In this document: positions 1 through 56,357 of the stretch, in pieces
Position numbering within the stretch: the first letter of the stretch is position 1
How the letters are laid out: each line of letters starts with the position of its first letter
Source of the DNA: a candidate division WOR-3 bacterium
Lineage (GTDB): Bacteria > Hydrothermota > Tepidihabitantia > Tepidihabitantales > JAOUPE01
Direction of reading: 5' to 3'
Assembly (NCBI GenBank): GCA_039801565.1
Contig: JBDRUX010000003.1
Coordinates: 1 to 56,357, forward strand
DNA: 56,357 nt
Notes under the pieces: generated by a model
Told to the model about the DNA's origin: nothing
Database searches by the model: none
Seen by the model: only the letters and a program-made list of their open reading frames with translations
Made by a program: the position numbers and the translations under genes

Positions 1-2
1 AT

Positions 3-3000
3 TCCAGTATTATCCCGGCCGGCAATTTTCCCAATTTAAAAGAGAAGCTGAGTGACGGTTATGACAATTCAATGGTCTGGGTTGGTAGTGAACAGCGCCT
101 GCGTGACCTAAAGGTTGCACCGCTGGTTGTAAAACCGCTCAAATACGATAATGAGCGTGATGAAATTATTTTTTATCGAAATATCGAATTGCGAATTTCT
201 GGGCTCCCTCAAGTTAATCTCGAGAGGGTCTCACCCGCCTTTGATTTAATTTATCGTAACACCGTGCTAAACTATGAGTCATCGGGTTTGATAACACCGC
301 AGGGGTATTTAATCATTGTCCCGGATGAGTTTTATAATAATATTCTACCCCTTGCCCGTTGGAAAGAACAGAAAGGCTGGTATGTTACGGTAACGAAACT
401 CTCCCAGATTGGTGGCAATAATCGGGATTTAATTAAGAATTATATTGCTAATGCTTATGCTACTTGGCAAATCCCACCGGAATATGTCTTATTAATTGGT
501 TCCAAGGATAAGATTCAGACCTTCCCCAGTCCGCGTTTAGGTTTCGCAACTGATTATTATTATTCCTTAGTTGATGGAAATGACAATTTAGCAGATTTAC
601 TGGTCGGTCGGATGTCAGCGGACAATCCAAGTGAATTAGATGTGATTGTGGCAAAGACCCTTGGTTATGAAAAGACACCTTATCTTGGTGACACCTTATG
701 GTATCGGAAGGCACTGCTGGTAGCAACAACCTATCAAGAAGGTGGTGGGAGAGTAGTCACGGCACTGGAGACGAAACGAGAGGTCAAAGAAAAGTTTTTA
801 GCCAATGGTTTCTTAAGGGCTGACACCGTATTTCACGACCCCCCTTATCACAACCCTAACGCCCCGGAGACGATTCGGGTCTTGGTTAATGCTGGGGTTG
901 GAATTATTAACGGCCGTGGTTGGGGGAACAGTGATGGTTGGCAATATCCGACTTTTTTAAGTAGCAATGTCTACAGTCTTGCCAACGGTTGGAAATTACC
1001 AGTGATTACCAGTATCTACTGTGGGACGGGTAATATCAATGCCAATCCCTGTTTTGGTGAAGTATGGCTTCGGGCTGGGACGCCAACTTCTCCAAAAGGT
1101 GGGGTTGCTTTTTTCGGAGCCTCCTGGATGAGCACTTCAACCCGATTTAATAATTGCCTTGATTATGGAATTTACTGGGGAATATTCGAAGAAGGAATAA
1201 CCAATTGCGCCTCGGCAATGTATCGGGGAAAATTAGAACTGATGAAAAATTTTCCATTGCCTTGCGACTCGGTTATGCTAAGAGCTCATCTCGAAACTTA
1301 CAATCTCTTAGGCGACCCTAGTTTAGCAATCTGGACCGCGGTCCCAAAGCCAATTACGGTTGAACATCCAACCACAATTCCAATTGGCGGCAATTATCTT
1401 CGAATAAGAGTAATTGATTACAATGGCACTCCACTATCAGGTGCTTTAGTCTCGTTATGGAAACCCCAGGAAGTGAAAATCACCGGCTACACCGATGCCT
1501 CCGGCTGGGTCGGTTTAGCCATAAGACCAACCACCTCGGATACAATGTTTTTAACCGTTACTGCTAATAATCGAATACCCTATCTTGCTTCGATTATGGT
1601 AAATCCAACTGGACTTTATGTTGGTTATTACGACCATAGTGCAAACAATCTCCAACCTGGTTCAGTCGCTTCACTATCGGTTATTCTAAAAAATTATGGC
1701 ACAACCCAGACCGCTTATAACACTTCAGCGCACCTGCGAACTTCTGACCCTTATATCTATATTACCGATTCCATAAAGAACTATGGCGACATCGCTCCCC
1801 AAACGACTGCCTCTTCCAGCCCATTCCAATTTTATGTAGCAGAAAACTGTCCGAATAATCATCCGGTCAATTTTGAATTAATCATCCAATCCGGCGACAG
1901 CATCTGGCATTCTGGAGTCGATGTCATTGTACCAGCACCAGAATTAATCGCCACCCGGCATCAAATCATTGACGGTGGCAACGGTTATTTAGACCCAAAT
2001 GAAACTGCTGATTTAATCGTTTGGTTACGCAATCAAGGCAATTTAACAATCCAGAATACTCAAACGATACTCCGAACCTTAACCACTGCGGTGACGATTC
2101 TTGACTCAATTGGCAATTTTGGCACCATCAACCCCAATGACTCAGCAGTAAATAGCGGTGACCATTTCCAAATCTTTGCCCAACCTTCTTGTGCTATTGG
2201 TCGGAATGTTGCCTTACAACTATTTGTTACTGGAAATGGCTTTCAAACAGTGGTCAATCTCACTATTCCTATCGGACAGGTGACTGCCAATGTACCATTC
2301 GGACCTGATGGTTATGGCTATTTTGCTTATGACAATACCGATTTGAATTATCCTGAGCATCCGGAATATTCTTGGGTTGAGATTGACCCCAACTTTGGCG
2401 GCAGTGGGACAAGGATTCCATTGGGCAATGATGATATTAAAGTGCGACCGTTACCTTTCACTTTTCGTTATTACGGACGCGATTACAATCGAGTTTCCAT
2501 CGGCTCTAATGGTTATATTGCGATGGACTCGGCTTGGCTTTGCGACCCGTATAACTGGCATATTCCATCAACGATGGGACCACCCGCCCTTATTGCACCA
2601 TTCTGGGATGATTTAAGACCGGACACCTTAAATGCCAGCGGGATTTATCATTATTATGACCAAGCCAATCATCGGTTCATTGTGGAATGGAGTCGGGTCC
2701 ATCATATTCATGGTTTTTTGACACCAATTATCGCTGAGCTGTTAACCTTTCAAGCAATTCTCTTTGACCCGGTCTATTATCCAACCCGGACTGGTGATGG
2801 TGAAATTATTTTCCAGTACCACACGATTATGAATGACGACTCGGCAACTGGTTTTCCCCCCAACGCCCACAACTTCGCAACCTGCGGCATAGAAAATTAT
2901 GAACAAAATATTGGCATTGAGTACACTTATGCCAATCGCTACCCACCGGCTTGTGCACCACTTATAAACGGCCGTGCTATAAAATTCACCACCGACCCAC

Positions 3001-3335
3001 CAGATACATTTATTGGGCTTTTTGAACCTAAGTTTCGAATTTCGAATTTCGAATTTCGAATTTCGAATTTAATCTGCTATCCCAATCCATTCACCGCTAA
3101 AACAACAATCCGCTTCAATGGAAGTCCAAAGGGATTTAGCGTCTTAAAGATTTACAACTTAGCGGGTGAATTAGTAAAGACTTTAGCGGTCAGCGGCAAG
3201 CGGTCTGCGCTGGGCGAATTGGTCTGGGATGGAACCGACCAATTTAATAGAAAAGTCGGCCCAGGGCTATATTTTGTCTTAGGCGAGAGAGAAAAAGGTC
3301 ATAGACCGATTTTAAAGATTATTAAATTAAATTGA
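3..3335 (+). CDS. Peptidase C25 (gingipain-like) family secreted protein with CARDB-like repeats, a NIDO-like FWDD domain and a T9SS C-terminal sorting domain. The 5' end is probably cut by the window edge.
   Basis: The frame is open from nt 3 to the first ATG at 72, so the gene likely starts upstream. C25-style segments are present (GYLIIVPDEF...LARWKEQKGWYV, DYYYSLVDG...LLVGRMS). The C-terminus YPNPFTAKTTIRF...LKIYNLAGELVK...GLYFV is typical of a T9SS CTD. Confidence 0.8.
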   Translation, partial: SSIIPAGNFPNLKEKLSDGYDNSMVWVGSEQRLRDLKVAPLVVKPLKYDNERDEIIFYRNIELRISGLPQVNLERVSPAFDLIYRNTVLNYESSGLITPQGYLIIVPDEFYNNILPLARWKEQKGWYVTVTKLSQIGGNNRDLIKNYIANAYATWQIPPEYVLLIGSKDKIQTFPSPRLGFATDYYYSLVDGNDNLADLLVGRMSADNPSELDVIVAKTLGYEKTPYLGDTLWYRKALLVATTYQEGGGRVVTALETKREVKEKFLANGFLRADTVFHDPPYHNPNAPETIRVLVNAGVGIINGRGWGNSDGWQYPTFLSSNVYSLANGWKLPVITSIYCGTGNINANPCFGEVWLRAGTPTSPKGGVAFFGASWMSTSTRFNNCLDYGIYWGIFEEGITNCASAMYRGKLELMKNFPLPCDSVMLRAHLETYNLLGDPSLAIWTAVPKPITVEHPTTIPIGGNYLRIRVIDYNGTPLSGALVSLWKPQEVKITGYTDASGWVGLAIRPTTSDTMFLTVTANNRIPYLASIMVNPTGLYVGYYDHSANNLQPGSVASLSVILKNYGTTQTAYNTSAHLRTSDPYIYITDSIKNYGDIAPQTTASSSPFQFYVAENCPNNHPVNFELIIQSGDSIWHSGVDVIVPAPELIATRHQIIDGGNGYLDPNETADLIVWLRNQGNLTIQNTQTILRTLTTAVTILDSIGNFGTINPNDSAVNSGDHFQIFAQPSCAIGRNVALQLFVTGNGFQTVVNLTIPIGQVTANVPFGPDGYGYFAYDNTDLNYPEHPEYSWVEIDPNFGGSGTRIPLGNDDIKVRPLPFTFRYYGRDYNRVSIGSNGYIAMDSAWLCDPYNWHIPSTMGPPALIAPFWDDLRPDTLNASGIYHYYDQANHRFIVEWSRVHHIHGFLTPIIAELLTFQAILFDPVYYPTRTGDGEIIFQYHTIMNDDSATGFPPNAHNFATCGIENYEQNIGIEYTYANRYPPACAPLINGRAIKFTTDPPDTFIGLFEPKFRISNFEFRISNLICYPNPFTAKTTIRFNGSPKGFSVLKIYNLAGELVKTLAVSGKRSALGELVWDGTDQFNRKVGPGLYFVLGEREKGHRPILKIIKLN
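3033..3070 (+). repeat. Heptanucleotide microsatellite (TTTCGAA) x5.4 inside the coding sequence, at the passenger/CTD junction
   Basis: Direct reading gives tttcgaa repeated 5 times plus ttt. It encodes FRISNFEFRISN immediately before the YPNPF CTD start. Confidence 0.95.
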
Positions 3336-3345
3336 AAGGAGCACA

Positions 3346-4710
3346 ATGGAGAGATTAGAGATTAAGGAAATAATTGCGCTGTCGGTGCTGGTCTTGAGCC
3401 TAATTTCATTTACTTTTGGTAATAATTATCATGGTTGTGCCTTGGCACCAAACAGCAATCACGGTTGGGTTGTGACAATTGAGTCAACTTTATGTTATCA
3501 CACTTGGGATGGCGGAGTCCATTGGGAGCAACAGAATATCCCAACGACACGAGATTTCTTTGATATCTTCTTTTTAGATTCTCTTAGAGGTTGGACGGCA
3601 AATCGGCTGGCAATGATTTGGCATACCGATGACGGGGGAGCAAGTTGGCGATGGCAAAATCTGGGAGGAGCAAAATTCGCAACCCGCATCTTTTTTTTAG
3701 ATTACACTTTCGGTTGGGCGGCTTGTGGCGAAGCAATAGTTTTACTTACTACTGATAGTGGAACTTCTTGGGTTCAAATAGACTTGCACAATTACCTTCC
3801 AGCGGATACGGTTGATTTTTACGATGTTTCGTTTGTTAACGAGCTAAAAGGTTGGATGGTCGCTGGTCGTTATCCGGAATTAGATACGGCCGGAAATGTT
3901 ATCTTCAAACAAGGTCAGGGTTATATTGTCCACTCGGAAGACGGTGGCGATAGTTGGGTCTTACAACGCCGTGATACCTATTATGATTTCTTTGGAGTCA
4001 AATTCAAAGATGAATTGGAAGGTTGGGTTGTTGGCGGTAATGATTCAACGATGGAAGCGTGTGTTTTACACACCACTGATGGCGGTCAGACCTGGCAGGC
4101 GCAATCAATTCCCGCTCAAGCCAAATACCTTCGCGCCTTAGAACTGATTGATGGCAATAAACTCTGGGCAGTTGGCAGAAATGGCACGATAATCTACTCT
4201 TCCAACGGCGGCAATACTTGGACTCTTCAGACCAGCGGCGTAGATACGACATTATTCGATGTTGACTTTGCTGACTCTTTGCGCGGACTGATTGCCGGTA
4301 ATGACATTGTTCTTTATACCCAAGATGGTGGAAGGAATTGGATTATAACCGACCCAACCGGTCTTTTTGAACCAAAGTCTCGAATTTCGAATTTCGAATT
4401 TCGAATTTCGAATTTAATCTGCTATCCCAATCCATTCACTGCTAAAACGACAATCCGCTTCAATGGAAATCCAAAGGGATTTAGCGTCTTAAAGATTTAC
4501 AACTCAGCAGGTGAATTAGTAAAGTCATTTTCTCTAACAACCAAAAACCAACAACCAATAACTCTTATCTGGGATGGTAGGGATGACCGGGGTAAAGAAT
4601 TGGCTCCGGGTATTTACTTCTGCCAATTGCAAGCCAGTCGAATCGGCCCTTCACCCGAATCGGGCTCGGGTGGCTACCAACAATTAAGGAAGATTACCTT
4701 AATCAAATAA
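3346..4710 (+). CDS. BNR/Asp-box (Ycf48/sialidase-like) beta-propeller protein with a T9SS C-terminal sorting domain
   Basis: There are seven Asp-box motifs (TWDGGVHW, TDDGGASW, TDSGTSW, SEDGGDSW, TTDGGQTW, SSNGGNTW, TQDGGRNW). The protein has an N-terminal hydrophobic signal, an AAGGAG RBS upstream, and the C-terminus YPNPFTAKTTIRF...GIYFCQL. Confidence 0.8.
   Translation: MERLEIKEIIALSVLVLSLISFTFGNNYHGCALAPNSNHGWVVTIESTLCYHTWDGGVHWEQQNIPTTRDFFDIFFLDSLRGWTANRLAMIWHTDDGGASWRWQNLGGAKFATRIFFLDYTFGWAACGEAIVLLTTDSGTSWVQIDLHNYLPADTVDFYDVSFVNELKGWMVAGRYPELDTAGNVIFKQGQGYIVHSEDGGDSWVLQRRDTYYDFFGVKFKDELEGWVVGGNDSTMEACVLHTTDGGQTWQAQSIPAQAKYLRALELIDGNKLWAVGRNGTIIYSSNGGNTWTLQTSGVDTTLFDVDFADSLRGLIAGNDIVLYTQDGGRNWIITDPTGLFEPKSRISNFEFRISNLICYPNPFTAKTTIRFNGNPKGFSVLKIYNSAGELVKSFSLTTKNQQPITLIWDGRDDRGKELAPGIYFCQLQASRIGPSPESGSGGYQQLRKITLIK
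4378..4415 (+). repeat. Heptanucleotide microsatellite (TTTCGAA) x5.4; first unit is TCTCGAA. It lies inside the coding sequence at the passenger/CTD junction.
   Basis: Direct reading shows the same unit, same copy number and same reading frame as at 3033-3070. Confidence 0.95.
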
Positions 4711-4730
4711 AACCATTATCCTTATCTAAA

Positions 4731-5411
4731 ATGTATCTCTTTATCTCCATACCGCCAACTGCTGACGAATTGGCTGGTCATTTCGTGGCATTCCTCTTCG
4801 GTTTTATTTTTGGTGCAATACCGTTTGGTTATATTATAAGCAAAAAGCAAGGAATTGATATAAGAAGCTATGGAAGTGGCAATATCGGTTTCACCAATGT
4901 TTATCGGGTATTAGGTTTTAAGACGGCGTTGCCGGTCTTTATCTTAGATTTCGCCAAAGGATTTCTTCCCACACTATTTGCTAACCGGTTAGGACTGATG
5001 GCAATCTTTACCGGTGCTGGCGCCTTACTTGGTCATATCTTCACTCCATTTTTGAAATTTCGTGGCGGCAAAGGGGTCGCTACCACTTTCGGTATTGCTT
5101 TAGCACTCACACCAATCAGCTTCGGTTTAAGTGTCATCTTTTTTGCTATAATTCTTCTAATATTTTCTTATGTCTCTTTGGCCTCAATCACTTTTGCAGT
5201 AACTCTACCAATTTTGACTATGATTTTAAGCAATAACCGAATTATCTTTTTCTTCACTTTATTCAATGGCCTTCTCTTAATTATCACTCATCGGTCTAAT
5301 ATCCGCCGACTATTGAAAAAGGAAGAACCGAAATTTCGTCTACGGAAAAATCAATCGTCAAGGGCACTATGGACTGGGGATAGCGATTTCAGCGAAAATA
5401 ACACATCATAG
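4731..5411 (+). CDS. plsY: Glycerol-3-phosphate acyltransferase PlsY
   Basis: Motifs GSGNIGFTNVYRVLG and HIFTPFLKFRGGKGVAT are present in a polytopic membrane protein. The gene sits next to gpsA, as in many bacteria. The exact start is uncertain. Confidence 0.85.
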   Translation: MYLFISIPPTADELAGHFVAFLFGFIFGAIPFGYIISKKQGIDIRSYGSGNIGFTNVYRVLGFKTALPVFILDFAKGFLPTLFANRLGLMAIFTGAGALLGHIFTPFLKFRGGKGVATTFGIALALTPISFGLSVIFFAIILLIFSYVSLASITFAVTLPILTMILSNNRIIFFFTLFNGLLLIITHRSNIRRLLKKEEPKFRLRKNQSSRALWTGDSDFSENNTS

Positions 5412-5439
5412 GCAACCAATCTTTCCCAATTTTTAACTT

Positions 5440-6438
5440 ATGAGTATTGGCTTTATTGGTGCCGGACGCTGGGGTATCGCATTGGCGCTAATCCTTAACC
5501 GGAAAGGGGTTAGTGTAAAAATGTGGGAATACGACCCAGGGCGTGCCGATGCCTTAAACGAGCAACGAAAAATTCCCGAGTTACCGGCAACGGCTACAAT
5601 TCCAGAAACAATTGTTATCACCAATAACCTGACTGAAGTTTTAACTGATGCTGAAATCTTAGTCTTTGCCGTGCCAGCCCAAACTTTGCGTTCAGTCGTG
5701 ACGACAGTTTATGAAGCAAAACCAAGTGACGAGACGATTTTGGTTAGCGTCGTCAAGGGAATTGACCAGAACACCTTGAAACGGATGTCAGAAGTGATTC
5801 GGGAAAAATTCGACTCAGCAAAATTGGTGGTTTTGGCTGGTCCGGGTATTCCTTACGATGTGGTTGCTGGTTCGCCAACTTCTTTAGTTGCTGCTTCCGA
5901 TGATGCCAAGGCTTGCACCTTGGTGCAAGAGGTCTTTTCTTTTGAAAACTTAAGGGTCTATTCCCATTCCGATGTGGTTGGTGTTGAGTTGGGTGGGGCA
6001 TTGAAGAATGTAATTGCGATTGCTGCGGGAATTTGTGATGGTCTGAATTTGGGTATCAATGCTAAAGCAGCCCTTTTAACCCGCGGTTTAGCCGAGATTA
6101 CTCGGTTAGGAATTGCCCTTAATGCCAATCCATTAACTTTTGCTGGTCTTTCCGGAATGGGCGATTTGATTGTTACCGCTTTTTCTCCGTATTCCCGGAA
6201 TTGGCAGGTAGGAAAGGAATTAGCAAAAAGCAAAAGCCTCAAATCAATATTAGAGAGTTTACCCGGGACTGCGGAAGGAGTGGCGACAGCAAAAGCCGGA
6301 ATTGGATTAGCCAACAAGTTTCGTATCGAAATGCCGTTGACCGAAGAGGTGAATCGAATTCTTTTTGAAAATTCCGACCCCAGGGTGAGTCTACAAAGAT
6401 TACTCAAAAGGCAACTGAAAGCCGAACTTTGGCGGTGA
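5440..6438 (+). CDS. gpsA: NAD(P)H-dependent glycerol-3-phosphate dehydrogenase
   Basis: N-terminal Rossmann motif IGAGRWGIALA. GpsA signature GALKNVIAIAAGICDGL. Length of 332 aa fits. Confidence 0.9.
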   Translation: MSIGFIGAGRWGIALALILNRKGVSVKMWEYDPGRADALNEQRKIPELPATATIPETIVITNNLTEVLTDAEILVFAVPAQTLRSVVTTVYEAKPSDETILVSVVKGIDQNTLKRMSEVIREKFDSAKLVVLAGPGIPYDVVAGSPTSLVAASDDAKACTLVQEVFSFENLRVYSHSDVVGVELGGALKNVIAIAAGICDGLNLGINAKAALLTRGLAEITRLGIALNANPLTFAGLSGMGDLIVTAFSPYSRNWQVGKELAKSKSLKSILESLPGTAEGVATAKAGIGLANKFRIEMPLTEEVNRILFENSDPRVSLQRLLKRQLKAELWR

Positions 6439-6467
6439 ATAATTGCTCGACTCTTGTAAATTGACTA

Positions 6468-6496
6468 TTGTCTTTTTCAATTCATTTTAATATAAT
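6468..6496 (+). promoter_or_regulatory. Sigma70-like promoter (TTGTCT-17 nt-TATAAT) directly abutting the MerR-like start region
   Basis: TTGTCT lies at 6468-6473 and TATAAT at 6491-6496. Candidate starts are TTG 6497 and ATG 6506, which leaves almost no leader. Confidence 0.4.
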
Positions 6497-6868
6497 TTGA
6501 CCAAGATGAAGCAACAGAAATTTTATTCTTTGAAGCAAACCTGTCGGATAATCGGGGTCAAACCCTATATTTTAAAGCATTGGGAAAAGAAGTTGGGCTT
6601 CAATCCTGACAAAAATTCCGCGGGCCGACGAATCTATACGGAGAAAGACATTGAGAAATTTGCTTTGATCCGCCATCTTTTATATCGGGAACTTTACACA
6701 ATTGAAGGGGCTAAAAGGAAATTGGATAAATTAAGAAGATTACCAACAACTAAGAGTAATAAACGCCCAAAAGAAAAAAATATTTTGCTCATTCTCAAAA
6801 AGGATTTGATTGACTTAAAGACCCAACTTTTAGCCACTGAGACCACTGAAGTCGGCTCAAAGGACTAA
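6497..6868 (+). CDS. MerR-family HTH transcriptional regulator (small)
   Basis: N-terminal YSLKQTCRIIGVKPYILKHWEKKLG resembles a MerR-type HTH. ATG 6506 is an alternative and probably better start. Confidence 0.6.
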   Translation: MTKMKQQKFYSLKQTCRIIGVKPYILKHWEKKLGFNPDKNSAGRRIYTEKDIEKFALIRHLLYRELYTIEGAKRKLDKLRRLPTTKSNKRPKEKNILLILKKDLIDLKTQLLATETTEVGSKD

Positions 6869-6958
6869 ATGACTCCAACTTTAGCAATCGACGCCCGAAG
6901 GCCATTTTTTGCTCACGGCTTGACAATTGGATTTTTTTTATTAACCTTTAACTCTTAA

Positions 6959-8335
6959 TTGGGAGATTTTTTGTTAGGTCAAGCGAAGTTAAATGAATTG
7001 ATTGATTTTGGCTTAAATCATTCCCGAGCCGACCAGACCGAAATTGTTATCAACTATTTTGAGTCTTATCTTACCCGTTTTGCTAACTCGGCAATCCACC
7101 AAAATGTTGCCGAACGAAATGGCTCAATATCAATTCGGGTTGCCGTCGGTAAACGGATTGGCAGTGCCAAGACCAATAACTTCAGCCCGGAGGCGATAAT
7201 TCAAACTTTAAATCAAGCCTTAGCAATCGCTAATTTTCAGCCGGAAAATCCTGATTTTATTTCATTACCTAAACCCTCTCCAAACGGTTATCGCCGAATT
7301 GACATTTACCATAAAAAAACTCATAACCTATCGCCAAAAGACCGAGCCGATGCAGTAAAAAGAATTATTGAAACGGTTAAAAGTGCTAACCTACGGGCTT
7401 TTGGTTCATTCACTAATGGTGCTACTGAATATGGGATTGGCAATTCTTTAGGGATTCGTGCTTATGCCTGTGGTTCGGATGTCTTTTGTAATGTGGTGGC
7501 ACTGGGTGAAAATTCCTCAGGCTATGCCCAAGCTGGCGCGCGGGATGTAACTAAACTTAAACCCGAAAAAGTTGCTGAAAGTGCAATCAAAAAGGCAACA
7601 GCTGGGCAAAATCCAATCGCAATTGAACCAGGCGAATACGAAGTGATTTTAGAACCTTTAGCCAGTACTGAATTGCTCGAAGTTTTAGGCTGGACTGGTT
7701 TTGGGGCAAAAACCTATCAAGAAGGACGTTCTTTTATGTGTGACAATCTCGAGAAAAAGATAGTCGGCGATAATATCACTATCATTGATGATGCCTATAA
7801 CGAACAAGGTTTTGCCTTTCCCTTCGATTTTGAAGGGGTGCCAAAACAGAAAGTCATTTTAATTGAAAATGGAATTGCTAAAGGTTTAGTCTACGATAGC
7901 CTTTGTGCCAACAAAGAGAATAAAGAATCAACCGGTCATGCGTTACCAGCACCTAATACCCTTGGACCAATACCACTTAATTTAATGTTAATGCCGGGCA
8001 ACTCCGCCTTAGAAAAGATGATTAGTAATGCGAAGAAGGCAATCTTGGTAACCAGATTTCACTACACCAATGTAGTGGAACCGAAAAAGACGATTTTTAC
8101 TGGAATGACCCGAGATGGCACCTTCTTAGTGGAAAATGGTAAAATAACCAAGGCGATTAAGAACCTTCGGTTCACCGAGAATATCTTGAGGGCTTTAAAT
8201 CGGGTTTTGGAGATTTCGCAAGACCTTACTTTGGTTGGCGGCGGCGCTGGTTATGAAGGAAGGTTTCCGACCGGTACTTTAGCGCCAGCCTTAAGAATTG
8301 AGTCATTCAATTTTTCGGGCAAGACGGAATTCTAA
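6959..8335 (+). CDS. TldD/PmbA-family (peptidase U62) protein
   Basis: Length of 458 aa and C-terminal segments typical of the family (STGHALP, TRFHYTNVVEPKK, GMTRDGTFLVENGKI, PALRIESFNFSG). The start is TTG. Confidence 0.75.
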   Translation: MGDFLLGQAKLNELIDFGLNHSRADQTEIVINYFESYLTRFANSAIHQNVAERNGSISIRVAVGKRIGSAKTNNFSPEAIIQTLNQALAIANFQPENPDFISLPKPSPNGYRRIDIYHKKTHNLSPKDRADAVKRIIETVKSANLRAFGSFTNGATEYGIGNSLGIRAYACGSDVFCNVVALGENSSGYAQAGARDVTKLKPEKVAESAIKKATAGQNPIAIEPGEYEVILEPLASTELLEVLGWTGFGAKTYQEGRSFMCDNLEKKIVGDNITIIDDAYNEQGFAFPFDFEGVPKQKVILIENGIAKGLVYDSLCANKENKESTGHALPAPNTLGPIPLNLMLMPGNSALEKMISNAKKAILVTRFHYTNVVEPKKTIFTGMTRDGTFLVENGKITKAIKNLRFTENILRALNRVLEISQDLTLVGGGAGYEGRFPTGTLAPALRIESFNFSGKTEF

Positions 8336-9553
8336 ATGCGATTAAATGCCAAAACGCTTCCTTCTCGGTTTTTTACGACAACTGGGTTAATCATTATTTC
8401 CCTAATCGCCGCGGTTTTTGCCCAAAATCCAGCACCACCCGAAAATATTAAAGTTTATGATACTCCCAACGATGCGGGGAAAAGTGTTACAATCGAATGG
8501 GAACTTTCGCCAACCGATAGTGGTGATGTTTTGGTATTAAAAGGCTATGAGATTTATCGTTCGTTGCGACCGGATAGCGGATTTGAAAATATCGGTTTCG
8601 CCCTATGTGGCAAAACCAGTTATGAGGATAATACTACTCAAGATGGTAAGCTTTACTACTATTTTGTTCGAGCAGTAGCACCGGCAGGCTTTGCCGATTC
8701 TAAAATTGTCGGTCCAGTCAGTTCCAAAGCCCAGTGGTTCAATACCGCTCGGACCAATATTTTAATTTTGGCAATATTATTCGGGTTTCTCATAATCTGG
8801 TATATTGAGCGGGCAAAAAAAGGGGAGAAATTATTTATCCGTAAGATTGCCGGCTTAGATGCCATTGACGATGCGGTGGGTAGAGCAACCGAAATGGGCC
8901 GACCAATTCTTTTCAGCTTCGGCTTAGGGGCGATAACCGATATTGTCACCATTGCCGCACTTGCCATATTGGGTAAGATTGCGAAAAAATCTGCGGAATA
9001 TCAGACGAAATTACTTGTGCCCAATTATGACCCAATTGTGATGACCGCTGCCCAAGAGACGGTGAAACAAGCCTATATTGAAGCCGGCCGACCCGATTTA
9101 TACAACGAATCTAATATCCCTTATCTAACTACTGACCAGTTTGGTTATGCGGCTGGGGTTGATGGGATAATGATGCGCGAAAGGCCCGGAGCGGTATTCT
9201 GGCAGGGTTATTTCTTTGCCGAATCTTTAATCTTAGCCGAAACTGGTCACACCACTGGAGCGATCCAAATCGCCGGCACTACTGCAATAACTCAACTACC
9301 ATTCTTCATCGCCGCTTGTGACTATACACTGATTGGTGAAGAGATGTATGCCGCCTCCTGTTATTTAAAGCCCGACCCTCAGATGCTTGGTAGTCTAAAA
9401 GGCGAAGACTTTGCCAAACTGGTGACGATTGGAATTATTGTCATTGCCGTAATAATTGGGACGCTGGCCGGTCTTAAAGTACCAGGTTTTGGTAAACTCT
9501 TTGATTATATTACTGACTTATTCGGTCAGATGCGAATGATTTTTGGCAAATGA
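8336..9553 (+). CDS. Membrane protein with an extracytoplasmic FN3-like domain; function unknown
   Basis: The ATG abuts the TldD-like stop (TAAATG). It has a signal/anchor helix and an FN3-like segment (PPENIKVYDTPNDAGKSVTIEWELSP...GYEIYRS), followed by TM helices around a soluble segment. Confidence 0.6.
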   Translation: MRLNAKTLPSRFFTTTGLIIISLIAAVFAQNPAPPENIKVYDTPNDAGKSVTIEWELSPTDSGDVLVLKGYEIYRSLRPDSGFENIGFALCGKTSYEDNTTQDGKLYYYFVRAVAPAGFADSKIVGPVSSKAQWFNTARTNILILAILFGFLIIWYIERAKKGEKLFIRKIAGLDAIDDAVGRATEMGRPILFSFGLGAITDIVTIAALAILGKIAKKSAEYQTKLLVPNYDPIVMTAAQETVKQAYIEAGRPDLYNESNIPYLTTDQFGYAAGVDGIMMRERPGAVFWQGYFFAESLILAETGHTTGAIQIAGTTAITQLPFFIAACDYTLIGEEMYAASCYLKPDPQMLGSLKGEDFAKLVTIGIIVIAVIIGTLAGLKVPGFGKLFDYITDLFGQMRMIFGK

Positions 9554-10251
9554 AACGCCAAGTCCCTTTAGTCATCACTTTTCTAACCGGCGTACTTTTA
9601 GTTGTTACCTTCTTCATTCCGCACGAACCTTTTGGCAGTTTAGAGCAAAGGTTTTTAATCTGGTATACGATTGTTGCTGGCTTCACTTATCTATTAGGTT
9701 TAGACAGTTTGGTTCGGTACCACTTATTAAAGGTTCGAGACCGTAAAGAAGGTTGGTTTTACAGTATAATTTTAATTTTGGGGTTAGTGATAACTTTAAT
9801 TCTGGGATTTTATTCTTGGGCAAAATTTAGAAGTCCCTTTGCCTTAGGTTGTCCATTTATGTATCTTTATACTTATATCATTATCCCATTGCAGGCTACA
9901 ATGTTTGCCCTATTAGCATTCTTTATCGCCTCAGCGGCTTATCGAGCCTTTCGTGCCAGAACTTTCGAAGCGACACTACTTTTGATTGCAGCGGGTCTGG
10001 TGATGTTAGGACGCGTCCCCTTAGGCGGTTGGCTCTGGCGTCAGTTAGCTACCCTTATCGGTCTAATTCCGGGTATCAATGGCGTGGCATTGGGTAAGTT
10101 TGAACTCTTTGCCCGAATCAATGATTGGATTATGGACATTCCGCAGACAGCAGCAAAACGCGGTATCTTCATCGGCACCTATTTAGGAGCAATTGCAATG
10201 TCAATCCGTATCATTCTTGGTATCGAAAGAACTTATATCTCCTCATCATGA
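9550..10251 (+). CDS. Polytopic membrane protein; function unknown
   Basis: ATGA start/stop overlap with the upstream gene. The sequence contains several hydrophobic helices. Confidence 0.6.
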   Translation: MKRQVPLVITFLTGVLLVVTFFIPHEPFGSLEQRFLIWYTIVAGFTYLLGLDSLVRYHLLKVRDRKEGWFYSIILILGLVITLILGFYSWAKFRSPFALGCPFMYLYTYIIIPLQATMFALLAFFIASAAYRAFRARTFEATLLLIAAGLVMLGRVPLGGWLWRQLATLIGLIPGINGVALGKFELFARINDWIMDIPQTAAKRGIFIGTYLGAIAMSIRIILGIERTYISSS

Positions 10252-11066
10252 GTTGGCTGACCAAAATTGGCACCATTGACCGCCGGATCATCTATGGTCT
10301 TGTTCTGCTGGCAGTAGCAATTCCTTTACTATTCAAAATGATTCTACCGATTCGGGTTTCGGAACCAGTAATGATGTGCTTTAATGCAATTGACCGGTTG
10401 CCACAAAACTCAGTAGTGATGATTTCGATTGATTACGATGCTGCCTCCGAACCTGAGCTACAACCGATGCTTGTAGCGGTCTTAAGACATTGCTTTGCCA
10501 AAGACCTGAAGGTGATTCTTTTGGGGCATTGGGCATTGGGGCTACCGTTAGGTGAGATTGCCTTAAACCAGGTCGCCCGAGAGTATAAAAAAGTTTATGG
10601 CGAAGATTATGTCAATCTTGGTTATCGTCCCGGCTATGTTGCTCAGATGGTTGGCCTCGGCCGCGAGATTAGAGACTTCTTTGCCGTTGATTACAAAGGC
10701 ATACCGATTGATAGTTTTCCCTTTATGCGTTCAGTTCATAATTATAATGATATTGACATCCTTTTTGGTTTAGAAGCTGGTGCTACCGGTGATGCTTGGG
10801 TACAATACGCTGGTGCTCGTTTCAATCAGAAAATGTTTTTCGGTGCGACTGGGGTAGTTGCACCGGATTATTTTCCTTATCTTCAAGCCAAGCAGATTGA
10901 AGGTATCATTGCTGGCTTACAAGGTGCGGCGGAATACGAAACTTTGGTGAAACAGGCTGGTAGTGCCATCTTAGGTATGCCTGCTCAATCGGTCGTCCAC
11001 GGACTTATCCTACTCTTTATCATCATTGGCAATATCGGTTATTTGCTAACCAGAAAAAAGAAATGA
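10248..11066 (+). CDS. Membrane-anchored protein (N- and C-terminal TM helices around a soluble domain); function unknown
   Basis: I prefer ATG 10248 (MSWLTKIG...), which makes an ATGA overlap with the upstream stop. The track start 10125 would overlap the preceding gene by 41 codons. Confidence 0.55.
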   Translation: MSWLTKIGTIDRRIIYGLVLLAVAIPLLFKMILPIRVSEPVMMCFNAIDRLPQNSVVMISIDYDAASEPELQPMLVAVLRHCFAKDLKVILLGHWALGLPLGEIALNQVAREYKKVYGEDYVNLGYRPGYVAQMVGLGREIRDFFAVDYKGIPIDSFPFMRSVHNYNDIDILFGLEAGATGDAWVQYAGARFNQKMFFGATGVVAPDYFPYLQAKQIEGIIAGLQGAAEYETLVKQAGSAILGMPAQSVVHGLILLFIIIGNIGYLLTRKKK

Positions 11067-11677
11067 TTGGCAATATCATTGGAACTTGGATTGCGGCAAC
11101 CTTAACGATTGCGATATTATCTTTTCTCTATCGGGACAATCCACTTTATAAATTAGCCGAGCACCTTTATGTTGGTGTCTCAGCCGGTTTCTGGGTAATT
11201 TACACTTGGTCGTTCGATGTCAAGCCGATGCTGATTGACCGGTTTATTCAAGCCACCGGAGTTGAAAAATGGGTTTTAGTTATTCCGGCAATCTTAGGGA
11301 TTATAATGCTCTCCCGTTGGATTCCCAAATACGGTTGGATTTCCCGTATCCCGATTTCTTTCACAGTCGGAATCGGCGCTGGTTTAGGAATCACTGCCAG
11401 TATTCAAGGTTTTATTCTACCACAAATCCAAGCCACACTTTTGCCTTTGACTACCATCAATAATATTATCATCGTCATTGGCTTCATTACCACTATATTC
11501 TATTTCTACTTTTCGCGTGAGCATAAAGGTTTTCTAAAAGTTGGCTCGCGAGTTGGGATTATTTTTATTATGGTTGCTTTTGGTGCCTCATTTGGTTATA
11601 CAGTAATGGCACGGATTTCACTTCTAATCGGTCGGGTCTATTTCCTTTTGCACGACTGGCTACATATTTTACGGTAG
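11063..11677 (+). CDS. Polytopic membrane protein; function unknown
   Basis: ATGA overlap with the upstream gene. The product is a hydrophobic 204-aa protein and the last gene of a five-gene same-strand block. Confidence 0.6.
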   Translation: MIGNIIGTWIAATLTIAILSFLYRDNPLYKLAEHLYVGVSAGFWVIYTWSFDVKPMLIDRFIQATGVEKWVLVIPAILGIIMLSRWIPKYGWISRIPISFTVGIGAGLGITASIQGFILPQIQATLLPLTTINNIIIVIGFITTIFYFYFSREHKGFLKVGSRVGIIFIMVAFGASFGYTVMARISLLIGRVYFLLHDWLHILR

Positions 11678-11709
11678 CAAAAACAACCGTAACCCAATCA
11701 TTTCGGGAA

Positions 11710-12012
11710 TTAGCCCTTGCGTCGAAATGCTCGCCAAGGGGCTAAAAACGAAAAGCAAAGTCCAAGCAGAAAACCTAAATTATATGGCCAGCCGGTATTA
11801 TTTATCTCATAAATGCCAACTCTCTTATTGAACAGACTGATTATGAAAGTAATTATAATAATCATACCGTGCCAAATACCTGCCCAAAAGCCTGCCTTAT
11901 GGCCAGGATTGATTTTTTGATTCCAACGGGCATTACCCGGCGCACAGGTCAAAAACACTAAGGCACAAAACAAAAGAAAGATGATTAGTAAGTTATTTCT
12001 CTGGTTTAACAT
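11710..12012 (-). CDS. Small membrane protein; function unknown
   Basis: 100 aa with 3 hydrophobic helices. It is convergent with the preceding operon. No recognisable motif. Confidence 0.4.
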   Translation of the reverse strand: MLNQRNNLLIIFLLFCALVFLTCAPGNARWNQKINPGHKAGFWAGIWHGMIIIITFIISLFNKRVGIYEINNTGWPYNLGFLLGLCFSFLAPWRAFRRKG

Positions 12013-12169
12013 TCAATCCTCCTTTTATGGTTTGATGATAAGCCAAGTTTTAAGATTGTCAATCTTCAATTAAAAGAACTTGAATTAAATCATTTCAGCC
12101 GAATTAGCCTGGGAACGTAAACCGATTCAGGCAAAGACTTATCCCAGTGCAATGAGGTGAACCGACTCT

Positions 12170-12420
12170 GCGGAATAAGTTACTAGTCTTTAGCCCACTT
12201 ACTAATTAAACCTCCAACCTGTTTACTAACTAACTTATTAACCAGTCTATAAACCAAATTAAAAGTTAGCAGTCGCGGTAGGTTCGAAACCAACCATTAA
12301 GCCTAACTTTAAGACCTCCCTTTCCCCTACTTCTCATACGGTTCCCTATACGGCATCGGGGGTAGCTAGGGGCTAGCCCCAGGCTAGCCTCTTCGCCACG
12401 GGTTTATAGGTTCATCTTCC
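12170..12420. repeat. Decayed, more AT-rich copy of the degenerate 12-bp tandem array family
   Basis: The 12-nt phasing is readable (ccaacctgttta ctaactaactta ttaaccagtcta ... gggggtagctag gggctagcccca ggctagcctctt). The G-rich end resembles the 49.7 kb array. Confidence 0.5.
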
Positions 12421-12496
12421 GTAAAATCAATGGGTTAAAACAAGTTTAAATTAACAAGTGGAAAAATTGGCGAATCTCTTGGAATTAAATTCAATT

Positions 12497-14395
12497 TCAC
12501 TGGAGTCGGAAAAGGACTTCCCGTGCCTTATAATTTTTTGGGTCAAGTTGTAAAACTTTTTCCCAAAGGCGATGGGCTTCTAATTTTTTGCCTTCATAAT
12601 AATTGACCAATCCCAAATGAAACAAAGCCAGGGTGAAATTGGGGTCAATGGCTAAGGCTTGCTCGTAATAACGACGCGCGAGAGGTAAATCGTTTTGCGT
12701 CAGTGCTAAATTGCCCAGATTGTTAAGCGCTTGAACCGAGTAAGGGTCAAGTTTAACCGCTTGCTCAAAATAGACCTTAGCCGAATCAAATTGATTTAGA
12801 GCCGCATAGACATTGCCAGCCAAGCCATAGGCATCAGCAATATTTGGCCAAAGTCTAACTGCGGCTTGGGCGAGCTTTTTTGCCCAAAAGGTTTGGCCTA
12901 ACTCCATTTGAACTGTAGTGGCTAAAGCTAAAATATTAACCGCGGAGTCAACCGCCAATGCTTGCTCCAATTCCTTAACAGTTTTACCAATTTGCCCGGT
13001 TTCGTGAAAGCCAAGGGCAGCTAAGAAATGGTTTTGCGCCTTATCGGTCGGGGGAATTCGAGCCAAATCAAAATTAAACAAACCAAAGGCAACGATAAAG
13101 ATGATAATACCAATAACCCTTTCTCTTCTTGATGTCTTAATAAAATTAACGAGTCCGTATCCGGCAAATGGAATCAAAAGCACCACGAAGGGTAGCCGAT
13201 ACCGAGCGGTTACAAAGAAGATGACAAAAGAAAGGCTATAACTAATTAGGAACAAATAAACTGGTAAAAGGCGTCGCCAATTATGCTTTGAGAGATAAAT
13301 ACCGACCAAAGATAATGGGAATAATAGACCAAACGGAAAAGACAAAAATCCGGTCTTGAAGATAAGGAATTTTAAGAAGGTGTAATTCTTAAAGAAATAG
13401 ATATCCCGATTATTGGAGACTTCGTAACCGGAAAGCCAAAGATAAATCTTTCGCAATAGTAATTTTAATGCAGAAAGCGGTTGGGTCTGCCAGAATTTAA
13501 GCCCCTGTTTTAACCAATAAGAATCAATATCTTTGCCTTTTAGCGGTCTTCCTACTTCTTGTTCGGCCAATCGCTTCGCATCGTAATAGCCGCCCCACCA
13601 ACTACCACGGGTTTGGGGTAAAATTGCGGTAACACCATCGGAGTATGGATTATTACCAATATAGAAGTTAGTTCCGCCCTGCCAGGCAATTAAAACCACA
13701 CTTTTACTTTTCACGTAATTTCTAATTGTAACCGGTGCGATAATAATAAACACCGGTAACAAAAATTGCACTAACCGTCGCCAACGCTGGGACGGAAAAC
13801 CCAATAGTAACCAACCGACAATTACCCCGATATAGACCAAAACATTGGGTCGCGCGATTGCCGCTAAACCCAAAAAGAGACCGGGCAGAAACCAGTAACG
13901 GTCGGTAGCGTAACTTCGCAAAAGAAAGAAAATCCCTAAAAGCAATAGAAAAATCAACAAATTAGCAATAAGCAATTCGCCGTCAAAATAAATTGCCAAT
14001 GGATAAAATGCCAAGACCAATCCAGCAATTTGGGCAACCGATTCGGTGAATAGGCGCCGGGCGATTAAATAAATTAGTCCACAACTCAAACTGCCAATTA
14101 GGGCTTGAATGATGCGGACAACAAAAAGGTTAATCCCAAAAATCTTATAGATTAACCCAAGAAAAAACGGATAGAGCGGTGCTCGAAAGTAAGCATCGGA
14201 AATAAACTCAATACCGTTAGCAATAGCAATTGCCCATTGGTGATGATAAAGTCCATCCATCTGCGGTGCATAAAACAACGGGTCATAGAAACGAGCCAAA
14301 ATGATATAGATTGTGCGAAGAATTAAACCAACGAAGATAATTAGGAAAAAATAAATGAAATTGACAAGAGACGACTTATTATCTTTTTTCGACAT
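12497..14395 (-). CDS. GT-C (family 39, ArnT/PMT-like) glycosyltransferase fused to C-terminal TPR repeats
   Basis: The N-terminal ~430 aa is polytopic, typical of ArnT/PMT. The C-terminal TPR units include AYGLAGNVYAALNQFDSAKVYFEQAVKLDP and ALNNLGNLALTQNDLPLARRYYEQALAIDP. Confidence 0.75.
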   Translation of the reverse strand: MSKKDNKSSLVNFIYFFLIIFVGLILRTIYIILARFYDPLFYAPQMDGLYHHQWAIAIANGIEFISDAYFRAPLYPFFLGLIYKIFGINLFVVRIIQALIGSLSCGLIYLIARRLFTESVAQIAGLVLAFYPLAIYFDGELLIANLLIFLLLLGIFFLLRSYATDRYWFLPGLFLGLAAIARPNVLVYIGVIVGWLLLGFPSQRWRRLVQFLLPVFIIIAPVTIRNYVKSKSVVLIAWQGGTNFYIGNNPYSDGVTAILPQTRGSWWGGYYDAKRLAEQEVGRPLKGKDIDSYWLKQGLKFWQTQPLSALKLLLRKIYLWLSGYEVSNNRDIYFFKNYTFLKFLIFKTGFLSFPFGLLFPLSLVGIYLSKHNWRRLLPVYLFLISYSLSFVIFFVTARYRLPFVVLLIPFAGYGLVNFIKTSRRERVIGIIIFIVAFGLFNFDLARIPPTDKAQNHFLAALGFHETGQIGKTVKELEQALAVDSAVNILALATTVQMELGQTFWAKKLAQAAVRLWPNIADAYGLAGNVYAALNQFDSAKVYFEQAVKLDPYSVQALNNLGNLALTQNDLPLARRYYEQALAIDPNFTLALFHLGLVNYYEGKKLEAHRLWEKVLQLDPKNYKAREVLFRLQ

Positions 14396-14428
14396 CAGTA
14401 TAAAACATAATAACGAATAGTTGTAAGG

Positions 14429-15226
14429 TTAGCGCAAGCGGAGCAAACTTGCCGGGTCAACTCTTTTTCCTTTATAACTGATTTCGAAATGAAGATGAGG
14501 CGCGGTAACTTGACCAGTTGCGCCCAAATATCCAATAAAATCACCTTTTTTAACTTTTTCACCTTGATGTCGAATCGCACGGCGCAGATGGCCATAAAAA
14601 CTGGTATAATCGCTACCATGCTCAATTACGATATATTTACCATAAATACTATCTTCCCCAACCGTTTTTATCACACCATCAGCAGTGGCAGCAATTGGCG
14701 TGCCTAAGGGAGCAACCAAATCAACCCCTTGGTGTTTTGAGTCGAACTCACGCGAGATTAAATAATTGACCAATGGTGGCTGGGCTGGGATATACTGAAC
14801 TTTTTCCTCCGCCAATTGCTTGGTTAATTCCGGTGGTAGCTGGGCTAATGCTGACTTATCGGTTTCAATTGGTGCTGAAACTTCATTTCCGGTTAGACTT
14901 AAAAAATCAATTTTCGGTGGTGATTTCTCAACCCCTAACATATTCTTTATCTTTTCACTTTCGGCTTCTAATTGGGCTAATCGGTTTTTTACTACTTCCA
15001 GTTTAGCATATTCTGCCTCCAGTTGGGCATTGCGGCGAATCAAATAACTCATTCTCAACATTTGATAAGAGTATCGGGTTAAAAAGAAAACCGTCGTTCC
15101 CAATCCGAGGATAAAAAGTATAAGCAGAATCAATAATAGTCTTAGGGTCGCAAGCGAGATGGTCTTACTATAACTCTTATTTTGATAATTGGGTATAATA
15201 ACAATTGTAAACTCTTTGCGCATCAA
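14429..15226 (-). CDS. M23 (LytM) family metallopeptidase with an N-terminal TM helix and coiled coil
   Basis: HQGVDLVAPLGTPIAATADGVI and TAPHLHFEI motifs. Confidence 0.85.
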   Translation of the reverse strand: MMRKEFTIVIIPNYQNKSYSKTISLATLRLLLILLILFILGLGTTVFFLTRYSYQMLRMSYLIRRNAQLEAEYAKLEVVKNRLAQLEAESEKIKNMLGVEKSPPKIDFLSLTGNEVSAPIETDKSALAQLPPELTKQLAEEKVQYIPAQPPLVNYLISREFDSKHQGVDLVAPLGTPIAATADGVIKTVGEDSIYGKYIVIEHGSDYTSFYGHLRRAIRHQGEKVKKGDFIGYLGATGQVTAPHLHFEISYKGKRVDPASLLRLR

Positions 15227-15227
15227 T

Positions 15228-16073
15228 TTAAGTTGTTTTAGTTATAATCTTAATGATTCGGTCCAAATCCTCCTCGGAATAAAATTGAATCTTAATTTGA
15301 CCGCGTCCGCCGCGTTTTTCGATATCAACCCGACTTCCTAAATATTGTTGCAGCATATCCTCTAAGGCTTCGATGTGAACATCTCGTTCTATGGTGGTTG
15401 TCGCTCGTCGGGTTTTGGGCGAGCAGAGTTTCTCAACTGCCCGGACCGAAAGTCCTTCCTGAACAATTCGCTCACAAATTGCTTCTTGTTCTTTGCGATT
15501 GGTGATTGCCAAAAGTGCGCGGGCATGCGAAGCACTGATTTTCCGTTGAGCGAGGTAATCGCGTACTTTTGGCGGTAAGGTCAAGAGGCGTAAAGCATTG
15601 GTCACGGTCGAACGGTCCTTACCAACCCTTTCGGCAATTCCGTCATGAGTAAGATTGAATTCGTCAACCAATCGTTTATACGCCAATGCCTCATCAATCG
15701 GATTCAAATCGGTCCGTTGCAGATTTTCGACTAAAGCCAACTCGAGCATCGCCCGTTCGGAGATGTCTTTAATAATCGCTGGAATCGTTTCTAAGCCAGC
15801 TTCTTTGGCTGCCCGTAATCGGCGTTCCCCAACTACCAGTTCATAACCATCGCCTTTAGGGCGGACCACAATCGGTTGAAGTACACCATTCTCTTTAATG
15901 GAAGCAACCAGTTCGGCAAGATTTTCATTTGGGTCAGTTCGGGGTTGAAATGGATTGGGTCTAACCTCTTCAATCCTTAAAAATTTTAAATCTTTTCGGT
16001 CGACCTCAAAGGCGGTCTTGGTCTCTTCGGAAAGCAAAGCATAGAGACCCTTGCCTAAAGCCTTGCGGGTCAT
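15228..16073 (-). CDS. parB: Chromosome partitioning protein ParB/Spo0J
   Basis: LQPIVVRP...YELVVGERRLRAAKEAGL ParB box. Start/stop overlap with parA. Confidence 0.9.
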   Translation of the reverse strand: MTRKALGKGLYALLSEETKTAFEVDRKDLKFLRIEEVRPNPFQPRTDPNENLAELVASIKENGVLQPIVVRPKGDGYELVVGERRLRAAKEAGLETIPAIIKDISERAMLELALVENLQRTDLNPIDEALAYKRLVDEFNLTHDGIAERVGKDRSTVTNALRLLTLPPKVRDYLAQRKISASHARALLAITNRKEQEAICERIVQEGLSVRAVEKLCSPKTRRATTTIERDVHIEALEDMLQQYLGSRVDIEKRGGRGQIKIQFYSEEDLDRIIKIITKTT

Positions 16074-16897
16074 AATGCACTCCCTTCTTTGATATCCGAA
16101 CTAATCAGTGCCGGTGGCTCAACCGAACTAAGAATCTCGCTGGCTAAGGCTAAATAGGCTTGAGCCCCGGCTGAGGTTATGTCATACTGGAAAATCGTTT
16201 TACCAAAACTGGGTGCCTCGGCTAAGCGGACACTTCTGGGAATCACCGAATTGAAGACGCGTCCTTTAAAGAAATTCTTTACCTCTTCCAGTACCTGACG
16301 CGCTAAAGTGAGTCGAGTCGAAAACATCGTCAGGAGCACTCCTTCGATTTCAAGATTGGGATTTAAACCACGCTTCAGCATATTTATTGTCTCTAAAAGC
16401 CGCGATAAACCTTCTAATGAATAGTATTCACACTGGACCGGAATCAACACACTATCAGCTGCCACCAACCCATTTAAGGTCAAAATTCCCAAGGCAGGTG
16501 GGCAGTCAATGATAATGAAGGAATAATCCGCTTCAACTGTGTTTAATGCCAAACGGAGACGGCTTTCGCGTTGGGGCAAATCAACAAATTCCACCTCACT
16601 ACCAACTAATGAGATGTTAGAAGGCAAAAGGTCGAGTCTGGGAAAGACATCAGAAATAATACCCTCTTTCGTTTTCGTAGCATCAATCAAGGCGTCATAG
16701 GTGGTGACCGCCAGCCGATTTTTGTCAATCCCCAAGCCGAGTGTCGCATGGGCTTGCGGGTCAATGTCAACCAATAAGACCCTTTCTTGATGTGCTTCAT
16801 CGGTCTTGCGCATTGCTAATGCTGCACTGAGATTGATTGCCGTGGTAGTCTTACCAACGCCACCTTTTTGATTGGCAATGGCAATCTTTCTTGCCAT
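16070..16897 (-). CDS. parA: Chromosome partitioning ATPase ParA/Soj
   Basis: Deviant Walker A motif NQKGGVGKTTTAINL. DCPPALG segment. Paired with parB. Confidence 0.9.
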   Translation of the reverse strand: MARKIAIANQKGGVGKTTTAINLSAALAMRKTDEAHQERVLLVDIDPQAHATLGLGIDKNRLAVTTYDALIDATKTKEGIISDVFPRLDLLPSNISLVGSEVEFVDLPQRESRLRLALNTVEADYSFIIIDCPPALGILTLNGLVAADSVLIPVQCEYYSLEGLSRLLETINMLKRGLNPNLEIEGVLLTMFSTRLTLARQVLEEVKNFFKGRVFNSVIPRSVRLAEAPSFGKTIFQYDITSAGAQAYLALASEILSSVEPPALISSDIKEGSAL

Positions 16898-17341
16898 ACA
16901 AATTTAAACTCTAATCTTTTTTTGCCCGAAGTCAATAGCGAAGATATTCAGTTCTTATTTAAACCCATAACATTAAGGCAACTTAAAAATTCCTTAATCA
17001 ATTATTATCGAGTTGGTAAAAACCAAGAACAAAAGATAAGGTATTTTTCAATGGTTAATCTTAAAAAGGTATTAACAATTTCGAGGAAAATCAGCTATTG
17101 ACAAAACTAAATTTAATTGTAAGATTGAATTAACTTTGGAGAGTGAAAAATGGTTGCTTTAGGATTACGACGATTAGAGGCTTTATCTGATTTTTGCTCC
17201 CAAGACTCCAAAATCTTTTCTGCTTTAATAACAATATGCGTTATTTTAAAACATAAAAAGGAAGGAGGTGATGTTAACCGAAGGTTAGAAAAACCTGACA
17301 GAAGTGGAGAACCTTAATACTATAAATAAAGGAGGTCTAAG

Positions 17342-19963
17342 ATGTACCAAAAAATTATGTATTTACTTACACTGTTATTAAGTGTAAGTATCTTAACTGC
17401 CAATCCAGATGGCCCAACCGACTTAGCACCAAGTGCAACAATGGCACATCAGCAATACCTTGCGCCAACTCCGATTGGAACCGATTCGATTCCTTGGGTA
17501 ACCAAAACACCATCCCCGCCACCTGGACGATATTGGTGTCCAGCCGTGGCAGTCTGGCGGGATACCATTTATCTATTTGGTGGTAGGGGCAATGGCAGTT
17601 ATGCCAATTCACTCCGCTCAGTCTATGCTTATGTTCCAGCCACTAACAGTTGGGTAACTACTCTACCAAGTTTGCTTATTACCAGACGCGCTGGTGCTGG
17701 TGGTCAAATTGGCAATAAAGTTTATCTTTGCGGTGGGAGGGACTCGACTCATACAACCCTTAGTAGTTGTGAAGAATACGACCTTGATACGAAAACTTCA
17801 ACTTATAAAGCAAGTTTGCCGGGTGGTCGTTGGTCTTGTTCCGGTGTTGGATTAAATGGTAAGATATATATCTTTGGTAGCGAAAGTTATTCGGACGCAT
17901 TGTTAGAATATAATCCGGCAACTAATAGTTGGCGGTCAATAACTCCTTCACCAAGACCCACTGGACGCGGTTGGACTGCGCTTGCTGCAGCAGGCGGAAA
18001 GCTCTATCTGTGTGGCGGTAGTAGTTCGACAGGTGTCCTAAACGACTGTTGGATGTTCGACCCAGCAACCGAAACTTGGACACAAAAAGCGAATATGCCC
18101 GGCCCGCGACTTTATCATTCAGCAATTGGCTTTGGCGACGACAATATCTATGTTATCGGTGGTTCGATAGAGGGTACTACCCCAGCTGACAACCTTGTTT
18201 ATAAGTACACGATTTCAACCAATACTTGGGTGATTGAAACGCCACTTCCGACTGCGCGCGGTTGGGAGATGTTAGCAATTCATGAGGGCACAATTTATGC
18301 AATGTGTGGTTCAAACTGCACAACCCCAACCTATCTGACGGTAAATGAAGCAGGTGAAATTGAAGTACCTCGAGACCATGATGTCGGTGTTCGAAGCATT
18401 GTTAGCCCAACGGGAAGAATTCCATCAGGCAATCCAATTAATGTTGAAGCGGTTATAAAGAACTTTGGCCTTAATGAAGAAACTTTTCCTGCAACCGCTT
18501 TGATTACGACTCAGACTGACGATACCGTGTTTGCTAAAGAAACAACTTTGACCATTCCTGCCCGAACCGAACAATCCGTGGTGTTTGGCGAGTGGACACC
18601 TGACCCAGATATGATTTACGATGTTGTTTTCTACACCGCATTAGTGGGTGATGAAAATCCAGCCAATGATACGATGACTGAAGAAGCTCGGACTACTCCA
18701 GACGCTGGAGTTTCAAGAATTATTGCCCCAACTGGTCGGATTATCCCAGGAACTACCGTTAATGCTACCGCAATGGTTAAAAACTTCTCGGCTGAACCAA
18801 AAGATGTGCCAGCAACGATGACGATTGTTGATACCGTGACCGGTAATACCATTTTGGATATTGATACTACACTGGCAATGGGCGCTGGGGAATCGTTATC
18901 AGTTGTGTTTGGCCAATTCACTGCCATAACCGGTAGTGTGTACAAGACTACCTGTTATACAAGTTTGATTGGCGATGACGACCCATCCAACGACACTGCT
19001 TATGCGACCGCGATTTGCCGTTTAGGCAGTGCACCGGATGCATTTGGTTATTATTACGAATCAACCCAAGAACCAGGTGATACCGTTACATTCTCCTGGA
19101 TTGACCCAACTGGTGGCACAGTCCTTTCTGGTTGGTCGCCCAGCGCCGACGATGGCTATGTGACTCGTACTCTACCCTTTGGCTTTAAATTCTACTCACC
19201 AGCCAGTAGCCCACCAAACATCACTCAGATTAATGTCTGCACCAATGGTTTCCTTGAAACATCAACCGCCACTACTTACACAAATACCGCTTTACCCAAT
19301 AACACAATTCAGAATTTCATCGGACCTTTCTGGGATGATTTGAATATAACCAGTCCAGGTCAAGTGATTGAAAAAACCGACGGACAATCGTATGTCGCTT
19401 ATTCTTGGGTTAATGTCCCTCGTTTTGGAACTACTGAACTTCAGACCTTCCAGGTTGTGCTTTATCGGAACAACAAGATAAGGTTTAACTACTTGGATGT
19501 GAATGGCACACTCAATTCCAATACGATTGGTATCCAAGGTGGCTATGGTGCCAATGGCTGGTATCTACAGTATGTATATAATGGCGACCCGTCAAATCAT
19601 ATCGTTGCTGATAATGTCACAATTGCCTTCACTTGTGATAGTCTAATCGGCATCGCTGAGGCAACAAAGAATACCATTCCAGCCACTACGGCGCTTCATC
19701 CAGTCCGACCCAATCCAGTAGCAAGAGGTAATGCTCAAATTTCCTTCACCTTAGCGAAAAAGGGTGATGTTACGATTAATATCTACGATGCGACCGGCAG
19801 ACTGGTTCGGAATTTAACCAAGGCTTCTTATGAAGCTGGGGATTACACCCTAATTTGGGACGGCAAAAATGATAATGGTGATGAGGTGATGTCCGGAATT
19901 TACTTCTATACGATTGAGACGACAAACTACAAATCAACCCGAAAATTAGTGTTGATGCGCTAA
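17342..19963 (+). CDS. Kelch-repeat secreted protein with CARDB-like repeats, a NIDO-like FWDD domain and a T9SS C-terminal sorting domain
   Basis: Kelch blades are present (IYLFGGRG, VYLCGGRD, IYIFGSE, LYLCGGSS, IYVIGGS, IYAMCGS). Other marks are DVGV...NFG repeats, GPFWDDLN, and the C-terminus RPNPVARGNAQISF...INIYDATGRLV...GIYFYTIE. AAGGAGG RBS. Confidence 0.8.
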   Translation: MYQKIMYLLTLLLSVSILTANPDGPTDLAPSATMAHQQYLAPTPIGTDSIPWVTKTPSPPPGRYWCPAVAVWRDTIYLFGGRGNGSYANSLRSVYAYVPATNSWVTTLPSLLITRRAGAGGQIGNKVYLCGGRDSTHTTLSSCEEYDLDTKTSTYKASLPGGRWSCSGVGLNGKIYIFGSESYSDALLEYNPATNSWRSITPSPRPTGRGWTALAAAGGKLYLCGGSSSTGVLNDCWMFDPATETWTQKANMPGPRLYHSAIGFGDDNIYVIGGSIEGTTPADNLVYKYTISTNTWVIETPLPTARGWEMLAIHEGTIYAMCGSNCTTPTYLTVNEAGEIEVPRDHDVGVRSIVSPTGRIPSGNPINVEAVIKNFGLNEETFPATALITTQTDDTVFAKETTLTIPARTEQSVVFGEWTPDPDMIYDVVFYTALVGDENPANDTMTEEARTTPDAGVSRIIAPTGRIIPGTTVNATAMVKNFSAEPKDVPATMTIVDTVTGNTILDIDTTLAMGAGESLSVVFGQFTAITGSVYKTTCYTSLIGDDDPSNDTAYATAICRLGSAPDAFGYYYESTQEPGDTVTFSWIDPTGGTVLSGWSPSADDGYVTRTLPFGFKFYSPASSPPNITQINVCTNGFLETSTATTYTNTALPNNTIQNFIGPFWDDLNITSPGQVIEKTDGQSYVAYSWVNVPRFGTTELQTFQVVLYRNNKIRFNYLDVNGTLNSNTIGIQGGYGANGWYLQYVYNGDPSNHIVADNVTIAFTCDSLIGIAEATKNTIPATTALHPVRPNPVARGNAQISFTLAKKGDVTINIYDATGRLVRNLTKASYEAGDYTLIWDGKNDNGDEVMSGIYFYTIETTNYKSTRKLVLMR

Positions 19964-19980
19964 CGAAATAATTAATTAAT

Positions 19981-20018
19981 AAGGGGTTCGGATTCGTTAC
20001 CGGAAGTCCGAACCCCTT
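19981..20018 (+). terminator. Stem-loop (12-bp perfect stem, 14-nt loop) downstream of the Kelch gene
   Basis: aaggggttcgga (19981-19992) pairs with tccgaacccctt (20007-20018). It lies 18 nt after the stop. The trailing T-tract is weak. Confidence 0.5.
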
Positions 20019-20029
20019 ATAAGTTATAA

Positions 20030-20878
20030 ATGATTAGTCCCCAAAAACTTTGGAACAAATCAGCCGAAGCCTGGGTAGATTTTGTGCGCACCGGAAAAGA
20101 TTGGGCAAGGAATGAACTGAATAATCCGGCAATGTTTGCAATTTTAGGTAACATTAAAGGCAAAAAGGTCTTGGATTTGGCTTGCGGCGAAGGGTATAAC
20201 ACAAGAATCCTTGCCCGCAAAGGAGCAAAAGTTATCGGAATCGACTTCGCCCAAAAACTGATTGACTATGCCAAAGAGCAAGAAGCAAAGGATAAATTGG
20301 GTATAAATTATTATGTTTGTGATGCCAGCAATTTGGCGATATTCAAAAATAATACATTTGATATTGTGACTTGTTTTATGGCTTTACAGGATATCGAAAA
20401 TTATCAAAAGGCGATTAAAGAAGTATTTAGGGTTCTGAAGAAAAATGGGCGATTCGTTTTTGTCATATCCCACCCCTGTTTTGAAGCAAGAATAATCAGC
20501 GGTAAACGGATTGGCGGCTGGGTATATCGGCAAAGAACTGAAAATAAAGAGACCGCACTGAATTTAAAATTAGCTAAGACTCCGCTCTATTATGCGATTG
20601 ACCGCTATTTCGACACCGCAAGCGACATCATCCATTGGAATATGGAAAGGTTGAACAAACATTTCAAGACTTTATCTTTTCATCGCACCTTGACCGACTA
20701 TGCGACTGCGCTCTACCGAGCTGGTTTCTTGATTGCACGCCTAATTGAGCCAAAACCGACAAAAAGGGGACTAAAAAAACATCCATTATATTTTAAAGAA
20801 AACCTAAGAATTCCTCAATCAATTGTTATCGAGGCATTGAAACAAAGAGCAAAAGATAAGGAGGTTTGTAATGAGTAA
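20030..20878 (+). CDS. Class I SAM-dependent methyltransferase
   Basis: Motif I VLDLACGEGYNTRILARKGAKVIGIDF and post-I/II segments. Confidence 0.8.
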   Translation: MISPQKLWNKSAEAWVDFVRTGKDWARNELNNPAMFAILGNIKGKKVLDLACGEGYNTRILARKGAKVIGIDFAQKLIDYAKEQEAKDKLGINYYVCDASNLAIFKNNTFDIVTCFMALQDIENYQKAIKEVFRVLKKNGRFVFVISHPCFEARIISGKRIGGWVYRQRTENKETALNLKLAKTPLYYAIDRYFDTASDIIHWNMERLNKHFKTLSFHRTLTDYATALYRAGFLIARLIEPKPTKRGLKKHPLYFKENLRIPQSIVIEALKQRAKDKEVCNE

Positions 20879-20945
20879 TCTTAAAAAAGAAGGATTATCA
20901 AACCGTATTTTTAGCCACCGCTAACCGAGTCCATAAATTCAAGTT

Positions 20946-21701
20946 ATGATTAAAAAACTATTCGTCCCCATTGCTACGTTTTCAGTTGCCTTTGAGACCA
21001 ACGGCAAAGGGTTCTTAGGATTTATTGTCGAACTGCCTGGTGCCTTTATCCGAGGTAAAACCGAAGCCGAGGCACTGGCTAAAGTAAATCAAGAAGTGAA
21101 ATCATATCTCAAATGGTTGAAAATCAAACAAGACTTTACTTATAAGACAAATGTTGTCCAATACCATCAAAGTCAATTGATGGTCGAAGATGCCGACAGT
21201 GCGATTTTACTCAATGCCGATAAGGGAGAAATGGAAGAAGAAGAATTTGTTAATCTTAGCGAGCTGGTTCGCTATTCGGGCAAGACAATCTTAAAGATTT
21301 ACCACAGTGCTGAATTAAAGGATTGGGTGGATGGGGCAAGGATTAGAAAGACCTTTTACGGCGATAACTTCACGACCATTGAGGGAATATTCGGTCATAT
21401 TAAACGGTGCCAATACTATTATCTCTCCCGAACCAAAATCCCATTTGAACCAAAAGAAGAGGACTTTATGAAAATTCGGGAATTTTGTTTAACTAAAATC
21501 AAAGAACTTTATCAAAAAGAGAATAACTTCTTAATCTTTAATACCGATAATGAATTATGGACGCTTAAGAAAATATTGCGTCGGTTCATCTGGCATGATA
21601 GAATTCACGGCAAGGCGATAATTCGGATTTTAGCTAAGCAAAAGGAATTAGGGCTAATTGATAGATACGAAGACCCTTTTTATTTTACCCAACCGCAATG
21701 A
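20946..21701 (+). CDS. Hypothetical protein with a HicB/UPF0150-like N-terminus and a DinB-like C-terminus
   Basis: FIVELPGAFIRGKTEAEALAKVNQEVKSYLKW resembles the HicB-type fold. The C-terminal WHDRIHGKAI resembles the DinB His motif. Both are by-eye similarities only. Confidence 0.4.
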   Translation: MIKKLFVPIATFSVAFETNGKGFLGFIVELPGAFIRGKTEAEALAKVNQEVKSYLKWLKIKQDFTYKTNVVQYHQSQLMVEDADSAILLNADKGEMEEEEFVNLSELVRYSGKTILKIYHSAELKDWVDGARIRKTFYGDNFTTIEGIFGHIKRCQYYYLSRTKIPFEPKEEDFMKIREFCLTKIKELYQKENNFLIFNTDNELWTLKKILRRFIWHDRIHGKAIIRILAKQKELGLIDRYEDPFYFTQPQ

Positions 21702-21703
21702 AC

Positions 21704-21753
21704 TTGACTTGTAGTCAAAATAGATTACAATTGTAATCAAAAACGATTACAAT
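21704..21753 (+). promoter_or_regulatory. Promoter (TTGACT-16 nt-TACAAT) overlapped by palindromic operator-like sites
   Basis: TTGACTtgtAGTCAA palindrome at 21704-21718. Perfect 16-bp palindrome GATTACAATTGTAATC at 21723-21738, overlapping the -10. A third half-site GATTACAAT at 21745-21753 abuts the ATG. Confidence 0.5.
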
Positions 21754-22326
21754 ATGGATATCTTTCAAATCTTTAAATCTAAATTGCGTCGGCACTTATT
21801 AAGTTTATATTTTACTAATCCGGCAAAAAAATTTTACCTGCGGGAATTAGAAAGGATACTCGATTTCCCGGTCGGTAATATCCGTCGGGAATTGATAAGA
21901 CTTGAAAAGACCGGACTTTTTCTAACCGAGCATAAAGGTAATCTTGTCTATTATTACTTAAACCAGACTTATCCGCTTTTTGCTGAATTAAAAGGGATAA
22001 TAGCAAAGACAATTGGTGTGCCAATAATTATTGCCTCGATGTTAAAAAAGATAAAAGGGATAAAACAGGCATTCATCTATGGCTCTTTTGCTAAAAATGA
22101 GCAGAAGCCAAAAAGCGACATTGACATCTTCATTATCGGTGAAATAGATGAAGCGGAATTGGTTAAGCGATGTTGTAAACTGGAAAAAGAACTACAAAGG
22201 GAGATTAATTATACGCTTTATAGCCCAACTGACTTTACCCGCAAGAAAAAAAAGAAAGACCCTTTTCTGCTTGAGGTCTTAAGTCAACCCAAGATATTCT
22301 TAATCGGCTCGGAAGATGAACTATAA
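21754..22326 (+). CDS. wHTH plus minimal nucleotidyltransferase (MNT-type antitoxin-like) protein
   Basis: The N-terminus is ArsR-like wHTH (FYLRELERILDFPVGNIRRELIRLEKTGL). The NTase motif is GSFAKNEQKPKSDIDIFIIG. Confidence 0.7.
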   Translation: MDIFQIFKSKLRRHLLSLYFTNPAKKFYLRELERILDFPVGNIRRELIRLEKTGLFLTEHKGNLVYYYLNQTYPLFAELKGIIAKTIGVPIIIASMLKKIKGIKQAFIYGSFAKNEQKPKSDIDIFIIGEIDEAELVKRCCKLEKELQREINYTLYSPTDFTRKKKKKDPFLLEVLSQPKIFLIGSEDEL

Positions 22327-22780
22327 AAATCTCATAATCAATTTGCTAAATAAAGGGTTAATCAAAAAGCAGACACTTGACTTCAAACAGATAAAAAACC
22401 TTTTACTGCGGGCACGAAAGGATTTGGTTGTGGCAAAAAGGAATTTGGCAATTGATGAGGAAGTTACTTATAACTATGCCTATTTAGCAATGTTGCGTTG
22501 TGGGCGTGCTTTGATGCTTTTACACGGCTATCGTCCCGATGGTGGCGGGCAACATAAAACCGTAATTGATTTTGTCGCGGTAGTGCTTGGACCAACTTTC
22601 GCTGACCTTGTCAATAAATTCGATATAATGCGGCGAAAAAGAAATCAGTTCACTTATGAACCATTTTTGCCGATATCCCGAACCGAGGCGGAAAATGCTT
22701 TAAAATCAGCTGAGGAATTTGTCACAAAATTAATTGAATTGGTCAAAAAAGAAAATCCTCAATTGGAATTGGATTTATAA
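22316..22780 (+). CDS. HEPN domain protein (partner of MNT)
   Basis: It overlaps the MNT gene by 11 nt. It is a helical protein with a HEPN-like MRRKRNQFTYE segment; the canonical Rx4-6H histidine is not evident. Confidence 0.6.
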   Translation: MNYKNLIINLLNKGLIKKQTLDFKQIKNLLLRARKDLVVAKRNLAIDEEVTYNYAYLAMLRCGRALMLLHGYRPDGGGQHKTVIDFVAVVLGPTFADLVNKFDIMRRKRNQFTYEPFLPISRTEAENALKSAEEFVTKLIELVKKENPQLELDL

Positions 22781-22894
22781 TAGAAACATATCAACCAAGA
22801 TGTGTTTTTTTTGCTAATCGGTGGTTATCGGCTTTAATCGGTGGTTAATTAATACTTTTGCTCTTACTTCCTTGTCCAAAAACAAATCCAGATA

Positions 22895-22922
22895 TTGACA
22901 GTTAAGAAATTGGGATTAAAAT
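22895..22922 (+). promoter_or_regulatory. Promoter TTGACA-16 nt-TAAAAT of the ParE-family TA operon (copy 1 of a duplicated 32-nt block)
   Basis: TTGACA at 22895-22900, TAAAAT at 22917-22922, GGAGGA RBS, then ATG 22941. Confidence 0.6.
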
Positions 22923-22940
22923 TACCTGTGGAGGAAAATT

Positions 22941-23129
22941 ATGACGATTGCTAAAAAACAAATCCTGGAACTTTTAAAAGACTTACCGGCAAAGGTAGAT
23001 ATTGATGAGATAATATATCGTCTTTACCTTCGGCAGAAACTCGAAATTGCAGAAAAGGACATTCGGAGGGGCAGATTGGTTTCGCACAAAAAAGTGGTTA
23101 AGGAAACCGCCAAATGGTTGAAAAAATAG
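22941..23129 (+). CDS. Putative antitoxin (small addiction-module component)
   Basis: 62 aa. It overlaps the ParE-like toxin gene by 16 nt. The assignment rests on position and size. Confidence 0.55.
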   Translation: MTIAKKQILELLKDLPAKVDIDEIIYRLYLRQKLEIAEKDIRRGRLVSHKKVVKETAKWLKK

Positions 23130-23419
23130 AATGGGCCGGTCGTGCCTTCAAAGACTTACAAGATATTTATGAGTTTATCGCAAAAGACTCCAAGCGGTTC
23201 GCTCAGATACAGATTGAAAATATCCAAAAAGCGGTATCAAACTTTGCCAATTTTCCACTTATGGGACGAAAACTTCCGGAATTTCCATATTTACCGTATC
23301 GAGAAATTTTAGTTGGTAATTATCGGGTCTTATTATATAGATATGACGAAAGACAAAAACGGATATATGTAATGGCTATTGTTCATGGCCGAAGGTTACT
23401 TAAAGAAACGGAACACTAA
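23114..23419 (+). CDS. RelE/ParE-family toxin
   Basis: 101 aa. IEWAGRAFKDLQDIYEFIAKDS...GNYRVLLYRYDERQKRIYVMAIVHGRR matches the ParE/RelE layout. Confidence 0.75.
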   Translation: MVEKIEWAGRAFKDLQDIYEFIAKDSKRFAQIQIENIQKAVSNFANFPLMGRKLPEFPYLPYREILVGNYRVLLYRYDERQKRIYVMAIVHGRRLLKETEH

Positions 23420-23488
23420 ATTTTTGCCCCCGAGTTAGTTTTTAGACTCTCTTTTTTAATTCAAGCTATCCAATTCCATTAAAAGATA

Positions 23489-23516
23489 TTGACAATTAAG
23501 AAATTGGGGTTAAAAT
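23489..23516 (+). promoter_or_regulatory. Second copy of the TTGACA-16 nt-TAAAAT promoter block, downstream of the TA pair
   Basis: gatattgacaattaagaaattggggttaaaat (23485-23516) compared with gatattgacagttaagaaattgggattaaaat (22891-22922). Confidence 0.5.
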
Positions 23517-23638
23517 CCAATTGTTAAGCGATAACTAAAAATAACTATGGCAAAAGAAGCGACTTATACTACAAAAGAAACAATAAAAATTCAAATAACT
23601 AATTTATTGATAAATATCGTTTATTTAATGAATTTTAC

Positions 23639-23666
23639 TTGACATTATTTAAAAAATTGCTATAAT
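23639..23666 (+). promoter_or_regulatory. Promoter P1: TTGACA-16 nt-(TGc)TATAAT
   Basis: Consensus -35 at 23639-23644. Extended -10 tgcTATAAT at 23658-23666. Lies in a stretch almost free of G/C. Confidence 0.6.
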
Positions 23667-23725
23667 TATTTAAAATATTTTTAAGATAGGATTTATTAAT
23701 AAAAATATTACTATTTAATTTATGC

Positions 23726-23753
23726 TTGACATTTTATAAATTTTTACTATAAT
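23726..23753 (+). promoter_or_regulatory. Promoter P2: TTGACA-16 nt-TATAAT, proximal promoter of the GHKL cassette
   Basis: Consensus -35 at 23726-23731 and consensus -10 at 23748-23753. AAGGAGG RBS at 23777-23783. ATG at 23788. Confidence 0.65.
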
Positions 23754-23787
23754 TAATATAAATGAATTTTTATAACAAGGAGGCATT

Positions 23788-24012
23788 ATGGTTGAAAAAG
23801 AAACTCCGGAGGAAAGGTTTAAGCGTTTAGCTACGCGTCGGACTAATGCAGTATTACAAAAGTTACGAATCTTGGGCAACTGCGCCAACCGGTATGTTTA
23901 CGAATACACCGAAGAAGATGTTAAAAAAATCTTTTCGGCGATAGAGTCAGCGCTTACCGAAATCAAGAAAAAATTCTATGTGCCAAAAGAAAATAAGTTT
24001 AAACTTGAATAA
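23788..24012 (+). CDS. Small basic helical protein; first gene of the GHKL cassette; function unknown
   Basis: Strong RBS. 74 aa with a K/R-rich N-terminus (ERFKRLATRRTNAVLQKLRILGN). No family recognised. Confidence 0.7.
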   Translation: MVEKETPEERFKRLATRRTNAVLQKLRILGNCANRYVYEYTEEDVKKIFSAIESALTEIKKKFYVPKENKFKLE

Positions 24013-24026
24013 AGAAGGAAGTAAGA

Positions 24027-25577
24027 ATGGCAGAAATTGATAAAGGCAAAACAACCCTGAGGGATGTGAGAAAATGGATAGAGCAAGCAATTATCCCTCA
24101 ATATCATTTTGAACCTCAAAAAGCTTCTTTAATCGAAATTATTGCAAATTCCCTTGACGCTCAAGCTTCGGTTATTGAGATAACAGTTAACGACGGAATT
24201 TTAGAGGTTACCGATAATGGGATAGGAATGGATAGAACCACATTTAAAGATTACCACGACCTCTTTTCTAAAAAGACACGGGGAAAAGGGATTGGTTTCA
24301 TAGGGCAAGGCGCAAAAATTGCTCTAACTTTTTGCTCGAAAGTAATAACTCAAACAGTATCAAAAAATTACAGGGGATATTCGGAATGGCAATTTAAGGG
24401 TGAAGAAGCACCCTATGAGATACAACACGGAAATATTTTGGATTTAAATCATCAAGGAACGAAAGTGACACTTCATCTACACCGGGATAGCATAGACTTT
24501 TATACTGATAAGTGGATTGAAGAAATTTTGGAAGAGCATTATACTCCTCTATTGGATAGCGAATTATTAAAAGTGTATTCTGGCGAAATTCCGATATTGG
24601 AAAAGGGGGCTTATAAACAGTTTCGCAGGATATACCCTGAAAAGGTAAAGTTTATTATAAACGGACAAGAGATAATCAAAACCTCTTTACAAGAGAGGTT
24701 AAGTAATAAGAAAGAAATATTAATTACTAAATACAAAAAACCTTTAGCTTGGGGATTTTTTGGATTATTAAAGGAAACCGAAGCGAAAGAGTCGCTGCGC
24801 GGCGTTGCTTTATGCACATACGGTAAGGTAATAGAAAGAAGTTTGTTCAAAAAAGACCCGCATGACAAAGAAAAAATAGTTGGGTGGATAGAAGCTCCGT
24901 ATTTAGTAGAAGCCGTCACAACGGACAAATGCAGGTTTCAGGGCGGAAACCCTAAATGGGAATCTTTTTTTAGGAAAACCCAGAGGGAATTCTCTCAATG
25001 GTTGGAAGAAATAGGTGCCCTTGAGCCCCCAAAAAAGCTTGAACCGGCATTCTCAGAGCTAGAAAAAGAGATTAACTCCATTCTTAAGAATTTACCCGAG
25101 CTTTCCTTTTTTGGTTCGCAAATGAATAGAGATGTATCGATTCCTAATGAAAACGGCGAACCGAAAGAACTAACTGAAGGAACTCAAAAGGTTTCAGGCA
25201 CCAAAGGGGGTGAGACTACAGGCGGAGGAGTTCCAGTTTCTCCTGGTTTTGATGAAGGTAAAGCACCTGACACCAGCCCCGGTTTTGGTCCTAAAGCAGA
25301 AGTAAAACCAAGAACTTTGCGCGGTGGAATTAGAATATCTTTTGAAGAAAAATCCGATACGGAAGAGGAGGCTCACTTTGACGGTGAAGTTGTGACTATA
25401 AATAGATCTCATCCTGCTTATAAAAGAGCCGATAAAGATAGACTTCTCAATTATCATATTTTAAAGTCTGCTGTCTTGAGTCTTATAAAGTTCAATTTGG
25501 ATAAAGCCTCTGAATCCTCTTGGCAAAAAGTTTTTGAACTTCAGCAAAAGTTTTTTAGATTATGGGGAGAGCGATGA
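24027..25577 (+). CDS. GHKL-superfamily (Bergerat fold, HATPase_c_3 / MORC-HSP90-like) ATPase
   Basis: N-box EIIANSLDA, G1 box TDNGIGMD and G2-like KGIGFIGQGAKIAL are present. A G/P/T-rich linker precedes the conserved tail VVTINRSHPAYKRA. No histidine-kinase dimerisation/H-box or receiver domain is present. Confidence 0.8.
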   Translation: MAEIDKGKTTLRDVRKWIEQAIIPQYHFEPQKASLIEIIANSLDAQASVIEITVNDGILEVTDNGIGMDRTTFKDYHDLFSKKTRGKGIGFIGQGAKIALTFCSKVITQTVSKNYRGYSEWQFKGEEAPYEIQHGNILDLNHQGTKVTLHLHRDSIDFYTDKWIEEILEEHYTPLLDSELLKVYSGEIPILEKGAYKQFRRIYPEKVKFIINGQEIIKTSLQERLSNKKEILITKYKKPLAWGFFGLLKETEAKESLRGVALCTYGKVIERSLFKKDPHDKEKIVGWIEAPYLVEAVTTDKCRFQGGNPKWESFFRKTQREFSQWLEEIGALEPPKKLEPAFSELEKEINSILKNLPELSFFGSQMNRDVSIPNENGEPKELTEGTQKVSGTKGGETTGGGVPVSPGFDEGKAPDTSPGFGPKAEVKPRTLRGGIRISFEEKSDTEEEAHFDGEVVTINRSHPAYKRADKDRLLNYHILKSAVLSLIKFNLDKASESSWQKVFELQQKFFRLWGER

Positions 25578-26062
25578 ATAATCTAAAAGTAGCTATTAAA
25601 ATTCAAAAAGTCAAAAAACCTGATGGCACTGAAACATTAAAGGCAACTGTCCCGATGGGAATAATGTTCGAAAAAACTTTCAATGGTAAATTGCTTGAAG
25701 AAGAACTCGGTAAATTTGAGAAAAAATATTTTTCTCTTGTTGAATCTCTCAAGGATATTTTGAAATCGATACGTTCCAAGACCCAAAAGAATAAAGTACT
25801 ACTATATTGGAATTTTGGAGACAAAATTTATAATTTCGAAAGAGCCACTGATAAGGAGACTTTTTTCTTAGAAAATGTTACTAAACATTTAGTTAGGGAT
25901 GTCGGCGTCTCAGATAAAATGATTAGGCGTTGCAGACGATTCAGAACCTTATATCCTAACGCCGTTGATATCGACAAAGAGAGGTCTTTCGATAGCTATG
26001 TTAGGACATTTGAAGGAGGCTATATTTCTCAAAAAAGAATAAAAAAAGAAATGAGGGAGTAA
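25574..26062 (+). CDS. DUF1016-N-terminal-like protein lacking a nuclease domain; third gene of the GHKL cassette
   Basis: ATG 25574 forms an ATGA overlap with the GHKL stop. KVLLYWNFGDKIY...VTKHLVRDVGVSDKMIRRCRRFRTLYP resembles the helical N-domain of YhcG/DUF1016 proteins. No PD-(D/E)xK segment follows. Confidence 0.55.
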   Translation: MNNLKVAIKIQKVKKPDGTETLKATVPMGIMFEKTFNGKLLEEELGKFEKKYFSLVESLKDILKSIRSKTQKNKVLLYWNFGDKIYNFERATDKETFFLENVTKHLVRDVGVSDKMIRRCRRFRTLYPNAVDIDKERSFDSYVRTFEGGYISQKRIKKEMRE

Positions 26063-26202
26063 ATGCCAAGACATAAATGTTTGAATTGCGAATACAAAGG
26101 TAAAGAATTCGTTTATATTTTTATTGATCTCATATTACAGTCTTTGATGAAGAAGGACTCAATATAATAATAGAGATGTTCCTAATTTGATTATCTGAAA
26201 GG

Positions 26203-26547
26203 ATGGTTACAAAAATGGAAACCAACTATCAAAAAGTCAAAATAAAGATAAGAAAACCAGGCATAACCTACGAAACCCTATGGGTAAGATGTCTTTCGGA
26301 GAACACGGGAGTGATAAACAATATACCGATTTTCACTAAGAGATTTAAATATGGTGATGTTGTTGAATTCGACCCTGAAACCTTCGAAGTCAAAAAATTA
26401 ATATCCGATGGTGGCCATGCCACAACTAAGTTCGTTAAATACGAGGGCGACCCAGAACCTATAATCGAAAAGTTAAAGAATGATGGTTATATTGTCGAAC
26501 TCTGGCAAGGGCTTTTAGCTGTAACAAAAGCAAAAAGTTATCTATAA
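26203..26547 (+). CDS. DUF4265-like protein (immunity-protein-like)
   Basis: ETLWVRCLSENTGVINNIPIFTKRFKYGDVVEF matches the DUF4265 pattern (E.LW...Y.L.N.PF....GD.V) by eye. Confidence 0.5.
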   Translation: MVTKMETNYQKVKIKIRKPGITYETLWVRCLSENTGVINNIPIFTKRFKYGDVVEFDPETFEVKKLISDGGHATTKFVKYEGDPEPIIEKLKNDGYIVELWQGLLAVTKAKSYL

Positions 26548-26559
26548 TTGGAGGTAACC

Positions 26560-26862
26560 TTGAAAGTTGAAGAGCTGTTAAGAAAAGTAAATATAAATCC
26601 TTCTGAGCCAGTACTTCTGATAACGGCGGAAGAGGCGTTGGAAAATCTTTTAGAAGCAATCGAAGAATATTGCCCGAACTTGCAAATTGAGAAAATGACT
26701 AAAGAAGACCTAAAGACCCTACTTGATAGTTATGCCGGTTCGGTGATTAATTACCATCCCGAAAAATATCATCAAGAAAGGGGCGCACTGCTTGAATGTT
26801 TTAAGATGCTAAAACGCTATGGTCTAACCGATGACGATTACGATTCGATAGATTTCTGTTAA
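26560..26862 (+). CDS. Small acidic hypothetical protein
   Basis: The track start is TTG 26548. TTG 26560 has a GGAGG 5 nt upstream and is preferred. The 3' end (YDSIDFC*) is duplicated as a relic at 27877-27900. Confidence 0.5.
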   Translation: MKVEELLRKVNINPSEPVLLITAEEALENLLEAIEEYCPNLQIEKMTKEDLKTLLDSYAGSVINYHPEKYHQERGALLECFKMLKRYGLTDDDYDSIDFC

Positions 26863-26932
26863 GACAAAGGATTTAAATATTTACTTTTATAAAAACCGAG
26901 ACCAAAAGTTAAATGGCAGAAGTATAAGTAAG
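26837..26932 (+). repeat. Cassette-boundary repeat, copy A (modules R1-R2-R3)
   Basis: 72 nt at 26837-26908 match 27877-27948 with about 9 mismatches. 38 nt at 26895-26932 match 27579-27616 with 3 mismatches. Confidence 0.9.
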
Positions 26933-26992
26933 AAGTTGCCAAACCGATACGGAATAAGTTTCACCCGAAGTAATTGCAAAGAAAACGAATAT

Positions 26993-27021
26993 TTGACATT
27001 TTAAAAAACAAGAGTTATAAT
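26993..27021 (+). promoter_or_regulatory. Promoter TTGACA-17 nt-TATAAT, 6 nt upstream of the GTG start of the DUF4258 gene
   Basis: Consensus hexamers at 26993-26998 and 27016-27021. There is no room for an SD before GTG 27028. Confidence 0.55.
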
Positions 27022-27027
27022 TAATCA

Positions 27028-27309
27028 GTGGAGATTAAAATTGAACCGCATACTTTGGAGCGAGCCGAAGAACGAGGCACTAATGAAGAAGAAATTAGGA
27101 CCGTTATTGAAACTGGATTCACGATACCAGCAAAACATGGACGGACTGGGAAAGCCAAAATTTTTGATTTTAAACAGACCCGCCACGGTAAATACTATGA
27201 GCAAAAAAGAGTAGAGGTATTTTATCTGATGGAAAAGGATATTATTATAACTGTAACGGTTTATGTCTTTTATGGAAAATGGGAGGAATATAATGCAAAT
27301 CCTATATGA
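27028..27309 (+). CDS. DUF4258-domain protein (toxin-like)
   Basis: IEPHTLERAEERGTNEEEIRTVIETG matches the DUF4258 N-terminal pattern. It is paired with a DUF2283 gene. Confidence 0.65.
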   Translation: MEIKIEPHTLERAEERGTNEEEIRTVIETGFTIPAKHGRTGKAKIFDFKQTRHGKYYEQKRVEVFYLMEKDIIITVTVYVFYGKWEEYNANPI

Positions 27310-27508
27310 TGTGAAAACCGACTTGCTTTATATCCGATTGGATGAACGAAAACAATCGGTCATCAACAAACGCATTACCGAAGATATTGTCCTTGACATT
27401 GGTGAGAATGAAAGGATTGTCGGCATTGAAATATTGGATGCCTCGAAACATTTGAATTTAGAGACAGTCTTGCCGGTTAAATATCGGCATTTACCGGAAA
27501 TGGTCTAA
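27293..27508 (+). CDS. DUF2283-domain protein (antitoxin-like)
   Basis: ATG 27293 is preceded by GGGAGGA and is preferred over track start 27263. YDVKTDLLYIRL...IVLDIGENERIVGIEILDASKHL is a typical DUF2283 sequence. Confidence 0.65.
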   Translation: MQILYDVKTDLLYIRLDERKQSVINKRITEDIVLDIGENERIVGIEILDASKHLNLETVLPVKYRHLPEMV

Positions 27509-27578
27509 AGCAGGCTATTAAATATAACTCCAAAATCAACATTAGAAGAATTAGACGCCAATCGTTCTTAAAATCTGA

Positions 27579-27616
27579 ACCGAGACTAAAAGTTAAACGG
27601 CAGAAGTATAAATAAG
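27579..27616 (+). repeat. Cassette-boundary repeat, copy B (R2 tail plus R3)
   Basis: accgagactaaaagttaaacggcagaagtataaataag compared with 26895-26932. Confidence 0.9.
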
Positions 27617-27633
27617 TTGAGGGGTTTAAATAT

Positions 27634-27870
27634 ATGCAACAAAAAAAGAAAAAAGTAAATAGTATTAAAAAAAGATTCAAACCACCTAAATGTTCTGGTT
27701 GTAAAACCTCTTTGTTTACGGTTTATGAAAATGAGTGCTGGACTTATTTTTTTGACAAAACTAGTGGAACTTACAAAGGAGAGTTAGTTGATATAGATAT
27801 TCTTTGCCCTGATTGCCATGCAAAACTTTGGGATGTATTCCCCGAAGGGACTTGTAATTACGGAAGGTAA
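27634..27870 (+). CDS. Small zinc-ribbon protein (CxxC...CxxC)
   Basis: KCSGC and CPDC pairs. GAGGGG RBS 10 nt upstream. Confidence 0.5.
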   Translation: MQQKKKKVNSIKKRFKPPKCSGCKTSLFTVYENECWTYFFDKTSGTYKGELVDIDILCPDCHAKLWDVFPEGTCNYGR

Positions 27871-27876
27871 ACGAAA

Positions 27877-27948
27877 ATTACGATTCGATAGATTTCTGCT
27901 AAAACAACAGACTCAAGTATTTACTTTTATAAAAGCCGAGACCAAAAG
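27877..27948 (+). repeat. Cassette-boundary repeat, copy C (R1-R2), including a relic gene 3' end
   Basis: attacgattcgatagatttctgctaa reproduces the last codons plus stop (YDSIDFC*) of the 26560-26862 gene. Confidence 0.9.
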
Positions 27949-27951
27949 GAA

Positions 27952-28467
27952 ATGATTGAGATAAAAATTCGCCGCAGTGATAGACGAAAACGAACGGTCA
28001 GCGCCCGATTGGTTGGGGAAACGATGTTCGTCAACGCCCCAGCCGATATTCCAGAACCACGATTACAGGAAATCATTGAGCAACTTAAACGCCGCCTGGA
28101 AAAACGAAAACTTAAGCGGGAACTTAATCAAAAAGAAAACCTAATGGCAATTTGTCAGAAGCTGAATGCGCAATATTTTAACAATGCAATACCGGTTCGA
28201 TCAATCGAGTATTCGACTGAGCAATCGAAAAAATGGGGTGTCTGCAATATTAAGAACAGAAGTATCCGAATCTCGCATCGGCTTAGTGCAATGCCGGAAT
28301 GGGTTAGAGATTACGTAATTGTTCACGAAATGGCACATCTTGTGTTCCCTAATCATAGCGAAAAATTCTGGCAATTAGTTAACCGTTATAAATTAGCCGA
28401 AAGGGCGCGGGGCTATCTCATCGCTAAGGGCTATGAAGATACTAATGAATCCGATGTCGAAGATTAA
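27952..28467 (+). CDS. YgjP-like (DUF45) zinc metallopeptidase
   Basis: HEMAHLVFPNHSEKFW (HExxH followed by a FW segment). Length of 171 aa. Confidence 0.7.
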   Translation: MIEIKIRRSDRRKRTVSARLVGETMFVNAPADIPEPRLQEIIEQLKRRLEKRKLKRELNQKENLMAICQKLNAQYFNNAIPVRSIEYSTEQSKKWGVCNIKNRSIRISHRLSAMPEWVRDYVIVHEMAHLVFPNHSEKFWQLVNRYKLAERARGYLIAKGYEDTNESDVED

Positions 28468-28732
28468 TATGCCAAGAAATATTATTACCAAAGCGGTTTT
28501 GACCGTTTGGCTTCAAAACGCTGTAATCCTACTCGGCAAGTTTTTCTCTTAATCTTTTAAACATCGCTAAATAGCTCGGAAAGTTTTTTATAAACCTCTT
28601 TGGCTTGTTCTTCATAAATGGGCGGTTAAATTGCGGTCATCAATCATAGCCAACTATTTTTATCATAGTCAATCAATTTTAATTGAAAAGCGGTTTTGAA
28701 ACAATCTCAAGGCGAATAACATTCGATTGGAC

Positions 28733-28970
28733 ACCTGCCTGCGAAGTCACTCCCCAAGTAGCCTACGGGATTGCCCCCGAGATAACTCCCCAGCTAACCC
28801 CCTAACTGACTCCCTAAGCCGCCTCCAAGGTCGCCTTCCAACCCACTCCCTAACCTGCCCCCTAACCGGCTCCCGAAGCAACCTACCAAGCAACTTAGGA
28901 GGCAACCTACGGGGCAACTTAGGGAGTAGCCTACGGGGTCACCCCCTATACGATACCCCCTCCCAAAGCA
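28733..28970 (+). repeat. GC-rich degenerate 12-bp tandem array (about 19-20 units)
   Basis: It reads in 12-nt phase: agcaacctacca agcaacttagga ggcaacctacgg ggcaacttaggg agtagcctacgg ggtcacccccta. It ends in ...ataccccctccc. Confidence 0.85.
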
Positions 28971-29322
28971 AAAATTGGCATAAGTGACGGACGACCAAGA
29001 AGATAGACGAAAAAATCGGTCAATTTTAGGTTGAAATATATTTCAATTTTTTCTGGCACAAAACACTTTCTGGGACCAAAGACAAATTGTGGACCTTTCT
29101 TTTAAAAAACCCTGAAATTTCATTTATTCACTTTTTTCGTAGAATCAAGCACTTACAAGTTAAACTAATTCCTTTCCGTTCAAGCAAAATCTTTGAAAAC
29201 GATCTTCTCCTAACCTATTGAAATTACATAACTAATCGGTTGGGAGTTAATTCCACCATATTTACTCACTGAATTGCATTGGCTGAAGAAATTCGGTATT
29301 TTAAAAATTTCTAATCAATCGC

Positions 29323-29350
29323 TTGACATTTCGTTTTAAATTAGTATGAT
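29323..29350 (+). promoter_or_regulatory. Promoter TTGACA-16 nt-TATGAT whose -10 contains the annotated ATG of the GT2 gene
   Basis: TTGACA at 29323-29328. TATGAT at 29345-29350. ATG at 29346-29348. TTG at 29358 lies 7 nt after the -10. Confidence 0.4.
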
Positions 29351-30254
29351 TAAGGAGTTGGAAGTAAAGGTCTCAGTTATTGTTCCGGCTTATAATGAAG
29401 CCCCTAATATAAAACCTTTGTTAGAGGAACTTAGCCGTATTTTACCAGGTGATTATGAAGTAATCATTGTTGATGATGGCAGTGATGATGGAACTTTTAC
29501 CGAAGTCGAGCAAGCTAAAAAGTTATACCCTTGGTTAAAAGTTAAACGCCATCGGCAGAATTTGGGTAAGACACAAGCAATTGTGACCGGGGCGAAGATT
29601 GCTGAAGGTAAAATTTTAGTAATCTTTGATGCCGATTTACAGTTTGCCCCAGCCGACATTTTACGTCTGGTAGAGAAGATTGACCAGGGTGCTGATATGT
29701 GTGTCGGTTGGAAACAAGGCAAATATGAAAAATGGTTGGTATCTTCGATTTATAACTATTTAGCCCGTAAACTCTTTCGGCTTAAGGTTCATGATATTAA
29801 TGCAGTAAAAGCATTTAAAAGAGAAGTAATTGCCGATATTGATTTGCGCAAGGATTGGCATCGTTACCTTGTTCCTTTGGCGCAGGACCGGGGTTATCAA
29901 ATCGTGGAAATTCCAGTCAAGCTTTACCCTCGACGGTTTGGCAAACCAAAATACCAGAGCCCTTGGCGGATATTGATTGGTTTCTTCGATTTACTTGCGG
30001 TTGGTTTTCAACTGACCGTTATGCGAAAACCGATGCTCTATTTAGGCACCATTGGCACAGCAAGTATTCTTTTTGGTATCATTGTGGGAATCATTGGAAT
30101 AATCCTTAGAATCTTTCGGCACGGCTTTCGGCCCATCCTCTATCTCGTAATCCTTCTCATCATCAGCGGTCTTTTGCTTTTCGGTTTAGGATTATTGGGT
30201 GAAGCGATTGCGACGATTAACGACCGATTAGAAAAATTGAAGCCACGAGAATAG
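29346..30254 (+). CDS. Family 2 glycosyltransferase (polyprenyl-phosphate sugar synthase-like) with C-terminal TM helices
   Basis: VSVIVPAYNEA, IIVDDGSDDGT and DADLQ motifs, plus two C-terminal TM helices. The start could be TTG 29358. Confidence 0.8.
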   Translation: MIKELEVKVSVIVPAYNEAPNIKPLLEELSRILPGDYEVIIVDDGSDDGTFTEVEQAKKLYPWLKVKRHRQNLGKTQAIVTGAKIAEGKILVIFDADLQFAPADILRLVEKIDQGADMCVGWKQGKYEKWLVSSIYNYLARKLFRLKVHDINAVKAFKREVIADIDLRKDWHRYLVPLAQDRGYQIVEIPVKLYPRRFGKPKYQSPWRILIGFFDLLAVGFQLTVMRKPMLYLGTIGTASILFGIIVGIIGIILRIFRHGFRPILYLVILLIISGLLLFGLGLLGEAIATINDRLEKLKPRE

Positions 30255-30261
30255 CAAATTT

Positions 30262-31260
30262 ATGAAACAATTATTTAACATCTTACGCATTGGCTTAGCA
30301 ATTGGACTCTTAATTTGGCTTTTAGCCAAAGTCAACATTAGAGAATCGTTAGTTAGTATGAGAAACGCTAATCCTTTTTACTTACTTTTAACAATTATTT
30401 GCTTTTTCTTATTAATCTTGGTTTCGGTCTGGCGTTGGAAAGTTATCCTCGATGAGAAGAGTCTTTCTTTTACTCTAAGTTATCTTTTAACGGTTTATTT
30501 TGCCACTTGGTTTTTTAATAATGTCTTGCCAACCGCAATTGGTGGTGATGTGATAAGAATCATCTACACAATCAAAGATAACCAAAAAGCCCAAGCCTTT
30601 TCAGCGACTTTTGTTGACCGGATGATTGGCTTTGTTGGTTTATTCTTTTTTGCCTTACTGGCTTCGGCTTGGTTACTTGTTGTCCAAAACCAAACCCGTT
30701 TTTTAATTCTAAACCTCGTTGGCTTCTTAATCCTTTTAGCGATAATCTTTATCTTGTTCAATGACCGGGCACATCGGTTCTTTAGTAAAATTTTTCAGCG
30801 AATTAAGGTTTTTCGTTTGGGAGTATTTTTCGACCAAATCTACGATGCGATCAAGGATTACCGGCGAAAACCAAAAGCCCTCTTGGTCAGTTTTCTTCTT
30901 TCGTTACTAATTCAGGCTATTCTTGCCTTAAGTTGGTTTTATACCGGCTATGCAGTCGGAATTAGAATTGCCGTTAGTTATTATTTCTTATATTGTCCAA
31001 TCATTGGGTTGCTGACGATGATACCAATAACCATTGGTGGGCTTGGAATTCGGGAGAATTCGTTCGTAACCTTTTTTGGTCAGGTCGGTGTCAATTCAGT
31101 CCAAGCGACCTCGACCTCATTACTTTATTTAATTGTCAACTACGGCTATGCCTTAGTTGGTGGCATAGTCTTTGTTTTCTTAAAAAAATCCAAAGAAAAA
31201 AAGGAGAGTTATGACTTTACCTATTCCCCGACCAAACCTGGCGAATGTAAAACCTTATAA
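30262..31260 (+). CDS. Flippase-like / lysylphosphatidylglycerol-synthase-TM (UPF0104) family membrane protein
   Basis: Polytopic protein with the NNVLPTAIGGDVIRI motif typical of UPF0104. The 3' end overlaps hisC by 50 nt. Confidence 0.6.
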   Translation: MKQLFNILRIGLAIGLLIWLLAKVNIRESLVSMRNANPFYLLLTIICFFLLILVSVWRWKVILDEKSLSFTLSYLLTVYFATWFFNNVLPTAIGGDVIRIIYTIKDNQKAQAFSATFVDRMIGFVGLFFFALLASAWLLVVQNQTRFLILNLVGFLILLAIIFILFNDRAHRFFSKIFQRIKVFRLGVFFDQIYDAIKDYRRKPKALLVSFLLSLLIQAILALSWFYTGYAVGIRIAVSYYFLYCPIIGLLTMIPITIGGLGIRENSFVTFFGQVGVNSVQATSTSLLYLIVNYGYALVGGIVFVFLKKSKEKKESYDFTYSPTKPGECKTL

Positions 31261-32311
31261 GCCAGGCAAACCTATTGAGGAGTTAATTCGTGAATTGAAA
31301 CTGAAAGGCGAAGTGATTAAATTAGCCTCGAACGAAAATCCCTTAGGTGCTTCACCAAAAGCACTCGCTGTTCTAAAAAAGTTTGCTTCGGAAAGTTATC
31401 TTTACCCGGATGACAACTGTTATTATTTACGGCAAGCCATCGCTGAAAAATTCGAGATTGATATGGAATGGGTGATGGCAGCAGCCGGCTCAGTGGAACT
31501 TATCTATTTAGCTTGTTTAGCCTATTTGCGACCGGAAGATGAATTGATGATGAGTGAACACGCATTCATTATTGCTAAAATTGGTGCCACGGTGATGGAC
31601 AGCAAGGTGGCGGAGATACCATTAAAAGAAGACTATAGCCACGACCTAAACCGGATGTTGAAATCAATCACCCCGGCTACGAAGATAATTTATCTCGACA
31701 ATCCAATCAATCCCTTAGGCACCATTGTGAAGAGAAAGGAATTGGATGATTTCATCGAGCAGGTCCCTGATAATATCTTGGTTGTCATTGATGAAGCCTA
31801 CCGGGAATATATTCTGACTAAAGACTATCCGGATTCTTTTAAGTATTTAAAACAAGGCAAAAATGTGATGATTTTACGCACCTTCTCCAAAATTTATGGT
31901 TTAGCCGGCTTGCGCCTGGGTTATGGCTTTGCCAAACCGGAAATCATCGCCAATTTACAAAAGGTCCGTTATCCTTTCAATGTCAATCGGTTGGTACAAC
32001 AGGCAGGCATTGCGGCATTGCAAGACAAACAACATGCCAAAAAGTCTTGTCGCATTAACGAATTAGGTAAAAAATACCTTTATGCCGAATTAAAAAAACT
32101 CAAGGTTTTCTACTTGCCGACCTATGCTAATTTCATCTTTGTCAGTTTTGTTGAAGACTCCCAAATCATTTATGAAAAACTCCTTCGCCAGGGTATAATC
32201 GCACGCACGGTAAAAGAATATGGTTTTCCGAATGCACTGCGTATCACTATCGGCACCCCAGAACAGAATAAAAGACTCATTAGTGCTTTGACTACTATTT
32301 TAGCGAAATAA
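31211..32311 (+). CDS. hisC: Histidinol-phosphate aminotransferase
   Basis: LASNENPLG and the PLP-lysine segment RTFSKIYGLAGLRLGY. AAGGAG RBS. Confidence 0.85.
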   Translation: MTLPIPRPNLANVKPYKPGKPIEELIRELKLKGEVIKLASNENPLGASPKALAVLKKFASESYLYPDDNCYYLRQAIAEKFEIDMEWVMAAAGSVELIYLACLAYLRPEDELMMSEHAFIIAKIGATVMDSKVAEIPLKEDYSHDLNRMLKSITPATKIIYLDNPINPLGTIVKRKELDDFIEQVPDNILVVIDEAYREYILTKDYPDSFKYLKQGKNVMILRTFSKIYGLAGLRLGYGFAKPEIIANLQKVRYPFNVNRLVQQAGIAALQDKQHAKKSCRINELGKKYLYAELKKLKVFYLPTYANFIFVSFVEDSQIIYEKLLRQGIIARTVKEYGFPNALRITIGTPEQNKRLISALTTILAK

Positions 32312-32343
32312 GCAAACTTCGCGCTTAACCCGATCTTAGAGTA

Positions 32344-32772
32344 GTGCTAATAAAATCTTTGGCCGAATTCTTATCCACCGTATTGAAAAGAACTGCTCTT
32401 GCATTCTTGGATTTGATGAAAATAATCTTACCCGTGTATTCGTTAATGGTAATTCTATCTTACACACCGGTTATTAAATTTCTTGCTGATTTACTAAAAC
32501 CAGCAATGAAAATCTTTAATCTACCTGGCGAGAGTGCCTTGGCTCTAATTCTCGGTAATTTCATAAATCTTTATGCCGCAATTGGCGTGATACCGTTGTT
32601 ACATCTTAATTCTTGGCAATTGACTACGCTTGCTTTGATGCTTCTCACTTCCCACAGTCAACTGATGGAGACCTCGGTCTATCTCAAATTAAAAACCAAA
32701 GCCGGCTTTTTATTATTCTTAAGAGTAGCGGTGGCAATTGTTATCGGATTAATTTTAGCGATGAGGCGATAA
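32344..32772 (+). CDS. Nucleoside-recognition (gate) domain membrane protein, part 1
   Basis: Small polytopic protein. LKPAMKIFNLPGESALALILGNFINLYAAIG resembles gate domains. The start is GTG. Confidence 0.45.
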   Translation: MLIKSLAEFLSTVLKRTALAFLDLMKIILPVYSLMVILSYTPVIKFLADLLKPAMKIFNLPGESALALILGNFINLYAAIGVIPLLHLNSWQLTTLALMLLTSHSQLMETSVYLKLKTKAGFLLFLRVAVAIVIGLILAMRR

Positions 32773-33197
32773 TGATTCGAAACTATTTTGTCGGCTTATT
32801 CAATTTAAGTTGGAAAATCTTTGCCATTCTTTTCGCTGTCTTCTTGATTTTAGAATTGGTCCAGCGGTTTGGTTTATTAACTAAGGGCTATAAGAAAATT
32901 GCCCGTTACTTTCGATTTTTCGGCTTTAGCCAAGATGCTGTTGCCCCGCTTTTAGCCGGAATTTTCTTTGGTATAATTTATGGCGCCGGAGTTATTTCGG
33001 ATTTGATAAAGCAACGGGCATTAAATAAAAGACAGGTTTTGTTAGTTTCGGTCTTCTTGGGAATGTGTCATGCGATTGTGGAAGATACTGGATTATTCCT
33101 GGTCTTAGGAGCCAATCTTTTTTGGCTTACCCTGCCGCGTTTGGTTATTGCCGGCGGTGTTACTTTTCTCACTAATAAACTATTTCCCCAAAACTAA
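32772..33197 (+). CDS. Nucleoside-recognition (gate) domain membrane protein, part 2
   Basis: ATG 32772 (MIRNYF...) overlaps the upstream TAA and is preferred over track start 32613, which lies inside the previous gene. Confidence 0.45.
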   Translation: MIRNYFVGLFNLSWKIFAILFAVFLILELVQRFGLLTKGYKKIARYFRFFGFSQDAVAPLLAGIFFGIIYGAGVISDLIKQRALNKRQVLLVSVFLGMCHAIVEDTGLFLVLGANLFWLTLPRLVIAGGVTFLTNKLFPQN

Positions 33198-33215
33198 CAA
33201 AAATCAATTCTCACT

Positions 33216-34550
33216 TTATACGGATAGTTCAAACTGGTAATTTTTTAAAAGTTCGGTAGTATCTTTGGTGTGATGAAGCATCTTTTTGTAAGATAGGTTA
33301 ATAATCATTAATGGAATACCAATTGTCAACCAATTGGGCCAAGTATTAAGAAAACGTGTGAGGATTGAGGAATAAGAATAAAATTGATACCAGCACCAAT
33401 CCAATCCTTCTTGGAGTTCTTCCACGGTCATATTCTTCGGTTTAAAGACGGTTCTGCCACAAGTATATAGTCGCCAGTCATAGGAGATAATTCGATTCTC
33501 TTCTTGTAATCTTTTTTGCAAGGCGGTGCCGGGATAAGGTGTCAAGACACCAAAGGAAGCAACTGCTAATTTATTTTCTTTAGCAAATTCCAAGGTTCTT
33601 TCAAATACGCTCTTATCGTCCGAGTCGAGACCAAAGATAAAAGAACCCTCAATTAAAATGCCATGGTCGTGAATCTTTTTAATCTTTTCCCGCATCAAAT
33701 TGGCTTTCTGGTATTTTTTGTTTACTTCTTTTAGACCCTGGTCGCTAACCGATTCCAAACCAATAAAGACTCCTTTACAGCCACTCTTTTCGGCTAAAGT
33801 TAAAAGTTCGTCGTCATCGGCTAAGGTGAGCGATGCCTGACCTAACCATTTAATTTTTAATGGAATTAAAGCCCGAAACAGTTCTTTAGCGTATTCCCGA
33901 TTGCCGACGATATTATCATCCAAAAAACCGATAAATTTAGAATTGGTCTGTTCAATTTCACTAAGTACCGATTTCACTGGTCGGGTTCGGAAAGTGCGTC
34001 CAGAAAATAAATTGGCGGAGCAAAAGGTACAATCAAATGGACATCCCCGAGTCGTCTGTAAAAGTGAAGTGATTAGATAACCTTTTCTTCGGAATAATTC
34101 TCTCTTTGGAAATGGGATATTTGCTGGATCGACGAGTCCTTTGGCTTGGTAGCAAGGTTTTAGTTCTTGTTTTTTGAAATCTTCAATTATCTGCTGCCAG
34201 ACCAGTTCAACTTCACCAATCACCACTGAATCGCAATAGCGCAAGGCTTCGTTAGGAAGGATTGAAGGATGAATTCCACCCAGGATTACTTTTGCTCCTC
34301 GTTTTCGGAATTCGGTAGCAATCTTATAGGCACGGGGTGCGGTAGGAGTCATTGCGGTAATTCCAACCAAATCTGCCCCGTCGTCAAAATTTATCTCTTC
34401 TAAGTTCTCGTCAATGTAATGAATCTCAAATTCCTTTGGGGTCAAAGCAGCAATAATCCCGAGGGAAAGCTGAGGAAGACGAAAAGCCTTGCCTTTCATC
34501 TTGCGTTTTTTTTCATCCTCCCAGGTCGGGACGATTAAATCCAATCTCAT
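33216..34550 (-). CDS. B12-binding-domain radical SAM protein
   Basis: CPFDCTFC (CxxxCxxC) cluster motif. The N-terminus is cobalamin-binding-like (LVGITAMTP...KVILGGIHPS). Confidence 0.8.
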   Translation of the reverse strand: MRLDLIVPTWEDEKKRKMKGKAFRLPQLSLGIIAALTPKEFEIHYIDENLEEINFDDGADLVGITAMTPTAPRAYKIATEFRKRGAKVILGGIHPSILPNEALRYCDSVVIGEVELVWQQIIEDFKKQELKPCYQAKGLVDPANIPFPKRELFRRKGYLITSLLQTTRGCPFDCTFCSANLFSGRTFRTRPVKSVLSEIEQTNSKFIGFLDDNIVGNREYAKELFRALIPLKIKWLGQASLTLADDDELLTLAEKSGCKGVFIGLESVSDQGLKEVNKKYQKANLMREKIKKIHDHGILIEGSFIFGLDSDDKSVFERTLEFAKENKLAVASFGVLTPYPGTALQKRLQEENRIISYDWRLYTCGRTVFKPKNMTVEELQEGLDWCWYQFYSYSSILTRFLNTWPNWLTIGIPLMIINLSYKKMLHHTKDTTELLKNYQFELSV

Positions 34551-35257
34551 GCTCGAGCAATCACTAACCCAAAAACCCCGCTTACCCCATTTTCGAATAG
34601 GGTCTTTGCGGCGGATGCCAGTGTTGCGCCAGTGGTAATCACATCGTCAATTAAAATTACTTTTTTCTGATAAATAACCGAAGCATCCTGGACTCCGAAT
34701 GCCCCTTGCATATTCGATATCCGCTCGGTTATTGCCAGTTTGGTTTGCGACTTTGTATTGCGTTGACGTCTTAAGGCATTAATCAAAGGGATGCCAGTCA
34801 ATTTAGCAATCTCAATCCCTAAAAGCTCGGCTTGGTTAAAACCACGTTCACGTAATCGAGCCGGATGCAAGGGAATCGGGACCAATCCATCGGCTTGTTT
34901 CAAAATCGGGTCGGAATTGATTAATCCGGTTAAGGCTTTACCGAAGATTTTTGCCAGAGATTTTTTGCCCTGATACTTGAAAGCGTGAATCAATGGTAAA
35001 AGCGGATGGGAATAAAATCCTAAAGCCCTGGTCCGAGGCAAAGAAAGTTTTATTTTACAATGCTGGCAACTTTCCTGAAGGCCTAGAGGGAAACCACATC
35101 TTGCACATACCCCTAAGGTTGAACGATTGATTTGGTGAAGACACCGGTCACAAACTAAGCCGGCTGGTATTTCTTGGTTACAAGCAAGGCAAATTGGCGG
35201 AAATAAAAAATCGGCAAACGCCTTAGCTAAATAAACAATTTTACCTTTTAGCCACAC
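34547..35257 (-). CDS. comF: ComF-family phosphoribosyltransferase-domain protein
   Basis: N-terminal Cys-rich zinc-finger pairs. PRTase motif VILIDDVITTGATL. Confidence 0.75.
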   Translation of the reverse strand: MWLKGKIVYLAKAFADFLFPPICLACNQEIPAGLVCDRCLHQINRSTLGVCARCGFPLGLQESCQHCKIKLSLPRTRALGFYSHPLLPLIHAFKYQGKKSLAKIFGKALTGLINSDPILKQADGLVPIPLHPARLRERGFNQAELLGIEIAKLTGIPLINALRRQRNTKSQTKLAITERISNMQGAFGVQDASVIYQKKVILIDDVITTGATLASAAKTLFENGVSGVFGLVIARA

Positions 35258-36023
35258 CGCTCGACTTCTTTGGTTTCAAATAAAATATAAAAGATACTGA
35301 TACAACAATCAAAACTACTGAAATCAACTGGTTAATTAGGAAATTGCCCGTATCTTCATAATAACGGACAAAATCAATCAAAAAGCGATAAAGGGAATAA
35401 AGTGCCATAATGGTAAAAAATAGGACACCCTCCTTCAATTTTTTCTTTTCTAACCAAAGGGAAAGCAAGAATAATGAAAGTCCAGCTAAAGAAGAATAGA
35501 GTTGGGTCGGATGGACAGGGGTATTTTTAAAAATATAACCGGCCGGGCTGTTGGCAGGAAAAACTACCCCCAAGACACAACTGGTCGGTTTGCCAAAACA
35601 GCAGCCATTAAGGAAACAACCAATCCGAGTAAAAAATTCACCTAAGACGATTGCCGGTGCCACTGCATCAAACATTTTGAGGAGTGGGAGCTTTTGACTT
35701 TTAACATAGAAAAGACCCGCTATAATTGCGCTTACCAGTCCACCGTAAAACATCAAGCCAGCCAACCCGCCCCGCCAGAAAGCGATAATGCCGATTAAAT
35801 CATTTCGAAACTCACTCCAATGGAAAATAACATAAAGCAATCTTGCCCCCACGACAACTGCAATTAAAACAACTAAAGCCAAATCCGTGATCTTTTGGGG
35901 ATCAACGCCAAATCGCTTTGCTCGTTGTTCAACAATTTTAATTCCCACCACAAAGGAAATAAAAAGCATTAAACCATAAGAATAAATATTTAAAGAGCCA
36001 AGTCTTAAGATAATGGGTAACAT
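35241..36023 (-). CDS. lgt: Prolipoprotein diacylglyceryl transferase
   Basis: Polytopic protein with RIGCFLNGCCFGKPT and HPTQLY motifs. Confidence 0.85.
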   Translation of the reverse strand: MLPIILRLGSLNIYSYGLMLFISFVVGIKIVEQRAKRFGVDPQKITDLALVVLIAVVVGARLLYVIFHWSEFRNDLIGIIAFWRGGLAGLMFYGGLVSAIIAGLFYVKSQKLPLLKMFDAVAPAIVLGEFFTRIGCFLNGCCFGKPTSCVLGVVFPANSPAGYIFKNTPVHPTQLYSSLAGLSLFLLSLWLEKKKLKEGVLFFTIMALYSLYRFLIDFVRYYEDTGNFLINQLISVVLIVVSVSFIFYLKPKKSSGVAKR

Positions 36024-36073
36024 TTCGAGTTTAAGTCGTTTGAAAAGTTCAAATTGTTCAAATTAACCTTAAA

Positions 36074-36646
36074 TTAACCGCCCTGGCTGCGTTTTTTGAG
36101 AATAAATAGAAATTGGTTGATTTCGTTTTGTTTGACACGAATCTGCCGAATTAATCGCCGTTTTTCTTCTTCAGTCTTCGCAGCTTTAAGCGACCCTATG
36201 GTCGCCTTCGTTTCGTCTAACAGAATCCGGGCAAATCGTAAAGCATCCTTTTCGTCCTTAGTAAAATCTTCGGTCTGGGCGATTCTTTCTAAGGCAGTTA
36301 TTTTTCCTTCCAATTCTGCAAGTTCCTGGCTTATCGCCTCAATATCATCGCCCGGAAGCATTTTTTTCACTTTGGATTGGGGAACATTTAACTGTTGCTT
36401 TGTTGAGTCGCTCTTTCTTGCTAAATAATCGTTACTTTGGTTAACTGGGCTCTTTGGCTTGGGCTGGGTAATTAATAATGCGAAAAGGACAGCCAAGATA
36501 CACCCGCCTAATACTAACGCAACGAAAATGGTATTTTTCCCTAAGAATCGGCTACGGGCTGGGCTCAGGATAAAGTCACTACCACAAGCGAAGCAATGGG
36601 TCTGACCTTTTGCAACTGGTTCACCACATTCTGGACAACGGCGCAT
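36074..36646 (-). CDS. Zinc-ribbon, single-TM, coiled-coil protein; function unknown
   Basis: N-terminal CPECG...CFACG, one TM helix, and a charged helical C-terminus. Confidence 0.5.
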   Translation of the reverse strand: MRRCPECGEPVAKGQTHCFACGSDFILSPARSRFLGKNTIFVALVLGGCILAVLFALLITQPKPKSPVNQSNDYLARKSDSTKQQLNVPQSKVKKMLPGDDIEAISQELAELEGKITALERIAQTEDFTKDEKDALRFARILLDETKATIGSLKAAKTEEEKRRLIRQIRVKQNEINQFLFILKKRSQGG

Positions 36647-36661
36647 TAAATACCGTCGCTT

Positions 36662-37309
36662 CTATCTTCTAACCCGATACTCTAACAACTCTTCTTCCCA
36701 ATCGAGGTCGCTATCAGAATACTCTGAATATTTAACAATACCGACACCCGGTGCATAATAAATCACTTTTGATTCCTCACTCTCTGGGTTATTGTAACAT
36801 ATTTGATAGACATCCTTAAAATTTCCTGCTAAGACCGAGAAATTGTCCTCAAATGTAACAACTCGGGCGATAACTTGTTCTTCGTCAACATAAAAAGTCC
36901 AAGTACTATCAACACCTAATGGAAATTTAAGATAGACATAAGGGTCTTCGTCCAAATCTTCATAATATAAAACTACCGTATCATTAACTAAGATATAGTT
37001 TGTATCTTGGCTGATTCGTTGGTTAGTCGAATCGTAATAGGTTTTAATCCAATTCTGAAATGTGGTAGTTTCGGTTCGAGTCGTTCCAGAAAATTCCCGG
37101 ATGATATAACCTGAAGTGCCGAATACTTTATATTTCCACCAATTACCATTGCGATTGGGGAAGTAATCTCCATCCTTTACTGGTCGGTGACAACTAAATA
37201 TTGTAAAAGTGATAAGACTGAGAATCAATTTCTTTTTTAGATTATGCTTCACAGGAATTTTGGGTTCGTGATACATGGTTCGAGGTTTACTTTTGCTGCT
37301 AATAGACAT
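36662..37309 (-). CDS. Putative lipoprotein; function unknown
   Basis: Hydrophobic leader ending in the lipobox-like ITFTIFSC. No recognisable domain. Confidence 0.45.
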   Translation of the reverse strand: MSISSKSKPRTMYHEPKIPVKHNLKKKLILSLITFTIFSCHRPVKDGDYFPNRNGNWWKYKVFGTSGYIIREFSGTTRTETTTFQNWIKTYYDSTNQRISQDTNYILVNDTVVLYYEDLDEDPYVYLKFPLGVDSTWTFYVDEEQVIARVVTFEDNFSVLAGNFKDVYQICYNNPESEESKVIYYAPGVGIVKYSEYSDSDLDWEEELLEYRVRR

Positions 37310-37357
37310 TTTTTAATTATAATAAAATTTATCTTTGCGTCAATCAGAAACTCAAGA

Positions 37358-38284
37358 TTAATTCTCACTCTTAAGGATTTTTTCTGCTTGTTTTATATCC
37401 TTTGCAATTTGCGAAGCCAGGGCAGTGATATTTTCAAATTTTTGTTCGGAGCGGATTCGGTCAACCAATTCAATTTTCAATTTTGCCCCGTATAAATTCG
37501 ATTTTGGCGGATTAAGCAGGGTGGCTTCGATTGTTCGGACATCGCCACTAAAAGTTGGTCGACAGCCAATATTCATTGCGCCGGGATATCTTTTACCCTG
37601 ATAAACAACATAAACTGCGTAAACCCCATCCATTGGAATTAACTTTTTAGTTTCGCTAACCATAAGATTGACTGTAGGGAAACCAATCAATTTACCAATT
37701 CCTAAGCCTTTAGTTACTTTGCCACTGATTGAGTAGTTTCGTCCCAATAAACGGTTAGCGGTCTTTATATCGCCTAAAAGCAATCGTTCTCGGATTCGAG
37801 TACTCTTAATTGGTTCTCCCCGATAAAGACACTCCGAAACGACCAAAAGTTTAAATCCAAATTTCTTTGCTAAAATTTTGAGTAGTTCGACATCGCCTCT
37901 TCCTTCGCTACCGAAGCGATGGTCATAGCCAACAACGATTTTTGTGGGATGAATTGTTTCGATGATTTGTGTTTTAATAAACTCGGTAGGTGCTAATGAC
38001 TGAATTTTTTTGTTGAAATTGATTAAGTAAAGAAAATCTAGTCCTAATTGACTCAGGATTTCTTTTTTCTCATTAAAGGTTGTTAAAATGTAATGAAACT
38101 CGGGATGAATCACTTGTTGAGGAATTGGGTCAAATGTGACCAGTCCGCAAGCACAACCTTGGGATTTTGCAACCGCAATTGTCTTAGCAATTACTGCTTG
38201 GTGACCGAGATGGATACCGTCATAACTACCAATTGTAATTACAGAATTTTCAATTGCCCTATTTGGTTTTCGGTAAATCCGCAT
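37358..38284 (-). CDS. ribF: Bifunctional riboflavin kinase / FAD synthetase
   Basis: VITIGSYDGIHLGHQAV nucleotidyltransferase motif. The C-terminal riboflavin kinase segment is GFPTVN... Confidence 0.9.
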   Translation of the reverse strand: MRIYRKPNRAIENSVITIGSYDGIHLGHQAVIAKTIAVAKSQGCACGLVTFDPIPQQVIHPEFHYILTTFNEKKEILSQLGLDFLYLINFNKKIQSLAPTEFIKTQIIETIHPTKIVVGYDHRFGSEGRGDVELLKILAKKFGFKLLVVSECLYRGEPIKSTRIRERLLLGDIKTANRLLGRNYSISGKVTKGLGIGKLIGFPTVNLMVSETKKLIPMDGVYAVYVVYQGKRYPGAMNIGCRPTFSGDVRTIEATLLNPPKSNLYGAKLKIELVDRIRSEQKFENITALASQIAKDIKQAEKILKSEN

Positions 38285-39215
38285 AAATTAATCGAATCGG
38301 CTTTAAGAAACCATTGATTTGGTTTGCAATCACCATTATTGTTCCTGCTTCGTCAACCAATTTCACTTTGGCAAATGAAGGGACGCTATTCTTACTGATA
38401 AGTTCTAGCGAATGATTTATAATATCGGAATTTTTAATTGGCTGTCCTTTAAGTACTTTACTAATTGCCGAATTTCGCACACAAACTGTAGCAAGATTGG
38501 ACAAGGCGCTACTAATTGGACATAGATTATCTTTAATTTTTTCTATTGTTAGCGAAGTTAAATCTAAGGAATTTTCTAATTGGAAATCGCCGATTTTGGT
38601 TCGGGTTAAATTAACAAGGGTAGCGTATGAACCCAATCTTTCGCCAATATCCCGAGCTAATGCCCGAAGATAGGTTCCTTTGGAAACTACCGCCCGAATT
38701 CTCAAAATTGGCAAAGTAAATTCTATTAACTCTAATTCATCAATTCTAACCGTACGGGGTTTAGGGATGACGAATTGGTTAGACCGAGCCAATTCATAAA
38801 GTCGCTTTCCTTGTTGGCGTAAAGCTGAATAAACCGGAGGGACTTGATTAATCTCACCGACAAATTCGGCTAAGATTGCTGAAACTTTTTGTGTAGTAAA
38901 GCGGTTTCGTCGCAAATCCTTTTGGGCAAGCACCTTGCCAGTAACATCATCCGTATCGGTTTTGACACCTAATTTTATTTCGGCAATGTATTCTTTTTTT
39001 AGGTCAACAAGATACGACGCAATCTTCGTTGCCTCATTAAATAAGATTAGTAGAACTCCATTGGCAATCGGGTCTAATGTTCCAGCATGGCCGATTTTGA
39101 AATTACTAATTTTGCTATCTAAGAGGAGTTTTTTTATCCGCCGAATTACATCGTAAGAAGTTATACCAGCTGGCTTATTGATATTCAAGACACCGCGAAA
39201 AACGTTCCCTTGCAT
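38259..39215 (-). CDS. truB: tRNA pseudouridine(55) synthase
   Basis: GHAGTLDPIANGVL catalytic Asp motif. Placed between rbfA and ribF. Confidence 0.9.
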   Translation of the reverse strand: MQGNVFRGVLNINKPAGITSYDVIRRIKKLLLDSKISNFKIGHAGTLDPIANGVLLILFNEATKIASYLVDLKKEYIAEIKLGVKTDTDDVTGKVLAQKDLRRNRFTTQKVSAILAEFVGEINQVPPVYSALRQQGKRLYELARSNQFVIPKPRTVRIDELELIEFTLPILRIRAVVSKGTYLRALARDIGERLGSYATLVNLTRTKIGDFQLENSLDLTSLTIEKIKDNLCPISSALSNLATVCVRNSAISKVLKGQPIKNSDIINHSLELISKNSVPSFAKVKLVDEAGTIMVIANQINGFLKPIRLIYADLPKTK

Positions 39216-39258
39216 CCTGAAATCGGTTAAATGATCATTAAACTTAAACCCTGAAAAT

Positions 39259-39678
39259 TTAATCCAAGTTATTCACATCATCTTCGTCATTTAAAATTCC
39301 GCTAGCAGATTCACTTGTTTGGTCAAGGTTTGGTTTGGAATTAGGAAAAAGTTCATCCAAGATCTTACCAACCCTTTCCTCGGCTTGAAGGATAGTATCA
39401 ATCTCAAAACTGAGTTCGGGCAGATAACGCAGTGCTACCTGCTTGGTGAGCAAATGTCGAATGCGGCCTTTGGCACGATTCAAATGGCCGAAAACTCGTT
39501 CCTGTTGATCCTTGTCACCCAAAATCGAAAAATAGACCGTTGCATTCTTTAAATCGGCACTAACACTAGCTCGGGTTACGGCAACAAAACCGAAGTTAGG
39601 GTCTTGCAGGTCTTTTAATAAAATATTGGCAACTGCCTCTTTTATTATTTTGGCGATTCGACGATTGCGATAACTCAT
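39259..39678 (-). CDS. rbfA: Ribosome-binding factor A
   Basis: Size, the N-terminal RRIAKIIKEAVANILLKDLQDP segment, and rbfA-truB synteny. Confidence 0.8.
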   Translation of the reverse strand: MSYRNRRIAKIIKEAVANILLKDLQDPNFGFVAVTRASVSADLKNATVYFSILGDKDQQERVFGHLNRAKGRIRHLLTKQVALRYLPELSFEIDTILQAEERVGKILDELFPNSKPNLDQTSESASGILNDEDDVNNLD

Positions 39679-39793
39679 AGTTTGTCCTTTTATTAATATA
39701 TTACAGAAGTTATTTACAATTGTAAAGTAAAATAACCAAAGAGGGTAAAATTGGATTTAAAATTTTCTCATTTCGTCCTTGAACAAAAAGGAT

Positions 39794-39828
39794 GAGGATG
39801 ATAGGGAGAGGGTGGCCCTATCATCCTC
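39794..39828 (-). terminator. Perfect 13-bp stem / 9-nt loop hairpin followed by a T-tract on the minus strand
   Basis: gaggatgataggg (39794-39806) pairs with ccctatcatcctc (39816-39828). Minus-strand reading continues ...atcctttttgtt. Confidence 0.5.
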
Positions 39829-40232
39829 GGTTGAGGAGCAGGAAGTAGGGGAATTCGGGGTATTTGCTCCTTGCTTTGGGTAGGTAATTCAAATTTTTGA
39901 TGTCCTACTCACTAATTACCAATTTTTAAAGAACAAACCCTCTATGGATCTCTCTGCCTCCTTCAATTTTATTAATATTAAACCCGTCCGCCTGTAACAA
40001 AGCCACTATATCGAAAATTGTTAGATTATCACAAAATTGTTGGTATTTTCGGGTCTTTTGCTCTGCCATTCACACCTCTATAAACATTATAATCAAAAAA
40101 TCAAAAATGTCAAGCATTTTTTGATGTGGTTGTCCTTGATTGTTGGAAATCTGCTAAACTACCGATCGTTATTCGCTAACTGCTAAAATGGCTAGTGCGA
40201 TGTAAACGCAGTAGGCAAATTAAGGGTTTAAA

Positions 40233-41237
40233 TTATTTGGTCTTGACTATTGCTTTAGTCTTGAAGTCAGAACCAATGTTAATATGAACGAAATAAATCC
40301 CAGCACTAACTGCTCTACCTAAATTGTCTTTACCATCCCAAATAAAATAACCGTCAGCGGTTTGAACCAAATCGTTTTTTACCAAATTACCCTGGTTGTT
40401 ATAAATCTTAATAGCCACCTTATTTTTCGGAATGGTAGCACAAAAGATTCTTGTTTTGAAACGGAACGGGTTGGGAAATACGGTCAGCTCAACCGTATTA
40501 AGATTACAATTGGAGTTATCATCAAGATTGATCAAGCCGGTCAAATAATTCATATAACGCGCCATCAGTTCATTTCGGGTATTAGTTATCTCTTGTAAGG
40601 CACCAAAAATTAGGGTTGAGTGAACAGCTCGGTAATTATTGCTCGGTCCGCTATAACTTACTGCCCGTCCGGAATCGTTTTGACACCGAAAGAAAATTGT
40701 GCCTCCACTTGCCTCGATTACATCAACATAATGGTCAGGACCTTGTTGAAAGAGATAATTGAAATTCAATCCGTCAGCAATTGTTCCGGATTGTCCGGAA
40801 ACCGAGCTAACATTTCCATAAAAAGAGGTACTACCGTTGCTAAGAAAGTTACAGCCGAAATAGGAATAGATTGGAGTATTTGAGTTTTCGGAACCGAAGT
40901 CAACCCCTTCAATGTAAAGTCCTTTGCCGGTTTGTAAAAACTCAATTAATCGGTCTTGCTCCGCCGGAGCAATTCTTGAACCATCCCCTCAACACCGAAA
41001 CCAACCAAGTGTAACAAAAACGACATCATAGGGCGTTAAGTCAATTGGTAAATAGGGATAGATTTCAAGAGTATGACCATTATCAAATAAAGCCTTCTTT
41101 AGCCAATGCGGACAATCAATCGATTCGGCTAAAACCGGGTCATAAAAGATATCTAAGGTGTCATATTCCCAAATTAAGACGTGGGCTGAATAAATCATTA
41201 GTGGGGCGGATAAAAGAATTAATATTACTTTTTCCAT
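40233..41237 (-). pseudogene. T9SS-sorted secreted protein gene interrupted by one in-frame TGA at 40989-40991 (pseudogene or recoded gene)
   Basis: ORFs 40989-41237 (with signal peptide) and 40233-40769 (with CTD) are in the same frame. The intervening 40770-40988 has no other stop and reads GDGSRIAPAEQDRLIEFLQTGKGLYIEGVDFG. The C-part has no ATG or RBS. Confidence 0.6.
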
Positions 41238-41285
41238 TTAGCCTCCAATTTTTGTTATCTGACTCAAAGTGTCGTTAAACACGGG

Positions 41286-42140
41286 TCAAGGCAGCGTCGG
41301 GACAACTCTTTTACCCCGAGCCTTACCGGGCGTATTATCAAAAACCTCAATGATATGATAGATAACACCGATTGATTGACGAGGTGATTCGCCATGAAAA
41401 TAGTCGTGAATTCGGTTAATGTATTCAATAACATCCTTTTCGTATTCGGTTAATTTTGGGTCATTGGGATGTAATAACTGAGTGATGCATCTTAACTCAT
41501 AAGAAGGAAAGTCTAAAAAGACAATACTAACCCCGGGGTCGGTCATCTGATTTAAAAAAGTATGAGTTTCGAACTCAGGAGTTGCATATAGTTCTAAAGA
41601 TACCTGTTTGGTTCGGTCGAATATCGTTTTGCCATTGTTGTATAAACTCTCAAGAATTACCAGTTTTCGACTAATACTATCGTTAAAAGTTGCAGTCAAT
41701 AGCGCAAGTATTTCTTTTAATTTTTCTGGCTTGGGCAGAAAGCCCATCCCTTTCACCGCACAGTTAATCGTAAATTTAGAATCGAGCCGCTGCGAGCCAT
41801 GACTTGCTACCATACCGTTATGAGCACCCGCCAGATCAGGCATTTCGTTTTTTCGCGCTCTTTCCACGGTTTCTAAACGACGTTTGATACTCCACTCCAG
41901 AAATTTATCTGGTAATTCTCGAATTGTAAATTCCTGCCATTTACCATCGACCTTAGCTTTGATTATTCCCTTATCGTAATTCTTTAAATCAATATTGGTC
42001 TGACGAAAATAATCTTTTCCGTCCCCAGTTTTGAGCCAGTAATTTACCTTAGAATGTTCCAAATTTTTAGCTTTTTCCATTTGTGCCATCGTTATTGTAA
42101 CGGATATTAAAATTGTTATTGTAATGAAAACCTTTTTCAT
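41286..42140 (-). CDS. Secreted hypothetical protein
   Basis: Signal peptide MKKVFITITILISVTITMA. No domain recognised. Confidence 0.5.
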   Translation of the reverse strand: MKKVFITITILISVTITMAQMEKAKNLEHSKVNYWLKTGDGKDYFRQTNIDLKNYDKGIIKAKVDGKWQEFTIRELPDKFLEWSIKRRLETVERARKNEMPDLAGAHNGMVASHGSQRLDSKFTINCAVKGMGFLPKPEKLKEILALLTATFNDSISRKLVILESLYNNGKTIFDRTKQVSLELYATPEFETHTFLNQMTDPGVSIVFLDFPSYELRCITQLLHPNDPKLTEYEKDVIEYINRIHDYFHGESPRQSIGVIYHIIEVFDNTPGKARGKRVVPTLP

Positions 42141-42201
42141 TCGTTGCCTCCATTTTTATTAAATTTATTAAATTATAATTGTAAAAGTAATCAGAGTCAA
42201 T

Positions 42202-42642
42202 TTAGTTTATCTGCGATGATACTCCCGCATTGTTTTCGGAAATTTTTTCGACAATTGTTGGTAAAAAGTTTTCCTTTTTGCTTAACCGGGTATCAATTAT
42301 TTTCACAAAAACCAACGCTAACAGAAGACCGCTACCGCCCAAGATTATCGCCAATCTGTCCCCGTCAATAATCTCACCAAGGATGATCCCAATCAGTAAC
42401 CCAAGAATTGGCAAACCGAAAACTAATAAAAAAGATGTAGTTCTTGACTTTTCTTTAATTTCAATTTTTACCAAATCGCCAACTTGAGCATTGATTGGAT
42501 TGCTTGCCAAAACGATTTTAGTTTTCGACCCCAGCGCGGCACAAATCGATGCTGATACGCAAGAACCGCATATTGAAGTTGGCACCACTTCCACCTTGGC
42601 GCCTTCAGCAGTTATCTCGACAATTCTACCATTCTCTTCCAT
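42202..42642 (-). CDS. RseC/MucC-family (SoxR-reducing-system-like) membrane protein
   Basis: GRIVEITAEGAKVEVVPTSICGSCVSASICAA followed by two TM helices. Met at 42642 (MEENGRIV) is preferred over track start 42705. Confidence 0.6.
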   Translation of the reverse strand: MEENGRIVEITAEGAKVEVVPTSICGSCVSASICAALGSKTKIVLASNPINAQVGDLVKIEIKEKSRTTSFLLVFGLPILGLLIGIILGEIIDGDRLAIILGGSGLLLALVFVKIIDTRLSKKENFLPTIVEKISENNAGVSSQIN

Positions 42643-42731
42643 AAGTTTAGTTATAATAATGATACCGCCTTTACTCCGAATTGTCAAATGGAAAGCAAAT
42701 TGCATTTATCAACTTATTCAAAATTGAATCC

Positions 42732-42759
42732 TTGACTTGGAATCAAAAAAAATTATTAT
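42732..42759 (+). promoter_or_regulatory. Candidate promoter TTGACT-16 nt-TATTAT upstream of the second C25 gene
   Basis: TTGACT at 42732-42737 and TATTAT at 42754-42759. GGAGG RBS before ATG 42785. Confidence 0.4.
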
Positions 42760-42784
42760 TTATCGAAACGGACTGGAGGTATAG

Positions 42785-45700
42785 ATGCTAAAAACAAAGT
42801 TTTGGGCGATTGGGTTATTTTTATTATCTACCATTTCGCTTGCCCAGACCGGAGCAAGATATTTAGTCATTGCCCACGACACTTTTGTTGATGCGATAAG
42901 ACCGTTAGTTGAATGGAAAACAAAAAAGGGAGTAAAGGCAGTTTGTGTGCCCCTATCCCAAATTGGTGCAACGCCCGATCAAATTAAATCTTATATTCAG
43001 AACGCTTATAATAATTGGAATCCGCAACCCGAATATGTCCTTTTAGTTGGTAGTCCAAATTTATTACCCTCTTATAATAATGCCTTTGATGATTACTATG
43101 CGGATATGACTGGTAATTATCAAATTGAACTTTGCATTGGTCGTTTCCCTTGTCCAACTGTTGCGAAGTGCAGTGTTATGGTTGCAAAAACAATCGGTTA
43201 TGAGAAAAGTGAAACGATGCACGATTCAACTTGGTTTATAAAAGGGACAACAATTGTTAGAGAAGATGTGCCACCCGACCCTTATTACCAGTCCGATTGT
43301 CGCTATATTCGTAACCTTTGGCTGAATTATGGCAACTATATCCACGTTGATAGTTTCCTCTCAACTCAAGGACATAATCAGGATAGCGTTATCAATGCCA
43401 TTAATAACGGACGAGCGTTTGTTGTTTTTCGAGGTCAATCAGTGGGTTCTTGGTATTGGCCATTCAATGTAAATCCTAATTTAACTAATAATGGCTATAA
43501 ATTGCCAATTGTCGTGTCTGGCACCTGTGCTACAATAACTTTAGCACCTAATGAAGCAATGCTTGGTGATTCTTTTTTACGAGTTGGCACAGTTCAAAAT
43601 CCTAAAGGTGCAGTTGGATTCTTCGGTACAAGCCAAGTTGGAAGCAATATTTCTCAATATCGAGGAGCCGTAACCAGGGGTTTCTTTCGCGCCCTTTACG
43701 AAGAGAATATCTTTACAATGGGTGGTGCTGCAAAACGGGGAAAGTTTATTATGGATTCATTATATCCTAATCAAACCAGATACCGGGAATGGAATCTTTT
43801 AGGTGACCCTGAACTTAATGTTTGGACCAGCCAGCCAAAAAAATTAACCGTGGTTCACGATACAATTTTATTTCTCCAACCGACAATTTTCCCAGTAACA
43901 GTCAGTTGCAGTGGTGCCCCAGTCAATCAGGCTTTAGTCTGCGTAATGATGGACAGCACCATCTATGCTTATGATTATACCGACAGTACCGGTAGTGTTG
44001 TCTTTTCCATTACCCCACAACATCCCGGCACCCTTGCTGTGACGGTAACCGCTCACAACCGTTTCCCCTACGAAGGCAGTGCTAATGTCATTCTTCGGGA
44101 TGTAGGAGTAACTGAGATTGTCGTGCCCCAAGGGATAACCGATTCAACTAACCCAATTATCCCCCAATCGCGGGTGAAAAATTACGGAACTACGATCGAA
44201 ACTTTTAACATCACATTCCGAATTGGCACTACTTATTATCAGACTCGGTCTAAAACTTTAGGTCCCGGAGTCGAAGATACTGTAAATTTTTCGCCCTGGA
44301 CTCCAACTCGAGGTAGTTACTTAGTACGCTGTAGTACCCATTTAGTTGACAACAATCCGACAAATGATACTCTTTCGGCTCTAGTAATAGTTCGAGTTTT
44401 TGATGTTGGCGTAAGCCAAATCATCGCTCCAAGTGGCCATATAAGTTCGGGTGTGCTGGTTTTGCCGACCGTAAGGGCTACTAATTATGGTACCGAGATT
44501 CAAACCTTCCCAGTATATTTTCGAATTTGTTCTTCTCAGGATACAATTTATTCCGATGACACAACTGTAACTATTGCTGGAAACCAAAATGCTACACTTT
44601 ATTTTTCTCCCTGGCTTTCGCAACCAGGTTTTTACCATTCATTTGTTTGCACTGCTCTTGGCGGTGATTTTAATCCTACTAATGACACCTTATCCAATAA
44701 TTTCACCGTGGGGGAAGCCGGTTGGCAACGATTAGCCGATGTGCCAACCACGCCATCCGGTCAACCCTTAAAAAATGGTTCTTGCCTCGCCCCATTGGCT
44801 GGGAAAATTTATCTGCTAAAGGCAAACAATACATCCGACTTTTATTGTTTTACCCCAAATTCGACCATTGGCAATTGGACTCCGCTTAAGAGTATACCAT
44901 TAGGGACAAAAGAAAATGGCGAAGGTAAAAATCCCAAGAAAGGCGCAGCAATGACCGCTTCCAACGATGCGGTCTATGTGCTTCGTGGGAACAATACCTC
45001 TGGTTTCTGGCGCTACACTCCATTTGATGATAACTGGCAAAAATTAAAAGATATACCAGCTGGTAGCACCAATCCTAAGGACGGTTCAGGATTAGTTTAT
45101 GTCAATAAAAATGGTGAAAACTGTATTTTCGCAATGAAAGGTTCCAAGACAACCGAGTTCTACCTTTATTTCATCAATGGTGATAGTTGGCGACAATTAC
45201 CACCACCAAGCACTGGTGCCAGTGGTAAACCAGGTTATTCCAAAGGTTCCTGTCTTGCCTATAACGGCGACAGTTTGGTTTATGTGCTTAAAGGTAATTA
45301 CGGCGATTTCTTCCAATATAACCTTCTAACCAATCAGTGGACTGAATTGAGAAGACTTGACCCAAAAGTTTTCCTAAACCGTGAAAATAAGAAGAAAAAG
45401 GTGAAAGACGGGGCGGGTCTGGTTTATTTTAACGGTGCAATTTATCTTATGAAAGGTGGTAACACTAATGAGTTTTGGCAATATCACATTGATGACAATA
45501 CCTGGCTTCAGATGAATCCGGCTGAAATATGGGATATTCCAATGGGTGGTGGTAAAAAAGTTAAATCCGGTGGTGCGCTATGTGTCTTGGATAATTTCTT
45601 TTATGCCACCAAAGGTAATAAGACCTGTGAGTTTTATCGGCACGGACCACCAATACACCCACAAGCGACTAAACTAAATGTACCCATCAGCATAATGGGT

Positions 45701-45967
45701 AATAAATTGCCTACCGACAAAATCGCACTAATGATAACACCCAATCCAGCAAAAAATGTGGTAACAATCAAATCTGAAATCGCCACTACCCAGCCGGTTA
45801 AAATCAAGTTTTATCGGGTTACCGGCGAATTAGTTGATTTTAAGACTTGCTACTCTCAGGGTAACTTCTATATAATCAACATCTCGCTTTTACCGAGTGG
45901 TATCTATTTCTTGCAAATCGAGACGGGAAAAACCACAGTTAACCGAAAATTGGTTATCGAAAAGTAA
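42785..45967 (+). CDS. Peptidase C25 (gingipain-like) family protein with CARDB-like repeats, a six-unit propeller-like repeat region and a T9SS C-terminal sorting domain
   Basis: Signal peptide. YLVIAHDTFVDAIRPLVEWKTKKG and DDYYADM...CIGRFP C25 pattern. DVGV...NYGT repeats. Six KG-N/T-x-EF-W/Y-x-Y repeats. The C-terminus is ITPNPAKNVVTI...GIYFLQIE. Confidence 0.8.
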   Translation: MLKTKFWAIGLFLLSTISLAQTGARYLVIAHDTFVDAIRPLVEWKTKKGVKAVCVPLSQIGATPDQIKSYIQNAYNNWNPQPEYVLLVGSPNLLPSYNNAFDDYYADMTGNYQIELCIGRFPCPTVAKCSVMVAKTIGYEKSETMHDSTWFIKGTTIVREDVPPDPYYQSDCRYIRNLWLNYGNYIHVDSFLSTQGHNQDSVINAINNGRAFVVFRGQSVGSWYWPFNVNPNLTNNGYKLPIVVSGTCATITLAPNEAMLGDSFLRVGTVQNPKGAVGFFGTSQVGSNISQYRGAVTRGFFRALYEENIFTMGGAAKRGKFIMDSLYPNQTRYREWNLLGDPELNVWTSQPKKLTVVHDTILFLQPTIFPVTVSCSGAPVNQALVCVMMDSTIYAYDYTDSTGSVVFSITPQHPGTLAVTVTAHNRFPYEGSANVILRDVGVTEIVVPQGITDSTNPIIPQSRVKNYGTTIETFNITFRIGTTYYQTRSKTLGPGVEDTVNFSPWTPTRGSYLVRCSTHLVDNNPTNDTLSALVIVRVFDVGVSQIIAPSGHISSGVLVLPTVRATNYGTEIQTFPVYFRICSSQDTIYSDDTTVTIAGNQNATLYFSPWLSQPGFYHSFVCTALGGDFNPTNDTLSNNFTVGEAGWQRLADVPTTPSGQPLKNGSCLAPLAGKIYLLKANNTSDFYCFTPNSTIGNWTPLKSIPLGTKENGEGKNPKKGAAMTASNDAVYVLRGNNTSGFWRYTPFDDNWQKLKDIPAGSTNPKDGSGLVYVNKNGENCIFAMKGSKTTEFYLYFINGDSWRQLPPPSTGASGKPGYSKGSCLAYNGDSLVYVLKGNYGDFFQYNLLTNQWTELRRLDPKVFLNRENKKKKVKDGAGLVYFNGAIYLMKGGNTNEFWQYHIDDNTWLQMNPAEIWDIPMGGGKKVKSGGALCVLDNFFYATKGNKTCEFYRHGPPIHPQATKLNVPISIMGNKLPTDKIALMITPNPAKNVVTIKSEIATTQPVKIKFYRVTGELVDFKTCYSQGNFYIINISLLPSGIYFLQIETGKTTVNRKLVIEK

Positions 45968-46014
45968 AATCTTCTTGGTTATCAGTCTATATTGTTAGTT
46001 GGTAGCCCTAAAAA

Positions 46015-46470
46015 CTAACCATTGCCTTCCTTCTTAAGATATCGGCTAATGCGATTCTTCATATCCTCATAATGGGTGCCCCGCCAATAAATCTTTTGAC
46101 AATTAGGACAAAAATAGAAGCGGTCCTGGGTTTGATAGACATAAAAAGGGACCAATAATTTTACGCTCACCTTTTCTCTTTCGATAAGTAAAGAATTACA
46201 ATCAAGACAACGCTGCAATGGTTCGATTGGTAAATCAGGAAATGCGTTGAGAATCTGTCGAACTTGTTCAATCATTTTTTCGCTGGCAATAAAGACGACC
46301 CCTTCTTTATCTTTCAATTTTGTGTTACGGGTTAAGAAGAGTCGGCCCATTCGCTTGGCATTTTGCCATAATCGCTCGGAATCAGGTTCCCGGGTATAGG
46401 CACAATCAATCCCTAATAATCGCAATTCGCGAGCCAATTTCCCTAACATAAAATCTGCCCAAAATTGCAT
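46015..46470 (-). CDS. Mut7-C RNase domain (PIN-like plus zinc ribbon) protein
   Basis: FWADFMLGKLARELRLLGIDCAY N-terminus. C-terminal CLDCN...CPNC zinc ribbon. Confidence 0.7.
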   Translation of the reverse strand: MQFWADFMLGKLARELRLLGIDCAYTREPDSERLWQNAKRMGRLFLTRNTKLKDKEGVVFIASEKMIEQVRQILNAFPDLPIEPLQRCLDCNSLLIEREKVSVKLLVPFYVYQTQDRFYFCPNCQKIYWRGTHYEDMKNRISRYLKKEGNG

Positions 46471-46623
46471 AATTTTATTTTATTGGGTTTGACGCCAATT
46501 GCAAGCCAAAATAATCTTTGTAAACCAGAAAAGTTATCTTAATTTCCTAAGGTCATGCAAAATTCTTGACAACAAAGAAATTTTGAGTATAATTATTTGC
46601 GTAGTAGTAAACAGGAGGGTAAA

Positions 46624-46986
46624 ATGGAGGGGTTTCATCGGTTAGAATGGATGGACTACTATGTCACCGAAAAAGCACCGGGTGTTTATCTCCTTTCCAA
46701 CGACGGTGAAGTAGTTTTGGATATTGGTCGTTCTGATATTGATGTTGGGCAGGAACTAAAAGCGTTAGTCAATACGCCGCGCGGTATTGATTCGAAATAC
46801 GCCTACTTCTGGTTTTCGTACGCTAATAATCCTTTTGAAGCTTTTAACCTCCATTGCAAACTTTGGCACCGTTTTCGTCGAAGTAACGGCAATTTTGATA
46901 CCCATCCGCGACCACCGCAAGGCGAAAATTGGCCCTGTCCGGTTGATGGATGCGAATTTAATGAACCAAGGAAAGACGAGATTTAA
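46624..46986 (+). CDS. Hypothetical protein with weak GIY-YIG-like N-terminus
   Basis: GGAGGG lies 4 nt before ATG 46624. GVYLLSNDGEVVLDIGRSD resembles a GIY-YIG strand pair. The function is not supported further. Confidence 0.4.
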   Translation: MEGFHRLEWMDYYVTEKAPGVYLLSNDGEVVLDIGRSDIDVGQELKALVNTPRGIDSKYAYFWFSYANNPFEAFNLHCKLWHRFRRSNGNFDTHPRPPQGENWPCPVDGCEFNEPRKDEI

Positions 46987-47073
46987 TAAAAAAAGAATAA
47001 AATCGCAATAAGGTAAAAATTTAACTGCTGCTCCGTCTTGATTTAGAACTAAAATCGGATAGAATAGGTATTA

Positions 47074-48264
47074 GTGCTTTTCTTAAAATCGTCCTGTGCC
47101 AATTCGTCCCGCCTAATTTTATTTGCCTTTTTATGGCTCATTGTTATTAGTTGCCGCCCGGTAGTAAAACCAGTCCAATTTCCGGCTGAGCCAAAAGTTC
47201 GGGTCGCTTTGCTCACCGACCAGGAAAGAGTTGCGATAACCGCGACTGCACCTTTTACTATCCATTCCGGCGCAAAGAAAAAAACAGTTAAAATGGGCGC
47301 AATCTGCCGAATTTCTTATCTTAATACGATTACTGTCCAAGGTGCAATCTGGCTAAAAAATGCGGTTTTTCCTATTCAAATCAAACCCGAAGCCGATGGT
47401 TATGTTTCAGTTAGCAATCGAATTTATCGCGGCTACTTGGAGATAAGAAAAAATCCTGCTGGCAAACTAACTGTAATTAACATCCTGCCTTTAGAACAAT
47501 ATCTTTTCGGGGTTGTGCCGTGCGAGATTGGTGGACTCAAGGAGGCAACCTTTGAAGCTGGCAAGGCACAAGCGATTGCGGCACGCAGTTACACAATTAG
47601 CCATTTTGGTTGGTTTTCCCATTTGGGATTTGATGTCTTTGCCACTTACCAGCGTGACCAAGAATATCGTGGCAAAGGGGCTGAGACGGAAATGACCAAT
47701 AAGGCGGTTCTTGCTACTTATGGTATAGTTGCGCTATATCGTAATAAAGTGATTGAGGCGAAATACCATTCTACCTGCGGTGGTCATACGATTGGCGGTA
47801 AGGCGCCTTATCTAAAAGCGCTGCCGGATACACCATACCATCGTAAAGGCAAAACTCCTTTTTGTCGCGATTCCCCCCATTACAATTGGCGTAAGAGTAT
47901 TGGGGTAAAGACTTTTCTTTCGATTATGGCAAAGACAATTCCCAATTTTAATCCGAAAGCGAAAATTACTGCGATTCGTTTAAAAAAAGACCGCCGCACC
48001 CAACGCAATCAATGGGTAAAGATTTTTACCAATCGTGGCAGATACCAAATAAAATCCGAACTTTTCCGACAAGCCTTAGAGTTGAAAACAAATTTCTACT
48101 CGGTTACCTTAAGCCGGCGGGCGATAAATATTACCGGGCACGGTTTTGGACATGGCATTGGATTATGTCAATATGGTGCATTGGGAATGGCAAAAAGAGG
48201 TTATAAATGTGAAGAGATTATTAAACATTATTATCCAGGCACAAAACTGCAAAAAATCTATTAG
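47074..48264 (+). CDS. SpoIID/LytB-domain protein (cell-wall amidase enhancer-like), probable lipoprotein
   Basis: EAGKAQAIAARSYT and YHSTCGGHT motifs. Leader ends in VISC. Confidence 0.75.
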   Translation: MLFLKSSCANSSRLILFAFLWLIVISCRPVVKPVQFPAEPKVRVALLTDQERVAITATAPFTIHSGAKKKTVKMGAICRISYLNTITVQGAIWLKNAVFPIQIKPEADGYVSVSNRIYRGYLEIRKNPAGKLTVINILPLEQYLFGVVPCEIGGLKEATFEAGKAQAIAARSYTISHFGWFSHLGFDVFATYQRDQEYRGKGAETEMTNKAVLATYGIVALYRNKVIEAKYHSTCGGHTIGGKAPYLKALPDTPYHRKGKTPFCRDSPHYNWRKSIGVKTFLSIMAKTIPNFNPKAKITAIRLKKDRRTQRNQWVKIFTNRGRYQIKSELFRQALELKTNFYSVTLSRRAINITGHGFGHGIGLCQYGALGMAKRGYKCEEIIKHYYPGTKLQKIY

Positions 48265-48282
48265 CTACGGTTTCAGTTAACG

Positions 48283-48825
48283 TTAAGGAATTAGGACAGC
48301 AGCCGCGATTACAGTGGTCCACCAGCCACGTTTATCACCAATTGCAGTTTGAGTAATATTAAGGGTGCGCACAATTTTGCCGGAGATTTTCCAAATCGCC
48401 TTACGTTCATCATAACTGACATTCGGGTCAAATTCAACTCCTAAGGTAGTGGCTAACATTTGGGCAGCTAAATCCTCAGCGTATTCGCCAGCCTTCTCAT
48501 CGGTCTCACCAAACGAATGGTATTCGGAGAGATAACCGTATTGATTCTTTTCCTTAGGAACCGCCACACCAATTGAAGCGGCAATGAGGCGATGGGGTTC
48601 ATTCGTCTCATTTTGACTTAAGACCACATAGATAATTTCGCCAGGAGAAAGATATTGCAGTCCTTTACTCTTGGAGATAACCCTTGCCCCGGGTGGAAAG
48701 ATACTTGAGACCCGGACAATATTATAAGAAGCGATATGAGCATCGCGCAAGGCGGCTTCAAAACTGGAAAGGCGGTCACGGTGTCGACCAACACCCTTAG
48801 TTAAAAAGATTCGCTTTGGTATCAT
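48283..48825 (-). CDS. pdaD: Pyruvoyl-dependent arginine decarboxylase
   Basis: [14 protein letters not shown]...[11 protein letters not shown] with the Ser-Ser self-cleavage site. About 180 aa. Confidence 0.8.
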
Positions 48826-48857
48826 TTTAAATTATCAAACCACCCCCTTATTAAAAA

Positions 48858-48930
48858 TGGAGCAGACCAGATTCGAACTGGCGACCTCCAGAGTGCGATT
48901 CTGGCGCTCTCCCAACTGAGCTACTGCCCC
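48858..48930 (-). tRNA. tRNA-Ala (anticodon CGC)
   Basis: The reverse complement folds as a 73-nt cloverleaf: GGGGCAG/CTGCTCC acceptor stem with G3:U70, D arm GCTC-AGTTGGGA-GAGC, anticodon arm CCAGA-ATCGCAC-TCTGG, T arm GCCAG-TTCGAAT-CTGGT, discriminator A. CCA is not encoded. Confidence 0.95.
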
Positions 48931-48952
48931 ATCCAATTCAATATCATACAGT

Positions 48953-49351
48953 TTACTTTTCACTTGTCAAATCTTTTTCAATTTTTACGACGAACTGTTT
49001 GATTTTAAGAAAATCCCCTAATTTGGCATCAACTTTACCGACGACCGTAACTGGTGCGGCTGGGATTATTTTATTGGTTGATGGACTTAATGGAGTTAAA
49101 CCAAGAAACAAACAGAGGGCATGACCTTCGGGCCAATAGGCGATATCACCCAACTTCACTTCGGTCACCGGTGCTTCATTTGCCATTTTGATCGGCGTGT
49201 AGAAATAAATCTCCTGACCCCAGGTCTCGCCACGACTTTGGAATGGCAGTATTCGATAAATTTCGGCAGCGGTATTAGTATCATTAAGTGTACCACGAAA
49301 AATCACCCCACCGATATTTATCTTAATGCGTTTCGGTTCAGAAATTTCCAT
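48953..49351 (-). CDS. Cyclophilin-like-fold protein (TM1367-like); function unknown
   Basis: IGGVIFRGTLNDTNTAAEI...GDIAYWPEGHALCLFLG matches the pattern of the small cyclophilin-like family by eye. Confidence 0.5.
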   Translation of the reverse strand: MEISEPKRIKINIGGVIFRGTLNDTNTAAEIYRILPFQSRGETWGQEIYFYTPIKMANEAPVTEVKLGDIAYWPEGHALCLFLGLTPLSPSTNKIIPAAPVTVVGKVDAKLGDFLKIKQFVVKIEKDLTSEK

Positions 49352-49477
49352 TTTATTGGATGGTATCTTAATTAAATTATTTTCTTTGTCAATATTTCGA
49401 TTTCGTCAAAAAAATTTTCCTAACAGCAAACCTTGAAATTGTTGTCTTGTTTAAAAGCAGATGAAATGATTACTCGA

Positions 49478-49627
49478 TTCATCCCTTTTGAATTAGGACG
49501 GTTCGGTAGGGAGCAATAAAACTCCAGACTTTAATCCTAACCAATCAGCAATTTCCTGTTGGGTCAAATTAGCCTCTTTTCATAACGCTTTAAACTTTTC
49601 CGCTATCTTTTGAAGAAAAACCAACAT
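49478..49627 (-). pseudogene. Remnant of an XRE-type HTH gene with an in-frame TGA
   Basis: The minus strand reads MLVFLQKIAEKFKAL*KEANLTQQEIADWLGLKSG... The TGA sits where such proteins usually have Arg (CGA). The sequence diverges after the HTH. Confidence 0.3.
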
Positions 49628-49718
49628 CACAAAAGGTTAGTTAAAACTAACACCAAAATCGAGCCGAATTTTCTTTTAACCTTTTGATATTTAAATATCT
49701 TATATTTAAGATTGCATT

Positions 49719-50037
49719 GGGAGGGGGTATAGCCTCGGGGCAACCCCGTAGGCTACCCCCTAAGCTACTCCGTAGATTGCTTAGGGAGTTGACTCAGAAG
49801 TAAGTTCGGAAGCTGGTAGGCGGGTTGGGGAGCGACTTCGTAAGCAACCTCGGAAGCGACTCGGCAGGCAACTTGGGAAGCAACCTCGGGAGCAAGCAGC
49901 GGGGCAGTTCCGTAGGCAACCTCGTAAGCAAGCCGGTAGGCTGGCATCTTTCCCAATTTCGAAATTCGAAATTCTAAATTCGAAATTCTTTAAGAAAGCC
50001 CCGTAGGCTACCTCGGGAGCTGGCTTGAGGGCTGGTA
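49719..50037 (-). repeat. GC-rich degenerate 12-bp tandem array (about 23 units) with an embedded heptanucleotide microsatellite; inverted relative to the 28.7 kb copy
   Basis: The plus strand reads cgtaagcaacct cggaagcgactc ggcaggcaactt gggaagcaacct cgggagcaagca. The reverse complement ends ...gtagcctacggggttgccccgaggctataccccctccc, like 28925-28970. Confidence 0.85.
49957..49988 (-). repeat. Heptanucleotide microsatellite (TTTCGAA on the minus strand, about 4.4 units, one variant) in a non-coding context
   Basis: The plus strand reads tttcgaaattcgaaattctaaattcgaaattc. The minus-strand 5' flank ggggctttcttaaagaa resembles gggctttttgaacctaag at 3015-3032. Confidence 0.9.
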
Positions 50038-50106
50038 CCTTTAATTCCGAATTGCTAATTTTCAATATCTAAACAAATTCCAATTTCAAAAACTCAAATG
50101 GTTATT

Positions 50107-50269
50107 TTAAAACCGGAAACTTTTTGTTTCGGTTCCTAATCGGAAGAAATAGATTCCAGGATTGATTCCTGTCAGCGATATTTGCATTTCGTTGTCATTG
50201 CGAACCAAAGGTGCAGAAATCTCTCCTTATCGATTTCCATGAGATATCAAGGATTTTTATTTCTTTCAC
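50107..50269 (-). pseudogene. Frameshifted remnant of a T9SS C-terminal sorting domain
   Basis: One minus-strand frame gives VKEIKILDISWKSIRRDF. Another gives MQISLTGINPGIYFFRLGTETKSFRF*. Compare IINISLLPSGIYFLQIETGK in the 42785 gene. Confidence 0.45.
50111..50134 (-). terminator. Imperfect hairpin plus T-rich tail downstream of mscS / the CTD remnant
   Basis: The minus strand reads aaccgaaac-aaaaa-gtttccggtt (one bulge), followed by ttaaaataa. Confidence 0.35.
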
Positions 50270-50312
50270 GGCTAACAAACCACGAATACAAATCACGGTT
50301 TTTGTCTCTTTG

Positions 50313-51164
50313 CTATTCGGATTTGGTATAGATTACTCTCCGCTCAAATGGAATCTCAATTCCCGCTTCGTCAAACGCTTTCTTAATTCTTAACCGTAAT
50401 TCCCGTTCCGCCTCCCATTGGGTTTGGGGCTTAACTTTAACAACAACTCGAACCACCACCCCGGATGAACCAAAATCTAAGATACCTTGCACCAAAGGTT
50501 CTTCTAAGACAATTTCTTTATTCTCATTCGCCCATTGCTTTGCCGTTTCTAATGCAACTGCCATCCCTTTCGTGGCATCCTGTTCGTAGGCAAGATTAAT
50601 ATTGACTATCGCCCGCATAAAGCCACGGTTGAAATTGCCAAATCGGGTGAGCTCACCATTAGGAATTACTCTTAACAGTCCAGAAAACTCTCGGAATTGA
50701 GTTGCTCGCAAACCAATACTTTCGACAACGCCACTTTCGTTACCAACCGTAATCACATCGCCAACACTAATTGTATCTTCAAAAAGCAGAAAGAAACCGG
50801 ATATGACATCCCTAACCAAAGTCTGGGCACCAAAACCAACCGCTAACCCAACAATTCCAGCACCAGCTAAAATTGCTGAATAATCAACCCCAATCTCATG
50901 TAGCACCATAATTAAGACAAAAAAGAAAATTATGTACTTCAAAAGGTTATTAATAAGTGGTAAAATGGTTCGAGTTCGCCGTGCTGCGGTTTCGTCTAAT
51001 TTCTTCTTAAAAAGTTTCCTAAGTGTCTTTGTGATAATTAGATAAATGGCAACTCCAATAGCAATGATGATAATAACATTAACCAATTTAACAAAATAGT
51101 TTACCAATCGCTCCGGCGAGAAAAATCTTTCTTTTAGATTCTCTAAAAACTTCTGCCAGACCAT
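50313..51164 (-). CDS. mscS: Small-conductance mechanosensitive channel (MscS family)
   Basis: Three TM helices, then GDVITVGNESGVVESIGLRATQFREFSGLLRVIPNGEL. Confidence 0.85.
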   Translation of the reverse strand: MVWQKFLENLKERFFSPERLVNYFVKLVNVIIIIAIGVAIYLIITKTLRKLFKKKLDETAARRTRTILPLINNLLKYIIFFFVLIMVLHEIGVDYSAILAGAGIVGLAVGFGAQTLVRDVISGFFLLFEDTISVGDVITVGNESGVVESIGLRATQFREFSGLLRVIPNGELTRFGNFNRGFMRAIVNINLAYEQDATKGMAVALETAKQWANENKEIVLEEPLVQGILDFGSSGVVVRVVVKVKPQTQWEAERELRLRIKKAFDEAGIEIPFERRVIYTKSE

Positions 51165-51222
51165 AATCTATTTTATCCCTTCGATCTTTTAAGTCAAGCG
51201 AACGAATGAGTAATCGGTAATC

Positions 51223-52455
51223 TCATAGATAGATTATATCGCCTTCATTGAATAAAGCTAAAAAGAGCAGTAGGTAATCACGGATCTGTCGGGTGATAAG
51301 AAAATTGTTCTTGATATGCTCTTTGCCATTTAAACCGAGTTTTTGGGCATAATTGGGTTCGTTGAGTAACTGTTTTAAGTAAAAGGCAGTTCCGTCAATA
51401 GAATAAGTTAAGATTCCGGAGTACTTGTGGGTAATTTGTAACGGAATTCCACCCACGGCCGAAGCAATCACTGGTTTCGCTTTCCATAATGCCTCGGTTA
51501 CTGTCAAGCCGAAACCTTCTTTTAACGATTTTTGCAAGATTACGGTTGAGGCACTTTGTAAGGCATTGATTTCAATATCACTGGCTGGCGGAAGAAAAAT
51601 AATATGAATATCTGGGTCATCGGCAGCGGCAGTTTTCACTTCCTCTAAAACTTTCATTCCTTCTGGATCATCGGTCGCACCGCCACCAGCCAGAACTAAT
51701 TGGCAATCAATATAGCTTTTCACTTTCTGGTAAACCTTTAACACGCCTAAAGGGTCTTTTAAATAATCAAAACGGGAAATTTGGGTTACAATTGGTCGGC
51801 CGGGGTCAATCCCAAAACGGTCAAGTACCGAATTAATTATCTCGGCTGATAGTTCTCTGTTTTTATCACTTAAAGGATCAATCGAAGGTGAAATTAATAC
51901 CTGAGGAATCTTTAAATTCCGAGAAAAAGCCGGCGCCGAGAAAACTGCACAATCGTAGCGCTCGATATAGGATTTTAAGAAATCCATAATATTTTTGTTC
52001 GGTTCAGTAAAATCAATGTGACATCGCCAAACCCATTTGCCCCCAATTCTTTCTTTGTTTTTGACCAAGGCGATTGGTTGTGGGTCATGGATAAATATTA
52101 TGTCGCCTGTTGAGTTTAATATCTCAAAATTCTCATTATTCACTTGTTGAAAATATTCTAAGTCCTCGGATGTTATCATAACTTCGACTCCGTGCAAAGC
52201 GTTGTGCATTTTTTTCGTGATACTAAAGAATTTCTCATTACCTTTTATCACATCCCATCGTGCGTCAACACCCAATTGTTTTAGAAGTGGAATGATTCGA
52301 GTTAAAATTTCAGCCACCCCACCACCAACCGCAGTCGAATTAATATTCTGAATCGTCTTACCCACCAGGCGTTGGGCTAAAAGATATAGTTCATCAATTA
52401 CTCCTTGTCCAACAATTGGCGCATAGTCGTTGATATCAAGCATATTTTTGGACAA
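51223..52455 (-). CDS. Family 4 glycosyltransferase (trehalose-synthase-associated GT-like)
   Basis: GT-B C-terminal E-x7-E region (SLKEGFGLTVTEALWKAKPVIAS). About 410 aa. Located in the trehalose operon. Confidence 0.7.
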   Translation of the reverse strand: MSKNMLDINDYAPIVGQGVIDELYLLAQRLVGKTIQNINSTAVGGGVAEILTRIIPLLKQLGVDARWDVIKGNEKFFSITKKMHNALHGVEVMITSEDLEYFQQVNNENFEILNSTGDIIFIHDPQPIALVKNKERIGGKWVWRCHIDFTEPNKNIMDFLKSYIERYDCAVFSAPAFSRNLKIPQVLISPSIDPLSDKNRELSAEIINSVLDRFGIDPGRPIVTQISRFDYLKDPLGVLKVYQKVKSYIDCQLVLAGGGATDDPEGMKVLEEVKTAAADDPDIHIIFLPPASDIEINALQSASTVILQKSLKEGFGLTVTEALWKAKPVIASAVGGIPLQITHKYSGILTYSIDGTAFYLKQLLNEPNYAQKLGLNGKEHIKNNFLITRQIRDYLLLFLALFNEGDIIYL

Positions 52456-53074
52456 GTTTAATAATCTTTTGTCTTAACCCCTCAAGGGTTATAGTGTATG
52501 GGTCTAATTTAGCGACAGCTTGAGCAAGTTCGAAATGACCGAGCATTTTAAACCAAGCGCTAAAATCATTCTCTTCTTTTTGTAGCCGCAATTTCGCTTC
52601 GAAGATATGAAAATATAACGAGTTGATGCTTATCTTTTTTAGAACTTCAGCAAATTCTTTTAAATCATAAGCAAGGTAAGGTGTTGGTAAAACAAATGTG
52701 ACACAACTCATAAAATGAAACTCATTACCTTCTGGGCAGTTCTGGTCTTCGTTAGTTTCGGCAATATATTCTTCAAGAATTCGAACGAATTCATTCCGCA
52801 AATCGTTTAGATTGGAAAATCGCACTGTCTCCACACCTGCTAAGGCTTCCCCCAATTCCTTGCGGGCAAGAATATTACTTGTCCAGTAGGCGAAATCATT
52901 CGGCGGTTCGGGTGATAAATAATAGTGTTGATGTAAAAAGCGGTGGGTGTGATGATAAATTGAAGCAACCGGAACTTTTTTAATACCCGCTAACAATTCT
53001 TTGGTATTTTTGGCTCTAATCCCAGTTAATTTAATAAGATGAAGCTGGGTATAAAAATGAAACGGTTGGCTCAC
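52436..53074 (-). CDS. Conserved hypothetical protein (possibly DUF5752-like)
   Basis: It overlaps both neighbours (20 nt and 4 nt). No catalytic motif was recognised. The family assignment is tentative and from memory. Confidence 0.35.
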   Translation of the reverse strand: MSQPFHFYTQLHLIKLTGIRAKNTKELLAGIKKVPVASIYHHTHRFLHQHYYLSPEPPNDFAYWTSNILARKELGEALAGVETVRFSNLNDLRNEFVRILEEYIAETNEDQNCPEGNEFHFMSCVTFVLPTPYLAYDLKEFAEVLKKISINSLYFHIFEAKLRLQKEENDFSAWFKMLGHFELAQAVAKLDPYTITLEGLRQKIIKLVQKYA

Positions 53075-55290
53075 TTGATGAGTTCAGTTAGCAGCTTTAA
53101 GACTTCATTATGATTACGCAGATTATATTTGGCATAACTTAGTGTCATTCCAACTCGAATTGAGTAAGCCGTTGCTGGTAAAATCTTGAATAGGTCTTCG
53201 TCGGTCCAATCATCACCGATCGCTAAGATAAAGTCATAGTCTTTGGCTTTTAGAAAATTCATACTGGCAACACCCTTATTCACCCCGGAATTTCTAATCT
53301 CAACTACTTTACTACCGGTTAAGACCTGAATGTCAATGTTAGCGGTTAGATGGATAAGTTCATCAATCAGTTCCCTAACCCGAAGTTCGCCCAATACCGG
53401 ATCGGTTGTCCGATAGTGCCAGACAATCGAATATTCCTTTTCTTCAATAAACGAATTAGGTAATCGGTCTGTATAAATCTTGAGAATTGGCAGAAGTTTT
53501 GATTTCCAATCATTACGCAACGGTTTTAGTAATTGCCATTCTCGGTTCTTTTCCTTTATCCAGGCACCGTGTTCAGCAACCAAGCCCAAAGCGAGTTTAC
53601 CAAACCATTCTTGCAGATTATTTCGATTGCGGCCGCTTAAAAGAACTACATCGTTTTTTGAATCGGCGGTAAGTTTTTGGAGGAGATTCACCAATTCAGC
53701 CGATGGCACCGCTTTCTCTGGTTTTACAGCAAATGGCACCAAAGTGCCGTCATAATCCAAAAGGATTAGACGTTGATTGGCTTTTTTCCAATCCTTTATT
53801 AACTGTTTTTGAATTGATTCTTCGAACAATTTGGCATTAAGAATTTTTTGCTCTTCTTCCACTGCCAATAAGGCTTGAAGGAAATCTTCTGCCCAACGAA
53901 TTACATCGTAATTCGCTAAGCGATTATGCATAATTTGATTGCGCCGGATGATCTCTTCTTCTGGCGTTGCTAAGGCTAATCTTAAAGCCTCGGCGATCTC
54001 TTCTCGATTGTTGGGATTGATGATAATCGCCTCGCCCAATTCTTGTGCCGCACCCGCCATTTCCGAAAGGATTAAAACTCCGGTCTTATCGGTCCGGCTA
54101 GCAAGATACTCTTTAGCGATTAAATTCATCCCATCGCGTAATGGTGTGATTAAGGCAACATCACTTACACTATAGAGCGCAACTAATGGGATAAACGATA
54201 AGAATTTGTATTGATACAAGATTGGTGTCCAATCAATTTTACCAAACCGACCGTTAATCTTGCCAATTAGTTCATCAATCTGATTTTTCATCTGCTGATA
54301 CATTTCGACTCCAATCCGGGATGGCACCAAAATTAAAAGCAATACGACTTTCTTATGCCATTGGGGATTTCTCTCTAAGAAGATTTCAAATCCTTGCAGC
54401 CGATTAATAATACCCTTAGTATAGTCAAGTCGGTCAACCGAAAGAATAATTTTATAATTAGTTAGGGTCTTTTTTAATTTTTCGCGCTCCTTCTTTACTT
54501 CTGGAGTGCTGACCGCATTATAAAATCGTTTGTAATCGATTCCCATCGGAAAGGTATCCGCTTTTACCATTCGCTCACCGATAATTATCTTACCCAAATT
54601 ATGTTCAAAACCCAAGATTCGTCGCACACAGCGCAGAAAATATTGGGTATAATCATAAGTATGAAAGCCAATTAAATCAGCGCCCAAAAGACCATTTAGA
54701 ATTTCCTGACGCCAAGTTTTGGGTAGAAGTCGGAATATTTCAAAAGAGGGAAACGGGATATGGAGGAAAAAACCGATCGGCACGATTGGAAATTGTTCTC
54801 TTAAAAGTTTGGGCAAAAGCATAAGGTGATAGTCATGAATCCATACCGTATCGTCCGGCTTAATAATTTCCAAGATTGCCTTACCGAAAATTTCATTTAC
54901 CCGTTGGTAAGAGCTCCAATAATTTTCTTCGTATACTGCATAAGTTGGGAAATAATGGAATAAGGGCCAGATTGTTTTATTACAAAACCCTTGATAAAAT
55001 TTGTCCATCTCGTCTTCGGTAAGAAAAACTGGGTAAGCGGAGAATTGCTTTAGGGCCAAGGTTTTTAATTCTTCTTTATTTTTATCATCAACGGTGATTC
55101 CTGGCCAGCCAATCCAAATATATTCAGTTTCCAATCGGGGAAAAGACGATTGGTGAGCAGTTTCTTTCAAGTAATCTAAGTAGGCACTAATACCCGAGAC
55201 CAGTCCGCCGGCACTTTCGCTAAATTCAAATTTACCTTCTTTTTTCACTACGGTGAATGGTAGTCGATTGGATACGATTAAAAGTCTCAT
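53071..55290 (-). CDS. otsAB: Bifunctional trehalose-6-phosphate synthase (GT20) / trehalose-6-phosphate phosphatase
   Basis: N-terminal LLIVSNRLPF...GGLVSG and the DYHLMLLP GT20 pattern. The C-terminal HAD part has LILLDYDGTLVP (DxDGT) and GDDWTDEDLF. Confidence 0.85.
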   Translation of the reverse strand: MRLLIVSNRLPFTVVKKEGKFEFSESAGGLVSGISAYLDYLKETAHQSSFPRLETEYIWIGWPGITVDDKNKEELKTLALKQFSAYPVFLTEDEMDKFYQGFCNKTIWPLFHYFPTYAVYEENYWSSYQRVNEIFGKAILEIIKPDDTVWIHDYHLMLLPKLLREQFPIVPIGFFLHIPFPSFEIFRLLPKTWRQEILNGLLGADLIGFHTYDYTQYFLRCVRRILGFEHNLGKIIIGERMVKADTFPMGIDYKRFYNAVSTPEVKKEREKLKKTLTNYKIILSVDRLDYTKGIINRLQGFEIFLERNPQWHKKVVLLLILVPSRIGVEMYQQMKNQIDELIGKINGRFGKIDWTPILYQYKFLSFIPLVALYSVSDVALITPLRDGMNLIAKEYLASRTDKTGVLILSEMAGAAQELGEAIIINPNNREEIAEALRLALATPEEEIIRRNQIMHNRLANYDVIRWAEDFLQALLAVEEEQKILNAKLFEESIQKQLIKDWKKANQRLILLDYDGTLVPFAVKPEKAVPSAELVNLLQKLTADSKNDVVLLSGRNRNNLQEWFGKLALGLVAEHGAWIKEKNREWQLLKPLRNDWKSKLLPILKIYTDRLPNSFIEEKEYSIVWHYRTTDPVLGELRVRELIDELIHLTANIDIQVLTGSKVVEIRNSGVNKGVASMNFLKAKDYDFILAIGDDWTDEDLFKILPATAYSIRVGMTLSYAKYNLRNHNEVLKLLTELIK

Positions 55291-55469
55291 TTCTTATCCT
55301 TCACACTATGATCGAAGGTTTCGTTGTCTCATTTTACTTAAATTCTTGTGCTTTGTAAACCTGCAATTTTGATAGCTAACCAACGACCCGGAGCAGAAGT
55401 TAGTAAATAGCCAGGCATTTAGTTACAAAGGGAAGTGCCGAATAAATTCGATTTGGTCTTTTTTTCTTT

Positions 55470-56309
55470 TTAAAGAATTGGCTCTTTCTTTTCAAAACGA
55501 TAAATGGTCAGTCCCATCCTTCTTGCCAAATCGTATCCAGTTCTTAGTTCATAGCCTAATTGGTCAACCCGATGGGCATCAGAACCAATCGTAAATATTT
55601 TCACCCCAATTGCTTTTGCTTTAAGCAAAATCTTCTCAGCTGGATAAATTTCTTTTGGATTTTGCCGCAAACCCGCGGTATTGATCTCAATCCCAACCTC
55701 TGACTGTGCCATTAGCTTTAAGACGGGGTCAAAATAGCGTTCACTTTCCTCAAATAATTCTGGCCCGATAATTCCAACCAAGTATTTTTTGTAAACATCG
55801 AAATGGGCAATCGAGTTAAATAAACCAGTTTGTACCGCTAATGTCAAGGCTGTAAAATAGTCCTTTGCGACTTCTCTTGGGTTCTTGGCTGAATAATTAG
55901 TTATAAACTCGTCTAAATCCCTATGGTCAGTAATAGCAAAGTGATTGAGACAATGAATTGCCCCCAAGATAAAGTCAAACGGATATTCATCACAAAACTT
56001 TTTTAGTTCATTCTCAATTGTCGGGTCATAACCGATTTCCAGTCCAGCCTTGATTTTTAAATCGGGGAATTTTTTTCTTGCTTGCTGAACCGCTTTAAAA
56101 TAATAATCAATCCAGTCCGAACGCATCGGCACAATCTTACCGAATAGTCTTATCTTGTCATCTTTCGCTTGGCGTTTTGGGTCAATCTCAAAATGGGGCG
56201 TGAAACAAATTTCGTCAATCCCAATGCTTATCGCCTTGGCACAGTACTCTTCAATAGTGCCTTCAGCATCTTGAGAATAATTGGGGTGAATATGATAATC
56301 AACAATCAT
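55470..56309 (-). CDS. hisJ: PHP-family histidinol phosphatase (HisJ/HisK type)
   Basis: DYHIHPNYSQDA, FTPHFE, GAIH, IAHFD and GSDAH metal-ligand motifs. Met at 56309 (MIVDYHIH, GGAG 8 nt upstream) is preferred over 56336. Confidence 0.75.
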   Translation of the reverse strand: MIVDYHIHPNYSQDAEGTIEEYCAKAISIGIDEICFTPHFEIDPKRQAKDDKIRLFGKIVPMRSDWIDYYFKAVQQARKKFPDLKIKAGLEIGYDPTIENELKKFCDEYPFDFILGAIHCLNHFAITDHRDLDEFITNYSAKNPREVAKDYFTALTLAVQTGLFNSIAHFDVYKKYLVGIIGPELFEESERYFDPVLKLMAQSEVGIEINTAGLRQNPKEIYPAEKILLKAKAIGVKIFTIGSDAHRVDQLGYELRTGYDLARRMGLTIYRFEKKEPIL

Positions 56310-56357
56310 TGACTTAACTCCATCTGCGTTGCCCAATCCAAGTTGATTTGCTCGGTT

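Follow-up and report, generated by a model that had tools for sequence, protein, structure and literature searches.

We analyzed a 56,357-nt window (the whole stretch of contig JBDRUX010000003.1 examined here) from a candidate division WOR-3 bacterium, in which a first-pass annotation had singled out three closely spaced genes as a candidate conflict system (Table 1). The three open reading frames were confirmed on the forward strand, together with the 14-nt gap between genes 1 and 2, which contains a Shine-Dalgarno-like AAGGAAG, and the ATGA overlap with the gene 2 stop that results when gene 3 begins at Met 25574, the start that matches the homologue alignments. The tandem promoters noted upstream, 87 nt apart, both proved to be perfect sigma-70 consensus matches, and the leader, described as almost free of G/C, has a G+C content of 18% across the 300 nt 5' of gene 1; an Rfam search of this AT-rich leader gave zero family matches, and thus no known RNA. 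The proposed toxin-antitoxin (TA) surroundings were largely borne out, with MNT/HEPN, ParE, DUF4265 and DUF2283 all detected by Pfam, but the predicted DUF4258 gene (27028-27309) has no Pfam match at E<=1e-4. In contrast to these flanking genes, genes 1-3 match no known TA family in Pfam, PADLOC or NCBIfam.

Table 1. Features of the three-gene locus and its immediate neighbors, in positions of the window
Feature	Position	Strand	Description
MNT (NTP_transf_2)	21754-22326	+	Pfam; upstream TA-type neighbor
HEPN	22316-22780	+	Pfam; upstream TA-type neighbor
62-aa ORF	22941-23129	+	Upstream neighbor
ParE (ParE_toxin)	23114-23419	+	Pfam; upstream TA-type neighbor
Promoter region, duplicated	23633-23763	+	P1 and P2 in 44-nt direct repeat
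44-nt direct repeat, two copies	23633-23676 and 23720-23763		Enclose P1 and P2
Promoter P1	23639-23666	+	TTGACA-16-TATAAT, 12/12 sigma-70 consensus
Promoter P2	23726-23753	+	TTGACA-16-TATAAT, 12/12 sigma-70 consensus
Gene 1	23788-24012	+	74 aa, basic protein
Gene 2	24027-25577	+	516 aa, GHKL ATPase
Gene 2, residues 1-175	24027-24551	+	GHKL (Bergerat) ATP-binding domain; AF2 pLDDT mostly >90
Gene 2, residues 176-360	24552-25106	+	Middle (transducer-like) domain; invariant motif GWIEAP...TTDK
Gene 2, residues 363-432	25113-25322	+	G/P/T-rich linker, disordered in AF2 model, pLDDT <50
Gene 2, residues 436-516	25332-25577	+	Small conserved C-terminal beta/alpha domain; motif FDGE..TIN.SHPAY...NYH (AF2, invariant columns)
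Gene 3	25574-26062 (alternative start 25562)	+	162 aa (166 aa from 25562)
DUF4265	26203-26547	+	Pfam; downstream neighbor
104-aa ORF	26548-26862	+	Downstream neighbor
Promoter	26993-27021		12/12 consensus; among downstream small genes
93-aa ORF	27028-27309	+	Downstream neighbor
DUF2283	27263-27508	+	Pfam; downstream neighbor

The GHKL ATPase and its obligate partner

The N-box (EIIANSLDA), DxGxG motif (TDNGIGMD) and G2-like box (GFIGQGAKIAL) reported for gene 2 are all present in its translation, and residues E37, N41, D44, D63, G65, G67, G90, G93, Q94 and G95 are invariant across 28 homologues. These motifs, a match to Pfam HATPase_c_3 (38.8 bits, cutoff 25) and Foldseek probabilities of 1.00 to Hsp90 and MORC3 place the protein in the GHKL (Bergerat-fold) superfamily, and its sequence and structural model predict an active ATPase. 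Behind the GHKL domain come a middle domain similar to that of Hsp90 and MORC proteins, a linker modeled as disordered and a small domain at the C-terminus, an arrangement reminiscent of MutL. About 400 residues of the model align with the N and M domains of TRAP1/Hsp90 and with the MORC3 ATPase (E~1e-13 to 1e-12, at a TM-score of only ~0.4), and the comparison with PDB sequences gave a marginal match to Hsp90 (E=0.0025). A genome scan with the gene 2 sequence alone returned no close relatives, and an alignment query was needed instead.

The annotated G/P/T-rich linker is real and differs in sequence and length between homologues, and the conserved tail that follows it folds, in the model, into a discrete domain that is probably a dimerization module. 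A related segment recurs, judging by eye, in other clusters of the ATPases encoded behind gene 1 (see below), and the hhalign alignments of clusters C3 and C4 extend to gene 2 query column ~498, inside this domain. A nuclease role for the domain was considered and rejected: the His of its 'IN..HP.Y' motif is lost in clusters C8 and C9 (by eye), and because it is not kept in all clusters, catalysis is disfavored. Gene 2 shows neither a nuclease nor a kinase part, no HisKA-type Pfam domain matches it, and the GHKL domain sits at its extreme N-terminus. It is a free-standing GHKL ATPase of the Hsp90/MORC-like kind and, as the first-pass annotation had held, neither a histidine kinase nor an orthologue of MutL or HtpG, the scores against the NCBIfam MutL and HtpG models lying far under their cutoffs.

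Directly 3' of the ATPase gene, a gene 3 homologue was found at 20/20 genome loci and at 69 of 80 metagenome loci, or 65 of the 66 with enough sequence. Genes 2 and 3 are thus obligate partners that form a fixed two-gene module without a name. In the AF2 model of gene 3 (pLDDT 85.5), a beta-hairpin at the N-terminus and a long helix accompany a helical bundle that is DUF1016_N-like. The original assignment of this protein as a DUF1016_N-like domain lacking the nuclease stands in that no nuclease domain is present, the protein stopping at 162 aa, and in that the signal recurs, but the match itself is below threshold (17.2 bits, cutoff 32.8; E=0.0056), as are all those seen in 13 of 33 members of the gene 3 family (best E=2e-4). 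PADLOC PDC-S02 profiles likewise match weakly, over the N-terminal third only (best 3.8e-6). Foldseek found no significant fold match in PDB or BFVD, the best hint being a phage HTH protein aligned over a sub-domain only (E=0.32), and the best PDB sequence match (E=0.33) is above the threshold of 0.001. From this weak sequence signal, gene 3 appears to be a stand-alone DUF1016_N-like helical protein without a nuclease. Two distant relatives, P0429 and P0432, show, by eye, an SNase-like C-terminus instead. Partner families C2, C6, C7 and C11, although similar to gene 3 by eye, gave no significant hhalign link to it, so a common origin of these families is unproven.

A promiscuous leader gene

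Gene 1 belongs to a large, highly conserved family of at least 225 proteins, with 56-79% identity among the 120 listed, that is present in >265 genomes and is widespread among uncultivated microbes. No Pfam, NCBIfam or PADLOC model matches this family, Pfam recognizes no domain in gene 1, STAS included, and its best match among PDB sequences (E=0.027) is above the threshold of 0.001. The gene that follows is close, with a median gap of 6 nt and a gap of <=30 nt in 63/71 loci, and most often encodes a GHKL ATPase; these ATPases are highly diverse. A regular expression for the GHKL motifs proved too rigid, recognizing 24/71 loci, and profile-profile comparison was used instead. With hhalign, the gene 2 family links to clusters C3 (99.1%), C4 (98.7%) and C8 (98.8%), and the clusters link to one another (C1-C3, 97.9%; C3-C5, 98.2%; C3-C9, 93.4%; C4-C10, 97.2%), with HATPase_c_3 matches backing several of these links. 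By these sequence comparisons, the proteins encoded downstream of gene 1 form one GHKL superfamily. Cluster C10 is the PADLOC candidate PDC-M33A, with PDC-M33B and PDC-M33C coming next at the same locus, and PDC-M33 lies behind the gene 1 leader in L065 and L106. Less often the cargo is a TIR_2 or a DUF4365-TPR protein, or a helicase with a protein behind it that looks ParB-like by eye.

The association of gene 1 with the gene 2 family is, in contrast to that of gene 3, exceptional. The idea that the three genes co-occur as one conserved triad holds for genes 2 and 3 but is not supported for gene 1, which lies upstream of the ATPase in 0/53 metagenome loci with room for it and near it in none of the genome loci, where tblastn gave chance matches only. 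Apart from this locus, gene 1 joins a gene 2-family ATPase only in L116, with an additional 82-aa gene between the two, and in L048, and the nearest relatives of gene 2 (65-67% identity) carry different upstream genes. Conversely, gene 1 copies that are 99-100% identical head different cassettes, which implies that gene 1 acts like a regulator or cofactor not tied to any one cassette, and its identity averages 0.637 within cassette types vs 0.608 between them, that is, it does not co-vary with cassette type. Gene 1 is thus a promiscuous leader in its own right that heads GHKL cassettes of many kinds, probably not a dedicated subunit of this ATPase, and the locus is a composite operon of two modules, the core pair of genes 2 and 3 placed behind the gene 1 leader. 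Several motifs are enriched 5' of gene 1 across 74 loci, namely TTGACAT (25 loci vs 1.0 in shuffles), TATAAATA (19 vs 6.9) and AAGGGT/ATCCTT (30 vs 9.6); these promoter motifs are AT-rich and could reflect lineage-specific promoter style.

Genomic context and candidate functions

The neighborhoods of the pair at other loci are varied. A BsaWI-type restriction enzyme directly follows gene 3 in L003, Eco57I/MmeI-type enzymes adjoin the pair in L004 and L019, and a third gene combining RHH and Mrr_N occurs at several genome loci (by eye) and 9 metagenome loci; resolvases are also among the neighbors. The window contains no SF2 helicase, methylase or restriction enzyme, and at most other loci none was seen within a few kb either. 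Many neighbors are housekeeping genes. UvrA domains are present in 7 neighbor proteins, about ten Chloroflexi loci share the order uvrA, variable TA genes, pair and a 567-aa gene (by eye), with the pair holding a fixed position beside uvrA in Anaerolineae, and a divergent pair in Chloroflexi has RecR (E=1.7e-71) on one side and RecO (E=5e-10) on the other. ATPase identity is similar, ~54-57%, across Bacteroidota, Atribacteria, Dehalococcoidales and Aenigmatarchaeota, which points to horizontal transfer across bacterial phyla and archaea. Among 2.9 M viral contigs, gene 2 had zero matches and gene 1 only one; these genes are not phage-borne. The conflict-type context suggested at the outset is thus seen in the TA island here and in restriction-enzyme neighbors elsewhere, some homologues residing in DNA-repair neighborhoods. 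Taken together, the TA islands, restriction-enzyme neighbors and patchy cross-domain distribution lean toward a role in conflict.

The explanation we prefer, to which we give an even chance, is that a mobile pair of a GHKL ATPase and a helical partner, acting in genetic conflict, was captured behind a cassette-independent gene 1 leader. The core would be a horizontally mobile two-gene module, in which a gene 2 dimer might act, by analogy with MutL and MORC, as an ATP-driven clamp on nucleic acid, with the N-terminal and transducer domains gated by ATP, the linker providing flexibility and the C-terminal domain dimerizing. Gene 3 would serve the ATPase as an adaptor or target recognizer, and the pair would restrict or silence the DNA of phages or plasmids, on its own or by passing it to host nucleases. 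At this locus the pair would have been captured behind gene 1, which brings its own strong promoter and, we infer, has a regulatory role independent of the cassette behind it, most likely by autorepression of that promoter, or else is a common cofactor of GHKL domains. A defense system is plausible. No recognizable effector (nuclease, NADase or pore) is encoded in genes 1-3, and this, together with the lack of a PADLOC match for gene 2, the housekeeping neighbors and the uvrA and recR-recO loci, speaks against the defense view.

Should the pair prove to serve immunity or silencing, it would amount to a GHKL-based system without a recognizable killing domain, and a clamp or compaction mode of defense would tie bacterial systems to eukaryotic MORC silencing. 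A far-reaching and doubtful extension is that the cassettes headed by gene 1 make up a large, so far undescribed class of polymorphic immune systems, all based on a single GHKL superfamily and common in Patescibacteria/CPR, Chloroflexi, Nitrospinota and DPANN-type archaea. Gene 1 would then be the switch that all of them share, either an autorepressor or a sensor that infection releases, and the effector-less ATPases would use ATP to clamp or compact foreign DNA, as a prokaryotic counterpart, and possible ancestor, of MORC-type silencing. Gene 1, as a conserved 74-aa protein ~6 nt before its cargo, offers a search handle that could harvest hundreds of diverse unannotated cassettes from CPR, Chloroflexi and archaea, for which few defense systems are known, and together with its promoter it makes up a testable regulatory unit.

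Two alternatives to a captured conflict module take the same pair as their starting point. The pair could assist DNA repair or chromosome maintenance as a MutL-like clamp plus adaptor, not as an immune system, its position in a TA island here being incidental, and it would then represent a new MutL-like factor tied to the uvrA and recR-recO neighborhoods of Chloroflexi. Those neighborhoods, the MutL-like layout and the missing effector domain fit such a role, and recruitment of some paraMORCs for repair has already been proposed (Iyer et al. 2008, PMC2292703). However, the uvrA loci come from a single lineage, where variable TA cargo at the same spot looks like a hotspot, and a repair function does not sit well with the patchy distribution and similar identity across phyla and domains, the restriction-enzyme, Mrr_N and TA neighbors, or the superfamily link to PDC-M33 and a leader in common with a TIR protein; we consider it unlikely. 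Alternatively, the pair could be an auxiliary restriction-modification motor that, with no activity of its own, loops DNA or scans it on behalf of a nuclease whose gene lies elsewhere, as the enzymes in L003, L004 and L019, the recurrent RHH+Mrr_N gene and the paraMORC precedent (PMC2292703) would suggest. Given that neither the window nor the few kb around most loci hold a methylase, a restriction enzyme or an SF2 helicase, and that the Mrr_N and DUF1016_N-like partners have no nuclease domains, we regard this as quite improbable.

The tight spacing and common promoters of genes 1-3, along with the recurrence of gene 1 before gene 2-family ATPases in L116 and L048, could also be read as one dedicated three-subunit system with gene 1 as a specific structural or antitoxin-like partner of the ATPase. 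The absence of gene 1 from the scanned genome loci and the 53 metagenome loci of this family, the other genes upstream of the closest ATPase relatives, and the service of nearly identical gene 1 copies to different cassettes make this reading highly improbable.

Relationship to known systems

The first-pass annotation did not recognize the triad as a named system, and PADLOC v2, Pfam and NCBIfam agree, none of them matching the locus to one; in PADLOC-DB v2, genes 1 and 2 have no match at E<=0.1. In the literature, we found nothing on a system combining GHKL and DUF1016, on PDC-M33, or on HATPase_c_3 in defense beyond Shedu/paraMORC.

Prokaryotic MORC and paraMORC GHKL ATPases occur in restriction-modification and conflict systems and have been proposed to be DNA-manipulating motors (Iyer, Abhiman & Aravind 2008, PMC2292703), the role also proposed here. 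The paraMORCs described there resemble the present family in their GHKL domain, in their sporadic, laterally mobile distribution and in occasional restriction-enzyme or methylase neighbors, and the middle domain of gene 2 may correspond to their S5-type transducer. However, the conserved neighborhood of SF2 helicase, methylase or restriction endonuclease is not present here: no linked SF2 helicase, methylase or nuclease was found in the window or at most loci, and such neighbors are sporadic elsewhere (L003, L004, L019). The family further differs from paraMORCs in its obligate DUF1016_N-like partner and distinct C-terminal module, and the gene 1 leader does not appear in the cited parts of PMC2292703. 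PDC-M33A belongs to the superfamily of gene 2 via chained hhalign links only (through C4 to C10), and the gene 1 leader is common to the L065 and L106 cassettes and this locus, but gene 3 has no relation to PDC-M33B or C, the genes in the window match none of the PDC-M33A, B and C models, and PDC-M33 is itself a computational candidate only.

With MutL, gene 2 shares the N-terminal GHKL and transducer domains, the long disordered linker and the presence of a C-terminal domain, but it scores 23.3 against the NCBIfam model (TIGR00585; cutoff 180), matching over residues 37-71 alone, and has no endonuclease/dimerization domain and no Pfam MutL_C, its C-terminal domain being merely ~80 aa. The N and M domains of Hsp90/TRAP1 are the top structural matches, yet the score against the NCBIfam HtpG model is 25.9 (cutoff 371) and the Hsp90 C-terminal domain is lacking. 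The helical bundle of gene 3 shows recurrent weak matches to DUF1016/YhcG (PDC-S02), all under curated thresholds, but gene 3 lacks the PD-(D/E)xK nuclease and adds an N-terminal beta-hairpin and a long helix.

GHKL-Shedu (VcSduA/paraMORC3) employs a GHKL ATPase to control immune output, and CapK-CapS is a small regulator module located 5' of many different immune operons, in which CapK is described as similar to anti-sigma factor kinases (PMC12137116, PMC13373217). Unlike Shedu type I-D/paraMORC3, gene 2 has no fused DUF4263 nuclease (Pfam, PADLOC), and, in contrast to CapK-CapS, gene 2 is a 516-aa protein with an Hsp90/MORC fold match and gene 1 lacks STAS. The two systems nevertheless offer precedent for both parts of the arrangement proposed here, GHKL-controlled immunity and upstream regulator modules.

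A GHKL ATPase and its small helical partner

All three ORFs lie where the first-pass annotation had placed them, as do the 14-nt gap between genes 1 and 2, which contains a ribosome-binding site, and the ATGA overlap between the gene 2 stop and gene 3, whose Met at 25574 is the start common to its homologues. The tandem promoters and G/C-poor leader described there were also recovered: two perfect TTGACA-16-TATAAT sites, 87 nt apart, sit within a 44-nt direct repeat upstream of gene 1, and G+C is 18% over the preceding 300 nt, an AT-rich leader that matched no Rfam family. The claimed TA-type flanks held for MNT/HEPN, ParE, DUF4265 and DUF2283 (Pfam), but not for DUF4258, which was unconfirmed. 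The wider window, with gingipain-like C25 peptidases bearing type IX secretion sorting tails, glycosyltransferases and trehalose-phosphate synthase/phosphatase, looks chromosomal.

Features of the locus and its surroundings, in window coordinates
Feature	Position	Strand	Description
Gene 1	23788-24012	+	ORF, 74 aa
Gene 2	24027-25577	+	ORF, 516 aa
Gene 3	25574-26062	+	ORF, 162 aa; longer ORF starts at 25562
251-aa ORF	20946-21701		between methyltransferase and MNT/HEPN pair; no Pfam match at E<=0.1
Sigma-70 site, 11/12	22895		ahead of ParE pair
Sigma-70 site, 11/12	23489
Third perfect sigma-70 promoter, 12/12	26993-27021		directly before 93-aa/DUF2283 gene pair (27028-27508)
880-nt stretch	28468-29345		no convincing ORF; G+C far above surrounding sequence
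C/A-rich repeat	28740-28945		in the 880-nt stretch, above all in this part; degenerate, 12/24-nt period, TRF scores 35-79

Gene 2 carries the N-box, DxGxG and G2 motifs ascribed to it, with key residues invariant in 28 homologues, and matches Pfam HATPase_c_3 at 38.8 bits (cutoff 25). Its AlphaFold2 model (pLDDT 79) has four parts, in the order GHKL domain, beta-rich middle domain, disordered linker (residues 363-432) and small beta/alpha C-terminal domain, and Foldseek aligned ~400 residues with the TRAP1/Hsp90 N+M domains and the MORC3 ATPase (E~1e-13 to 1e-12). Because of this alignment, scores far under the NCBIfam cutoffs for MutL and HtpG, and the absence of a HisKA domain, we regard gene 2 as an Hsp90/MORC-like ATPase in its own right, arranged overall like MutL, which agrees with the earlier reading that it shows no H-box, MutL endonuclease part or HSP90 client domains. 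Its more than 130 homologues, for which "ATP-binding protein" is the most specific name given, occur in Bacteroidota, Atribacteria, Dehalococcoidales, Anaerolineae, Omnitrophota, Acidobacteria and Coatesbacteria, and in archaea including Aenigmatarchaeota and Caldarchaeum.

Genes 2 and 3 are an obligate pair. A gene 3 homologue lies directly 3' of the ATPase in all 20 genome loci with sequence there (from a synteny set of 23) and in 69/80 metagenome loci, or 65/66 of those with at least 520 nt downstream. The ~80 close relatives of gene 3 are all 145-177 aa long save two 96-aa entries and one of 131 aa, probably truncated, and none is fused to another domain; a profile search returned 125 clusters, in which stand-alone proteins of 140-200 aa predominate. 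The model of gene 3 (pLDDT 85.5) shows a helical bundle together with a beta-hairpin and a long helix; searches of PDB and BFVD gave no significant fold match. Below-threshold DUF1016_N matches were found in 13/33 family members (best E=2e-4), and gene 3 matched PADLOC PDC-S02 profiles over their N-terminal part (3.8e-6). By eye, two distant relatives seem to bear an SNase-like C-terminus.

Two alternative third genes, neither present in the window, follow the pair elsewhere. One encodes a protein of 178 aa whose N-terminus is SeqA_N/RHH-like and which also carries an Mrr_N winged helix (E=1.8e-13), without the Mrr nuclease (L001:7958-8494; also the compared loci L002, L004, L007 and L017, and 9 metagenome loci); the other, found in 20 metagenome loci, is a different protein of 73-76 aa with the motif DYYEWLKDNF.

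Gene 1 as a leader of diverse cassettes

The proposal that genes 1-3 constitute one conserved triad did not survive comparison: the synteny of the pair holds, whereas gene 1 is found upstream of gene 2-family ATPases at 0/53 metagenome loci with room for it and is absent in all genome loci. The closest ATPase relatives are preceded instead by a MerR-type HTH and a zinc-ribbon ORF (L024) or an unrelated 77-aa ORF (L026). Elsewhere, gene 1 accompanies such an ATPase only in L116, with an extra 82-aa gene in between, and in L048 (ATPase identity 42%).

Gene 1 is rather a separate, promiscuous leader. Its family comprises at least 225 proteins (56-79% identity among the 120 listed) and matches no model in Pfam, NCBIfam or PADLOC. 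More than 265 genomes carry it, chiefly those of Patescibacteria/CPR, Saccharibacteria, Dehalococcoidales, Nitrospinota and Nitrospirota; several archaea are also among them. Where an ORF chain continues downstream (71 loci), gene 1 is separated from the following gene by a median of 6 nt (<=30 nt in 63/71), and these following genes are highly diverse. Gene 1 and its cargo do not co-vary: identity averages 0.637 for copies from one cassette type and 0.608 for copies from different types, and copies 100% and 99% identical precede different cassettes (L061/L062; L087/L099). L061 (Sungiibacteriota) and L062 (labelled Gammaproteobacteria), in which gene 1 is identical over the aligned region, also have near-identical upstream regions, which indicates either very recent transfer or a binning error. 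At the sole viral match, L119:1438-1863 on an IMG/VR contig, gene 1-like sequence makes up the C-terminal half of a 141-aa protein whose N-terminus is zinc-ribbon-like, and no GHKL gene comes after it; it could be a phage mimic or regulator.

Profile-profile links (hhalign) unite the large proteins encoded behind gene 1 with the gene 2 family in a single GHKL superfamily. The gene 2 family is linked to clusters C3 (probability 99.1%), C4 (98.7%) and C8 (98.8%), and further links join C1-C3 (97.9%), C3-C5 (98.2%), C3-C9 (93.4%), C4-C10 (97.2%) and C5-C8 (99.7%); several clusters are backed by Pfam HATPase_c_3 matches. C10 corresponds to the PADLOC candidate PDC-M33A (E=2e-94), with PDC-M33B and PDC-M33C next in the same locus. 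For C3 and C4 the alignment extends into the gene 2 C-terminal domain, whose FDGE..TIN.SHPAY motif, by eye, recurs in several other clusters. We considered a nuclease role for this domain and read it instead as a structural, probably dimerising, module; the motif His varies among clusters (by eye). Rarely, the cargo is not of the GHKL kind: examples are a TIR_2 protein, a DUF4365-TPR protein, and an SF2 helicase after which comes a protein that looks ParB-like by eye. Some of the GHKL ATPases terminate in DNA-binding modules: that at L040:5864-8689 carries Sigma70_r4 and a DnaA C-terminal DNA-binding domain (Bac_DnaA_C, E=1.9e-23), an unusual fusion of a GHKL ATPase with a DnaA-box-binding domain, and L080:5224-7269 has the same tail by eye.

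Promoters with at least 11/12 consensus positions precede gene 1 at 15/73 other loci, 36-96 nt upstream in 14/15. Relative to shuffles and distal sequence, the proximal 130 nt are enriched for short motifs, namely TTGACAT (25/74 loci; shuffle mean 1.0), TATAAATA/TATTTATA (19/74; 6.9) and AAGGGT/ATCCTT types (30/74; 9.6). This pattern fits, but does not prove, a regulator-type unit of gene 1 and promoter moving between cassettes.

Genomic context and possible functions

The context of the pair is mixed. A conflict role is favored by the TA island in the window, the alternative third genes, nearby resolvases, ATPase identity that is much the same (54-57%) between phyla and between domains, and near absence from viral contigs. 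Against it, genes 1-3 contain no effector domain, and several neighborhoods suit a housekeeping role in DNA repair, to which the pair would be accessory: UvrA domains occur in 7 neighbor proteins, in ~10 Chloroflexi loci uvrA is followed, by eye, by variable TA genes, then the pair and then a conserved 567-aa gene, and a divergent pair lies between RecR (E=1.7e-71) and RecO (E=5e-10). We consider the repair reading unlikely. A BsaWI-type restriction enzyme directly 3' of gene 3 in L003 and Eco57I/MmeI-type enzymes adjoining the pair in L004 and L019 also speak for conflict, and would suit an auxiliary motor of restriction-modification of the paraMORC kind, a role that we judge quite improbable. 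A dedicated three-subunit system, as first proposed, draws on the tight arrangement of genes 1-3 in the window and is very hard to reconcile with the distribution of gene 1.

The reading we prefer, to which we give an even chance, is that genes 2 and 3 are a mobile clamp-type module restricting or silencing foreign DNA. The GHKL domains would dimerize in an ATP-gated manner, joined by the C-terminal domain, and the dimer would enclose nucleic acid through its flexible linker, like MutL and MORC. Gene 3 may serve as adaptor or recognizer, with foreign DNA restricted or silenced by the pair alone or via host nucleases. Gene 1 would act either as a regulator independent of the cassette, in which case it most likely represses its own duplicated promoter, or as a cofactor of the shared GHKL domain. 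What the data show is the architecture, the synteny, the links within the superfamily and the context; the mechanism built on them is inferred throughout.

Two further observations concern locus dynamics. In L009-L018 (Anaerolineae/Chloroflexota), variable small TA-like genes lie between uvrA and the pair within conserved flanks, which suggests an insertion hotspot downstream of uvrA. L001 and L002 are near-identical and are assigned to a Bacteroidota MAG and a Fervidobacterium MAG of one study; as with L061 and L062, very recent transfer or erroneous binning is indicated.

Relation to known systems

Genes 1-3 belong to none of the HtpG, histidine kinase, Shedu or DUF1016/YhcG families, nor to MutL, whose layout gene 2 resembles, and they fail every PADLOC model; the first-pass annotation, too, had not recognised the triad as a named system. 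Our literature search found no description of the gene 2-gene 3 pair, gene 1 or PDC-M33. The kind of protein is familiar: PMC2292703 already places GHKL/MORC-like ATPases in prokaryotic conflict systems, and GHKL-Shedu has been experimentally validated (PMC12137116). For regulator modules upstream of varied immune operons, CapK-CapS provides a precedent (PMC13373217). The greatest interest lies in the family of gene 1 leaders and in the polymorphic GHKL superfamily behind them, which goes partly beyond the original claim.
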